A stretch of 62,855 bases of DNA, the filler included, from Octopus bimaculoides (Eukaryota), in the NCBI RefSeq assembly GCF_001194135.2. It is 4 parts of 4 records of this genome, joined end to end, with 100 filler letters (N's around TTAATTAATTAA, not from the genome) between each part and the next. Parts side by side here need not be neighbours in the genome. Positions count along the whole stretch, not along the records: positions 20,893 to 52,015 come from NC_068982.1; positions 52,116 to 62,855 come from NC_068983.1; 2 more parts are not named here. One strand, 5' to 3'. The number at the start of each line of letters is the position of its first letter. Position 1 is the first letter of the stretch. A program made the position numbers and the translations under genes. Below the pieces are notes generated by a model that saw nothing but the letters and a program-made list of their open reading frames with translations, had not been told where the DNA came from and did not search any database. Shown in pieces: positions 1-62,855 of this stretch.

Positions 1-365
1 CCTTGAACCTTATTTTGGGTTTATATGCTGGTCTCCTACCATCCTCCAGCTCACCATAGAAAAGATGCTTGAGAAGCATTTCATCATTCATTCTTACCAG
101 ATGTCCACCCCACCTCAAACGACTTTGCAGAATCATTGATTCTACACTTCTACTACCACTTCTCTCAAGTACTTCCACATCACCGATGGCCATTTTCCAA
201 TTTATCCCAAGAATTTTTCTAAGACAATATTGATGATATCGTTTCAAATGCCATAAATACCTACGATAAACAACCCGTGTCTCACTACCATGTAGCAAAG
301 GTGACAAGACACGTGTTACAAACCCCAACCTCAATTTGGAAAGATATATATTGGCGTGATCAGAG
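1..365 (+). mobile_element. Highly decayed Penelope-like element fragment (linker/GIY-YIG endonuclease region), tentative
   Basis: GGA AAG ATA TAT ATT GGC (G-K-I-Y-I-G) at ~338-355 resembles the YIG half of a GIY-YIG motif. No continuous ORF survives; a 10-N gap follows. Confidence 0.3.
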
Positions 366-941
366 NNNNNNNNNNAGGGATTCACTTATTTCTAATCAAG
401 AAAGATCGTGACCATAATTGATTACACAGCGCTTCAACAATGAAGGTGGTCACATGTTGGTGTGTTGAGAACTGCAACTGCTGCTCTCCATATATTTGTT
501 ACGGCTGTGGCGATACTTCATTGTCGCTGATATGACGAATAACACAACAGAAAGAGAAAACAAAAACCTCAGAGTCTTTGATCCATCATATATGATAGCC
601 TTGCGAGGTTATCTTAGATTATAAGAAATAAGAAGGAGTTGCGCGCTTCCGCCTATATCGCAAGGTTATTTTAGAATATATAAATGAGCTGTGCGCTCAA
701 AAGCTGTGCCCTTTAGTGTCTCAAACAAAATATACCCTGTGGCAAGAGGAAGTCTTAAACCATTCTGTTTGTATGAGAGTACAAAAGATTGTCAAAGTTG
801 CTGAAGATCCCTCCGGAGGGCAAAGTACCTTGTAACTCGTTGCGTGTAGATGTTTGTCAAATGTTCGTCGTGCACCATCTCTTGTAACCCAGATAGAGAG
901 TATGTTTTCTTTTTTACTTTCTATATGCACTGCTTGGTTGG

Positions 942-990
942 GCGAGGCGCAATGGCCCAGTGGTTAGGGCAGCGGACTCGCGGTCATAGG
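942..990 (+). mobile_element. tRNA-derived SINE head fragment
   Basis: GGCGAGGCGCAATGGCCCAGTGGTTAGGGCAGCGGACTCGCGGTCATAGG: an A-box-like TGGCCCAGTGG, truncated before the B-box. Confidence 0.5.
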
Positions 991-1144
991 ATTATAATGC
1001 CTTCATTATAATCAAAATATCAAGAAAATATTATCAAACGTTTTAATAGCAGCAAACGTGTTTTATTTAAACACTTACCAATTTATAACCCTAATCTCTA
1101 CATCTGCCAGTGGACTACGTTGAGTAACCTTTATTCATGTTTGT

Positions 1145-1330
1145 AAGACGCTGTGCGGTAGATTCGTTAGCACGCCAGCGGCATTTCATCCACGTTCAAA
1201 TTCCACCGCGATCGACGGTTCCCTTGATCCTTTTGTTGTTGATGATATAAGTACCAGTCTAACTTAGGGGTGAATATGATCGACTACTCACTCCAACAAA
1301 TTTCAAGCCTTTCTCTTATAGTAGAAAGGA
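1145..1330 (+). mobile_element. Degenerate copy of SINE family B
   Basis: Matches the in-window family B consensus (GTTAGCACGCC, TTCAAATTCC, AAGTACCAGT, GATCGACT, TAGTAGAAAGG) with many substitutions. Confidence 0.6.
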
Positions 1331-1719
1331 ATATTTCATGTACGATTTTAATTTACCCATCCTCACTATCATATCTCCTAACAGTTACGCGATTGTTTAC
1401 AATGAAATAATATTGTGTGAATATATCGAAAGTGAAGTATCGTTTCTGGTTGGAACCTCCAGGTTTCCTGTCCTGAAATTGCCTGGCTAAGGGTTCATAC
1501 GGTTGGAGGAACAATACCGGACACCTTGTAACTATGTTATGGTATCAACCAGCATGTTACAGAGGGTGCTTAAGAACTCAAAGGTGCATAAAACGGCAGA
1601 CACACACAATTGTGTCCCCNNNNNNNNNNNNNNNNNNNNNNNNNNNNNNNNNNNNNNNNNNNNNNNNNNNNNNNNNNNNNNNNNNNNNNNNNNNNNNNNN
1701 NNNNNNNNNNNNNNNNNNN

Positions 1720-1764
<45 letters not shown>

Positions 1765-2366
1765 GAGTGGGAGAGGAAACGAAAGAAACATTAAAATGTC
1801 TGATGTCAAAGAAGTCAACGTTGGATCAGCAACACCAAATAAGCAGCGCAAACGTCTCATCTTCAAAAATATCCCACATCACTTGTGATTCGGTCATCAC
1901 AAGTTACCTCCTATTGTCTTCTGTTATAGAATCTATAATGGTTTTATTGCCGTTCGGACTCAGTAAGTAGTTTCCCTTACATCTTACACACTTTACCTCT
2001 GATAGCACTTCATCGTTTTTGTTTAGTCCCTTGTCAGCCTTCATCAAACACATTTCTAGCAGTGACCGTCTCCCCTTTATTTTCAAGTATAGTGTAGTTA
2101 TGGGATCTTTGTGATTTGACGGGCAACACTTGTTTTCTTAACGAAACACTTTCAAACTTGGGACACTGGTAGAATGTGTCATATAAAACAACTTCTTCTC
2201 TTAACCTTCTTAACAAAAAATTGTACATCGCAAGTTATTTCATGTTAAAGTTGTCGTATTTCTGTAATTTCAACCAATCACTGACGTCTATTCAGCTGAA
2301 TACAGTTAGTGCTGTTCGGTGTTAAGTGTGTTATTCCCTGTTTAATTATATCATTATTCCCAAGTA

Positions 2367-2448
2367 AGGGTTTAGGGTTTTAGGGTTAGGATTCGGGTTT
2401 TAGGGTTAGGGTTCGGGTTTTAGGGTTCGGGTTTCAGGGTTAGGGTTG
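2367..2448 (+). repeat. Interstitial telomere-like repeat array (TTAGGG with TTTAGGG, TTTTAGGG and TTCGGG variants) running into an N gap
   Basis: Directly visible, e.g. TTTAGGGTTTTAGGGTTAGGATTCGGGTTTTAGGGTTAGGGTTCGGG. Confidence 0.85.
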
Positions 2449-3334
2449 NNNNNNNNNNNNNNNNNNNNNNNNNNNNNNNNNNNNNNNNNNNNNNNNNNNN
2501 NNNNNNNNNNNNNNNNNNNNNNNNNNNNNNNNNNNNNNNNNNNNNNNNNNNNNNNNNNNNNNNNNNNNNNNNNNNNNNNNNNNNNNNNNNNNNNNNNNNN
2601 NNNNNNNNNNNNNNNNNNNNNNNNNNNNNNNNNNNNNNNNNNNNNNNNNNNNNNNNNNNNNNNNNNNNNNNNNNNNNNNNNNNNNNNNNNNNNNNNNNNN
2701 NNNNNNNNNNNNNNNNNNNNNNNNNNNNNNNNNNNNNNNNNNNNNNNNNNNNNNNNNNNNNNNNNNNNNNNNNNNNNNNNNNNNNNNNNNNNNNNNNNNN
2801 NNNNNNNNNNNNNNNNNNNNNNNNNNNNNNNNNNNNNNNNNNNNNNNNNNNNNNNNNNNNNNNNAAAACCAGTACAAACGCACGAACGATGTCATAAATA
2901 ACAATGACAAACGAAATATATACCGCTGATAGTTGTTGTTGACAACGTCACTAATTTTATTCAAGGGAAAAAATCCCGTAACACCGTTGTTTACATTCCA
3001 CGGCGTAATTGTTTTCACCTCAATAGACGTCAGTGATTGGTTGAAATCACCGAAATACGACAATTTTTTACATGAAATAATTTCGAATACAAAATTTTTT
3101 ATGTGTTCTATAACACAAAATATACAAGTATTCGAAGTTTGAAAGTGTTTCGGTACCAAAAACACTACATAAAAAAATGTTGCCCATCAAATCATAAAGA
3201 TCCTAGTTATTACCATATTACGAAATATGTTCGTTTTCTTTTTTTAAGGGACAATAGGATGTGAGTGACTGCTGTTTCTAGAAAGTGGAACGGCCTAATA
3301 GAGGCTTTCCACATTAAACCATCGATTCACCGAT

Positions 3335-3490
3335 GTCTTTAGAATTGATGATAATGATAACGATAACGATGATGTTGTTGATGATGATGATGATGATGAT
3401 AGTTATATTGATAGCGAAGTTGTTGTTGATGATGATGATGATGATGATGATGGTGGTGGTGTTGATGACGATAACGATGATGATGATGCT
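3335..3490 (+). repeat. (GAT)n / (GTT)n compound trinucleotide microsatellite
   Basis: Visible GATGATGAT tracts; the source of spurious poly-M and poly-S ORFs. Confidence 0.9.
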
Positions 3491-4392
3491 ATCAAAAAAC
3501 CTAAGCTATTTATATAACATTTAACATGTCTCATTGTTAACAGAACGCTTTGTGCATCGACTTCCCATAATTTTCTGCTCGACTTTCCATGGCGAAGCAC
3601 AACAATATTGAACAAATCAACTTGCGTAACGACTGACGACATGAAAGCTATTTTATTTACAATCATTTCTACTTGAATAAATTCCATTTTTCTTCTTTGT
3701 TTTTATAAGCTTTCTTGTTTTATATCCTTTTCACCGTATCTGGTCGAGGGTTAAACTACACAATCACCTCAGATATGTGTGGACATGTTTTATAACAAAT
3801 GGACTCAAACTCATCGAAAAACTTCCAACGCCAACAGCAGCACCGCCGCCGTCGCCACCATCATCAGCAACGTTCGCTCGATGGCGGCTTACAGCTGATA
3901 TTTTTTATTAATTTGTTATATACTGTTGTCACAACAATCCCGTGTTTCCATAGTTTTCTTTATTTACATTATTTATGTGTGTGCAGCATGTGTGTGTGTG
4001 TGTGTGTGAATATATATATATATATATATATANNNNNNNNNNNNNNNNNNNNNNNNNNNNNNNNNNNNNNNNNNNNNNNNNNNNNNNNNNNNNNNNNNNN
4101 NNNNNNNNNNNNNNNNNNNNNNNNNNNNNNNNNNNNNNNNNNNNNNNNNNNNNNNNNNNNNNNNNNNNNNNNNNNNNNNNNNNNNNNNNNNNNNNNNNNN
4201 NNNNNNNNNNNNNNNNNNNNNNNNNNNNNNNNNNNNNNNNNNNNNNNNNNNNNNNNNNNNNNNNNNNNNNNNNNNNNNNNNNNNNNNNNNNNNNNNNNNN
4301 NNNNNNNNNNNNNNNNNNNNNNNNNNNNNNNNNNNNNNNNNNNNNNNNNNNNNNNNNNNNNNNNNNNNNNNNNNNNNNNNNNNNNNNNNNNN

Positions 4393-4437
<45 letters not shown>

Positions 4438-4477
4438 CAAGTTGTAACGAAAGATCTGTCCGTTTTAGAAAGGCTCG

Positions 4478-4672
4478 AAATTTTTAGGGAGGGAACCAGT
4501 CGATTAGATCGACCCCAGTACGCAACTGGTACTTAATTTATCGACCCCTCCCCCCGAAAGGATGAAAGGTAAAGTCGACTTCGGCGGAATTTGAACTCAG
4601 AACGTAATGACAGACGAAATACCACTAAGCATTTCACCCGGTGTGCTAACGACTCTGCCAGCTCGCCGCCTT
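4478..4672 (-). mobile_element. tRNA-derived SINE, family B (head GGCGGCGAGCTGGCAGA...GAGTTCAAATTCCGCCGA)
   Basis: The reverse complement has pol III A-box-like (GAGCTGGCAGAG) and B-box-like (GAGTTCAAATTCC) motifs and the body CTTTCATCCTTTCGGGGTCGATAAATTAAGTACCAGT, which recurs more than 10 times in the window. Confidence 0.9.
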
Positions 4673-4710
4673 AGCTCAATAAAATAATAAGAAGACAATA
4701 TCTGATTTAT

Positions 4711-5735
4711 TTATTCGTTAATATAGTCACCATTCTTTCCAATGACCTGTTTTCATCTGTCAATAAGATTTTTAATGTCACGTTTATAAAATTCCTTAGG
4801 TTTAGAAGTGGAAAAGGAAATTGACTCATTTTCGACTTCGGCTCTTAAAGTAAGTCTAGTCCACTCAAATGATTTTGTAAACTTCTAAAGAGATGGTGAT
4901 TTGCAAATTGCAAGGTCCAGAGAATAGGGTGGGTGGGTGACGTATAATTTCTCAGGTATATTTTTCCAGGAGATCATTGGTCTTTTGAGCAGTGTGGTCT
5001 AGCGTTGTCATGATGAAAGATGACTCCTTTTCTTTTAGTTAACGATGGACATTTTTGCTGCAAAGCTGTTTTCAAATATGTTAGCTGTTGGCAGTATACA
5101 TCGGTTGTCATTGTTTGATTATCATCAAGCAGCTCGTGATGAATTAATCTATGAATATCCCAACATACACTCAAAAGAATCTTCCTTGGATGCTGGCCAC
5201 TTTTAGGCTGCTGAATTGGCCCTTCATCACAACTGAGTCACTGACGTTTTCGCTTAACATTATGGTAAAGTATTCATTTTTCATTACCAGTAATGACTAT
5301 TCAAAGAAGGCATTTTTTGCCCACCAGATCGCAATGATGCATAATAGTCAACACGTTGTTTGCGATTATCTGTAGAGAGATTATGCGGGAACCGTTTTCC
5401 AACTTTTGACACTTTGGGAGGCCTTTACAATTCACGGTAAATGGTAGTATGGCTCACGTTGAAGCTCATGCTTAATCCCCGAACTATAACAGCTGGGTTT
5501 GCTTCAACAATGGCTTTCAATGCGTCAGGATATAGCCCTCCTGGGCGCCCTTCTCTTGATTTATTCGGCAGGCTGTAGTTTTTATGAACTGTGAAAACTA
5601 TCAGCATGTTCTTTCAGTCACTACGCCATTACCATAAGTGTTTTGGAGTGATTTTCTTGCTGTACTTACACTATTCTTTTTTCGAAATTCATAAAGAATA
5701 ATGTGACGAATATGTTCTTTGCTTTGAGTGAACAT
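4711..5735 (-). pseudogene. Near full-length mariner (Hsmar/SETMAR-like) transposase pseudogene
   Basis: N-terminus MFTQSKEHIRHIILYEFRKK; HTH region LKAIVEANPAVIVRGLSMSFNVSHTTIYREL; DDD region SVCWDIHRLIHHELL...YCQQL...KRKGVIFHHDNARPH; later HLFRSLQNHLSG. Many stops and frameshifts; SINEs sit at both ends. Confidence 0.9.
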
Positions 5736-5801
5736 GGGGCAAACTTCAATTATGAAAAGAAAGTTGAAAGTCCGAAAGAAAATGAAAGAAAATTATATAT
5801 A

Positions 5802-6207
5802 GGCGCAAGAGTGGCGGTGTGGTAAGTAGCTTGCTTACCAACCACATGGTTCTGGGTTGGCACCTTGGGCAAGTGTCTATAGCCTCGGGCCGACCAAAGC
5901 CTTGTGAGTGGATTTGGTAGACGGAAACTGAAGGAAGCCCGTCGTATATATGTATATATATATATATATATATATGTGTGTATGTGTGTATATGTTTGTG
6001 TGTCTGTGTTTGTCCCCCCCAACTTCGCTTGACAACTGAGGCTGGTGTGTTTATGTCCCCGTAACTTAGCGGTTCGGCAAAAAGAGACCGATAGAATAAG
6101 TGCTAGGCTTACAAAGAATAAGTCCTGGGATCGATTTGCTCGACTAAAAGACGGTGCCCCAGCATGGACGCAGTCAAATGACTGAAACAAGTAAAGGAGT
6201 AAAAGAG
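5802..6207 (+). mobile_element. tRNA-derived SINE, family A (internal microsatellite, GAGTAAAA tail)
   Basis: Head GGCGCAAGAGTGGCGGTGTGGTAAG, body GCCTTGTGAGTGGATTTGGTAGACGGAAACTG, internal (TA/TG)n, tail GAAACAAGTAAAGGAGTAAAAGAG. About 10 copies in the window. Confidence 0.9.
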
Positions 6208-7967
6208 TATATATTAATGATTTCGTCGTATTTCATATAGAATTGGGAAGTTAAACATACACACGCATGCATACACACACAGATACATTCATTCATACAT
6301 ACATACATACATACATACATGCATACATGTATATATATANNNNNNNNNNNNNNNNNNNNNNNNNNNNNNNNNNNNNNNNNNNNNNNNNNNNNNNNNNNNN
6401 NNNNNNNNNNNNNNNNNNNNNNNNNNNNNNNNNNNNNNNNNNNNNNNNNNNNNNNNNNNNNNNNNNNNNNNNNNNNNNNNNNNNNNNNNNNNNNNNNNNN
6501 NNNNNNNNNNNNNNNNNNNNNNNNNNNNNNNNNNNNNNNNNNNNNNNNNNNNNNNNNNNNNNNNNNNNNNNNNNNNNNNNNNNNNNNNNNNNNNNNNNNN
6601 NNNNNNNNNNNNNNNNNNNNNNNNNNNNNNNNNNNNNNNNNNNNNNNNNNNNNNNNNNNNNNNNNNNNNNNNNNNNNNNNNNNNNNNNNNGTGTGTGTAT
6701 TGCATTCATTTCCCCCCAAGAAATGAATGAAAAAGAGTTACAAGCCTTTAAAATTATATAATTTTAGCCAATTGGCTGCCTCACTTGTCAGATACAACGG
6801 ATATCCTTCATGACTGTCTTTCTCCGTGGGAACAGCATACACGAAACCTTTTTATGGTCTCTCGATATGCTAGAAATAGCAGCAAAGTCTTGCTTAAACT
6901 ATACCATAACAGCTAAAACAATCAAAAAGAGACGACATATTGTGCCATAGCATTTTTCATTTCCTCGCCTGAGGCTGGCCCAAGAGTTTCCAATTGTTGA
7001 ATGTTGCCAATAACATTTAAATCAAAGTCAATCTCCAAGGATGTGAAATTTTATCGATCCCATGACCCTTCAAACACTTACTTTCTCTTTTCTTATGGTA
7101 AAATTGTTCTACAAGGTTTAGTGGTGAAGAAAGAATACCAACAAAACCATCAATGCTATCATCATCATCGTCGTCGTCATCAATACTACATTTCATTCAT
7201 TAACAACAGTGGTAATTAATTCTTTCTTCACCCTTTTACCACAAGAAGAGTGGAAGTACATTTAATATCGATCTTCGGTGAGCAGTAAGTGGTTTAAGGG
7301 TCGTGAGTTCGATAAAATTTACATCCGTGGAAACTGATTTCGTCATTCAGATTATCCTGTCAAATATAATGCTTATTTATTCATATTGATTTGAATTAAT
7401 CATGCATTCTCTTGTAGCTTTCAGATTTTGATGGTGTGATTGTTTATTCTTATAATGACATTATAGGGTAGATAACAGAGGTCAGACCTGGCCAGTTTTT
7501 ATATAAAAGAGGATGTTTTGGCCAGACATGGCCGGTTTGAATGCTAAAGGATTAAATTTTATTCATAACACTCAACAAGTGGCCTGCCTCAAGCGAAGAA
7601 ATGAACGGTTCTGCAGCACGTTTCGTCCTTTTTTTAAAAAAAAAACATTATGGCGTAGATTGAAGAAAATTTGACTGCTATTTCTAGCAAGTCAACGCAA
7701 TTAAATAAAAAATGGAGGTTACCGAAACCAATTTCTTTCAAACGTGGCCTTCATATGAAACCCTTAAATATGAAATATATATATATATATANNNNNNNNN
7801 NNNNNNNNNNNNNNNNNNNNNNNNNNNNNNNNNNNNNNNNNNNNNNNNNNNNNNNNNNNNNNNNNNNNNNNNNNNNNNNNNNNNNNNNNNNNNNNNNNNN
7901 NNNNNNNNNNNNNNNNNNNNNNNNNNNNNNNNNNNNNNNNNNNNNNNNNNNNNNNNNNNNNNNNNNC

Positions 7968-10900
7968 TAATATTTGCTGAGTTATGACCCATTTGAAATT
8001 TTCAAAAAAGTGACATTTTTTCGGTTACTCAATAACTTTGAGAAGTCATATCTCAGCTACTATTTGAGCTAGAAAGCTAAATTTTTTTCATTTTAAAACA
8101 TTTAAATAGATCAGCAACTTTTGTTTTGTGTATTTTTTCCTTATGATAAAATAAAAAAAAGTTGACCTAAAATTTGACGTTTGACCATTCATAGGTCAAA
8201 AGACGTGGTCATCGATGTTTTTGAAATATTGTCCAAATATTGCCCTACTTAGTACAACTCATATAAAAAAAAAATTCATACTGGGATCTCAATGGCAAGT
8301 ATTTTTAATAAATATAATTATTGTAGTGACAATAAGTAGTGACAAATTATCAAAAATCGCTTACTAAACAAGACAACTTGAGCTTGAAGGAGAAAACAAA
8401 GTACTGATAATCAAAATAAGCATTTTTATTATTTCAGTAATAATATCTACTTTAACTACTTTTCTGCTCTGCTATGGTCAATGGTGGCTATGCCACTGCT
8501 AACACTTAGAATCATCAAACAAATTGTTTGCATCCCCATCGCCTAAGGGGCCACTCTGATAGCTTAGCAGAGGAAGCCACATGTCGCAACCTCCCACACT
8601 TGCTTTACTTTAAATGATTAGGCAGTTGTTAGATGGAATTCTGAAATCTTCGAATTTAATGAGATAATTCTCTTGAAATTGATAATTGTGATGCATGTTT
8701 CATTTCTTTTTCTGTCAAAGTATGTTCTTCCTGTAGCAGTTCTGGGGTCAAATTTACAGAGGATATCTAAATAACCCACTGTTAAAACATTTGACTTTCT
8801 AGGATACTGAAATGATGATGAGGGTCCTTTAGGTTCAAGAAAGGTTAGTTTAGCTTGTATAGTTTCTGAGTATATTTCTAGAATACAGGCTAACCACCAG
8901 TCACTATCATAAATTGCAACTACAAACCCATTTAGATCCTCAAATTAAATAGTATCTGGCATGGAGACTCTAATTTTAGTATAACTATCTATTTTAGATA
9001 TCATTTTTACAATTTTTGAAGTTGAGTTTGGGATAAATCAATGCAACTTTTGTGTCCCTGGAATTGTCCTTGCCTTTCCAAATCTCTCTTTCAATAGATT
9101 TTTCTCATTCTGAATTTCATCATTTGAAGAGTAGATAAAATCAATTCCTGGAATGTTTTCCTGACCATATCCATAAAGTTGTCTTTTATCATAAAGATTT
9201 GTTCATTGAAAGGGCATTGTAAACTTGCCCGAGCTGCCATTCGTTTAATTGTACCTCCAAAGCCATCACAAGGTCCCTTGCCATGAGAAGTAGTAAAGAA
9301 GTGCCACTCTGCATCAGTCTGGAAATCTATAGAATGGTTGCATAAATTTATAAAATTCTTACAATTTTTTATATTGTGAAGCAACACATCTATCTGAAAA
9401 ATAGATAGTTTTGTTGATATTAAAAGCTTTGCCTCAAAGGAAATCCATCAGTTTTTTTTTTTTGGAAGAGATGGACTGCTAATGTATCATGCTTCATACA
9501 GTGTCGGATATAATAACAACATTGATGTTAATCACATCATTGTTTAGTTTATAATAGAAAAACGGATAGATAGTGGCTTGGGCATTGTTCCAATGAAATC
9601 CTTGTACAGCATCTTGCAAGATGAATGAATAATTCTCTGAAAAATTTGCTATGACTAAGATTTCTCCTTCTCTTAAAGATTCTTTTCTTAAAGTATAAAA
9701 TTTAGATTGTTCCTTTGCATTGAAATCATGTACAATTTGAACAGTTGCCCATGTAGCAGTCATTTGTTGTTGGATTGCAAGTGATTGATTCCAAACATTG
9801 TTTATAATGAATCAAGTGAAACTTCATATTCTTGGTTAAATCAGATAGTTTCATGCCAGAAATCATTAATTTGACATTCTGATGAATGGTGCATACACAT
9901 ACATTATGTGCACTAGCACTACAAGCAAGTATGCATTCTTTTGGCCTTAGCTCTGAAATTTTTGAGAAGCTAATTTTGATCTCAGGATATTTTGGTTTAA
10001 GCAATTGGAAGGCTTCCTTTAAGTTACAAAATATGAAGTACTTTTGCCCATGAACTCGTTTGTCATCTTTTTAATTAATTTGTAATCCTTTTTTCCAGTC
10101 ATAACTCTGCTTACTTCATTTTTATAAAACTTAGAAACATAATTGGCAGTTTCTTGAGGAAATGTACTTTTTCTATGGCTAGGATGTGATAAAACCCCTT
10201 GCTCATTGACCAGCCTTTTATCTTGTCGAGCCATGTAATCAGGCACATTGAACTCCTTTTGGATTTTCCTCAGGGACCAGCTTTTTGTCAGAATTGTTAA
10301 AATTTGCAGTTTCTCTGATCTTTTTTTTCTGTTGTGAATTTTTCTTTTAACAGCTTGATTATTTCACTTTTAGGGTGATGATCTTTAAGTTCTTTTGATG
10401 ATTCACCGACATCCCTTCTAGGTGAAATGATTTGCATCTTTTGAGCAAAAGAATTTTCGATTTATTTTCTTTTTTTCTCAGCATACATGATGCTAGTTTC
10501 TATCTTATGTCTTTTTTTTATTGGAGATTCTCCAATTTCAGACAGAGCATTGTTGAGGATCTCTAATTCTGCATTTTCTTCTCGGAAGACATCTGTTGAT
10601 GATGAAGTCACTTCAATGGTAGTTAATATGTCATCTCTCGTATCGTCTGATGATGGTTTAATTTGAAATGTGGGCAAAGTTTTTCTACAAGAGTCGTATT
10701 TTTTGTCCGGGAATTAGGCTTGCTTTAGGATACTTTGTGGCAAAATCTGCTGTAATTGATCTTAAACTATTTTTCACAGGTGCTTTATGATTTTTAAATG
10801 GGTCAAAACATTTTCTTGCTTAGCTAAAAATCTTTCTTTTACATCCATCTGTAACCAGAAATTAACTAAAATGGTCATATACATTTAATCTGAAAAAAAA

Positions 10901-11206
10901 AAAAACGAATTAAGCGATTTAATTAGGCTGTATAACACGAACCATAGTTAATAGAAGGCCTTATAACTACAGTTCTCTTTGAGATCCCAGTATAGATTTT
11001 TCTATGTGAGTTGTGACTAAGTAGGGCAATATTTGGACAAAATTTCAAAAAATCGATAGGTCCTTTGACCTATGAAAGGCCAAAGGTCAAATTTTAGATC
11101 AACTTTTTTTAATTTTTATTGTAAGGAAAAGATACTCTAAACGAATGTAGGTATATTTAAATGCTTTAAAATATGTATTAATGTCAGGTCATTTGTGAAG
11201 TGTCTC
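7968..11206 (-). mobile_element. Sola2-like DNA transposon with long subterminal inverted repeats
   Basis: Inverted homology between ~8100-8292 and ~10978-11170 (e.g. GTCCAAATATTGCCCTACTTAGT / ACTAAGTAGGGCAATATTTGGAC; ATACTGGGATCTCAA / TTGAGATCCCAGTAT). The right end reads 5'-GAG on the minus strand at 11206. The left end is probably in the N gap. Confidence 0.75.
8570..10830 (-). pseudogene. Frameshifted Sola2-type DDD transposase
   Basis: Minus-strand pieces: LRPKECILA...HNVCVCTIHQNVKLM; Cys cluster CNPTTNDCYMGNCSNC; ANFSENYSFILQDAVQGFHWNNAQAT (the first catalytic D appears as N); FSDRCVASQYKN; WHFFTTSHGKGPCDGFGGTIKR. The superfamily call rests on my recall of the DFxENY / SDxxxxQYKN / HGKGPCDG signature. 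Confidence 0.8.
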
Positions 11207-11214
11207 ATGAGTGC

Positions 11215-11470
11215 TACTGGTACAACCTGTTGCATGGTCGGGTTGTCGGCAACTGAACCCACCACCCTCACCCCAAACACTACTAAGCTTGTCTGATGGG
11301 GAAGGTTGCTAGAAACCTAGCATGACTGAAACAAAACCTGTCAAAAGGATGGATAAACCTAGTGTATGTTCAACGCCTATCTAGTAATGGCACAGGCCCT
11401 CAGAAATTCCAAGCTGGTGTTCGGCGTGTTGGAAAACTACAGGGAGCAAAGCATCTCTCAGCTTTTGCAA
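11215..11470 (+). mobile_element. Probable 5' end of an RTE-like non-LTR retrotransposon
   Basis: GC-richer structured segment resembling RTE 5' UTRs, with a degenerate HDV-like pairing pattern (see findings). No diagnostic ORF. Confidence 0.3.
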
Positions 11471-11690
11471 AAGCATATCTCTAGCAGGTTACTCTGATAT
11501 AAAACCAGATATGCAGATATTTTGCCATGGCTTGTCTTTGGATCATATCAATAGGGTGGAGAGGGTTTGTGAAGTATTGCACAAACTGAAGCTGACTGCT
11601 GGTGCATTGACCTCATTCACATTCATTGCTGGCATTTTGCATGAGAAATGGTCTGTGACGGTCTTCCTCGGTCACGCTAGAGCAGCCACA

Positions 11691-11723
<33 letters not shown>

Positions 11724-11917
11724 NNNNNNNNNNNNNNNNNNNNNNNNNNNNNNNNNNNNNNNNNNNNTTAATTAATTAANNNNNNNNNNNNNNNNNNNNN
11801 NNNNNNNNNNNNNNNNNNNNNNNATATATATGTATGTATGTATGTATATATATATATATATGTATGTATTTATTTATTTATTTATTTATTTATATATATA
11901 CATTCATACATTATATA

Positions 11918-12198
11918 GTCCAATGCCTACCGAAGCCTTGAGAGTGGATTTCATAAACGGAAACTGAAAGAAAACTGTCATATATGTGTGTATTTGTGTG
12001 TATATGTTGGTACCCCTACTGTCACTTGACAAATGATGTCGCTGTGTTTACGTCCCTGTAACTTAGCCATTTGACAAAACACACCGATTGAACAAGTACT
12101 AGACTTACAAAAAACAAATCCTCGAGTCAATTTCTCCAGCTAAAGGCGGTGCTCCAGCATGGCCACAGTGACATAACTGAAACAAAACAATAAAAAAG
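11918..12198 (+). mobile_element. SINE family A, 5'-truncated degenerate copy
   Basis: GAAGCCTTGAGAGTGGATTTCATAAACGGAAACTG ... TAAAGGCGGTGCTCCAGCATGGCCACAG. Confidence 0.8.
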
Positions 12199-12353
12199 TA
12201 TGCCATTTTAATCCCGAGCACCCCCGGGTATCTTTGGTTGTTACATTTATTTGATAACATAATAAGTTAGATAGGATGATGTCTATATTACAATAACTAA
12301 TAATAATGTTGTGCATGTATAGTAATATTATGATCATTATTATTTTCTTTAAG

Positions 12354-12629
12354 GCGATGAAAGATTTCTTGAATCGTTTGAACTATTGTCTTTCTGTAAC
12401 TTGCTGGTTCCATCAGAATTATTATCTCAAAATGTAGGAGGGACAAAAACATTTTAGAAATTGATTTTTCTTAAATAGTTGAATGTTACTATTTTTTGGC
12501 AACTTTGTTTTTTATTCTAACACAGCTAGAATAGTTATTTTCTTATGCTAACTATTCAAATGTTGAAGATGAAACCTGTTTATGGCAGTTCATGAAAATG
12601 GACTCGAATGGCTATATGTCTGGTCAACA
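12354..12629 (+). CDS. Two candidate small upstream exons (12354-12433, 12526-12629) of the + strand gene; the second is disrupted as assembled
   Basis: TTTTCTTTAAG acceptor, then (G)DERFLESFELLSFCNLLVPSELLSQN, a 92-nt GT..AG intron, then LE*LFSYANYSNVEDE / LFMAVHENGLEWLYVWST with a GTATGT donor. The model needs one in-frame TAG (12532) and a 1-nt deletion. Confidence 0.3.
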
Positions 12630-13327
12630 GTATGTTTCTGTTGTAATGTTCAAACTGATTGGCCAACTTGTACTTTAACCCTTTCATTACTATATTTCTG
12701 ACCAAAATAAGCCCCCTCATGAGTTTCAATTAAATTCTAGAATAACCATGAATTTAGATTAGTTTCATTAAACAACTGTAACTGTTTTACTTACTTATCA
12801 ACATATTAGTGATATTTGGAACACAATTGAAGAAAAGTTTCTTAATCGATTCTATTGAATAACTCTAATTACAAGTAAATACAGGTAAACTGAGCAAAAT
12901 ATAACAATATTTAAATTTTGTTTAAACATCACCATAGAAGATGAGTCATCAGCTAATATTCAATTACTCTTTTACTCTTTTACTTGTTTCAGTCATTTGA
13001 CTGCGGCCATGCTGGGGCACTGGGTATGCAACAAAATTTTAATATAGAAGAACTGTGCACAACACTAGATTATCAGTTGAATTTAATGCACAGAAGAACA
13101 GGTAAAATAAAATGAAATGCTGGAATTTGTTTTTGGAGAAAACTAGAAAATTAAATACATCAACTAAATGAAATATACTCACACACATACATGAATACAC
13201 AATAACATATAATAAAGATTTCCAAAAGAAATCAAATCAAAAGTAGTCACTCACCTTGCCAGCAAATTAAAATTACAGGTAAATTAAAACTACAGATAAA
13301 GAAAAAGTAAAAATGAAGTAAATCATA

Positions 13328-13689
13328 GGCGCAGGAGTGGCTGTGTGGTAAGTAGCTTGCTTACCAACCACATGGTTCCAGGTTCAGTCCCACTGCGTGG
13401 CACCTTGGGCAAGTGTCTTCTACCTTGGGCTGACCAAAGCCTTGTGAGTGGATTTGGTAGGCGGAAACTGAAAGAAGCCTGTCGTATATATGTATTTGTA
13501 TATATATATATGTGTGTGTGTGTATGTGTTTGTGTGTCTGTGTTTGTCCCCCCAACATCGCTTGACAACCGATGGTGGTGTGTTTACGCCCCCCGTAATT
13601 AGCGGTTCGGCAAAAGAGACCGATAGAATAAGTACTAGGCTTAGAAAGAATAAGTCCTGGGGTCAAATTACTGAAACATGTAAAAAGAG
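13328..13689 (+). mobile_element. SINE family A, near full-length
   Basis: Head GGCGCAGGAGTGGCTGTGTGGTAAGTAGC, B-box-like GGTTCAGTCCC, complete body, shortened tail. Confidence 0.9.
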
Positions 13690-13779
13690 TAATCAAATCA
13701 TATGTATATGTATATATATATATATATATACAATATTCACATAATATTTCTATCACGGAAACTTGTAAAATGTCCCACT

Positions 13780-14620
13780 CTATGTACTGCATTCTTGCAG
13801 ATTGCACATTGGAAAGAAGTCCTTTTGCAACTCCTGATTTTTAAAAATTTATGGAGATCAGCTGTACTCAGAGGGATATCTCTCTAGCAGGTTTTGCTTT
13901 TCCTTCCTGCAGTTATTTTTTTTGTTTTGAGGAATAACCTGCTCTTAACTGCGTTGCTACATCTGCTTGGAACTACAGATGGTCGCACCACTTGCAAGCC
14001 CCTCTTGGTTTGGTATATAATATAAATGCATTTACAATGCTCATGTTTACTATATCAAACCAGGTTTCATCACCATTTATTACCCGGTCTACCAACCGGA
14101 TAATAACTCCTCATTTTTTTCAGCCGATCCACAAATTATTGTCTGTTTTCCCAATATAAATGCTAAATCCACAGCAGTACCCAGTATTTGCTTCACAAAT
14201 TTTCCAAACTTTGATCCCCCACTTTGGTTCTCCATGTACTGAGGTACTGCTAGTGTGTCACACATGTAAATACTAGTTCAATTTCACAAATCGTATTCGT
14301 GATACAATACTGGAAACATACTGATTTCCAAAAGATTCCTGATTACTCCAGTAATTTGTAATCCTGGGTAATTGTCTTATACCCGTAATCATATGTGCGG
14401 CAAAAAATTCCCGTATCTCTTCTATGGTTGTGCGAAACTACATGCTATCTTTTTTTTGCAGTTTGTTTATATTATTCTGTGTATTGGTTTGTTTCTGCAG
14501 TGATGGCTTCAAACAAGCATACTGGAAAAAATAAGAAAACGAAGTCTAATGGTTTTGCTTCTTGAGAAAGACTATGGAGTAAAAAGTTTTAAAATATTTT
14601 TATTAAAAGTTTTTCTGAGG
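13780..14620 (-). pseudogene. Internally deleted piggyBac (PGBD-type) transposase remnant
   Basis: Minus-strand translation gives IREFFAAHMITGIRQLPRITNYWSNQ...SIVSRIRF, QYM..PKWGIKVWKICEANTGYCCGFSIYIGK and DIVNMSIVNAFIIY, which are DDE_Tnp_1_7-type motifs. Confidence 0.85.
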
Positions 14621-15290
14621 AGACAATTTTTAATAAAAATATTTTAAAACTTTTTACTCCATTCAGGTGTAAAATTATCCTCGCTGTCACTATCGCCACT
14701 TCCAGGTTCTTAAAGAAATTGCTGCATTCAGTTTCAGATACAAAAATATCTGATTCATTCTCGCACACCATGTGCTTTTGTACTTCATTCTTTTTCTTGA
14801 TATCTCCATATTTTCTGTTGAAAAACCCTCAAATTCAGAATCACTGCTTTATAGCATGAAACTCCTATCCATTTTCAAAGTTGAAAAATATCGATGCAGG
14901 AAAAATGTGGAAAAAAAATCTCCCCAAATTCACTGAGTTCAGATATCATGTCAATGTTGGATACTATAACTCAGCTATTTCCAAAGTGAAATCACATGTT
15001 TTCACGAATGTACTAACAAGATTTGTGTTCAAATTCACATTTAAATAACAATGGGTACTGCCCTCTTGATTGTTTGCATCTGATTACATACTCTGTTCTC
15101 ACTTACTTCCTTGTAGAACCTAGTTCTCACTTACTTCATTTGTAGAACCTATTTTTAAAATATTGTCTTTAATAAATATAATTATACCCTTTGTAGTCGT
15201 GAATTTAGTTCAGAAACATTTTTTTACTTGATCATATAAATTAAATAATTTCTCATACATAAATTACAATTTGATATTTTTACATTACAG

Positions 15291-17381
15291 AGTAAACGTC
15301 GTCGGTGCAATCAGGGGAAATCAAGAACACCAGAATTTACCAAATTAACCACTAAGAAGATAAATGTAAAATCTGAAGATCAACAAATTGTGTCAAAGAC
15401 AAAATCACACAAAGATCCTGGTAAAATTTCAGAATCTGTTTCAGCAGAACTAGTTACTCCAAGAACCCTTCGCAAAAAAGCATGTTTAATGATGAAAGAG
15501 ACATTTAATATGATAAAAAATGTTGAAAATGATGATAACACCAATAAATCTGAACATATATGTGAAGCAACTCGCTCAGAAGTGAAATGTAAAGAATTTG
15601 TCAAGGATACATTAATTCAAAAGACAAGAGCCTCTAATTTGGCTAATATAGATAGTCTTCAAACTAAAGAAAAACTATCAGAAAAGTTTACCTCAAGACG
15701 ATCAACACGTCAGTCAGCTAGATTTGCTTCAGTAGGCATTTCCACAGTTTTTAAAAATCCACTAAAGGTTCATATGCAAGAACCCATGGCTTCAATTGAT
15801 GATGTGAAAAATGTTGATGCAGTTCTAAATTCTGAAGCTGCACAAACAGAGAATGATGTATCAACTGAAGTGAAATCTAAGCAAGAAACAAATATCCTTT
15901 GTTTGGTGGAAAAATTTCAAGATTCAGACATTACTAAAGTTGATAATCTTCAAAGTGATCAAACCACACCTGAAGAGAAAGATAACAAAAATCAGTCAAC
16001 TCGAAAATCAGCTATAAAAGCTTTAGAAAGTATAAATAACTTCCTAAGAAGTCCAGGGAAAATGGGTACTAAACGGCAATGTCTAAACAGTACTCAAGTA
16101 GCACAAAATGATAGTAATGAGGCTGTACCAGAAAATAAAACTCAGGCTGTTGAAATGGAACTAAAACCAGATACAGAGACTATTCCTTCAGTTCAAAAAG
16201 TTCAAGATTCTGGGGAAACTGATATTAATAAACTCCAAATTGAAGATGATTCATCAAAAGAGATTGGCACTCCAAGACGGTTAACTCGAAAATCAGTTAT
16301 TAATGCTTCAGAAAATATTATCATCACTGCTAGTGTCCCTGTAATGAGCCCAAGAAAGACAAGGGCTACAATGAAGAGCTCGGTAAAGGCTCGTGTTTCT
16401 GTGTCCTCAGGTAAGGCTGGTGCTGCTTTGGAGAGTCCAGAGAAGGCTAGCATTCCCTTGAAGAGCCCAAAGAAGGCTAGTACTGACTTGAAGAGCCTGG
16501 GGAGAGCTAGTGCTCTAGTTAAAATCCCAGGAAAGAGTAGTACTCTCTTGAGCCTAGAAGAAGCTTGCAATCCTGTAGAGAGTCCACAAGAGGCTAATAT
16601 ACCTGTGGAGAGCCTGGAAGTAACCACTGCTCTTGTTGGGACTCTGGAAGCGATTACTGCTCTTGCTGGGAGTCCGGAAGCGACTACTGCTCCTGTGGAA
16701 AGTCCGGAAGCGACCGGTGCTCCTGTGGGGAGTCCAGAAACAACCGGTGCTCCTGTGGGGAATCCGGAAGCGACCAGTGCTCCTGTGGGGAGTCCGGAAG
16801 TGACCGATGCTCCTGTGGGGAATCCGGAAGTCACTGGTACTCCTGTGGAGAGTCTGGAAGCGACCGGTGCTCCTGTGGAGAGTCTGGAAGCGACCGGTGC
16901 TCCTGTGGAGAGTCTGGAAGCGACCGGTGCTCCTGTGGAGAGTCTGGAAGCGACCGGTGCTCCTGTGGAGAGTCTGGAAGCGACCGGTGCTCCTGTGGAG
17001 AGTCTGGAAGCGACCGGTGCTCCTGTGGAGAGTCTGGAAGTGACAGGTGTTCCTGTAGAGAGTCCGGAAGCGACCGGTGCTCCTGTGCAGAGTCTGGAAG
17101 TGACCGGTGCTTTTGTAGAGAACTCAGCAAGGGCTAATACAAAATTGTCTAAAGTTATTGAACCTTTCAGTAATAAAAAATGTGTTTCAGTTTTAGATTC
17201 TGAAGAAATAAAAAATTCAGGTCTTGGGAAATCAACAGAAAATGCTAATCAGTTTATGTCGCAGTCAGCAGGAGAGGAAAACAATACATCTGCGCAATCA
17301 ATCAGTAAAGCAGATATTAGTAAACCGGAGAATAGAGAAGATACTGGAAATAAAATGGTCCAAGAATCTGCTCTTGAAACT
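15291..17381 (+). CDS. Large internal exon of an unidentified host gene encoding a S/T/E/K-rich disordered region with a 10-aa tandem repeat
   Basis: Acceptor TTTTTACATTACAG at 15290, phase 0 (SKRRRCNQGK...). The frame is open for 2160 nt to TAG at 17451 in AT-rich DNA. Candidate phase-0 donor ACT|GTGAGT at 17382. Several S/T-P-x-K/R motifs (TPRR, SPRK, SPGK, SPEK, SPKK). No recognisable domain. Confidence 0.8.
16421..17140 (+). repeat. 30-bp coding minisatellite (roughly 24 units) encoding PVESLEATGA-like decapeptides
   Basis: Six identical units TCCTGTGGAGAGTCTGGAAGCGACCGGTGC at 16841-17020, flanked by more diverged units. Confidence 0.95.
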
Positions 17382-17690
17382 GTGAGTAAACCAGATCTTA
17401 CTTTTGAAATAACACAGAAAAATAATTTAAGTAGTGTTGAAGCAGAAAACTAGTAAAAGCTAAGATGGAAATATTAGTTTAGTAAATAACTTGCATGTAT
17501 ATTTACCTAATGCTAACAAATATGAATCTTAACCAGGTCAGTCAAATTTCAATGGAAGATATTGGCACTCCATTGAACAAGACTATATCCACTCTCTCTG
17601 AGGCGAAAGAAACGTTAAGAATATCTTAAATAATATCAAAAATTGACACAAATAATAAATTTTTATTGGAGCAGGATTTCAATTCTGCAG

Positions 17691-17792
17691 AACTGTAAGT
17701 TAATCATGGTTTTCCTGGAAAGGAAACTATTGATAATGGAAGCTATTGATAAAATTATATCACAAGTTAGTACAAAATGTAAAGAGTATGAA
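17691..17792 (+). CDS. Candidate 102-nt phase 0-0 exon NCKLIMVFLERKLLIMEAIDKIISQVSTKCKEYE
   Basis: Acceptor TTCAATTCTGCAG at 17690, donor GAA|GTAAGC at 17793, same frame as the large exon. Confidence 0.5.
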
Positions 17793-18589
17793 GTAAGCAT
17801 TGCTTCTATTACATTTTACTAAATTCACATAAGCTCGATTTTTATTGTCATTTATTCATTAAATTAAAGAAAAATGTTTCGTAAAGTTTTCTTTTCTTAA
17901 TAAACTTGTTTTTGTAGTGGGATGCCCTTAGTTGATCATGAAGTAGGAATATACTTTTTCATTAACCAAGTAATTGGGGACACAATATTTTGCCTTTATA
18001 CTTTCAACTCAAGTTTTTAGTTTCCTTCTCTAATTGGTAACATAGACTTATTTGAAATAAGAACACCTACAGCATGTTTACAAATAAATCGACCCACTCA
18101 CTTAATCATTAATCTTATTTATTTACCGATCATGTTAGAGACATACTGACACTTATTGCTCTTGACTGTGTTTGATAAAGGGTCTGATAAATAACATTCA
18201 TCAGTATAAAAATTCATTAAGGAAATTAAATCTCTCTATGTACTGATGGTTTAAGCAGTTTATTACCTGTGACAAATTTGTATACACTTATGCTAATTTT
18301 CTGTATCTAATTTTATTACTTAACACATTTGCCTTTGTTCTCAATCTAACTTTATTACATAACACATTTGTCATAATGTATTGAGTTCAAATCCTGCTGA
18401 GCTCATCTTTGCCATTGATCCTTCCAGGTTTGATATATTATTGTACCACTTGAGTACAAGGGTTGATTAAGAGACTAACTCCCTCACCCAAAATTTCTGG
18501 CCTTTCTGTTTTCCTGCCACATCTCAGATGGACTGAAAAATTTTTTTTATAAGTATTTAACTTCCCAAAGTTATATAATACATATTTGT

Positions 18590-19395
18590 GTAAGGACTTT
18601 TGAGAGAGATCGTTGCCAGTGCCCCTGGACTGGCTCTTGTGCGGGTGGCACATAAAATACACCATTTTGAGCGTGGCCGTTGCCAGTACCGCCTGATTGG
18701 CCTTCGTGCCGGTGGCACGTAAAAGCATCCACTACACTCTCTGAGTAGTTGGTGTTAGGAAGGGTATCCAGCTGTAGAAACTCTGCCAATTGGAAATATG
18801 CTGTGCGTGAGAAGACCCGGCACGCCAAGTGAGACCTAAATCTAAGGCCTCAGCCAGTCCACTTATGCGTACCTTCCTTCATTGGACACTAAACTCCACT
18901 TGTGAAGACCTTTTGAGGCAAGTGAAATCGAAATTGAGTTAATTCGACGACTGGCACCCATGCCAACGTCGTCTCCTTCATTGGACATGAAACTCAGCTT
19001 GCGAAGACTTATTGGGGCAAGCAAAAGCGAAATCGTGATGGCACCTGTGCCCAGCGTCGCCTTTCTGGCACTTGTGCCCGTGGCATGTGTAAAGACTTTC
19101 GAGCGAGATCATTGCCAGTGCCTCTGGACTGGCTGTTGTGCGGGTGGCACATAAAATATACCATTTTGAGCGTGGCCATTGCCAGTACTGCCTGACTGGT
19201 CTTCGTGCCGGTGGCACGTAAAAGCACCCACTACACTCTCAGTGGTTGGCGTTAGGAAGGGCATCCAGCTGTAGAAACTCTGCCAAATCAGATTGGAGCC
19301 TGGTGTAGCCATCTGGTTTCACCAGTCCTCATTCAAATCGGCCAACCCATGCTAGCATGGAAAGCGGACGTTAAACGACGATGATGATGATGTGT
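18590..19395 (+). mobile_element. Composite SINE-like element(s) with a duplicated ~190-bp module and an RTE-type (GAT)n tail
   Basis: 18600-18790 and 19085-19290 are direct copies (GAGATC.TTGCCAGTGCC...GGTGGCACGTAAAAGCA...AGGAAGGG.ATCCAGCTGTAGAAACTCTGCCAA). The 3' end is GCATGGAAAGCGGACGTTAAACGACGATGATGATGA. Confidence 0.8.
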
Positions 19396-20268
19396 GTGTG
19401 TGTGTGAAAAGATTGTTTTCTAGCCATGTAGTCTTGGGTTTAGTCAAATTGCTTGGCACCTTAGGTGTCTTCTCCTACAGCCCTAGGCCTTTTGAGTGGA
19501 TTTAGGAAATGGAAACTGTAAAAAGCCTGTTGTGGTGTGTGTGTGTACCTTGACTTGACATCATAATGCTTGTAAACAAACATCACTGTCATACAAATGA
19601 TGTTCATTTCTATTCTTTTAAGAAAAACACGTTGAAATATTACTTAGCTTGGTAATAGGGAGGCCATCCAGCCATAGAGAATTTACTTTAACAAATTCTG
19701 TCTGACATGGAATTTATCTGGTATGGAAGAGTGGATATTAAATAATGATAAGACTATTTACATTCAGAGGTGAAACGTATGATTATGTGAGAGTGACAAG
19801 GAGGAAACTCTGAGACACTGTCTTCACAAAAGCTGCTTTATAATTCTTTTATATATATACCTTATAATGTAGAAGCAAAATGGTCAAATTCACTTGGTAT
19901 TGAATACTTATATATTTGAAATTAAATCTTTTATAGAGGTTTTTGTTTATTTTTCACTGTACAATTTTAAGACTCACTTTGCATATTTGTGTGGTAGATC
20001 TTCTGGCAATGTTTGCTGTAAAAGTTAAGTATTAATTTTAGAAAATGAAAAGATTTATGATTAGCTTAATAACAAGTAACTGGAATTCATTCCCCACTCC
20101 CCATTGTTAGTGATGGTAGTAGAGATATATGCATTAAATTTGGGAATCCTGTTTTTCACCAGATTTTCAAACAAATGAATTAGCGCAGAAATATTAAAAT
20201 TATTTTAATAAAAAAACTACGATAACAATTATGTAATTTCTGTTTTGTTTTTTTTTCATTTCTTAAAG

Positions 20269-20329
20269 ATGCAATTGAATTTGAAGCCTTTACAAACAGT
20301 AAGTTTTGGGAATGCAGATGAATCTAAAG
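20269..20329 (+). CDS. Candidate 61-nt exon MQLNLKPLQTVSFGNADESK(G); alternative donor at 20299
   Basis: Strong polypyrimidine acceptor TTTTTTTTTTCATTTCTTAAAG, donor AAG|GTAAGA; phase-compatible with the preceding candidate exon. Confidence 0.55.
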
Positions 20330-21004
20330 GTAAGAAATGCCTTACTTTAAGGATTAACCTTTATATTGAACTAGCAGAGATACCTGGCATTGCCTGTGTT
20401 AAATGCAATTGAAGAATGAGACTTTTCTGTTATATTTTCTGTAAGGAACTGGAATACATATGATTCGAATTTCATCAAAATTGCACATGAGGGTTCTTCC
20501 CCTCTTTACACACCCTAAAAAAATTCTAATCATGAGACATGTATCCCATACTATTGATCTTTATGCGCATATTCCAAAATTTCATTCTTCTGGAAGGTCT
20601 AAAAAGGATTTTACTCCTGAAAAATGGAGCTCATGGAGCTCTAAAATGTGGGAATGAAGGCCCCTATTGGGGGTGGGCATGTTAATGTCAACCAGAGAAG
20701 TTGAATTGTTTCATATATTTCCTATTTCTTTGAAATAGGAAATATATGTATTGTTTGAATTTCTTTGAAATAGGAAATATATGTATGTTCACNNNNNNNN
20801 NNNNNNNNNNNNNNNNNNNNNNNNNNNNNNNNNNNNTTAATTAATTAANNNNNNNNNNNNNNNNNNNNNNNNNNNNNNNNNNNNNNNNNNNNAAGTTTAT
20901 TATGTTCAACAATCCACAGGACGAAATATTAACTGTCTAAAAGCGGATGAACTCAAGTAGAATCAGCAACCGTACAACAGCTGTAAGTGAAAGACTCCTG
21001 ATGT

Positions 21005-21222
21005 TTGTAGATACACAGAGGGGACAAACAAGGACAGCAAACAAACGGATTAAGTCGATTAGATCGACCCCAGTGCGTAACTGGTACTTTATTTATCGAC
21101 CCCGAAAGGATGAAAGGCTAAGTCGACCTCGGCGAAATTTGAACTCAGAACGTAACGGCAGACGAAATACCGCTAAGCATGTCGCCCGGCGTGCTAACGT
21201 TTCTGCCAGCTCATCGCCGTAA
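21005..21222 (-). mobile_element. SINE family B (GAGGGGACAAACAAGGACAG tail variant)
   Basis: Reverse complement of the family B head and body. Confidence 0.88.
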
Positions 21223-21836
21223 GAGACGCCCATTCTTGCAACATCTGAAAAAAAGCGGGAGTCCTAAGCAGTCTACCTTTTATTCTTTTTGGGCCGATAA
21301 ATAAACTCGATTCTTCTCTCTCTCCTTCACTTTCTCTCTTTCTCTTTCTCTCTCTCCCTTCTCTCTCTCTCTCTTCCTCTTTCTTTTCCTGGAAAAAATC
21401 GGTTACATAGGGTGTTTTCAATGCGCAAGTCACACCGTTTGTCACAACGAGGCACCTATGATTTAGGAGATGAGGGTGGCAGGTATGAATGATATATGAT
21501 CGTTCAAATTCGATGAAAATTTTCACTCAATTGCTCCGTTCGTTATTGTAGGAAGACCGATACTCTGTCTAATATTTTATCATTTACTTGTTATAATAGC
21601 AGTCATGCTGGAGCATTGCCTTGAAGAGTGTAGTCGAACATATTCAAAACCCAGTACTTATAAATATTTTAAAAACCTGACAGTTATTCTTGTTCGCTGA
21701 CCCGCTAATTAATAGGGACCTAAACAAACAAACACCGATTTAATGTGGCGAGGGTTGACAAAGAATGAGTCAAAGACACATAAATACACGCACACAGACA
21801 TATATATATACGCACACACACACATGCATATATTCG

Positions 21837-21990
21837 TAGAGGCTTGTGGCCTAGTGGTTTGGGTGTGGGATGCTGATCGTAAGATTTTGGTTTCAATTAC
21901 CGGAGCGGGCGCCACGTTGTGCTCTTGAGCTAAACATTTCCTTTCACGTTCAGTCATCCTGCGACGTCCCGTTCAGGCATTCAATATATA
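21837..21990 (+). mobile_element. SINE family C, degenerate
   Basis: GAGGCTTGTGGCCTAGTGGTT...GATCGTAAGATTTTGGTTTCAATTACCGGAGCGGG...CTCTTGAGC; homologous to 37336-37582. Confidence 0.7.
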
Positions 21991-22083
21991 CAACATGGAC
22001 ACCGACTCTTATGAGTCCATAAGTCTCAAGAAGGATGCTTATACATACGTATGTGTGTTTGTTTGTGTGTGTCTATACATACG

Positions 22084-22135
<52 letters not shown>

Positions 22136-22599
22136 TGTGTGTGTAGATAGCTAGATAGATAGATAGATAGATAGATAGATGAGTGCATGTATATATTGGA
22201 CGGACTTAGTCACAGCTTTCGTTTACCAAATTCCCTCACAAGCATTGTTCGACCCTCGGCTATAGTGTGCTTCCCAGTGGTACTAAACTCTAAGCCATGC
22301 TGTTGCCAATCATTCCCTTAACCACAAAGCTATGTCAGCGCTAGCGTAACTTTCTTATTTAGCTCGATCTACGTTCAATAAACATAGTCTTTTTTTTTAG
22401 CTTATTTTAGCCACCGTAGTTGATGTGCTGCTTACAGTAGCACTGCCGACCATACAGCCATCTTCTATATGTGTGTCTCACATTTTCTTTCACTTATTTT
22501 TCTTAGTTTTCTTTCTTTCTTTATTTTTTTTTGCTTACATTCTTTCTCCATCTCACATTCTCACACGTCAGCTTCATCTAATTTTCTAGTCGTTAGGTT

Positions 22600-22760
22600 T
22601 GTTAGAAAAGAAAAACGAAAAAAACTAAAATGTGTTTAATTTGCATTCATCGAAGATGAAAGCCGATACGTATGTTATCTCTGTGATGATTGACTATTTT
22701 TAGAACGCTACTGTATATTTAATTTCTTCCAATTTCGGCAGAAGTTTCTTTTTATACTAA
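22600..22760 (+). mobile_element. Possible piggyBac C-terminal Cys-rich domain remnant
   Basis: Degenerate reading KKTKMCLICIH...DTYVICDD resembles the piggyBac cysteine-rich domain spacing. Confidence 0.3.
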
Positions 22761-23910
22761 AGGGTGTTCATAAACGTAAATTTTGAAGTAAATGAAAACT
22801 AAAGATTATTATGGTTAGAAGATTGTAGATTCCAGGAAAATATAAGAACAAATGCAAAAGAAATTTATAGAATTCCTTTNNNNNNNNNNNNNNNNNNNNN
22901 NNNNNNNNNNNNNNNNNNNNNNNNNNNNNNNNNNNNNNNNNNNNNNNNNNNNNNNNNNNNNNNNNNNNNNNNNNNNNNNNNNNNNNNNNNNNNNNNNNNN
23001 NNNNNNNNNNNNNNNNNNNNNNNNNNNNNNNNNNNNNNNNNNNNNNNNNNNNNNNNNNNNNNNNNNNNNNNNNNNNNNNNNNNNNNNNNNNNNNNNNNNN
23101 NNNNNNNNNNNNNNNNNNNNNNNNNNNNNNNNNNNNNNNNNNNNNNNNNNNNNNNNNNNGAGAAAAAATTCTTGCAGTTAGAGAAATGAATTAACTTGAG
23201 AGATTCAGTTTCAAAGTAAATTTTCTGATGTAACATTATATATAACCTCACCATTCACATTACTTCAACAAATTACCATCATGCCAATACAACACAATAT
23301 TTTTTTTCTCATGTTAGTTAAATATGAATAGTGAAACTACCACGAGAATAAACTCAAGCTGTTCAAAATATCATACAACCGATGTTTCATTTTGTTTGCG
23401 TGCATCAAGATTTTTTTTCTTACAGACTAAAAAAGAACTGTATACTTTGAATATCAACTCTTTGATATTTTATGTTCAGTACAAACCATTATCTCAAAGG
23501 GTATAATGAAGTCATTGAAGGTGGACTTATATATATGATATATTACGTGTTTAACAATGAAATGTCAGTGCATATGCTCCAACGGATTAGTTATTGAAGA
23601 TACAGTTTCCTTGCTGATATGATTTAAATATTTAATTTCGTAGCTAATGTATGTAACATCAAGTTGTTCATATTTGTTTCTCTTTTTTATTGGTTTGCTC
23701 AGGAAGAAGAGGTTATGTCCATAGCATACTCGGCTTCTCTGCAGCAAAAGTTTGGATTTGTAATTAACAAATGTCGGCCAACAGAATATCTAACGATATA
23801 CATTCACGATCGAGTGTACTAGAATATGTTATAAAGATGAATTATCTCATCCACATTCACCACCTCCACTATCTCCTAAAATTATTTGAATTTGATTAAA
23901 TTATTTTATT

Positions 23911-24072
23911 GTGGCTCTGTGGTACGTAGCTTGCTTACAAACCACATGGTTCCGGGTTCAGTCCCACTGCGTGGCATTTTGGGCAAGTGTCTTCCACTCT
24001 AGCCTCGGGTGGACCAAAACCTTGTAAGTGGATTTGATTGACGGAAACTGAAAGAAGCCTGTCGTATATATG

Positions 24073-24105
<33 letters not shown>

Positions 24106-24315
24106 TTGTGTGTCTACGTTTGTCCCCCAACATCGCTTGACAACCGATGCTGGTGTGTGTACGTCCCCGTAACCTAGCGGTTCGGCAATAGACACCGATA
24201 GAATAAGTACTAAGCTTACAAAGAATAAGTCCTGGGGTTGATTTGCTCGACTAAAAAGGCGGTGCTCCAGCATGGCCACAGTCAACTGACTGAAACAAGT
24301 AAAAGAGTAAAAGAG
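23911..24315 (+). mobile_element. SINE family A, near full-length
   Basis: Complete body and tail GAAACAAGTAAAAGAGTAAAAGAG. Confidence 0.9.
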
Positions 24316-26777
24316 ATCCGTCCTAGAACATTAGTAAGTGAATTACATGGTCTATTTCAGTTGTTCTCATCCGGGGTCCATATGACTCTAAGGGGTCTTC
24401 ATAAGATTTTATAATTAAAATATATCTGCCATCCATTGGTTATATTAATACAATCCACAAAGTATTTTAGCTATTTGTATACACTTCCTAATAGTATTTA
24501 ATTATAAATATATAATACGATTTTTTAATGAGTGAATTGCTATGATGGTCCATTTGATTAGAATAGAAATCAAAGGGATCAATATGTAAAATAGGGGTGA
24601 AAACCCCTCGTTTATTCTGCAACTGTCTCTTCTATTCCAGAGATTTCATTTTAAAAGATGATTAACTGGACAGAATTTGTTATTTATAATGTCACTGCTA
24701 TTTAAATCAGCAATTTTTAAAAATGTAAACAATAATTTTACAAATCGACTAACAAAATTGTTTGTACGAGGCCTCTAAACTTTTCAAAACAACACTTAAT
24801 ATCCCTCAAATCATAACTTTTGTCTACAATTGATAAATTACAATTTTGACACTAATACTTTGTAACACTAAAACGATGGAAATAGCTTAATTATATTTTT
24901 ATCTCTAAATCTGTTCTACCTAGGGCTAAAAAACTGCAATTCATTATCTCATTTTACATTGAGAGAAATGAAAATGGAGTGATATTTTGCTCTCCTCAAA
25001 TTATTCGTTTCTTCTATTAATTACATTCACGAGGTTTTCAACGAAGGTAGTCTGTTTCGTAGTCTGGTTTTTCCCCCTTGTTTTCATAACAAAAGATTAA
25101 CCGCAAAATAATTACAACTCCAGATGATTAAAACTTCTGTTCGGTTATTACTCGATTCTTTTAGAAGTTATTTTTATTTCGTCACCAGACAGAATCCTAA
25201 TGAAGTAAGATCGTTTAGACGTAATCAACGTCTGATCTATTTAACAATAGACATTTTAACATGTTGATATCTTTTTAATCATTATCTTGAAGCTATCATA
25301 TTGCACTGCGAAGCCATATTTTCTATATATCTCAGTCCATCAAATAAAGATATTATCCGTCTTATTTCCCATAGGCTATATGAAAATATATTACCTGATT
25401 ACTAAACCGCATTTTATTCAAATTAATTTTTTTTTATATCACAATTAAGAAATAATTTAATCAAAAGATATCATCTCCGAAGTTTGTTCGTTTCTAGTAT
25501 TTCCACACGCATGGAAACGTAGAATATTCTACATGAGAGCAATGAATGAGTTTGTGAGAGATTCATTTCTGCTTCTATGGAAGCAATTTTACTTTCGAAT
25601 AAATTCATCAGTGCAAGATGGATCTAGTGATAGTTTAGATAGACGTATCTACACTATCGCGATGTAAGCTGGCATATTTTCTTGCTAGTAAAAATTAAGA
25701 CTCTAACTTGAGGGATGAAATATCGGAGGTTATTTTAGCGTAATAGTAAGCACGTTTGATATGAGTACAAAGATGCGGCAGTTAAAGGTTTGTCTTAATA
25801 ACTAATGAGATGCCGGAGCAAACTTCATCCCCGGCATCCGAAACTCTGAGTTTTATTGTGACAACCAAATAACTGTCACATATTATATGTGTGTGTATGT
25901 ATGTATGTATGTATGTATGCACGCACACATATCTATCTATCCATCCATCTATTCATCTATCTGTGTGTGGTCGTGTGTGTGATTGTTGGAGAATAGAATG
26001 AGACAATATTTTAGCGTTCAGCTCATTATTTAAACAAAATATATTACCTAATTTCAAAATATTTATTTATCAAAGACCATAGAAATACAACAGTGATTAT
26101 CGTGGTTTTTCCAATTTGTAGAAATGCTTTACGTACGCATCTTTGTAAATTGTTTTCTGTGATTTGTTTGAAAACGATATTGCTGTTGCGTCTCATTCCA
26201 ATGATGAGTTGAGTTAATGACACTATATTACATATACCACGTTCGTCGTGAGATAGCTGTTTTTCTTATGAATCTAACTTGCTAAGTTGCAGCCATTGTG
26301 AGAAAAATCCGGAATGATATGCAAACATTAAGTACGATGTTATCTAACATGTAATTCTATATTCTATTGACTTCTATGTACGTCCATATCTTCAAGTTTC
26401 CGTTTTCTAGCGTCCTGGCACAGTTTCTCTATCGATGGCATCATTTGAAGCATCTTTGTCATACGCATCAGCTTCGTGAATATCTGCAAGTGGTATATTT
26501 TGTGGTCAACCAAGTTAACGATGTGTATGTGTGCATATGTGCTGCTGAGTATATGTTTATATATATATATATATATATAGGCAAATCAAAAATAAATACA
26601 AAACAGGTAAAGTAACAGAAGTCAATTAGATGTATAATGAATATATCAGACTGAAAATGACGTTTCAAGCATGGATCCTCGTCGCAAAGAGGAAAAAGTT
26701 CAGAGCGGAGGAAAAGGAGAAAGGAGTCGATAGTTCGGAGAAAAGCAAGCTTATTGTTACATGGCCTAAAATATGTA

Positions 26778-26856
<79 letters not shown>

Positions 26857-27004
26857 CTATCTATCTATCTGTTTTTCTGTCTGTCTGTCTCTCTGCCTGT
26901 CTCTCTCTCTCTCTCTGTGTCAGTCTGTATGTCTATATATCTATCTATTTATCAATATTCTATCAACTTATCTATCAATCTATATCTCTGTATGTATATA
27001 TACT

Positions 27005-27041
<37 letters not shown>

Positions 27042-28730
27042 CTGTGTGTATATATATATATATATATATGCAGAGAGATAGATAGAAATATGAATATGTA
27101 TTTGTCTGTGCGTGTGCGCGTGCGTGTGCGTGTGTTAGCTGTTTCTATGTATGTATGTATGTATGTATGTATGTGTGTATGTATAAATCTATGTATAAAC
27201 GTAAGTCTATATAAGTGACATATAAATCATTACGTTATGCTTCTGCGTTTCTCATAGTCTCCAATAACATTAATATGTACAAACTATAAGGAAATGTTTG
27301 AATCGATATAGAGAATGATCAGTTATGCCACAATGATGAAATTATATTAAGACGGGTTAAGTATTTATAATAATATAAAATTTAACATCTATTTTAATTA
27401 CTATTCTGAGAATATATTAAAGTTAATGAACCAAATTACGAAATAGTAACTCACTGTTGAAAACTTATTTGAGATCCTACCTATGTCACAAAATCGTTAA
27501 TACGCGACAATGAATATTCCAGTAATAATCACTGACTGAATACTGATTCGATTATGCTTTATTTCCCTCGAATTATACTCGTAAACATAACTTGTATTTC
27601 CGTGACAAATACTAATATCAGGAGTAACAAAACAGGTATCATAAAATCCACTTTATCCGAACTTAACAAGAATTTTCTGCCGATAATCTCATGAGAAATA
27701 TTTAATGGTGATATATGAAAAGTCGTTAATGTCGATATTATAGTAGCATTCTATTATGGCTTTAATAGCCGTTTTTATCGGTTAATTTAATGATAATTTT
27801 TATTGCCCTTTACACGTATACATCTGGTTTGAACCATTATAACATATTTTCAATCCATATGCCATTTGCTCATAAATAATATTTTTTTTATTATCAGCTT
27901 AGTAATTTAATTAAAACCACATTATCTATCACGCAATGGAACTGAACTGGTGATTATAATTCTTATAGTAACATTCTTAATGTTTCTGCAAAGCGCATCT
28001 TACTTTTAGCCCTTTTTTTTATCCTCTCTAGCTATTTAAGATATAAGGATATAAAAATATCCAGCTATAAATAATACTTAAATATTCTGTTTGAAGGGAA
28101 GCTAAATCCCATGAATCATGCAAATATGATAGGGTTTTACATATCTGATATAGTGAAGAGAAAATATTCAACCGGAGATTATCGAGTGAAATAGTAGTCA
28201 AAATTTCCCTGTAAGTTGGCTTCAAATCTAAAAACAGCATACAAAAACGATGACTCCAATACAAAAACGATGACTCCAATACAAAAACTTTCCTTGAATT
28301 CTGGGAAATGCAGTATAGTTGTGTATTCTGTTTTTACCCTAACTTCTAAAAGTGAAAGACATATTTCCGACGTATTACAAAACCTTAGTGAAATAAATTG
28401 TATGCAAATTTCAAAACAAAATTCGATTATTGCGAAAAGTAAATGGAATGTAGTGAGGTTAGTTTTCAATGCAAAGCTTATTTTGAATGCCAAGAATACC
28501 CTAGGCGAGAGTTCTGCGTGTTAAATATTGATAACGTGCGGTCATACGTACTTAATAGCAGTAAGTTTGAAACTAATAACAAGAGAGAGTAACACCCATT
28601 AAATGACCTAATCTAATATATAAAGAACTCAGTTATAGAGTATAGCTAATATTCATGTGCACGGTTAAAGGGAAAAGTTTCACGATTATAAGACCACCTC
28701 ATCAGAACATACTCACAAAAATAGTTCGAC

Positions 28731-28790
28731 AAAGCTTTATCACGTGATTTCGAAATTTAACCACTAGGTCTTATTTCTCGTCAGAGATAT
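28731..28790 (-). ncRNA. Candidate hammerhead-like motif (canonical core, poor stem I)
   Basis: Minus strand: ATATCT CTGACGA GAAAT-AA-GACC-TAGT-GGTT-AA-ATTTC GAAA T-CACGTG-A TA AAGCTT. Confidence 0.35.
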
Positions 28791-28972
28791 CCACCAAGTA
28801 TTCAGAATTAAAGAGATAACTCACCTCGTAATAGTTCATGAGATGAGAAGGAAAAAACCGTTGATAGGCAAGCGCCATAATTCAAACAGTTAAAGTGTAT
28901 ATTATCAATGCAAAAAGATACTACAATGATATATTAATATATTAAGATATATTAAATACATTATACTATATA

Positions 28973-29334
28973 GGCGTAGGAGTGGCTGTGAGGTAAGTAG
29001 CTTGCTTACGAAGCACATGGTTCCGGGTTCAGTCCCACTGCGTGACACCTTGGGCAGGTGTCTTCTACTATAGCCTCAGGTCAACCAAAGCCTTGTGTGT
29101 GGATTTGGTAGACGGAAACTGAAAGAAGCCCGTCGTATATATGTATGTGTGCGTGTATATATTCGCTTGACAACCGATGCTGGTGTGTTTACGTCCCCGT
29201 AGCCTAGCCGTTTGGCAAAAGAGACCGTTAGAATAAGTACTAGGCTTACAAAGAATAAGTCCTGGGGTCGATTTGCTCGACTAAAGGCGGTGATCCAGCA
29301 TGGCCACAGTCAAGTGACCGAAACAAGTAAAAGA
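28973..29334 (+). mobile_element. SINE family A, near full-length
   Basis: Head GGCGTAGGAGTGGCTGTGAGGTAAG through tail GAAACAAGTAAAAGA. Confidence 0.9.
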
Positions 29335-30584
29335 ATATATGTGGCTCGCTAGCAATTAAAAACCAAAAAGGAATTGTGTAGTTGTTGCATGTCTCCGACG
29401 AGAAACGAGATTATACTGATTGAATTTCGAAATTACTTGATAAGGCTCTGTCCAACTATTTCTTGTGAGTTTTTTCTCACAAAAGGAAGATCGGTTAGCT
29501 ACGTGTGCCCGCTTCACCTAAATATAATGAGGTTAGTGTTTTTTGTGAAACATGTGTCACATGTTAAGCAATCGGTGCTATTTTGCACCTTTCATATATA
29601 TGTGTGTGTGTGTATATGAAGAGAGATAGAGAGAAAGAAAGAAAGAGAGTGTCAGACAAACAGACAGACAGAGGCAGAGAGAAAGAGAGATAAGTAGATA
29701 GATAGATACATGCACATATACATACGCATAGACACCGACATCGACACACACACATATGCATACACACACACACTCACACAATCACATACATAGATATGTA
29801 TGTATACGGAGAACTGTAGCTTCTGCGTGGATTCAACTTAGTTTATTGAGTATGAGAAGCCCTATTATATATTATACAGGAGTGCCCACTACTGGTGTGC
29901 GATTTCGGTTTTGTCGGACTTGGAAGTGAAATTTTTGGTGAAATACGAAATAAAAATATGTTCAGGGCAGAGTAATCGTGGTTCTTCTCCTTTTTTTATC
30001 TATGTTGTTTTTGTCTTTTCCTCTGTCACTAGGACGACAAATTATATTATTTTTTAATAACTGTTACGATTTAAACAAACTACCAACCTTCTTTAACATG
30101 TCACTCTTTGACATGGAGCCACGCATCAAGAAAACCTTAAAATTTAAACTGTACATGAATTTCAAATGAAAAGATAATTTTTTGTGAAACTAGTTAGCAC
30201 TTTTATACACTGGAGGGACGTTTCTCCATGGATAACACGCTACGCGATATTGGGCCCATTAGAAATCTTTTATTTACAATTTCCATCATATTTTATACAG
30301 CATATGTATGAATATGCTGTCATTTCCGATAAATTTTTTGCTGCTGTAAAATGAAAATCAAGCCAATCAAAATTAAAAAAAAAAACTATACATATGTTTG
30401 AAAGGGAAAATTTAAGTATGAAAGCGAAAGATAAATGACACTATAGGATTTCTCACGTCGAAAAATTTCCAAATGATAAAACGAGGTGGATATAAACGAT
30501 AAACCACTTTATCGGTGGGAAGGAATATTTCCTGCGAAGATATAGGTGCGCTCACCCACGCAAATATAAACACACATGCACGTC

Positions 30585-30620
<36 letters not shown>

Positions 30621-31234
30621 NNNNNNNNNNNNNNNNNNNNNNNNNNNNNNNNNNNNNNNNNNNNNNNNNNNNNNNNNNNNNNNNNNNNNNNNNNNNNNNN
30701 NNNNNNNNNNNNNNNNNNNNNNNNNNNNNNNNNNNNNNNNNNNNNNNNNNNNNNNNNNNNNNNNNNNNNNNNNNNNNNNNNNNNNNNNNNNNNNNNNNNN
30801 NNNNNNNNNNNNNNNNNNNNNNNNNNNNNNNNNNNNNNNNNNNNNNNNNNNNNNNNNNNNNNNNNNNNNNNNNNNNNNNNNNNNNNNNNNNNNNNNNNNN
30901 NNNNNNNNNNNNNNNNNNNNNNNNNNNNNNNNNNNNNNNNNNNNNNNNNNNNNNNNNNNNNNNNNNNNNNNNNNNNNNNNNNNNNNNNNNNNNNNNNNNN
31001 NNNNNNNNNNNATATATATACAGGGAGAGAGTGGGAAAGAGAGAGTGGGGGAGAGAGAGAGGGAGGGACTTTTTCAAAAATTACGATTAAGGAAGACATT
31101 TCTAGAGTGCAGAATGGTACTAACTGCTCAGAAGGAATTTCACAAATTGTGTGTAAGCTTTAATAAATGTTCAAGCGCTTTCAGTTCTCAGCGTTATCAA
31201 GAATATGTTATTGCTACCGCATGTAGCGGAGTTG

Positions 31235-31445
31235 TTTTAGGTAAATTTGAAGATAATTTCCCGTTCAGTTTCGAATTCGGAGACCTTATAAAATATTCTT
31301 CTTTTGCCTTTCGAAGCATGTCGTTTTCGTCATTTATTTTAGAAAAGGGGAATGTTGTGAATATTCCTTGTGCACAGGTATCTAAGTGGTTGCTGCATGG
31401 TATGCACCTAAGCGAAGGATGTTTTATTTGGTGTCTATGCACATT
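31235..31445 (-). pseudogene. Penelope-like element GIY-YIG endonuclease C-terminal fragment
   Basis: HRHQIKHPSLRCIPCSNHLDTCAQGIFTTFPFSKINDENDMLRKAKEEYFI followed by a frameshifted SKLN. This matches the H-R...HL..C...R..KE..FI..F.PKLN ending typical of PLE endonucleases (family knowledge, no search run). Confidence 0.7.
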
Positions 31446-31947
31446 TGAACGGTTGGTTTATACATATATGTGTGTGTGTGTGTGTGTGTGTATATTTGTG
31501 TATATGTATGTCTGCATCTCTATATATGNNNNNNNNNNNNNNNNNNNNNNNNNNNNNNNNNNNNNNNNNNNNNNNNNNNNNNNNNNNNNNNNNNNNNNNN
31601 NNNNNNNNNNNNNNNNNNNNNNNNNNNNNNNNNNNNNNNNNNNNNNNNNNNNNNNNNNNNNNNNNNNNNNNNNNNNNNNNNNNNNNNNNNNNNNNNNNNN
31701 NNNNNNNNNNNNNNNNNNNNNNNNNNNNNNNNNNNNNNNNNNNNNNNNNNNNNNNNNNNNNNNNNNNNNNNNNNNNNNNNNNNNNNNNNNNNNNNNNNNN
31801 NNNNNNNNNNNNNNNNNNNNNNNNNNNNNNNNNNNNNNNNNNNNNNNNNNNNNNNNNNNNNNNNNNNNNNNNNNNNNNNNNNNNNNNNNNNNNNNNNNNN
31901 NNNNNNNNNNNNNNNNATATATATATATATATATATATACACACATG

Positions 31948-31994
<47 letters not shown>

Positions 31995-34900
31995 TTGGAT
32001 TGCTTTTGTTCAGTCCACAGCAAGACCTCAGTATGTTTCCACCACCAACTACAGTCTAATATGGAGGCTCTGAATCTGAAATGATACTGGTTTTATGGAC
32101 TTACTCTACCACACTGGCTCGACATGGATTGACAGAGGGGTGCAGTTTTTAGGAGTAGTTAAGTTGATTACATCGACCCCAGTACTCAACTGGTACTTAT
32201 TTTCTCGACCCTGAATGAGTTAAAGCAAAGACGGTCTGGGTGGCATTTGGACTCAGAAAGTAAGAATGGATGAAATACCGCTAAGAATGGGGGGGGGCGT
32301 GTGCGCCCGCGCACCCGCGAGCGCGTATACTCAGAAAAGTGCACTTTTGTTAATTAAAAGTGTAGTTGATTGCTCACGTAATTAATCAGCCGTTACTGAA
32401 AATTTTGTATTTGTAACTTACTAATGAAACAATCATAATTACTTTTCACCTGACATTATACTAATTAACAACAGTTGTACAACATTATTTGCTAATTAAG
32501 CTATGTAATCACTGTAACAGTATGTCAATGAGATCTTGAAAATAGTAATATATATAACATCGATTCGAACCCTTTCCATACGGAATATACATTTATCACA
32601 GGAATATCTTCCTTGCACGGATCGTTCTCGTGACCAGTTAACCTTTTTTTTCCACGGCCTTAAAATGCTTGAAATTTTGAATTCAGTTCCAGATCCCGTT
32701 TTTTGTCTAAACTTTAAAATAATTATTAGCCTTACTTCACACAACACGTCCCATTGCACATTCCGAAGACATTCTATGTATACGATTATCACTTTGTACT
32801 GTTTATTATATTTTGTTACTGCCCTTGCTTCTTTTTCTATTTTATTTGTTGTTTCCGTTCTTCGCATATCTCTTTATTCATACACTTCGACCTAGTGAAT
32901 TGGTGTTTTCTTATCATTGTACTTGTAATATTTTCCCTGTTCTTGTTCGCCTATCATTCTGTTTCGTTATACACCAGCAATTTATGCTGCTGACACCAAC
33001 AAATTAAATAATTTTATTGGATGGTGTCGAAATCGTAACGATATTTGGTCTATAATTAATGAAGGATGAATCATAACTGCGTTTATTATGTGTATCCTTC
33101 TCCCGTTCTGTAAGTTGCCTTGTCGATCGTATGTGCCACAAATTTATTAAAATGATATACTTCTTCAACTATTGATAATTTACTTTAAAAAATCTGAAGT
33201 ACATCCAATTTTATGTAATTAATTCTGTCTGTAAATTAATGGAGTGTCAATACTTGAAAGTGTATAACGCTATTTATGTATGCTTAGCCACATTTTCCAC
33301 CATTGAATCGTTAATTTTTTTGCTTGATTTGTCTAACATATATATATACACGTATACACGTGTGTTTCAGTTGCTAGTCGTTACCAAAATACAACATAAA
33401 CTATATGTCTTACTTTTCCTAAACATTATGCCCTCGATTATAAATCCGTTGTTTAAATGACATATATTAAATATTATATTAAATAATACATATCCGGATG
33501 ATATTTTAAAATGAAAATTAATAATAAATTCCAGATAATGCATAGTTCTTTAGTCATTTAGTATTTATTCCAGTTAATGCATAATACTTTAGTCACTTAG
33601 TATTTAAAATGCAATGTGTGAAAAAAGCAATTAAGAAAATTGCTACAACTCTAACCTATTTCGACTTGTTTTCTGTTATATGAATAAGATAACAAACGAA
33701 TTACTATAAATGCATATGCACAACATTGTGTACTAGTTTCTCTTGCTTTTTATTTTAATGCAAATGATTTCAAGCAAAAAACCTCGAAATAGTTATCAAT
33801 GTTTGTCTTTGCATGAAGACGCTAAATGACGAATACAATGTACAGCAAGGCAGTAGACTTTACCGGGAAGTAAATATCGCAAATTAAATTTACTCAGTAA
33901 AACACACAGAAACACACATACATACATACATACATACGTACATACATACATACATACATACAGATTGTCTTAACGAACGCAGCAGTATAATTTTTACCTG
34001 CAAACCTCGGTCACATGATCTATTCTCAAAATACAAATAACAACCCCACCCCGCTTTCCCCACTAACATTCATAAGTTTTCATTCTTATCTACTCTCACT
34101 ACCGCCATATATTAACCAACAGTATATCTTCCCTTTAATTCCTTATTGTCATTTACATATTTATCTGAATTTTTCCTTACCTTCTAAAAACTTTTTTCAC
34201 TTATTTCACCTATCTACCCCTCCTACCCCTCTCTTTGTAAACATACCAGTACATACGCCAACATACACCTCCACTACTTCATACTGTAAACACACTCGCA
34301 GCACACAATATACATTCCGCCACGATTCTTCTCCATTCTTTCTTGCTTTCATCATGCATATATATTTTTATTCCTCTTGACCTAAAACATTTCTCCACCA
34401 TCTTCCCTCCATATTATTTTTTCTAATACCACTCCCCTTGCTAATTTCTGTAATTCGGTCAAAACAGGCCTTTTGAATACTACCGGTCAAATGACTGTGC
34501 TTAAATTCTTCATTCTTTTCACTCCCTTACATTTTCTTCTTTTTTCCTTCTTTTAATACTTATTCATCTCTACATTAATATTCTTCTCTCCTTCTGTGCT
34601 CTCTTCACATTCAGATTGAATCTTCCATGCGTTAACATGTTCCCCCTTGTGGCAATGTAAACTTTCATTTAATCAAGATGTCCTGGGCCTGAAGAGTAGC
34701 CTGTGGTATACACCTCGCCTGGATNNNNNNNNNNNNNNNNNNNNNNNNNNNNNNNNNNNNNNNNNNNNNNNNNNNNNNNNNNNNNNNNNNNNNNNNNNNN
34801 NNNNNNNNNNNNNNNNNNNNNNNNNNNNNNNNNNNNNNNNNNNNNNNNNNNNNNNNNNNNNNNNNNNNNNNNNNNNNNNNNNNNNNNNNNNNNNNNNNNN

Positions 34901-35164
34901 NNNNNNNNNNNNNNNNNNNNNNNNNNNNNNNNNNNNNNNNNNNNNNNNNNNNNNNNNNNNNNNNNNNNNNNNNNNNNNNNNNNNNNNNNNNNNNNNNNNN
35001 NNNNNNNNNNNNNNNNNNNNNNNNNNNNNNNNNNNNNNNNNNNNNNNNNNNNNNNNNNNNNNNNNNNNNNNNNNNNNNNNNNNNAGGAAAAATATACTGT
35101 AATATACATCTGGAAGATGCAGGAAGGACTTGTCCCAAATGCTGGCGCTGAAAGTTTTATTGTT

Positions 35165-35590
35165 TTCTACTCTAAGCACAAGGCCCGAAACTTTTGGATA
35201 GGGGGCCAGTCGATTGAATCGACCACTGTATGCAACTGGTACTTAATTTATCGACCCCGAAAGGATAAAAGGCAATGTCGACCTCGGCGGAATTTGAACT
35301 CAAAAGGTAAAGACAGACGAAATACCGCTATGCATTTCGCCCAGCGTGCTAACGTTTCTTATTTCTTTATTGCCCACAAGGAGCTAAACATAGAGGGGAC
35401 AAACAAGGACAGACAAAGGAATTCAGTCGACTATATCGACCCCAGTGCGTAACTGGTACTTAATTCATCGACACCGAAAGGATGAAAGGCAACGTCGACC
35501 TGGGCGGAATTAGAACTCAGAACGTAACGGCAGACGAAATACCGCTAAGCATTTCGCCCGGCGTGTTAACGTTTCTGCCAGCTCGCCGCT
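35165..35590 (-). mobile_element. Two tandem SINE family B copies (~35165-35355 and ~35365-35590)
   Basis: Two successive reverse-complement family B bodies. Confidence 0.88.
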
Positions 35591-35619
35591 TTGCGTTGAA
35601 AGTTATATTGACACCAGAA

Positions 35620-35995
35620 CAGGATGCCATTGTATAATGCTTAAATTCCTACACTTGCCGTTAATATATAGGATTAGATGCTGCAATTGCTTTGAATTCA
35701 AGAGCGCACAACACTTCAGTATCTTCTCAAAAATACTGAGACACGTTCATGAGGTGGATGCAGATGTCTTCAAATCTAAACTTGATCTCCTACTCTCAAG
35801 CATTACAGATAAGCCAATTTCAACGCAGGAAGCAGGTATTAGGGCTGCATCATCAATTCCGTCTTTCACCAAAAGCCAAATATTAATGTGCATTAATGAA
35901 GGTGGAGGAAAACCCGCTGGTGGTGCCTCAGTATGACCACGGCCCGCGGGCTGGAAATGTTAAGTGAGTAAAGAGTAAAAGAGCATAATTGTGTT
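35620..35995 (+). mobile_element. 3' end of a CR1/L2-group LINE (ORF2 C-terminus, 3' UTR, GAGTAAA tail)
   Basis: CCNCFEFKSAQHFSIFSKILRHVHEVDADVFKSKLDLLLSSITDKP...IRAASS, typical of CR1/L2-like ORF2 ends; tail GAGTAAAGAGTAAAAGAG. Confidence 0.7.
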
Positions 35996-36141
35996 TTCGT
36001 ATCGTGTGTGATGTGTGCGTATAAATGTACATGTGTGTGAGTATGCGTTTGCGTGTGTGTGCACGTGTGCTGGACAACAAATCGTTGGAATTTTATATTC
36101 AAATTTCCTTCAGTATATTCGGATACTTTTTTACTAGATGC

Positions 36142-36145
<4 letters not shown>

Positions 36146-36210
<65 letters not shown>
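36146..36210 (+). repeat. (AAT)n microsatellite
   Basis: Perfect AAT run. Confidence 0.95.
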
Positions 36211-36211
<1 letters not shown>

Positions 36212-36279
36212 GCGATTCCGATATCGACTGTAAATTAGATTAGTTTCTTTTGCAATAATTTGGCTGCCTTGCAATTCTT

Positions 36280-36705
36280 TTCCACTATAGGCACAAGGCC
36301 ATGAATTTTGGGGGAGGAGACCAGTAGATTAGATCGGCAGCAGTACGTAACTGATACTTAAATTATCGACCCCGAAATGATGAAAAACAAAGTCGACCAC
36401 AGCGGAATTTGATCTCAGAGCATAAAGACAAACGAAATACCGCTAAGCATTTCGCCCGGTGTGGTAACGCTTCTGCCAGCTCGCCGCCTTGAAAAAGTTA
36501 AATATTATTTTCTACTCTAGGCACAAGGCCCGAAATTTGGGGGTAGGGGCCAGTCGATTAGATCAACACCAATATGCAACTGGTGCTTAATTTATCTATT
36601 CGACCTGATGAAAAGGAAAGTCGACCTCGGCGGAATTTGAACTCAGAATGTAAACACAGACGAAATACCGCTAAGCATTTCGCCCGGCGTGCTAACGTTT
36701 TTAAC
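36280..36705 (-). mobile_element. Two tandem SINE family B copies (~36280-36490 and ~36508-36705)
   Basis: Reverse-complement family B sequences with GGCACAAGGCC tails. Confidence 0.88.
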
Positions 36706-37335
36706 AGCTCAACTTGCAATTATGCGACTTATTTAGGTACCGGGGGACTACAAAGATAAAACGATTTGCAATTTGAGGCATCAGTATCCGTTACGATAAA
36801 TACTCTTGATATCTTCAATGTTTATATGTATCGTATAATCTTTTATAAAGTCATTTCAACATCTGAAATCTTAAATAACTGTAATGCACTTCATAGGTCA
36901 GCTCTGATCTATGCATTGACTTGTGGTTATAAATTTACATCTCTATGCTATAACCTGTGCACTTTCAATAAGAATGTCTATTATTCATGAACACTTTGAC
37001 GAAGAAAAAGAATCGATTACGAATTATCTTCGTAATTTTTCACACAATAGATATTTTGGCTTCAACATCTGTAACAGTAATGGCTGACGACTTAATGCAT
37101 CTTATTTCTGCATTTTCATGTTAATATCGATATCGATAGTTAACCCGTGTTTTCATATTGTACTGCATTTTTAATCGTTCAACAGAAATATTCCACTAAT
37201 TGCATTATGTTTGAATTGCTCGATTGAACACTTAATATCATTATTTAATATGCTTAATAAATGTGCGTTTCTGAAAACAATATCAATATACGGTTGCACA
37301 AATGTCGATTTATATAGTCATATATACATATATGT

Positions 37336-37582
37336 GGAGGCGCGTGGCTTAGTGGTTAGCGTGTCAGCATCATGATCGTAAGATTGTGATTTCGATTCCT
37401 GGACCGGGTGACGCGTTGTGCTCTTGGGCAAAACACTTCATCTCACGTTGCTCCAGTCCATTCAGCTGGCAAAAATGAGTAACACTGCGATGGACTGGCG
37501 TCCCGTCCGGCTTAGGAGCACATGCGCTATTGAAACCGGGAAACCGGGCCCATGAGCCTGGTTAGGCTTTAAAAAGGTGCAT
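37336..37582 (+). mobile_element. SINE family C, tRNA head plus V-domain-like core
   Basis: A-box TGGCTTAGTGG, B-box-like ATTTCGATTCC, central CACTGCGATGGACTGGCGTCCCGTCC resembling the V-SINE conserved domain. Confidence 0.75.
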
Positions 37583-38224
37583 TTATTATTTATTTATATA
37601 TATACATACATACATATGTAGGAGGATAACAGAAATTATAGAAGGAACATGCGTGTGTGTAAGTATACAAGTACCATATGTATATATGTTTGTGTATGTG
37701 TGTGCGCGCGCGCGTGTGCATTTAAACCGATGGTAACAAGAAAAAATAAACCAGCACAGTAAACTACCACCACCAACGCAAAAAGAAACTGGAGTGATAC
37801 TGTGGGAATAGATAATAATCTTTTAAATATAGAAATCAATTACATTAGAGCAGATCAGAGCCGCCTCCAGTAGTTTGTGAATCTGAGAAGCGACGAAAAT
37901 ATCTAATCCAGAGCTGTAACCCTTGTTTCACAAATGTCACAAGCGACATGCCAATTTGGTCATTAAATCACCTTTGGTTCTAAAAGAAGGATAAAATATG
38001 GAAAAGGTACATAAAAATGTAAAGGTTGAAATCAACGGAACCCGATCCAGGTTAGGTAAATATAACTTTTTCTTTATACTATAAAAGAAACCATCTTAGC
38101 TGCAAAATTCGGAAAAGGTATATACTAAAACTTTCTCTCTAGAGAAGACTCGAAACAACATATGACACCTCATTTTCCTTGTTGCCACTTCATAAGAGCG
38201 CGTTAAGCTAATAAATGCCAGAAA

Positions 38225-38607
38225 ATTGCAAGATACAGAAATAATTTATTCTCAAACGCATGATAATGCTAATACAATAGCATAAAGAGGATAAACTATC
38301 CTGGGGATAGTTACCGGATAGCCATGAGACTCGAACTCACACCCTTGTGATTACGTGTCAAGTGCTTTACCTTTAAGGTATACTGCCCAGTAACGAATTA
38401 AAGCCTGATTTATAAATCCTAAAATTGCAGAATAATTCGTTACTGGACAGTTTAGCTTAAAGCTAAAGCACTTGACATGTAATCACAAGAATGTGAGTTC
38501 TGGCCGGTAGCGATATTTTCTGCAATATATGGATAGATTATCCTGTTAGTGCTATTGTATTAGCATTATCATGCGTCTTGGAATAAATTATTTCTGCATC
38601 TTTCAAT
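38225..38607. repeat. ~380-bp foldback made of two head-to-head tRNA-Thr-like SINE/pseudogene arms
   Basis: Arms ~38225-38400 and ~38433-38607 are inverted copies. Each has a D-arm (GCTT/AAGC in the right arm) and anticodon loop CACGTAA or CATGTAA; the left arm keeps the T-arm GTGAG-TTCGAGT-CTCAT. Confidence 0.8.
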
Positions 38608-38892
38608 ACAACTCAACACTTCTAAAGCAAATTTTATTTACTTTCATCGTAACCAGAACATTGCATATTTTGAAGTTCAAAATGTTGTATCTGAGCCGTT
38701 GCCTATATCTTTGCACTTAAGTTTTATTTATATTCAGGTTTGCTCAGAAGAACGAAGTATTTCATTCCAACGGTCTTCTTTTTGTTTAAATATTTGACGT
38801 GAGTCGTTTTTGGCATTTCTTGTGACGTCACTGTGATCTGTAACAGTGTAATTCTTATGATGTGCCGCATGTACATTTTATTTAATGCTTTT

Positions 38893-39132
38893 TCTTTTAT
38901 TCTCTTACATGTTTTTAGTCATTTGACAGCGAGCATGCAGGAGCACCGCTTTTAGTCGAACGAATCGACCCAGGACTTATTCTTTATGAGACTAGTACCT
39001 GTTCTATCGGCCTCTTTTGCCGAACCGCTAATTTACGGGAACGCAAACACACCAACATCGGTTGTCAACCGATGGTGGAGGGGACAGACACAGACGCACA
39101 AACATATACATGCATATATATGTATATACATA

Positions 39133-39175
<43 letters not shown>

Positions 39176-39351
39176 NNNNNNNNNNATACGACGGGCTTCT
39201 TTCAATTTCTGTCTACCAAATCCAATCACAAGGCTTTGGTCGGCCGGAGGCTATAGTAGAAGACACTTGCCCAAGGCGCCACGCAGTGGGACTGAACCCG
39301 TAATTATGTGGTTGGGAAGCAAGCTTCTTACCACATGCCCACTCCTGTGCA
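38893..39351 (-). mobile_element. SINE family A, full-length with expanded internal (TA)n
   Basis: Complete reverse-complement copy spanning a 10-N gap. Confidence 0.9.
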
Positions 39352-39979
39352 TAAGTGCAATTTATACCTGCATGGGGTTTATTTTCTAAAATACATGAAC
39401 ATAGGTTAGAAATCCTCTAATTAGACAGTAGCTGTTATATACTTTCTATATAGCATGCTTGATTTTAAGTGTCTATGTTCCACATCAACTCTACGTAAAC
39501 AATGAAGGTTTCGTAACACAATGTATTAATAATTTCTGTCCTACAAATATACGAGATTTTTACGGCCAAAATTCATTTCAGCAATGATTTTATTATTTTT
39601 TTTTCTCGATCGGCGTTCATTTGTGCTAAAGAACAAACACAAAGTCGTATGTGAAACATAGTAGCGCTGTATTACTTTGATACAGAAATCTCTGACTCTA
39701 ACAAATACACCTTTCAAGTTCTCAGAAGGTAAATTACATCATCCATATCAGAATCTACAAGACCTCAGTATTCGTAATCCAATCTAAAGATCTCTGCTAT
39801 TGTTTTTCTATATGTGCTATAATCTTCGTATACCCAAATCTCTACAATCATATTGTACTGGGAAATTTTCAGTCACACACATACATCATATATAGATGTG
39901 TGTGTATGTGTGTGTGGGTATGAATGTGTATGTGTCTGTGAGAGAGAGAGTGTCTGTGTATATGTATTATATATATTAC

Positions 39980-40143
39980 ATTGAGAGACAGACAGACGAA
40001 CGGATGGATGAACGGACGGCCGGATAGACGGATGGTTGGACGGACGGGTAGACGGACGGACGGGTGGACGGAAGGACAGACGGATGGACAGAGAAACAGA
40101 CGGCATACAGGCAGACAGACAGACAGGCAGACAGATAGACAGG

Positions 40144-40199
<56 letters not shown>

Positions 40200-40200
40200 T
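39980..40200 (+). repeat. Compound tetranucleotide microsatellite GACA > GACG/GATG > GACA > GATA
   Basis: Directly visible graded units. Confidence 0.9.
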
Positions 40201-40635
40201 TTTGTATATGCATGTAGATATATATATGTAAGTGAATGTATCTATGTTCCAATTACTATTATGCACATAGGAAGATTAAAATGAGCGTTGGGACTGTATT
40301 TGGTAAGGTGGTCATAGGCTGGGGTAGATTTTTATGCTTCTTTGAAACAATTCCTTTCATATGCTCAATTGTATTTTGTATTTCTAGAGACGAAAACAGC
40401 AGAACCTGTACTTTATAGCTACTACCAAAAACTTATGAATATTGTATGTACCTTCAAGCATTGCAATAAACAGTTGAAACGTTACTGATTAGAAACCTAA
40501 TTCATTTAGTGTAATTAAGTATAAATTAGTACATTATTTTGTAAAAAATAAAAAGAAACTCGCCTATTCAAGAAAATTAAATACGAGGCGAAGTTTATTT
40601 TAGGTTCTGTAACAATTTTGGTTCATATCTATTAA

Positions 40636-40771
40636 CCCTTTGAACCCTGACCTCCTGAAACCTATTTTACTATATACCTGGGATCCCACCGGTGCTATGG
40701 TTTAGAGCGGTGTTGCGGTACAGAGAAATATAAGCCATCTACCGGCAAACCGGTGTTACGGGCTCAAAGTG
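40636..40771. mobile_element. 136-bp piggyBac-type MITE
   Basis: TTAA at 40632-40635 and 40772-40775; imperfect TIRs CCCTTTGAACCC / GGGCTCAAAGTG. Confidence 0.75.
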
Positions 40772-41039
40772 TTAAGCATCGATTCAACCGACTTCTGCAT
40801 TGCTTTGAGGCAACACATCAGTGAGTCAGCATTGCCATTACACACAGACGAATGTCAGTAACTTTTTACAACGATTTGAAATATAGTGAATATAAGCGAT
40901 TGTATTTATTCGAGAGCATTGATACATACATGCATGCATACAATTATATACGTGTGTATGTGTGCGTATGTGTGTACGTGCATGTGTGTGCGTGTGTGTG
41001 AATGTGTTTGTATACCAATTCATTTTCCGAAGTAGAAAA

Positions 41040-42660
41040 GTTAATAGCACAGGAACAAATGTGTTGTCGCATGAAGACCAGAGGGACTGATGATCACCAT
41101 CGAATAGACAAGATGACATTGAAAGATTGTAATGGAAAGACATAGAATTTTAGCTACGGCACGACTAGTTCACAACAGTTGTTTGATTTCGTGATTAAGA
41201 TAATGTATGGAACCATTTAGAGTGGCAAGCAATGACACTGGTTACATTAGATGTAGCATGAAAAACTAGACGTGTGGAATTATATCATCTGGAAAATTAC
41301 AGGATGAATTGAAATAAAGAGAAGATGCTAACACAGAGACAGTTTATCGTCATTGTTGTTCATTGTCTACAAGGTAACTTTAAATATTCATTATACGAAA
41401 AACGAGTAATGTGCATGATTTAGAGGAAAATGCAGACCAAAAAAGTCATCTATTATCCATAGATATTTTTTATTCATATGGACAGTACAACGATGACATA
41501 TTTGCACTCGAAAAATCTGATAAATTCCCCAACAAATATATATGAATTGATTTCTAGATTATGACTTAATAGGGTTTATACTTTATAGGAAGGTAAATTT
41601 TTGGAATCGGTTGGAGAAGTGATGGAAGACGTGAAGAATAGAAGTTACGAATTTTTAACCATACTGGAAATAGTTAAGATGAAAGAAACTGAAGTGAAGA
41701 TGACATATGTAGAAAGAATATTTTAGAAAATTGGAATTAAAATACAAATCAAATTAAATGGATTATAGTAATAATCACGTAAGTTGTAAGGATGATGTAG
41801 TACACAACTGAGATTAGCAGATGAAGTAAAGAAGGGATTAGAAAACTAGATGCTAAAATATGAAAAGTAATAGACATGAACAGTGCTACTGCATCTAAAA
41901 AAAAAAGTGATGCCAGTAGAATGCATGTTCCCAGTACCAGAGTGTGAAAATAATCAACAAGCTATAAAAATTGAATAAAAAGTAAAAATTATGTTGGCTG
42001 ATACTTAAAAAATGATGTATGCTGCCTGGTGGAAATAAAGAATAATATTCTACAAATTGAAAGCTGAACTGAAAAGAATGATAGAAGTGACAAAAATAAA
42101 TGGCGGGACACACTGATGAATGGCCTATTTATTACAGTCTGGGTAAATGGAATAGATAATTAAATATTATTGGAATGAATGGAAAGACTAGATCGTAAAG
42201 TAGTGACTAAGGCTTTAATAAATGCAGGACAAGAGCAACCCCTAAGAAGTAATTAAGTGAAATATAATAGACAATACAATAGCTACCGTTTTGTAGGCAT
42301 TGTGAAATGAAAGAAGAGTCCGCTATATTGTAAGTGCAGTACAGTTGCAGGGAAGAGATTCAAAAGTGACAGGATAGCAGTACCTGATCAGTGCAATAGA
42401 CGTTGTGCGAGACATAAGATGAACGGAATAAAATTTTTACGGGCTGACCCAATAAAAGGATCAAATATTATAAAGATACTTTTGGAATTGAACAACTAAT
42501 ATGATACGGGGATGTAGTGAGATAAGACCTGATGTTGTTATTATTGAAAAGAAAAACACCTTGTTGGATAATTGATGCAGCATCAAAATTCGAGAAAAGA
42601 GAAATCTGAAAAATGTTGGGTATGAAGAAGTCCGAAAATCTTTTATGCGCATTGCTACCT
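41040..42660 (+). pseudogene. Ancient R4/Dong-like non-LTR retrotransposon (RT, CCHC, restriction-like endonuclease)
   Basis: Degenerate readings QEQMCCRMKTRGTDDHHRIDKMTLKDC (cf. EQKGCRxxxRGxKDQLLIDK), YNIDNT...CRHCEMKEES (zinc knuckle region) and IRPDVVIIEKKN (RPD endonuclease motif). Confidence 0.7.
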
Positions 42661-43256
42661 AACCACACGTGTTTGTCTATCTTCACATGTCTGCGTAAAT
42701 ATATGCAAGCAGCCATGAATACACGTATATATACATNNNNNNNNNNNNNNNNNNNNNNNNNNNNNNNNNNNNNNNNNNNNNNNNNNNNNNNNNNNNNNNN
42801 NNNNNNNNNNNNNNNNNNNNNNNNNNNNNNNNNNNNNNNNNNNNNNNNNNNNNNNNNNNNNNNNNNNNNNNNNNNNNNNNNNNNNNNNNNNNNNNNNNNN
42901 NNNNNNNNNNNNNNNNNNNNNNNNNTATATATTTATCTTGTATTTCTGGATGGCCATTTTATTTTTATTTTTTGCCATATAAACCCACGCAATAGTGTGT
43001 GTTTATCTGTTTCAACACACGGTTTCAAATCTTGCAAAACGAATTGATATATATATATAGGTTAGTAATAGGTTAGGCGAGTTAGTGGTTGGAATAACCG
43101 TCTAAGGGATAAGAATATCCGTTTTTACTACCGGTATAAATTACATATGTTAACCCTGGGCATACATATGCAAACATATTATGCTCATTGGATACAGGCA
43201 ATAACAAATTAAACAAAAGTTTACAAGGAATGAAATTTAGATTAAGCCGAAAATGG

Positions 43257-43739
43257 AGAAAATTCTTGATCAACAAATAAATTGACTACCAACGATTAGT
43301 AGTTTTTGATACAAAACTTTATCATTTCTAACAGCCGTTTCTGCTTCCAATGTCCTTCAGCGCTGCCAAAGAAAATTATGAGAATAATATTCGCCATATT
43401 CCATACCACATCTGATCTGGTACATCGAGCTTCATCAGAGTGAAGAAAAATAGAGAAACTAAAAGAAGAGAAGAGATAAGCAAAGGACCTCGAGATGAGG
43501 AAAAGAAGGCTTAGTATATTTGAATTATGCCATTTATTTTTTGAATTTTTCTCCGCTCTCATGAAGCTTCATGCTCCAGATCGGATGTGCTATAGAATAT
43601 GACGAATATTATTCTCAGAATTTTCTTAGGCAGCGTGGACGGACATTGGAAGCAGAAACGGCTGTTAAAATTTATAAAGGTTCGTATTAAAACATAATAA
43701 TCGATGGTAGTCAATTAATTTGTTGATCAAGAATTTTCT
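43257..43739. mobile_element. MITE/foldback element with ~195-bp inverted arms and a ~95-bp spacer
   Basis: AGAAAATTCTTGATCAACAAAT...CAGCCGTTTCTGCTTCCAATGTCC on the left is mirrored by GGACATTGGAAGCAGAAACGGCTG...ATTTGTTGATCAAGAATTTTCT on the right; the right end abuts a gap. Confidence 0.85.
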
Positions 43740-44291
43740 NNNNNNNNNNNNNNNNNNNNNNNNNNNNNNNNNNNNNNNNNNNNNNNNNNNNNNNNNNNNN
43801 NNNNNNNNNNNNNNNNNNNNNNNNNNNNNNNNNNNNNNNNNNNNNNNNNNNNNNNNNNNNNNNNNNNNNNNNNNNNNNNNNNNNNNNNNNNNNNNNNNNN
43901 NNNNNNNNNNNNNNNNNNNNNNNNNNNNNNNNNNNNNNNNNNNNNNNNNNNNNNNNNNNNNNNNNNNNNNNNNNNNNNNNNNNNNNNNNNNNNNNNNNNN
44001 NNNNNNNNNNNNNNNNNNNNNNNNNNNNNNNNNNNNNNNNNNNNNNNNNNNNNNNNNNNNNNNNNNNNNNNNNNNNNNNNNNNNNNNNNNNNNNNNNNNN
44101 NNNNNNNNNNNNNNNNNNNNNNNNNNNNNNNNNNNNNNNNNNNNNNNNNNNNNNNNNNNNNNNNNNNNNNNNNNNNNNNNNNNNNNNNNNNNNNNNNNNN
44201 NNNNNNNNNNNNNNNNNNNNNNNNNNNNNNNNNNNNNNNNNNNNNNNNNNNNNNNNNNNNNNNNNNNNGTGTGTGTGTGTGTGTGTGTGAA

Positions 44292-44610
44292 GCATCCTCG
44301 ATTATTATGTGTGGGGCACAGTTGAGCGAGAGATCAACAAAATCCTTGTAACACCAAAGATGAACTTAAGGCAAGGATTATGGCAGCATTCGCCAGCTTG
44401 AACAGGGAGACGGTCCAGAAGGGTTGCAGAAGATTTCAAAGTCATCTGGAGGCCGTAGTTGAAGCTAATTCCGATTTTATTGAGTAAATTTACGCTTTAG
44501 TATTTCAAGATACTTTTATATAATTTTGGTAAATATATCCGTTAAAATGAGACATCAGTGTTATTTTCAGTTTTGCGTAATTTAGGTGACAATTTGTTCA
44601 CTGAACACTG
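44292..44610 (+). mobile_element. Tc1/mariner (maT/rosa-like) transposon 3' end
   Basis: LDYYVWGTVEREIN...TKDELKARIMAAFASLNRETVQKGCRRFQSHLEAVVEANSDFIE*; terminus ...TTGTTCACTGAACACTG followed by TA. Confidence 0.8.
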
Positions 44611-45146
44611 TATGTGTATATGTGTGTGCGTGTGTGTGGATGTGTGTTCGTGTACGAATGTGTGATTGTGTTCGTGTATCTGTGACAATACATGCGCAAA
44701 TATGTGTGTACGCCGGTGTGTGCATCTGGAGGCATCCATTGCATAAAGTAAATCTGTCCACATTTCTAACGTGTAAATAGTCGCATATGCATTCCGCGGA
44801 AGTATTCCTCGATCCAATCTCTGTATGATATCAGTTGCCAAATTAATTATGTATACATCATATCAGGTTTTGCTGATAATCAACTTGTTCATAGAGTTCC
44901 GATACTATAATATCTGTCGAAGTTTGCTGTTCTACGTTATTTGGAGATGACATTATCGTATGAAACAAAGTAATTTCAAAACCGTAGAATGTTTGTATTT
45001 ACATTTCAGCGACATTTTGTTGTTGTTTCTGACAGGTTCACCAACCACATAGAAGCTTTATCGTTGTATCCTATGCATGTGTATTGTGGAGTGTGAGTGT
45101 GTGTGTATGTGTTTCGCTGGGGAGAGAGAGATAGCCTTACGTGATA

Positions 45147-45191
45147 CACACGGACCCGGGTTTCTGGTTAGTAACCCGTCATCAGCGCGTG
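45147..45191 (-). ncRNA. Minimal type I hammerhead ribozyme candidate (GUC site)
   Basis: Minus strand: CACGCG CTGATGA C GGGTTACTAACC A GAAA C-CCGG-G TC CGTGTG. Six-bp stem I with one G-U; palindromic stem III ACCCGGGT. Confidence 0.75.
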
Positions 45192-45324
45192 ACAATCACC
45201 AGCTAGCGATGAGAACTCATTCCAAACGCAAAATATTATATGCTTTTCCAGTGACAAACTGTCGCTGATCTCGAAACAGGTGAAACAAGCAATAATAAAT
45301 CTCTCAGCGAGACGTAAACAGTAG

Positions 45325-45440
45325 GAGCACGGAATCGTGAGATGGGAACGAAGATTTCCCTTCATAAATATTAATAGGACACAGACATTGCGTCGTTAGC
45401 CAGCTGGAGGAGATGTCTTCCTGGGGTTATAAACAACAGT
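45325..45440 (+). mobile_element. Diverged relative of the 59.6-60.0 kb element arm
   Basis: TGAGATGGG...GATTTCCCTT...TAGCCAGCTGGAGGAGATGTCTTCCTGGGGTTA aligns with TGAGATGGGG...GATTCCCTTG...TAGCCAGCTGGAGACGATGTCTCCTGGGGCTA at 59855-59942. Confidence 0.7.
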
Positions 45441-45473
45441 GGATCCGCCACATTTAGGTGGCAAATATACTTC

Positions 45474-45512
<39 letters not shown>

Positions 45513-46413
45513 AAACGTATGTATAATATGTATAGAAATGTATGTGTATGAACGCATATATTTATATATTATCATCCTTGTGTAGGTAGAAGGCATGATT
45601 TATATATAATTAACGAAATTAACATACGAGACGCAACCATATGAATAATCGCACACACAGACTCACACACGAACATACATGTAAATGTTTGTGTTCGTGT
45701 GTGTGTGTGTGTGTGTATGTGGTGGTGTGTGTATCTGCGTATGTATGGGTATGGATAAATGTATGTACTTATGTATTAATACAAGGAGGTGCTGAAAAGT
45801 TTTTAGCTTTGGATAAAAGAAATTGCAGGAGGATCTGTTAAATATGATTTATTCAACTTATTGCCCTCTCAGATTCACACATTTATTGTAGCAGTCCTTC
45901 GGTTTTTCTAAGCCCTGTAAATGAACTCAGAGATTTAAATCTCCAACCGAGCCTTAAAAACCATAAAGCTTAAAAGTATTCAGTAGCTCCTCGTTTATGT
46001 TCTTTAAATATTTGGACGACATGGCCTGCTCCATGAAGCCTCGCGTGTTGCTATAACAACACAATACCTCAACGCACACATATGTATAGGGCTGCATATC
46101 GCTCTGTGCGCTTTATATGCAGGTCTGTGTGTATGTGTATATGTTTGTGTGAAGTGGGGTGTATGTATGGATGCACCTGTGAGTGATAATCTAATAAGTT
46201 GTACTCTACTCAGAGGCATAGCAAACTCCTGACTTTAAAGACGAAGTAAACGTTCTAACCATTTCTGAAGTTTCTTGACTTCAAAAAAGTTTGAAATCGT
46301 TCGGATTCGGAGGTAAATTCTAGATTAAGTGAACCAATAATTTTATGTTTAATGACATTAAATTCATACAACTTAGAGTTTCTTTATTTAATAGAGTTAT
46401 ATTTCGTCTAGAT

Positions 46414-46709
46414 CAGTGGTTCCCAAAGTGGACGGTACTACCCCTCTGTGGACGATCAAGAGAGACGTTGAAGAAAATCGGGGCAATAATAAGGTGACTA
46501 AGTGGGGGCGATGGATGTAAACACCACCCCCACCAAAAAAGGAAAGAAATAATGGGTCAATTAGATTAAGTTTTATTTGTGAAATACTGTTGTTTTGAAT
46601 TTTCTGCAGAAAGTGGTCTACATTTGTGGAGGTGGACGGGGGTTAAGAACAGTAGGAATGTGGCCCGAGTGTCAAGGGGCGGCAGTCCGAGAAAGTTTGG
46701 GAACCACTG
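46414..46709. mobile_element. 296-bp hAT (Charlie/Buster-type) MITE
   Basis: Perfect TIRs CAGTGGTTCCCAAA / TTTGGGAACCACTG; perfect 8-bp TSD GTCTAGAT (46406-46413, 46710-46717) matching the Buster/Charlie NTCTAGAN preference. Confidence 0.95.
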
Positions 46710-46819
46710 GTCTAGATTTTCAAGATAAAGTTATTTTGTGAGTATTTATTTATATTGGGTTTGTGCAAAATGTATAGAAAAGTTTTGATTTAATGCAGCG
46801 AAAATAATACTCCTATCTT

Positions 46820-47010
46820 ATCTTGGCACAAAGCCAGTGAATTTGAGGGATGAGGAAATCGATTACATCGATTCTAGTGCTGAAGTTGTACTTATTTTAT
46901 TCACTTCGAAACGATGAAAGGCAAAGTCATCCTCGGCGACATTCCAACTGAGAACGTAAATTCGGAAAACAATCCGCTAAGCATTTTGTCCGGCGTGCTA
47001 ACGATTCTGA
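46820..47010 (-). mobile_element. SINE family B, degenerate
   Basis: GGCACAAAGCC tail through GCTAAGCATTTTGTCCGGCGTGCTAACG. Confidence 0.75.
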
Positions 47011-47526
47011 CACTTCATTGCATTTGCAGCAGATATAGTAAAGTCATTATGTGAAATACATATTTGTTTTACGGTCCTTACGAATGTGCATTTAAACTGC
47101 TTTACAAAATGTATTCCAATGAATATTTAATATTCCGCCGAGGTCTAATTTGCTATTCATACTTTCGGAGTCAATAAGTAACAAATGAGCACAAGGGTTA
47201 GTACAATCAACTTAGCCCCATCTCTGAAAATGTGTCAAAATTTGTGCCTTGTGCCAAAATTTGAAACCACTTAATATTCAATGCTCTTTACAAGTTCCAC
47301 AATGATCTGTGACTGATTTCAATTTTCTTCTTCCTAGTTAATGTCGAAAGGGGTTCAGTCAAATTGTTCTAGTCATATACTCGTTTTCCTACAAAACAAC
47401 AATCAGCACTTATTTAGAAATACTACATTTCTAAATATCTCAGAGAGATTTATGCAGTAGTGATACGATGAAGTAGTTGTATACTGTCAACTTAACGTGA
47501 CACTCCCCTGAAGGGANNNNNNNNNN

Positions 47527-47801
47527 AAGTAGTTGTATACTGTCAACTTAACGTGACAGTCCCCTGAAGGGAATAATACTACTGTTGGTTAGACTTAGGA
47601 AGCTGCACCGCTTCCTGTCGTCCTTGACACATTTCCTGTATCCTTATGTTTACAAGGGCGAGACAAGCATCTCTACCCAGGCAAACCTGCATCCAGAGAC
47701 ATGTTTCTGAGTCTTTGCTCGTCATCAGTCTGTAGTAGCATGACCAGCTATTATTCCCTTCGGGGGACTCTCACATTAAGTTGACAGTATACAACTACTT
47801 C
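47527..47801. mobile_element. ~275-bp element with ~55-bp terminal inverted repeats enclosing a hammerhead motif
   Basis: AAGTAGTTGTATACTGTCAACTTAACGTGACAGTCCCCTGAAGGGAATAATA ... TATTATTCCCTTCGGGGGACTCTCACATTAAGTTGACAGTATACAACTACTTC. No TSD found. Confidence 0.85.
47692..47734 (-). ncRNA. Minimal type I hammerhead ribozyme candidate (GUC site)
   Basis: Minus strand: TACAGA CTGATGA C GAG-CAAAGA-CTC A GAAA C-AT-G TC TCTGGA. Stem I pairs 5 of 6 positions; palindromic stem III ACATGT. Confidence 0.7.
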
Positions 47802-48761
47802 AACAATTAACTCCCTCTACAGATGTGTGGATTTTTAACAATCTAAGAAATAAATTAAGGTAAAAGATTAAAAATGCACATATTTTGAACCAGGTGGGGA
47901 ATTCGATAAATGAGGAACAGTTTTTTACTTTATAATGTGACAAACTATTATTTGATCTATATAAGGTGGGGAATTTGCAGAATCTTTAGCATCGGACAAA
48001 GTGTTTGGCGGGATTCCTTCAGGTTCTTTACCGCCTGATTTCAATTACCACTGATGTCGGCTTTGCTCTTCATCTTTTCGGGGTCGATAGAATACGAACC
48101 AGTTGAACATTGGGGGTGGGGATCAATATTTATTGATTTTCCCCTTCTTTAAAATTACTGGCGTCTACAAAGATTAAATTTATTTACGCAATATGAGAAA
48201 CAATACAGTATTGTTTTGAATGTGTCAGAAAGTTATTTAGAATTTAATGAATTCTGTCACTGTATTATCATAGAATGTTTAAAACTGCTGTGTACAGCGT
48301 TAAAATTACTGGTTTAAACTATTTTGACATTACTCATTTTGATAATACTCTTGAGTATGAAGAGAACGCTTCTTAATCTAAAACTTTTCTCCATGAAATT
48401 GTGATATTGTTGTCATAATTACTTAATGTTCATTATAAGTAATTAACAAAGAAGTCTTGTCTTTTCTTCTGTAACTGTACATCAGGTCATTTCTAGACGA
48501 AGTTACTTTTGCATTTCACCATGTCTTGGTCGACAAAATAAGTACAAATAGTCAAGACATGTGTAATTTGATAGAACCACTCGACAGAGTGTCAAGCAGT
48601 ATAGTAGTGGAATTTAATGACTTTTATGTTATAATTTCACATCCTGTCGAGGTTAAATTTGGCTTTCGTCTTCCCAATATTGATAGAATAAAGACATTAT
48701 GACCAATCCGTTAACATTCCTGGCTTTGTTCTTAATTTAGAAAACATTATATTCGTCTGTC

Positions 48762-48910
48762 TTTATGTTCTGAGTTCAAATTCCGCCGAGGTCGAGTTTG
48801 CCTTTCATCGTTTCAGGGTCGATAAATTAAGTACCAATTACGTACTGGGGCCGATCTAATCGACTGGCCCCTCCCCAAAAGTTTCGGGCCTTGTGCCTAG
48901 AGTAGAAAAG
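48762..48910 (+). mobile_element. SINE family B, 5'-truncated well-preserved copy
   Basis: GTTCTGAGTTCAAATTCCGCCGAGGTCG...GGGCCTTGTGCCTAGAGTAGAAAAG. Confidence 0.88.
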
Positions 48911-51900
48911 AATTTAGAAAACATTATTGTTGTAGAGGAACGAATGAGGGAATCACTAAAGACTCGGAGAAAATACTTTATTTAATCACTTAATCAAGTT
49001 TCTTTAAATTCTTAATTGAAATTTTACCCCGGCCGACTTTACCTTTCATCGTAAAGGGTTTGACACCAGTCGCCCAAAATATGTGTCCTTATGTCTAAGT
49101 TATTAACGATTATTATTAGTGAAGGAGTGGTGAATGACAAAACCAATAGCGTACTGGAAGAAGTGTCTAGTGGTATTTAGTTGCTTCCCTTTAAGTTCCT
49201 AATTCGAATCCCAAAAGCATCGATGTTGCCTTTCATGATTTTGAGATCGAGAAAATAAAATACCAGCGACGTTATGATTCTATATAACAGAACGATGTGT
49301 TTTCGCAGTAAACAAGACCTCGTGATTATACTAGGCGTTAATTTAAACGGCAATATAAATCTCAGCTATGACTTTGTCTTAGTGTCAGAAGTAATTACTA
49401 CATTGATCTTTATGCGTTTTTATAGAACCTGTACAACGATAGACTAATTGTCTGCCATTGTTTAGGTCTGTCATTTTATACCACAAGTCCAAATTTTACA
49501 AAGAGTTTTGATTTTGCCATTCTTTCTTCTACCCCTGGATCGATAAAATAAGTACTAAAATCAAACCGGAATCAATATTCATTGATTATAAATCCATCTA
49601 TCAATAGATTTATGGCAATGTTACAATTAGTTTCCTAACCTTAGCACAAAACAACAATATTTTGGACACGAGTAAATTCCATTATCTTTTGACTCCTACA
49701 CATCTATAAAACATATTTTATGAACGCGGACAAATTAATAGCAACATCAATATTGGTGGTAAATGAACAATAAACGTGATATGATGTAACATTATGTTTT
49801 AAGATATATTGTCAGGTATTTAATGGATTACGTTATCTAATCTATCAACCTCAATAATATAAATTTCTAACTTTGTCATAAGGCCGCAAGATTGTGTAGA
49901 TAGATATGAACCGCAAAAGCAACCTCAATCTGTGTGTGTGTGTGTGTTTACGTGCGCGTGCTTATGTGTCTAGCGAAAAGCCACATCAGGTTTCTTTATA
50001 AACTACAAGTGATTTTTTTCTGTTTTTTTTTTCTCTCTTTTGTCATATTTAACGTGAACATATTGTGAATTTTAAATTAAATTAAAAACCGGAAAACCTG
50101 AAAGAAAAACGTTGCAACATTCTATGGATTCAGCACAAAAAAGTGGTATAAAAATCCCGAAATGTTAGCACCAACCAGTGTGTAGGCATAAGCAAAATTT
50201 AGGTTAGCGAAAATATGTTTGTGACATATCTCAACTACTAAAAGGCAAATTCACTGCAGTTACCCTGAAGAAAATATCTCTCTTATGGTGAAAAGGTGTG
50301 GAGACACCCGGTTTTTTCAGCGTCGCCATCTATAAGGAACAACAGTGACTGATTTGGGCTGATTTGCGCTGGTAGATTGTTATTTTCCTCGATTGGGCGA
50401 TCTACCAGCGCAAATCAGTCAACGTTGTTGACTGAAGTTTACATAAAGCTATTGCTTTATAAGTTTTTTTCAGAGAGGCCACTCTTAAGTATATCCCATT
50501 GAAAAGTGTAAAAAACTCGAAATGTCGATGTCTGGGATTCCAGATAGATGGAGACACTGAACAAACCAGATTCTTCACAACTTTTTACCATAAGGGATAT
50601 TTTCGTCACGATAACTGCAGTGATTTTTGCATTTTTGCGGTTGAAATATTTCAAATATATTTTAACTAACCTAGATTTTACAATAAAAATCAGTTATCTT
50701 TATTACAGGGTATCAAATATTTTCTTTCGCAGTTTTATCATTACTAGTTTTTATACAGCGGCAGCTATCAGAATCATTAGAGCATCTGGTAAATGCATAG
50801 AGGTATTTGTCCCGGGTCTTTACCATTCTAGTTCAAATCCCAATGTGGATAAAATTTTCATTTCAAACCAGTGGAATTGGTAAACTAAAGTTCCGGTCAA
50901 AAGTATAGAGCAAGCCCCCTACTCAAAAATTGTATCTAATCCAGAGTCAATATCACTTCCATTATTTATGTTCCTCCATCTGCCTTTTATTTTCCTGTCA
51001 ATTGCATTTAAAGAATTTTTCTAGAAACTTCTTTATCATTAATATCTTTTGCATGTTATCGATTTGAGTAATTAGACAGTGCTGGGTTTCCAAATATCTT
51101 TAATGATTTTTCTACAAACTACTTTTTCCTTAAGATTCAGTATATTATATCGATTTTACGTAATTAGACAATGTAAGTTTCGAAATATTTTAGACTTAAT
51201 GTTTTCCAAATGCAGAAAATATATATTTCTCATCTTCTAAGAGTTATATTGAAAACGCAAGTGCTAAAGCTGCCTAAGTAACCAGAAAATCAATGTCACT
51301 TACATACTTTTAGCAGCTGGCTCTTCAATTATTATTTACCTTTATAATTAATGCAGTGGATTTGAGATAACAAAAAAAATAAACAGAATTTAAAATCATG
51401 TTCCTTGTGATCATACTGCATTAAATATTCAACTAAAATCGTGTAAGAATGGCCGGCTGGGAAATATTTGTGCATAAAACAAGCTGGAACATCTGTTATC
51501 TATCAAACACTTTTACTAAATGCAACAGGAAAATGCAACTACACAGAGCAAAAGTTCCCTTCGAAAATATCTGGAATTTGTAAAATAGTTCCTGTAAGAA
51601 AGCATCTTTAACAATCAGAAAGGCATTACCGAACGTAAGGTAATATCTTTTGTCATTAATCTTTCGACAGCCATACTGTGGCACCGCTTTGAATTATCTT
51701 AATCGAACGAATCGACTCTAGTATTTTTTAAAAGCCTAGTACTAATTTTATCAGGCTCTTTTTGACGAACCGTTAAGCTACGAGGACATGAACAAACCAA
51801 AACTGGTTGTTAAGCGTGAGGTGTGGATAAACATACATATACACATACACACACACGTATACACGTATATATAATATATATAAATATAGAGATAAATAAA

Positions 51901-53289
51901 TATATATATATAAATACATATATACATACATATATACATATATATACATACATATATATATATATATATGAATATACATACATACATATGTATATATATA
52001 TATATATATATATATNNNNNNNNNNNNNNNNNNNNNNNNNNNNNNNNNNNNNNNNNNNNTTAATTAATTAANNNNNNNNNNNNNNNNNNNNNNNNNNNNN
52101 NNNNNNNNNNNNNNNTTGTACTTTTTTGTACTTCTTTGTAAAAAAACATTTTCATTCTCCTTCTTCTTGATAATTTGCTTCATCGCAATGAAAACCGGTT
52201 AGAAAAAATCTTTATTAAATTATGCTCCCAGTTCAGCATTCTGGCTTTTTTTCATTTTCTTATATATATATATATATATAATTGAGATTCAGATGAAATT
52301 AGGTACTAGAGTTGAGGCACCATAAATTAGTGCGGAATTATCCGTACAGTTTCATCTTCATTTATTCATCATAGCTATTTCTATCACAGTGTTTGTTAGC
52401 GCCCCATAAAGTTGATTGGCACATATTCAATATTATTCAAAAGTTTCCATTTCGTTTCGTTCTTAATACTGAGAACTGCTAGCGCGGTATTTAGTACTTT
52501 GTATAGAATTTTGGTTTGGCACAAGGTTTTAAAGTTGAACAATCTACTACAACATATTACAAGTGAAACCTAAAATCGGTCCCGGCTTGATTTGAAATCA
52601 AAAAATAAACATGAAAATACTGATATTTATCTCTGAAAATCGGAAGTTACACAACAGTCTGTGCCAGTCAAATACCGGAAGTTACACATAGTTTGACCTT
52701 CTTAAGGTCTGTATATGTTTTAAAGTTAAAATATTGAATTACTCCAATGTTAGTAATTTGAAATTAAACTGAATAAACTCTAGTGAAATCACAGGGGAAT
52801 TAGAATATCAACGTTTTGTTCTGCTGTATGTTTTTAAATATTACAACTTAAAATTTGAAATAATATAAACCCCGTGGTAATGCAAGCCGTCTATGACGGT
52901 GCAGTAATGGAATATCCAAGAAGAATCATGGGATAAAATAATGCAGACGATAGACAAAACGCAACAGAAAAAAGAAGACGAGTAGAAAATATAATAATTT
53001 CTGGTGAGGAGTGGAGAAACAGAAAAGAATTGATAAAGGTCATGAGGGAAGAAAATAGGTTGATAGTGGTTTTACATCATTTACTGCTTGTCATGGCTTT
53101 GAAGGAATGACATCTATGTAGCAAACGATTAGATATAAAATTATATTTTAACAATTTTATCAACCTCTACACGATAACGTCCATATTTGGTTAATACCGT
53201 GTTATGTTAAAATAATCATTTTACACTAAATTCACTCGGTTCATATCAAGGCTTGCTTCCTCCTTTCTTTCCTTCTCTATGTCTCATCT

Positions 53290-53528
53290 TATCTTTTATC
53301 TTTTACTTGTTTCAGCCATTAGACTGCGGCCATGCTGGGACACCGCCTTTAAAGGGTTTTGTGGAACAAATCGACCCTTACCTCGTACCTTTTTTTAAAG
53401 TCTGGTACTGATTTTATTCGTAACTTTTGCTGAACCGCTAAGATACAGAGACGTAAACAAATCAACACCGGTTGTCAAGTGGTGGTGGTGGGGGGGGGAC
53501 AAACACAGACACAAACACAGACACAAAG

Positions 53529-53582
<54 letters not shown>

Positions 53583-53714
53583 ACAGACAGACATACATAC
53601 AAATATACACACGACGGACTTCTTTCGGTTTCCGTCTACCAAATCCACTCACAAGGATTTGGTCGGCCCGAGGCTATATAGTAGAAGACACTTTCCCAAG
53701 GTGCCACACAGTGG
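53290..53714 (-). mobile_element. SINE family A (5' head missing)
   Basis: Reverse-complement tail, body and microsatellite; ends at CCCAAGGTGCCACACAGTGG. Confidence 0.85.
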
Positions 53715-53740
53715 CAAGCGTCCTCTACTATAGCTCAGAC

Positions 53741-53971
53741 CAGTGATTCCCAAATTGGGCGGTATTGTTCCCCTGGGAGCGGTGAAAAATTCCAAACGGG
53801 CGTTGAAGAAAAGTGGGGTTTATTAGGTAAAGTTTTATTTGTGAAATACAGTTGCTTTGAGTTTGCTTCAGAAAGAGGTCTATGTTTGTGAGGGTTAGTT
53901 GGGGTGGGGGTGCTAGGAATGTGGCCTGGGTGTCAAGGGGGCGGCAGCCCAAGAAAGTTTGAGAAGCACTG
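53741..53971. mobile_element. Second, older copy of the hAT MITE, inserted into a + strand SINE A
   Basis: TIRs CAGTGATTCCCAAA / TTTGAGAAGCACTG; internal homology to 46414-46709 (CGTTGAAGAAAA, TAAGTTTTATTTGTGAAATAC, TAGGAATGTGGCC); diverged TSD GCTCAGAC / TTCTAGAC. Confidence 0.85.
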
Positions 53972-54104
53972 TTCTAGACCAACCAATGCTCGTCGTATAT
54001 ATATATATGTATATATACATACATGTATGTGCATGTGTCCGTTTGCTTTCCCCCCACACTGCTTGGTAACCGGTGTTGGTTTGTTTACGTTTCCTTAAGT
54101 TACT

Positions 54105-54451
54105 GGTTCGTAATCCAAGCTTTCCTGGTCAAGAACAACAGACCTCTTGTTCGACAGGCTCCCTCTCCTACCGACTTGGCACTGTATGACTTCTGGCTTT
54201 CCCCCAGAACTGATAACCACGCTGCTAAGGAAGCGATTTCAGTCATGAGAGGAAATTATGATAAAAGCGACGGCGGAGCTCCATACTATTCCGGAGAAGG
54301 CGTTCCAGAGATGCTACCGGCAGTGGCAGAACCGCTGGTTCTGTGTGGCTCCCGAGGTTAGTGTTTTGCAGGGGATTATATTAAACTTTGTAGAATGTAC
54401 AAAATTGTTATTTTTATGTCAAAAGGTTAGATACATTTTGAACACACCCCG
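54105..54451 (+). mobile_element. Mariner transposon 3' fragment with right TIR
   Basis: QAFLVKNNRPLVRQAPSPTDLALYDFWLSP (cf. PYSPDLAPxDFWLF), MIKATAELHTIPEKAFQRCYRQWQNRW; terminus TTTTGAACACACCCCG followed by TA. Confidence 0.88.
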
Positions 54452-54943
54452 TAGATAAAGAGAGAGAGGGGGAGAGGGGGAGAGATATGGATAGAATTAT
54501 GTAGAACGCCTACTAAGCCACAATATGAATGAATGTTAGCAGAATATTCCAGTCAAGGCCTCAGTAAAATGTAGGCTAAACAGACGAGACATAACGATCA
54601 CAATCGGAGAAAAGCAAAACACAGAGTGTGATAATTGGTTGTCCAGCAGACGATAGCATAATGTTGAAGATGAAAGAAAAATAAGATATCTGTTGCCGAA
54701 CTAATGAGGAATCGGTGAATACTCCGCTCCGTCTATGAGTTTAGATGCATATTTGTAATTAGTGGAGCGTTTGGTTATACGTAACTATCTCAGCATCAAT
54801 TTTGAAAGGTTTCTTAAAACCAGAAAGGATATGGCTAATTAAGATAATACAATTACAGACCATTATTAGAATTGTGGAAATAAATAAAATATTCAATATT
54901 ACATACATTTACATGCGTTTAGACATAAACACACACATACATA

Positions 54944-55012
<69 letters not shown>

Positions 55013-55635
55013 NNNNNNNNNNNNNNNNNNNNNNNNNNNNNNNNNNNNNNNNNNNNNNNNNNNNNNNNNNNNNNNNNNNNNNNNNNNNNNNNNNNNNNNN
55101 NNNNNNNNNNNNNNNNNNNNNNNNNNNNNNNNNNNNNNNNNNNNNNNNNNNNNNNNNNNNNNNNNNNNNNNNNNNNNNNNNNNNNNNNNNNNNNNNNNNN
55201 NNNNNNNNNNNNNNNNNNNNNNNNNNNNNNNNNNNNNNNNNNNNNNNNNNNNNNNNNNNNNNNNNNNNNNNNNNNNNNNNNNNNNNNNNNNNNNNNNNNN
55301 NNNNNNNNNNNNNNNNNNNNNNNNNNNNGATAAATTGAATATTAATTCAATTTAAAACCAAGTAGCCTAGTATATAAAAAAACTGCAGTCCATAGATAAT
55401 TCTTTATTCTGTATATTTCTTATTTTGTCCTGTTCTGGTGTTTTTACTAAATTTTTCTGGAGAACATTATTTTTCTTTGTGGTTGGGTCGTTGATGACCT
55501 CTTTCTAGCATATTGGATGTCCACCTAGTAGTCATCCCTTATACACGTGTAGTATATATATATTGTATTTAATCAGCAGAAGCTTCTAAAGTTATTCAGA
55601 GGCCGAGAGTTCGTTACATAAAACTTATCAAAAGT

Positions 55636-55945
55636 TTGCTGTCCATGTATGCGACCGTTGTTCACCACTTTGATGACATCTTAGATGCACTAAGTGGAGG
55701 CTCCAACGCGGATATCATACAGCTTGATTTCAGTAAGGCCTTTGACAGAGTCGACCACAATATGCTGTTAAGGAAACTATCAAACGCTGGAGTTGGTGGG
55801 AAGTTACTTCAATGGATTAGGTATTTCCTAACAAACAGGACCCAGCGTGTTGTGGTTGGTGGCATCCACTCAAGATCAGCAAAAGTCATCAGCGGAGTCC
55901 CGCAGGGTACTGTGCTGGATCCACTTCTTTTTATTGTCTATATCA
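55636..55945 (+). pseudogene. CR1/L2-group LINE reverse transcriptase fragment
   Basis: DIIQLDFSKAFDRVDHNMLLRKL...WIRYFLTNRTQRVVVGG...SGVPQGTVLDPLLFIVYI; truncated by a microsatellite before YADD. Confidence 0.92.
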
Positions 55946-55959
55946 TATGTATATATATG

Positions 55960-56004
<45 letters not shown>

Positions 56005-56010
56005 CGCGTG

Positions 56011-56042
<32 letters not shown>

Positions 56043-56737
56043 TGAGTATGTTAGCTATTAGCGACAAAAACAGACTTTGTAACAAAATATTAATTTGCAT
56101 ATCCAACTTAACTTGGATCTGTTGTTTTAAATGCTGTAAGCTGCAGCTGTTGTCCTGAGCAATCATCACGTATAGATGCTGAATGCCAAAAAGCTTAGAT
56201 TATATCGGCAGATGAAATTTCGTTAACGCCGTCGGATAAGGTTGCTGTATCACGTGATTTCAGCGTATCCTACTATCGAATGCCAGATCGAAATTATGTC
56301 TGAAATGACACGACGGGAGAAAAGAAAAGGCTGTCGAATATTACATCTCCTATGTGACCGGCTGCAACTGATGGGGCACACAAAACAGCATGAGCTAATA
56401 CACGTAAACAGGAAATAGTAAGAGAGAGACAGGTGACACTCAGCTTGCTTGTAATTTGGCCAGCATCTTTATCTGTCTCACAGGCCTCTCTCTCTTTTTC
56501 TCTCTCTCTCTCTCTCGCACACACACACACACACACACATACACACATACGCACAAACACTTCTAACCGCCACAAACACTTCTTTCTCGGCTTTATTTTC
56601 TAATTCACTCTTATTTATTTCCCACCATATTAATTTCTTTCTCTCCCTGTTTCTCTTGTCGTTTTACATACATTCTTAAATATTTCTGTCTCTCGCTATA
56701 TTATATAAAACATATACTTTTGAAATATTCGTTTCAA

Positions 56738-56930
56738 ATTTTGGCACAAGGCCAGCAATTTCGGGGAGGAGATTAAGTCGATTACATCAACTGGTACTTA
56801 ATTTATCGGTCCAGTAAGGATGAAAGGTAAAGTCGACTTCGGCGGAATTTGAACTCAGACCCTAAAGACGGATGAAATGCCGCTAAGCATTTCGTCCGGC
56901 ATGCTAACGGTTCTGCCAGTTCACCACCTT
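56738..56930 (-). mobile_element. SINE family B
   Basis: Reverse-complement family B sequence. Confidence 0.85.
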
Positions 56931-57289
56931 ATGTAGTTTTAAAATAATGTGACGAATTATGTAGGGGAAGCTGCAATTGGCTGAAGATTTAGTGTCCATC
57001 CCTACCAATAATGCAAAAGGACATGGAGCCCAACCGACATTTTCACATCCGCTAAAAATCGTGGACATCGAAACAGCTGAGGAAATACATTAAGAAAGGA
57101 TTCCGGTTTAGCCTGGCAAAAGACACTGCGATATCGTAATATATTGCAATACTTCAGTGGTATAGTCTGAAGAAAGACAAAACATTCGCTTGGTCGTCAC
57201 AACTGGAAATATTGTAAATATAGAAAGCAGTTCTATCTTGTAGTTATTGATTTTATTTCGAGTTATTATTATGAAATAACATGGAAAAG

Positions 57290-57465
57290 CGGTGAGCTGC
57301 CAGAATCGTTACCACGACAGGCAAATAGCGGTATTTTCGTTAGTCTTTACGTTCTGAGTTCAAATTTCATCGTGGTCGACTCTGCCGTTCATCCTTTCGG
57401 AGTTGAACACTGGGGTCGATGTAATCGATTTAGCCCCTCCCCCGAACTTACTGGCCCTTTGCCAA
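57290..57465 (+). mobile_element. SINE family B
   Basis: GCGGTGAGCTGCCAGAATCGTT...CTGAGTTCAAATTTC...GGGGTCGATGTAATCG. Confidence 0.8.
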
Positions 57466-57523
57466 AATTATGAAATATCATGGTGGTATAATTGATCGAG
57501 AAGACATGCTACTTTATAATTAT

Positions 57524-58508
57524 AACAAGAGCACTCAAAGAGCACAAACCTCCGCCAAGGCAACACCAACGTCCTCTCAATGATTAGCCGGAGATGATTT
57601 TTAAAATGAGAATATCTGAAATAAACTCAACTGCTCTCACAAACAAGAATACTAAAATGGAACCCGACCGCTCTCAAGAATTTAGTATCAAAACAGGAAA
57701 AATAATCCAGAATTCTTGTCCGGTACCAGATCGATCCCAATGAAAGTCATGGAATGTGAAGGAGTGTGTTTGCAATGCTGTGTGTGTGTGTCGTCTGCAG
57801 TGGGAACAGAGACAGTTTTCTCTATGAAGGCCTTTTTTAATCTATCCACTGATATCGTGCCTTTACGACCATTAAGGTCTACAGCGAAAAATTTATCTGT
57901 GTGAAAGAAAACGGAAAGGACCTGCATACGGTAAGTCCAAAAAGTAAAGCTTCCTTCAAGGCAGAGCTGGAAATGCAACTGTCAAGTAGGTAAGAGGTTT
58001 TAAACAGGAGTGATATATTTAAAATTGGTAAAACTAAAAATTGTTGAGGAGAAATTAAATTTATTATTGTTACTGAATATGTCAGTGTTATTTAATTTCT
58101 GAACGGTTTTGCTGGCGTTTGTTTATGTTGTTTGATTTCTTTATCCATCAATTTCTACTATGATAGAGATGTGAGTAAAATTAATAATAGAGAAACGAAA
58201 ATAAAACTTTGTAAACAGCAACGCCATCATAACTCGTGGAAACCAGGAGTGTGCTTTCAAGGGAGATAATCAGAGAATGATTAGAAAGTGAACGTAAGAT
58301 CGTAATACTTTATCTAAAGTAAAGTAAATATAACAAATAATCCAGAATCCTTGTCCGGTACCGGATCGATCCTAAAATCTAATCAGTTCGTGCCAGTCAC
58401 GAGGCTAAATATCCTTGAAAGTTTCATCCGAATCCATCCAGCGCTTCTTGAGATATCTTGTCCACGGACAAACAAACACGACTGAAAACGATACCTCCGC
58501 CTCCGCTA
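57524..58508 (+). mobile_element. Non-autonomous Helentron/HINE-like element with an internal foreign segment
   Basis: Starts ACAAGAGCACTCAAAGAGCACAAACCTCCGCCAAGGC and ends ATACCTCCGCCTCCGC (ACCTCCGCC at both ends); ~38-bp direct repeats at 57701-57738 and 58336-58372. The class assignment is inference. Confidence 0.45.
57800..57960 (-). pseudogene. Gypsy/Ty3 integrase C-terminal fragment
   Basis: FHTDKFFAVDLNGRKGTISVDRLKKAF, cf. the Gypsy ending GPF.V...DK.F.+DLNGR..T+S+DRLKPAF. Confidence 0.7.
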
Positions 58509-58532
58509 TATATATATATATATATATATATA

Positions 58533-58692
58533 TGACGAACTTTTTTCAGTTTCCGTCTACCAAATCCACTCTCAAGGTTTTAGTCGACCCGAGGCTATAG
58601 TAAGAGATACTTGCCCAAGGTACTACGCAGTGGGACTAAATCCGAAACCATCAGGTTGAGAAGCAAACGTCTTACCACACAGCCACGCCTGC
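58533..58692 (-). mobile_element. SINE family A, 5' half
   Basis: TTTCCGTCTACCAAATCCACTC...CTTACCACACAGCCACGCCTGC. Confidence 0.85.
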
Positions 58693-58819
58693 AATTATAA
58701 GAATAAAATTTATAATGAATGAAGTGACTAACGGTTCGAATCTTATCAAGCAGTTCATCTAAGAGCAAACATGTAACGCGTACAAGCAAGCGTCATCACA
58801 GTAAAAGTGGTGAGTTACT

Positions 58820-59262
58820 CTTTGACACGTTGGCTCGTTGACTCCTTCACTAGTTGGCTCGTTGGCTCGTTAACTCACTGTCTCGTTGACTCGTTGACTC
58901 GCTGACTCGTTGACTCGCTGACTCTTTGATTCGTTGACTCGTTAGCTCGTTAACTCGTTAGCTCGTTGACTCGTTAGCTCGTTGACTCGTTAGCTCGTTG
59001 ACTCGTTGATTCGTTGAGTCATTGGCTCGTTGGCTCTTTGACTCGTTGGCTCTTTGACTCGTTGGATCGTTGACTCGTTGGCTCGTTGACTCGTTGAGTA
59101 GCTGGTTCGTTGACTCGTTGGCTCGTTGACTCGTTGACTCGTTGACTCACTGTCTCGTTGACTCGTGGGCTCCTTCACTCGTTGACTCGCTGGCTCTTTG
59201 ACTCATTGGCTCATTCACTCGTTGGCTCGTTGACTCGCTGGCTCGTTGACTCGTTGACTCGT
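58820..59262 (+). repeat. 8-bp minisatellite (GTTGACTC / GTTGGCTC variants), roughly 55 units
   Basis: Directly visible octamer periodicity. Confidence 0.92.
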
Positions 59263-59741
59263 AGTGCTGAGGCAAATTCTGCCCACGGTGAAGGAAAATA
59301 CTTGAGGAAATGGAGTAAACGATAGGGGGAGTTTGTTATAGTCTCACATCTGTTTATTATTAGAGAAACTGAGAAAAACAGTAGGTCATTCCTCGGAGAA
59401 CAGATCTTTGAAGCTTAAGGGACGAATGCGGGATGTGATCTACAGATGTGTAGAAAATAAAACTTCAGTCACTGTAAATAACGAAATAAAAAACAAATTA
59501 GTACAGATAGTTTTGTTCTTTAATAAACATGGAATGGGAATATACGAGGTATGTTCAAAAAACAAAAGCAACTTTGGAGTAAAGATTGTTTGCCAACATA
59601 ACATGACAGTCCTGGTTTAGGGCGAATGTTGCTGTAATTTAGCCCCAGGAGACATTGTCTCCAGCTGGCTATATGACACGATCTGTATCCTTATATTTTC
59701 CAACAAGGGAATCTAACACCCCCACTCAGCTCAAAACAATA

Positions 59742-59785
59742 TCTGTGTATCGCGATTTCGGGTTATTTCTCTTCATCAGCACAGA
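59742..59785 (-). ncRNA. Minimal type I hammerhead ribozyme candidate (AUA site), left arm
   Basis: Minus strand: TCTGTG CTGATGA A GAG-AAATAA-CCC GAAA T-CGCG-A TA CACAGA. Perfect 6-bp stem I, extendable by CAAT/ATTG; palindromic stem III ATCGCGAT; one A-C mismatch in stem II. Confidence 0.8.
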
Positions 59786-59797
59786 ATAATTGTTCGG

Positions 59798-59842
59798 CTG
59801 GAGCAGATGAAGGGAAACAACCCGGAAATCGCGATACACAGA
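59798..59842 (+). ncRNA. Degenerate hammerhead motif, right arm
   Basis: CTGGAG CAGATGA A GGG-AAACAA-CCC G GAAA T-CGCG-A TA CACAGA: U4>A core change and damaged 5' strand of stem I. Confidence 0.55.
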
Positions 59843-60446
59843 TATTGTTTTGAGCTGAGATGGGGTGCTAGATTCCCTTGTTTCAAAATATAAAGATACA
59901 GATCGTGTCTATAGCCAGCTGGAGACGATGTCTCCTGGGGCTAAATGACAGCAACATTAGTCCTAAACCAGGACTGTCATGTTACGTTGGCAAATAATCT
60001 TTACTCCAAGCTACTGTTGGTAAATATCTCTTGTTGTGAGATTTACAAATAGTAATTTTCTAAACGCAAGTTTGTATGGTAATCGCTCAGGACATGCTCG
60101 ACTGTGCAAACCACGACTCAGACTTGGTGAAGACCATCATCACTGGTGATGAGACAAGGGTTTATAGTCTCTGCTCGTTACGTTCGGTCATTTTGCATGA
60201 AAACGAAAATCCGATCGTCGCTCACTACACATCTGTACTCTAGGCATAATAGTAGTGAACCGACGTGACTTACCGGCGCGAAAATTTTCACTCATGCGTA
60301 GGAAGGGTGACATGACCACGCACTCAAAGGATTTTGCACACGCGGCATTAGTTTTGGTGGAAAAAATAAAATCGGGTACTTTTTGAAGGCACCTCGTATA
60401 TTCTCTACTTGTCATTGACAAGTCTATTAAGAGATGAATGAACCGA

Positions 60447-60845
60447 GGAGCTGGCAGAAACGTTAGCACACCGGGCGAAATGCTTAGCGGTATTTCGTCT
60501 GTCTTTACGTTCTGAGTTCAAATTTCGCTGAAGTCGACTTTGCCTTTCATCCTTTCGGGGTCGATAAATTAAGTACCAGTTGCGTGCTGGGGCCGATCTA
60601 ATCAACTGCCCCCCCTCCCCCAAAATTTCGGGCCTTGTGCCTAGAGTAGAAATTTCTTAAGGCGGCGAACTGGCAGAAACGTTAGCAGGCCGAGCTAAAG
60701 GCTTAGCGGTATTTAGTCTGTCTTTACGTTCTGAGTTCAAATTCCGCCAAGGTCGACTTTGCCTTTCATCCTTTCGGGGTCGATAAATTAAGTACCAGTT
60801 GTGTACTGGTGTCAATCTAATGGACTGGCCCCTCCCCCAAAATTC
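60447..60845 (+). mobile_element. Two tandem SINE family B copies (~60447-60652 and ~60660-60845)
   Basis: Two well-preserved direct copies, GAGCTGGCAGAAACGTTAGC and GGCGGCGAACTGGCAGAAACG. Confidence 0.92.
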
Positions 60846-61381
60846 CTTTCTTCTTTTACAGTTTGGTGTAATCCATTCTTCTGAATAATGAAGGTCACTG
60901 AAATTAAAGAGCGAAACAAAAAAGGCACTGCGAACTAATTATGTTGACCAGAATTCACGGACGTCAACAAATATTTCCATGGTTTTCATGTCATCCGGGA
61001 GATCACAGAAGGGGGCTGGTTAGAGGAAACGGGGGGGGGGGGAAACAAAAGAAAGTGGGAATAGAAATTCCGTATATTTCTTCATTTGCATATACACATC
61101 CACACACACACACACAATACACAACACAACACAACACAATACAATACAACACACACACAAACATACACACATACGAACACACATACTTACGCGCGCGCAC
61201 TCATACACACGCACACATACGCACACAAATTTACACGCGCACATTCATACACACGTACTCATACACACATACTCATACACACACATACACATGCTGTTAT
61301 GCAACATTAAACAAGAATGAAAGAAAACTATGAAAAGGACGCGAAGCTGGGATAACAAAACAATAAGGCACTTATTTGACT

Positions 61382-61382
61382 G

Positions 61383-61415
<33 letters not shown>

Positions 61416-61520
61416 CGACGACGACGACGACGATGGTGATGACGACGACGACAACTGCGGCGACGGCAGCAGGGACAACGACAACAAGGACGATGATAAG
61501 GAGGAAGAAGAGGATTTATG
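61382..61520 (+). repeat. (GAT)n/(GAC)n compound microsatellite
   Basis: Visible trinucleotide tracts; the source of spurious poly-D and poly-S ORFs. Confidence 0.9.
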
Positions 61521-62677
61521 ATGGCTGAATAAACATCTTTATGCAGTAGCAGCGATGTCGACGGTGGCGATAAGAATAATAATTACAGTTCTGTCTGATA
61601 CACTGGATTTTCATTGTCATCATTTCTTCTTTTTTTTTACATCTTCATTTAATCATCAGCAACATCATGTTTCCCATAAATATCATCACCATCCTAATAA
61701 CATAGAAAACAAAATAAACAAAAAAAAAACAGAAGAAAATAATAAAGATGGGGGTGAAATTCAATTGCAGACGACACTTGTGTATCGTTACTAAAATATT
61801 CAGAAATGACATTTTTGAGTCACATTAAAACTTCAATTCTTGTTTGAAACGAACCAGAGATCTATAGAAATGTTTCTAATAGAGCATGTTTGATGTGGTT
61901 GAAATGACTGGCAGAGAAAAAAAAACGCGTATGTTTTGGTGAAAATATTAACATTATCTTGGAAATGTACTATGGTGAAGATGAAGGGGAAATTGAAGGT
62001 CGATAATGGTCAAGTTTTGAAATGAAAGACATTTTTATATTATATCATGATATGTAAGGCTCAGGGCAGGAAATATTGGAAATGAGAAGATCAAAAAGAT
62101 CGGAAGCCAATGATGATGTAAAGTACTTCAAAGAAGATACTTGAAGAAAAAACGAAACGGTGTTTCAGAAAGGTTACTGGTACCTGAGGCTGTGAAAGAA
62201 GAAGAAACAAACAAACAAACAAAAACGGTTGGTTCAGTGAACTGAAGAAGTTTTTAATCAATGACAATATAGTGATGGTAGGACTACAAGGAGGAGGAGG
62301 AGGAGGACAACAGCAACAAGATGACGATGATGAGGAGTAACAGNNNNNNNNNNNNNNNNNNNNNNNNNNNNNNNNNNNNNNNNNNNNNNNNNNNNNGAAG
62401 AAGAAGAAGAAGAAGAAGAAAGAGGAGGAGGAGGAGAAGGAGAAGGAGAAGTAGTAGTAGTAGGAGGAGGAGGAGGAGGAGGACAACAGCAACAAGATGA
62501 CGATGATGAGGAGTAACAGGACTTCTTCCATTTTCATTTTGTCACAATATATTAAAACAGGTTCATATTTCTTAATTACTCAAAATAATTAAATGAATAT
62601 AAACAGATATTTAAATGAGAGATATCACACTCGTAAGGTCAAACACAGGCACAATGACACACACATACATGCATACA

Positions 62678-62709
<32 letters not shown>

Positions 62710-62808
62710 AATGTATACACACACACACACATATATATGCATATATATACATGTATACACACACACATATATATATGCATATATATACATGTATACACAC
62801 ACATATAC

Positions 62809-62855
<47 letters not shown>

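Follow-up and report, generated by a model that had tools for sequence, protein, structure and literature searches.

Dispersed hammerhead ribozyme units in Octopus bimaculoides, probably derived from Penelope-like elements, are a preferred target of a LINE

The published support for mobilisation of animal retrozymes by Penelope-like elements (PLEs) consists of co-occurrence and of similarity to PLE pseudo-LTRs (pLTRs). Thousands of hammerhead motifs like those described here are known in invertebrate genomes, and the ribozyme alone is ordinary. PLE-type hammerheads and the octopus motifs share type I topology, a palindromic stem III, an extra base after A9, a G10.1-C11.1 pair and predicted action as dimers; the octopus motifs differ in having a further extra base before G12 and in being carried by closed units without an ORF.

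Metazoan non-LTR retrozymes, as presented in the part of the source used here, are non-coding units of 170-400 nt (350-390 nt in mussels) (Cervera and de la Pena 2020, PMC7229834). They share with the octopus units a type I hammerhead, low GC content and head-to-tail closure, and for both a circular template and mobilisation by PLEs have been proposed. In contrast to what that part describes, the octopus copies are dispersed, reach at most about 1.9 units and usually have inverted arms, and their hammerhead, with its 6-8-nt palindrome, belongs to the short PLE type. The words octopus and cephalopod do not occur in the main text of PMC7229834. A published survey of retrozymes in 35 species came to the same conclusion on origin as we do and found monomers dispersed along chromosomes, as here. 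Its evidence was co-occurrence and pLTR homology, whereas ours is an insertion signature, with no homologous PLE found among the loci sampled; no mollusc is among the classes that it names. For one autonomous PLE, Poseidon PAc of Anolis, the part of the report used here describes two internal reverse transcriptase (RT) start sites that define a tail, and an absence of RNA-seq ends from the site of the hammerhead (Frangieh 2024, PMC11167929). Both features recur in the octopus units, although the Poseidon tail is 30-40 bp and the octopus tail about 55. An inverted, truncated layout of PLE copies has also been described (Craig 2021, PMC8557442).

We analysed a stretch of 62,855 nucleotides of O. 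bimaculoides DNA (assembly GCF_001194135.2), referred to below as the window. The earlier note had described three hammerhead motifs in it with one common order of stems and core, and all three were found again, each on the minus strand:

45147..45191, minus strand: hammerhead A, type I minimal; 6-bp stem I, core, short stem II, 8-nt palindromic stem III, GUC site
47692..47734, minus strand: hammerhead B, type I minimal; 6-nt palindromic stem III, GUC site, one stem I mismatch
59742..59785, minus strand: hammerhead C, type I minimal; 8-nt palindromic stem III, AUA site

The motifs have the minimal type I core, CUGANGA...GAAA...UH, with stems I and II; stem II is bordered on both sides by an extra or mismatched base. 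Core position C3 lies at 45185 (A), 47728 (B) and 59779 (C), and cleavage is predicted after 45153, 47698 and 59748, respectively. A descriptor combining the core, GAAA, a palindrome of at least 6, UH and at least 3 pairs of stem I matched these three motifs and nothing else in the window, with no match in 200 dinucleotide shuffles, a comparison flattered by the descriptor having been written post hoc. An Rfam scan of 40000-62855 returned 74 matches at E<=5, none of them to a hammerhead family, and in minimum free energy predictions the lone motifs do not adopt the hammerhead fold. The computed energies of stem III, +2.9 to +6.0 kcal/mol for monomer hairpins and -4.6 to -14.9 kcal/mol for self-duplexes, predict a helix that is unstable in a monomer and stable in a dimer.

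The elements that hold the motifs extend beyond the limits given for them earlier, to 45132-45478 (A), 47412-47802 (B) and 59571-60063 (C), and each is made of two segments in opposite orientation:

45132..45340, minus strand: subfamily A copy, 5' segment; unit 209 to 60 across the unit junction, with the hammerhead; 95% identical to the A unit
45339..45478, plus strand: subfamily A copy, 3' segment; unit 61-215, 84% identical to the A unit, with a deletion
47412..47750, minus strand: subfamily B main copy; unit 336 to 267 including the tail, with an internal gap of 10 N; 94-97% identical to the B unit
47749..47802, plus strand: inverted, 5'-truncated B copy; unit 157-210
59571..59803, minus strand: subfamily C main copy; unit 336 to 216; 96% identical to the C unit
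59803..60063, plus strand: inverted C copy; unit 6-267, tail included

The 5' segment of A is inverted relative to its 3' segment, which ends at the first of two fixed 3' sites, next to a (TA)n run. The inverted C copy contains a second hammerhead (59804-59842, plus strand) with a mutated core and without the 5' strand of stem I. Compared with their subfamily majorities, the main motifs are decayed as well, A and C by one stem II mismatch each and B by its stem I mismatch. These three copies, like most in the genome, are truncated, have a single hammerhead and are probably dead. A and B lie on one contig of the genome and C on another, so the clustering of the three motifs may stem from the way the window was scaffolded.

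Each motif belongs to its own high-copy subfamily. The units of A, B and C close on themselves head to tail at 358, 351 and 353 nt, respectively (30 loci per subfamily), have 41-46% GC and contain no long ORF, the longest ATG frames being 92, 48 and 28 codons. They are thus non-coding units with a type I hammerhead in the 170-400-nt range of non-LTR retrozymes. The proposal that the host elements are related holds: the three units are collinear and 57-60% identical. Genome-wide, the shared motif pattern had 1,111 matches, compared with 3 in the control. In five subfamily majorities, built from 110 of 112 collected motifs (two were discarded as spurious), the core is kept while stem I and the palindrome change compensatorily. 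The earlier statement that the stems differ and yet stay paired is therefore true of the majorities but not wholly of the window, where the B copy has its mismatch. Across 18 units, 12 of 39 consensus pairs show double-sided changes, and circular folds of the units have z values of -5.2 to -8.8. The alignment is out of register at stems I and III, and RNAalifold therefore missed both. Words of subfamily B occur in 20 of the 24 sequencing-run rows listed, under five organism labels, with no RNA run among the listed holders. The earlier description of the family as cephalopod was an extrapolation, beside which we can place the best named protein match of an associated LINE, in Argonauta hians.

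Genomic copies are dispersed, 5'-truncated and often accompanied by inverted partial copies. In 70 loci picked by the motif pattern, 88 of 116 segments terminate at unit positions 200-219 or 260-279, and the inverted arms terminate at the same two internal sites. The 3' ends are fixed and the 5' ends ragged, and arm length and junction vary between copies; both orientations occur in 39 of the 70 loci, and the inverted arm is absent from the other 31. Fixed internal 3' ends, an optional tail, 5' truncation and inverted 5' copies are what is expected of a PLE-mobilised element, and the two end sites with inverted or truncated arms match the layouts in PMC11167929 and PMC8557442; we take them as a PLE insertion signature. 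Segments longer than one unit are common (A, 23/57; B, 19/80; C, 12/62). Only 2 of the 116 segments have their 5' end at unit 30-49, the region of predicted cleavage, which suggests that the template was uncut or religated.

Copies B and C in the window resemble inverted-repeat elements, and one could read the family as MITE-like DNA transposons whose arms are terminal inverted repeats and whose hammerhead is incidental. The variable arms, the many loci with no inverted arm, the contrast between ragged and fixed ends and the covarying RNA structure refute this, and we give it almost no credence. Another possibility is SINE-like mobilisation by a LINE, either the L1/Tx1-like element described below or a different one. 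That LINE is physically close, duplications of 9-16 nt flank 6 of 21 solo copies (compared with 2.9% of mismatched pairs), and the A copy in the window has a non-overlapping inversion, similar to those of LINE twin priming. However, the units have no poly(A), no LINE-derived tail and no B-box, both main and inverted arms share two internal end sites, and the LINE is a guest inside the unit, between duplicated halves of its target. We consider this origin quite improbable. A tRNA or Pol III origin was rejected: in addition to the missing B-box, ARAGORN gave a match solely at a relaxed threshold, and inconsistently.

We conclude that the units are probably non-autonomous PLE derivatives: ORF-less, about 350 nt long, with a predicted hammerhead, and copied in trans by a PLE RT-endonuclease. 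The units are closed, with PLE-type ends, inverted partial copies, copies of more than a unit and covarying stems; the 9-16-nt duplications beside solo copies also speak for this reading. The earlier proposal of a diversified family of non-autonomous hammerhead retroelements is thereby borne out by the shared core, the covarying stems and the collinear ORF-less units with PLE-type ends.

The units themselves have no ORF for RT plus GIY-YIG, as an autonomous PLE would. No linkage to PLE ORFs was seen in the loci sampled: a unit in line with the ORF of an autonomous PLE was found in none of 100 PLE loci (50, 30 and 20, in partly overlapping sets) sampled from about 2,400-2,900 candidates in the genome, and no pLTR in those sampled loci was homologous to the unit. 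The 70 hammerhead loci likewise contained no in-line PLE ORF; a single true PLE endonuclease lay nearby, on the opposite strand. Six of seven apparent PLE matches near hammerhead loci were spurious, having matched a SINE-derived tail of the query, and at one locus that had seemed to be a PLE parent, the ORF following the unit proved to be that of a LINE. The PLE endonuclease remnant reported earlier in the window is real (GIY-YIG, 31.2-31.4 kb). Its 86 residues matched no Pfam family; PF01541 is found in relatives whose domain is complete. It belongs to another family, whose 3' region was unrelated to the units in 30 loci, and is not the partner. These searches also bear on whether the units are simply detached pLTRs, that is, 5'-truncated full PLEs with no family of their own. 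PLE copies are mostly 5'-truncated and bear such hammerheads, and Neptune-like PLEs of this genome carry hammerheads of the same build. Yet what lies upstream of the hammerhead is the unit's own 3' end and not an ORF, 18 loci are simple head-to-tail dimers lacking an ORF, and in-line PLE ORFs are absent from the 70 hammerhead loci. This explanation is largely refuted, and we assign it a very small probability.

We think it somewhat unlikely that the units are classical non-LTR retrozymes, in which master tandem arrays, collapsed in the assembly, are the source of plentiful circular RNA and of the dispersed copies. This reading differs from derivation as non-autonomous PLE elements only in the source loci and the RNA level. 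The size, GC content and lack of an ORF fit the mussel retrozymes as given in the part of PMC7229834 used here, copies of 1.9 units require a circle or a longer source, and the assembly is rich in gaps. On the other hand, tandem arrays, ranging up to large multimers, do not seem to be their main arrangement. Two-core copies, found at 24 loci (none in the control), are rare beside the 1,111 motif matches; 18 of the 24 are simple dimers of A, B or C type, and none has a third unit, as judged by an exact-core pattern that can miss arrays and in an assembly whose gaps may hide them. As to the copy number and arrangement raised earlier, the family is high-copy and dispersed. There is also no sign of abundant free RNA in three short-read RNA-seq runs, for which library type and selection method are not stated. 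Reads on the units are few, equal on both strands and in 72-87% of cases continue into unrelated flanks, which shows read-through of embedded copies only. These runs gave no evidence of self-cleaved or circular RNA, but cannot exclude either. No accumulation of reads was seen at the predicted cut sites, which is uninformative on cleavage; the two piles found, at two loci, were elsewhere.

The best reading is that the units are a dispersed variant of the metazoan non-LTR retrozymes. We suspect that a two-hammerhead copy is transcribed, that the palindromic stems III of its hammerheads pair, and that a unit-length RNA is cut out. We lean slightly toward ligation of this RNA into a circle, the alternative being an uncut linear multimer as template. 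A PLE enzyme would then nick the DNA, begin at either fixed internal site (about 200 or 255 nt beyond the core) and work backwards across the ribozyme, completing at most about 1.9 rounds; the inverted arm would come from a second priming. Against this stands the one PLE tested in vitro, which could do without its hammerhead and used mainly uncut RNA as template, according to the part of PMC11167929 used here.

The units are also a target. An L1/Tx1-like LINE, so labelled provisionally from its domain order, is inserted with target-site duplications about 30 nt upstream of the hammerhead core. It occupies this site in 14 of 30 loci, which are 14 of the 20 with a visible 3' end. Its ORF2 has PF03372 (APE), PF00078 (RT) and PF13966 (zinc finger) above cut-off, and by eye its ORF1 has a CCHC knuckle. 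The site is used in several diverged host subfamilies, though not in A, and its position relative to the ribozyme core is constant across hosts of dissimilar sequence. More than 20% of the LINE's flanks are in one target type, the criterion of Kojima, and the constant position and the duplications show that hammerhead units are its preferred target. Target-specific LINEs of the Tx1 clade include Tx1L in Tx1D, Tx1-Mar in Mariner-N4 and Keno in U2 (Kojima 2015, PMC4494074). Like the octopus LINE, these are APE-RT LINEs that occupy a constant position in a multicopy repeat and are flanked by duplications of 15-19 nt; the octopus target is a hammerhead retroelement, and no such target appears in the part of PMC4494074 used here. 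We speculate, with considerable doubt, about a three-tier system. PLE enzymes might rolling-reverse-transcribe viroid-sized (about 350-nt) ribozyme circles into the genome, and the Tx1-like LINE might home to a site about 27 nt upstream of the hammerhead because the host ribozyme cuts read-through transcripts of the LINE some 60 nt beyond the LINE's end. The 3' tail left by this cut would match the target and so direct the next insertion to it.

This kind of element is already known. Our literature search, which covered sources other than Repbase and Dfam, turned up neither these families nor a LINE homing at a fixed distance from a ribozyme. In the octopus families the two-site internal priming specific to PLEs can be seen directly in units that lack an ORF, and these units offer defined 350-nt templates for assays of PLE reverse transcriptase. 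Near-equal length and fold across diverged families point to a constraint on the RNA, and the LINE at a fixed distance from the ribozyme provides a test of how target specificity tracks a changing target.

All three hammerhead motifs described in the earlier note were found, each in a repeat without a long open reading frame and each on the minus strand:

Core C3 at 45185, minus strand: hammerhead motif A
Core C3 at 47728, minus strand: hammerhead motif B
Core C3 at 59779, minus strand: hammerhead motif C

A descriptor derived from these motifs, and so composed after seeing them, matched only these three places in the window and nothing in 200 dinucleotide shuffles. An Rfam scan of 40000-62855 gave 74 matches, none a hammerhead. 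The window copies have stem mismatches relative to their respective subfamily majorities, and none is interrupted by the guest LINE discussed below. Window segments map to three different contigs of the genome assembly searched (11.8-20.8 kb to C86107, 31-48 kb to C2 and 59.6 kb to C3), so the window derives from an assembly with different joins.

The "diversified family" proposed from the window has its counterpart genome-wide, as copies of distinct closed units. First-look searches of the octopus genome gave 1,990 (A), 2,292 (B) and 2,179 (C) candidates, of which 40 per family were scored, and a pattern of features common to the three motifs matched 1,111 times versus 3 in the reversed control. 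K-mer walks, run forwards and backwards on 30 loci per family, were back at their start after 358 (A), 351 (B) and 353 nt (C). The units are collinear (57-60% identity; 41-46% GC), and their longest ATG frames span 92, 48 and 28 codons. Closure is also visible in single loci, because segments exceed one unit in 23/57 (A), 19/80 (B) and 12/62 (C) cases and two cores spaced 340-370 nt occur in 24 loci versus none in the control. Of these 24, 18 are simple A-, B- or C-type dimers, one is scrambled and five belong to other families; none has a third unit, and the longest is 681 nt. The five are from older families (L180, L181, L186, L191 and L193), with a spacing of 341-356 nt that is set by the search criterion itself; L181 and L186 seem to contain additional decayed units. 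Family D (L252, L259) has a C-like unit with a variant U3-A8 core. Family E (1,218 candidates; L391-L415), which has no copy in the window, is a closed 356-nt unit whose hammerhead combines a palindrome of 10-14 nt with a canonical stem II. It is barely alignable to A-C (z 2.7-3.6), and its 3' ends fall at the two unit sites described below:

G000:C4:103383719-103383945 (octopus genome): example of family E

The stem covariation claimed for the window holds more widely. Among motifs collected from a subset of loci, 110 of 112 sort into five subfamilies (the other two are spurious), whose majorities keep the core constant while stem I changes on both strands and four distinct palindromes appear. 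In 18 whole units, double-sided changes occur at 12/39 consensus pairs across several hairpins, a figure that is no probability as the rows are related. The palindromes make an unstable monomer stem III (computed +2.9 to +6.0 kcal/mol) and pair between two molecules (computed -14.9, -4.6 and -10.1 kcal/mol for A, B and C); minimum free energy predictions for the lone motifs contain no hammerhead fold. Circular folds of the units are more stable than 60 shuffles (z -5.2, -7.2 and -8.8), each with a long helix linking both sides of the hammerhead. At alignment columns 301-306 (unit ~280-290), A, B and C share 5 nt that hardly vary and are complementary to the hammerhead core. This stretch could keep the ribozyme off; the unit alignment has no covariation backing for the pairing.

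The units are themselves the target of another element. Locus L098 is the entry point to a family where unit sequence is broken off immediately upstream of stem I and gives way to two ORFs: ORF1, in which a CCHC knuckle was recognized by eye, and ORF2 with PF03372, PF00078 and PF13966. We take this guest LINE to be L1/Tx1-like. The LINE 3' end is visible in 20 of the 30 best among 150 scored protein hits (a set that contains the query), and a hammerhead core lies 29-35 nt past it in 14 (29-30 nt in 12), versus 5.3% of random positions under the same loose core test. The other six comprise four off target and two followed by the target start, one of which then runs into a second LINE copy; BLAST finds the unit at two further loci missed by the end motif. 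Approached from the hammerhead side, 6/70 loci show this site joined to a LINE-type 3' end (4 by eye, 2 by BLAST). Three B subfamilies are among the hosts, as are C, D with its variant core, and E, where a full-length LINE has a 15-nt duplication; no A host was seen among the loci examined. With two mismatches allowed, 10-24-nt duplications flank 14/15 copies selected for visibility of both host halves. Decayed LINE RT fragments in the window (~2100-3000 and 55570-56060) have weak similarity to the guest LINE. Kojima 2015 (PMC4494074) places Tx1 targets in microsatellites and snRNA genes as well as in DNA transposons and LTR elements.

We favor independent LINE insertion into units, since unit copies never exceed ~680 nt, making repeated carriage of 5-kb inserts unlikely, and since two 5'-truncated LINEs (L362, L262) keep the upstream host half. 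That half is not seen in truncated copies L350, L355, L357 and L366, which counts against independent insertion and could reflect hitchhiking or later disruption. LINE sub-lineages seem to cluster by host (29 rows; 11/26 forks open).

Expression is compatible with passive transcription. In ~6% of each of three raw RNA-seq runs with the same species label, a B dimer drew 383-517 reads per run and a C-plus-LINE locus 1,669-2,226, evenly between strands, with 72-87% extending into unrelated sequence and no pile at predicted cut sites. This fits transcription of embedded copies, and says little about circles because the selection method of the runs is unstated.

How the units insert was read from 70 contig C1 regions picked by pattern, covering most of the first 100 matches listed. 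Of 116 segments, 41 end 3' at unit 200-219 and 47 at 260-279, while 5' ends are ragged; both orientations occur at 39/70 loci, and inverted arms stop at the same two 3' sites. Flanking repeats of 9-16 nt accompany 6/21 solo copies versus 2.9% of mismatched pairs. PLEs are described as being truncated and forming partial tandems, with 5' copies in inverted orientation and a tail that may be present or absent (Craig 2021, PMC8557442), the tail lying between two internal RT start sites (Frangieh 2024, PMC11167929). Copies end next to microsatellites in 25/42 (A), 8/70 (B) and 4/59 (C) cases, which may hint at different helper endonucleases.

The PLE endonuclease remnant in the window is real:

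31197-31457, minus strand: terminal part of a GIY-YIG domain, matching an RT-EN frame at 50% across 62 aa
31167-31206, minus strand: variant hammerhead after the remnant, U3-A8 replacing C3-G8, 6-nt palindrome

The variant, retained in most relatives, has a previously described core (PMC4209133). The remnant's own family was rejected as partner of the units, its 3' region being unrelated. In Neptune-like PLE families with long RT-GIY-YIG frames (L123, L127-L129, L300, L384-L390), the core of the 3' hammerhead has an additional U or shows the U3-A8 change. No PLE with a unit in line appeared in samples of 50, 30 and 20 loci, and no in-line PLE ORF in the 70 pattern-picked loci. These samples are small against thousands of candidates, so an autonomous partner could still exist.

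Only 2/116 5' ends fall at unit 30-49, the predicted cut site; the enzyme thus read past it, on a template that was uncut or religated. We lean towards circular RNA as that template. Our literature searches turned up neither these families nor the LINE target, which Repbase, Dfam or preprint supplements may already describe; two papers on octopus repeats contain neither "ribozyme" nor "hammerhead". Metazoan non-LTR retrozymes (PMC7229834) work alike but are arrayed; the octopus elements are not, and we therefore file them as a dispersed variant. They are consistent with the PLE origin claimed for retrozymes in a 2026 preprint. We conclude that A, B and C are probably non-autonomous hammerhead elements mobilized by PLEs.
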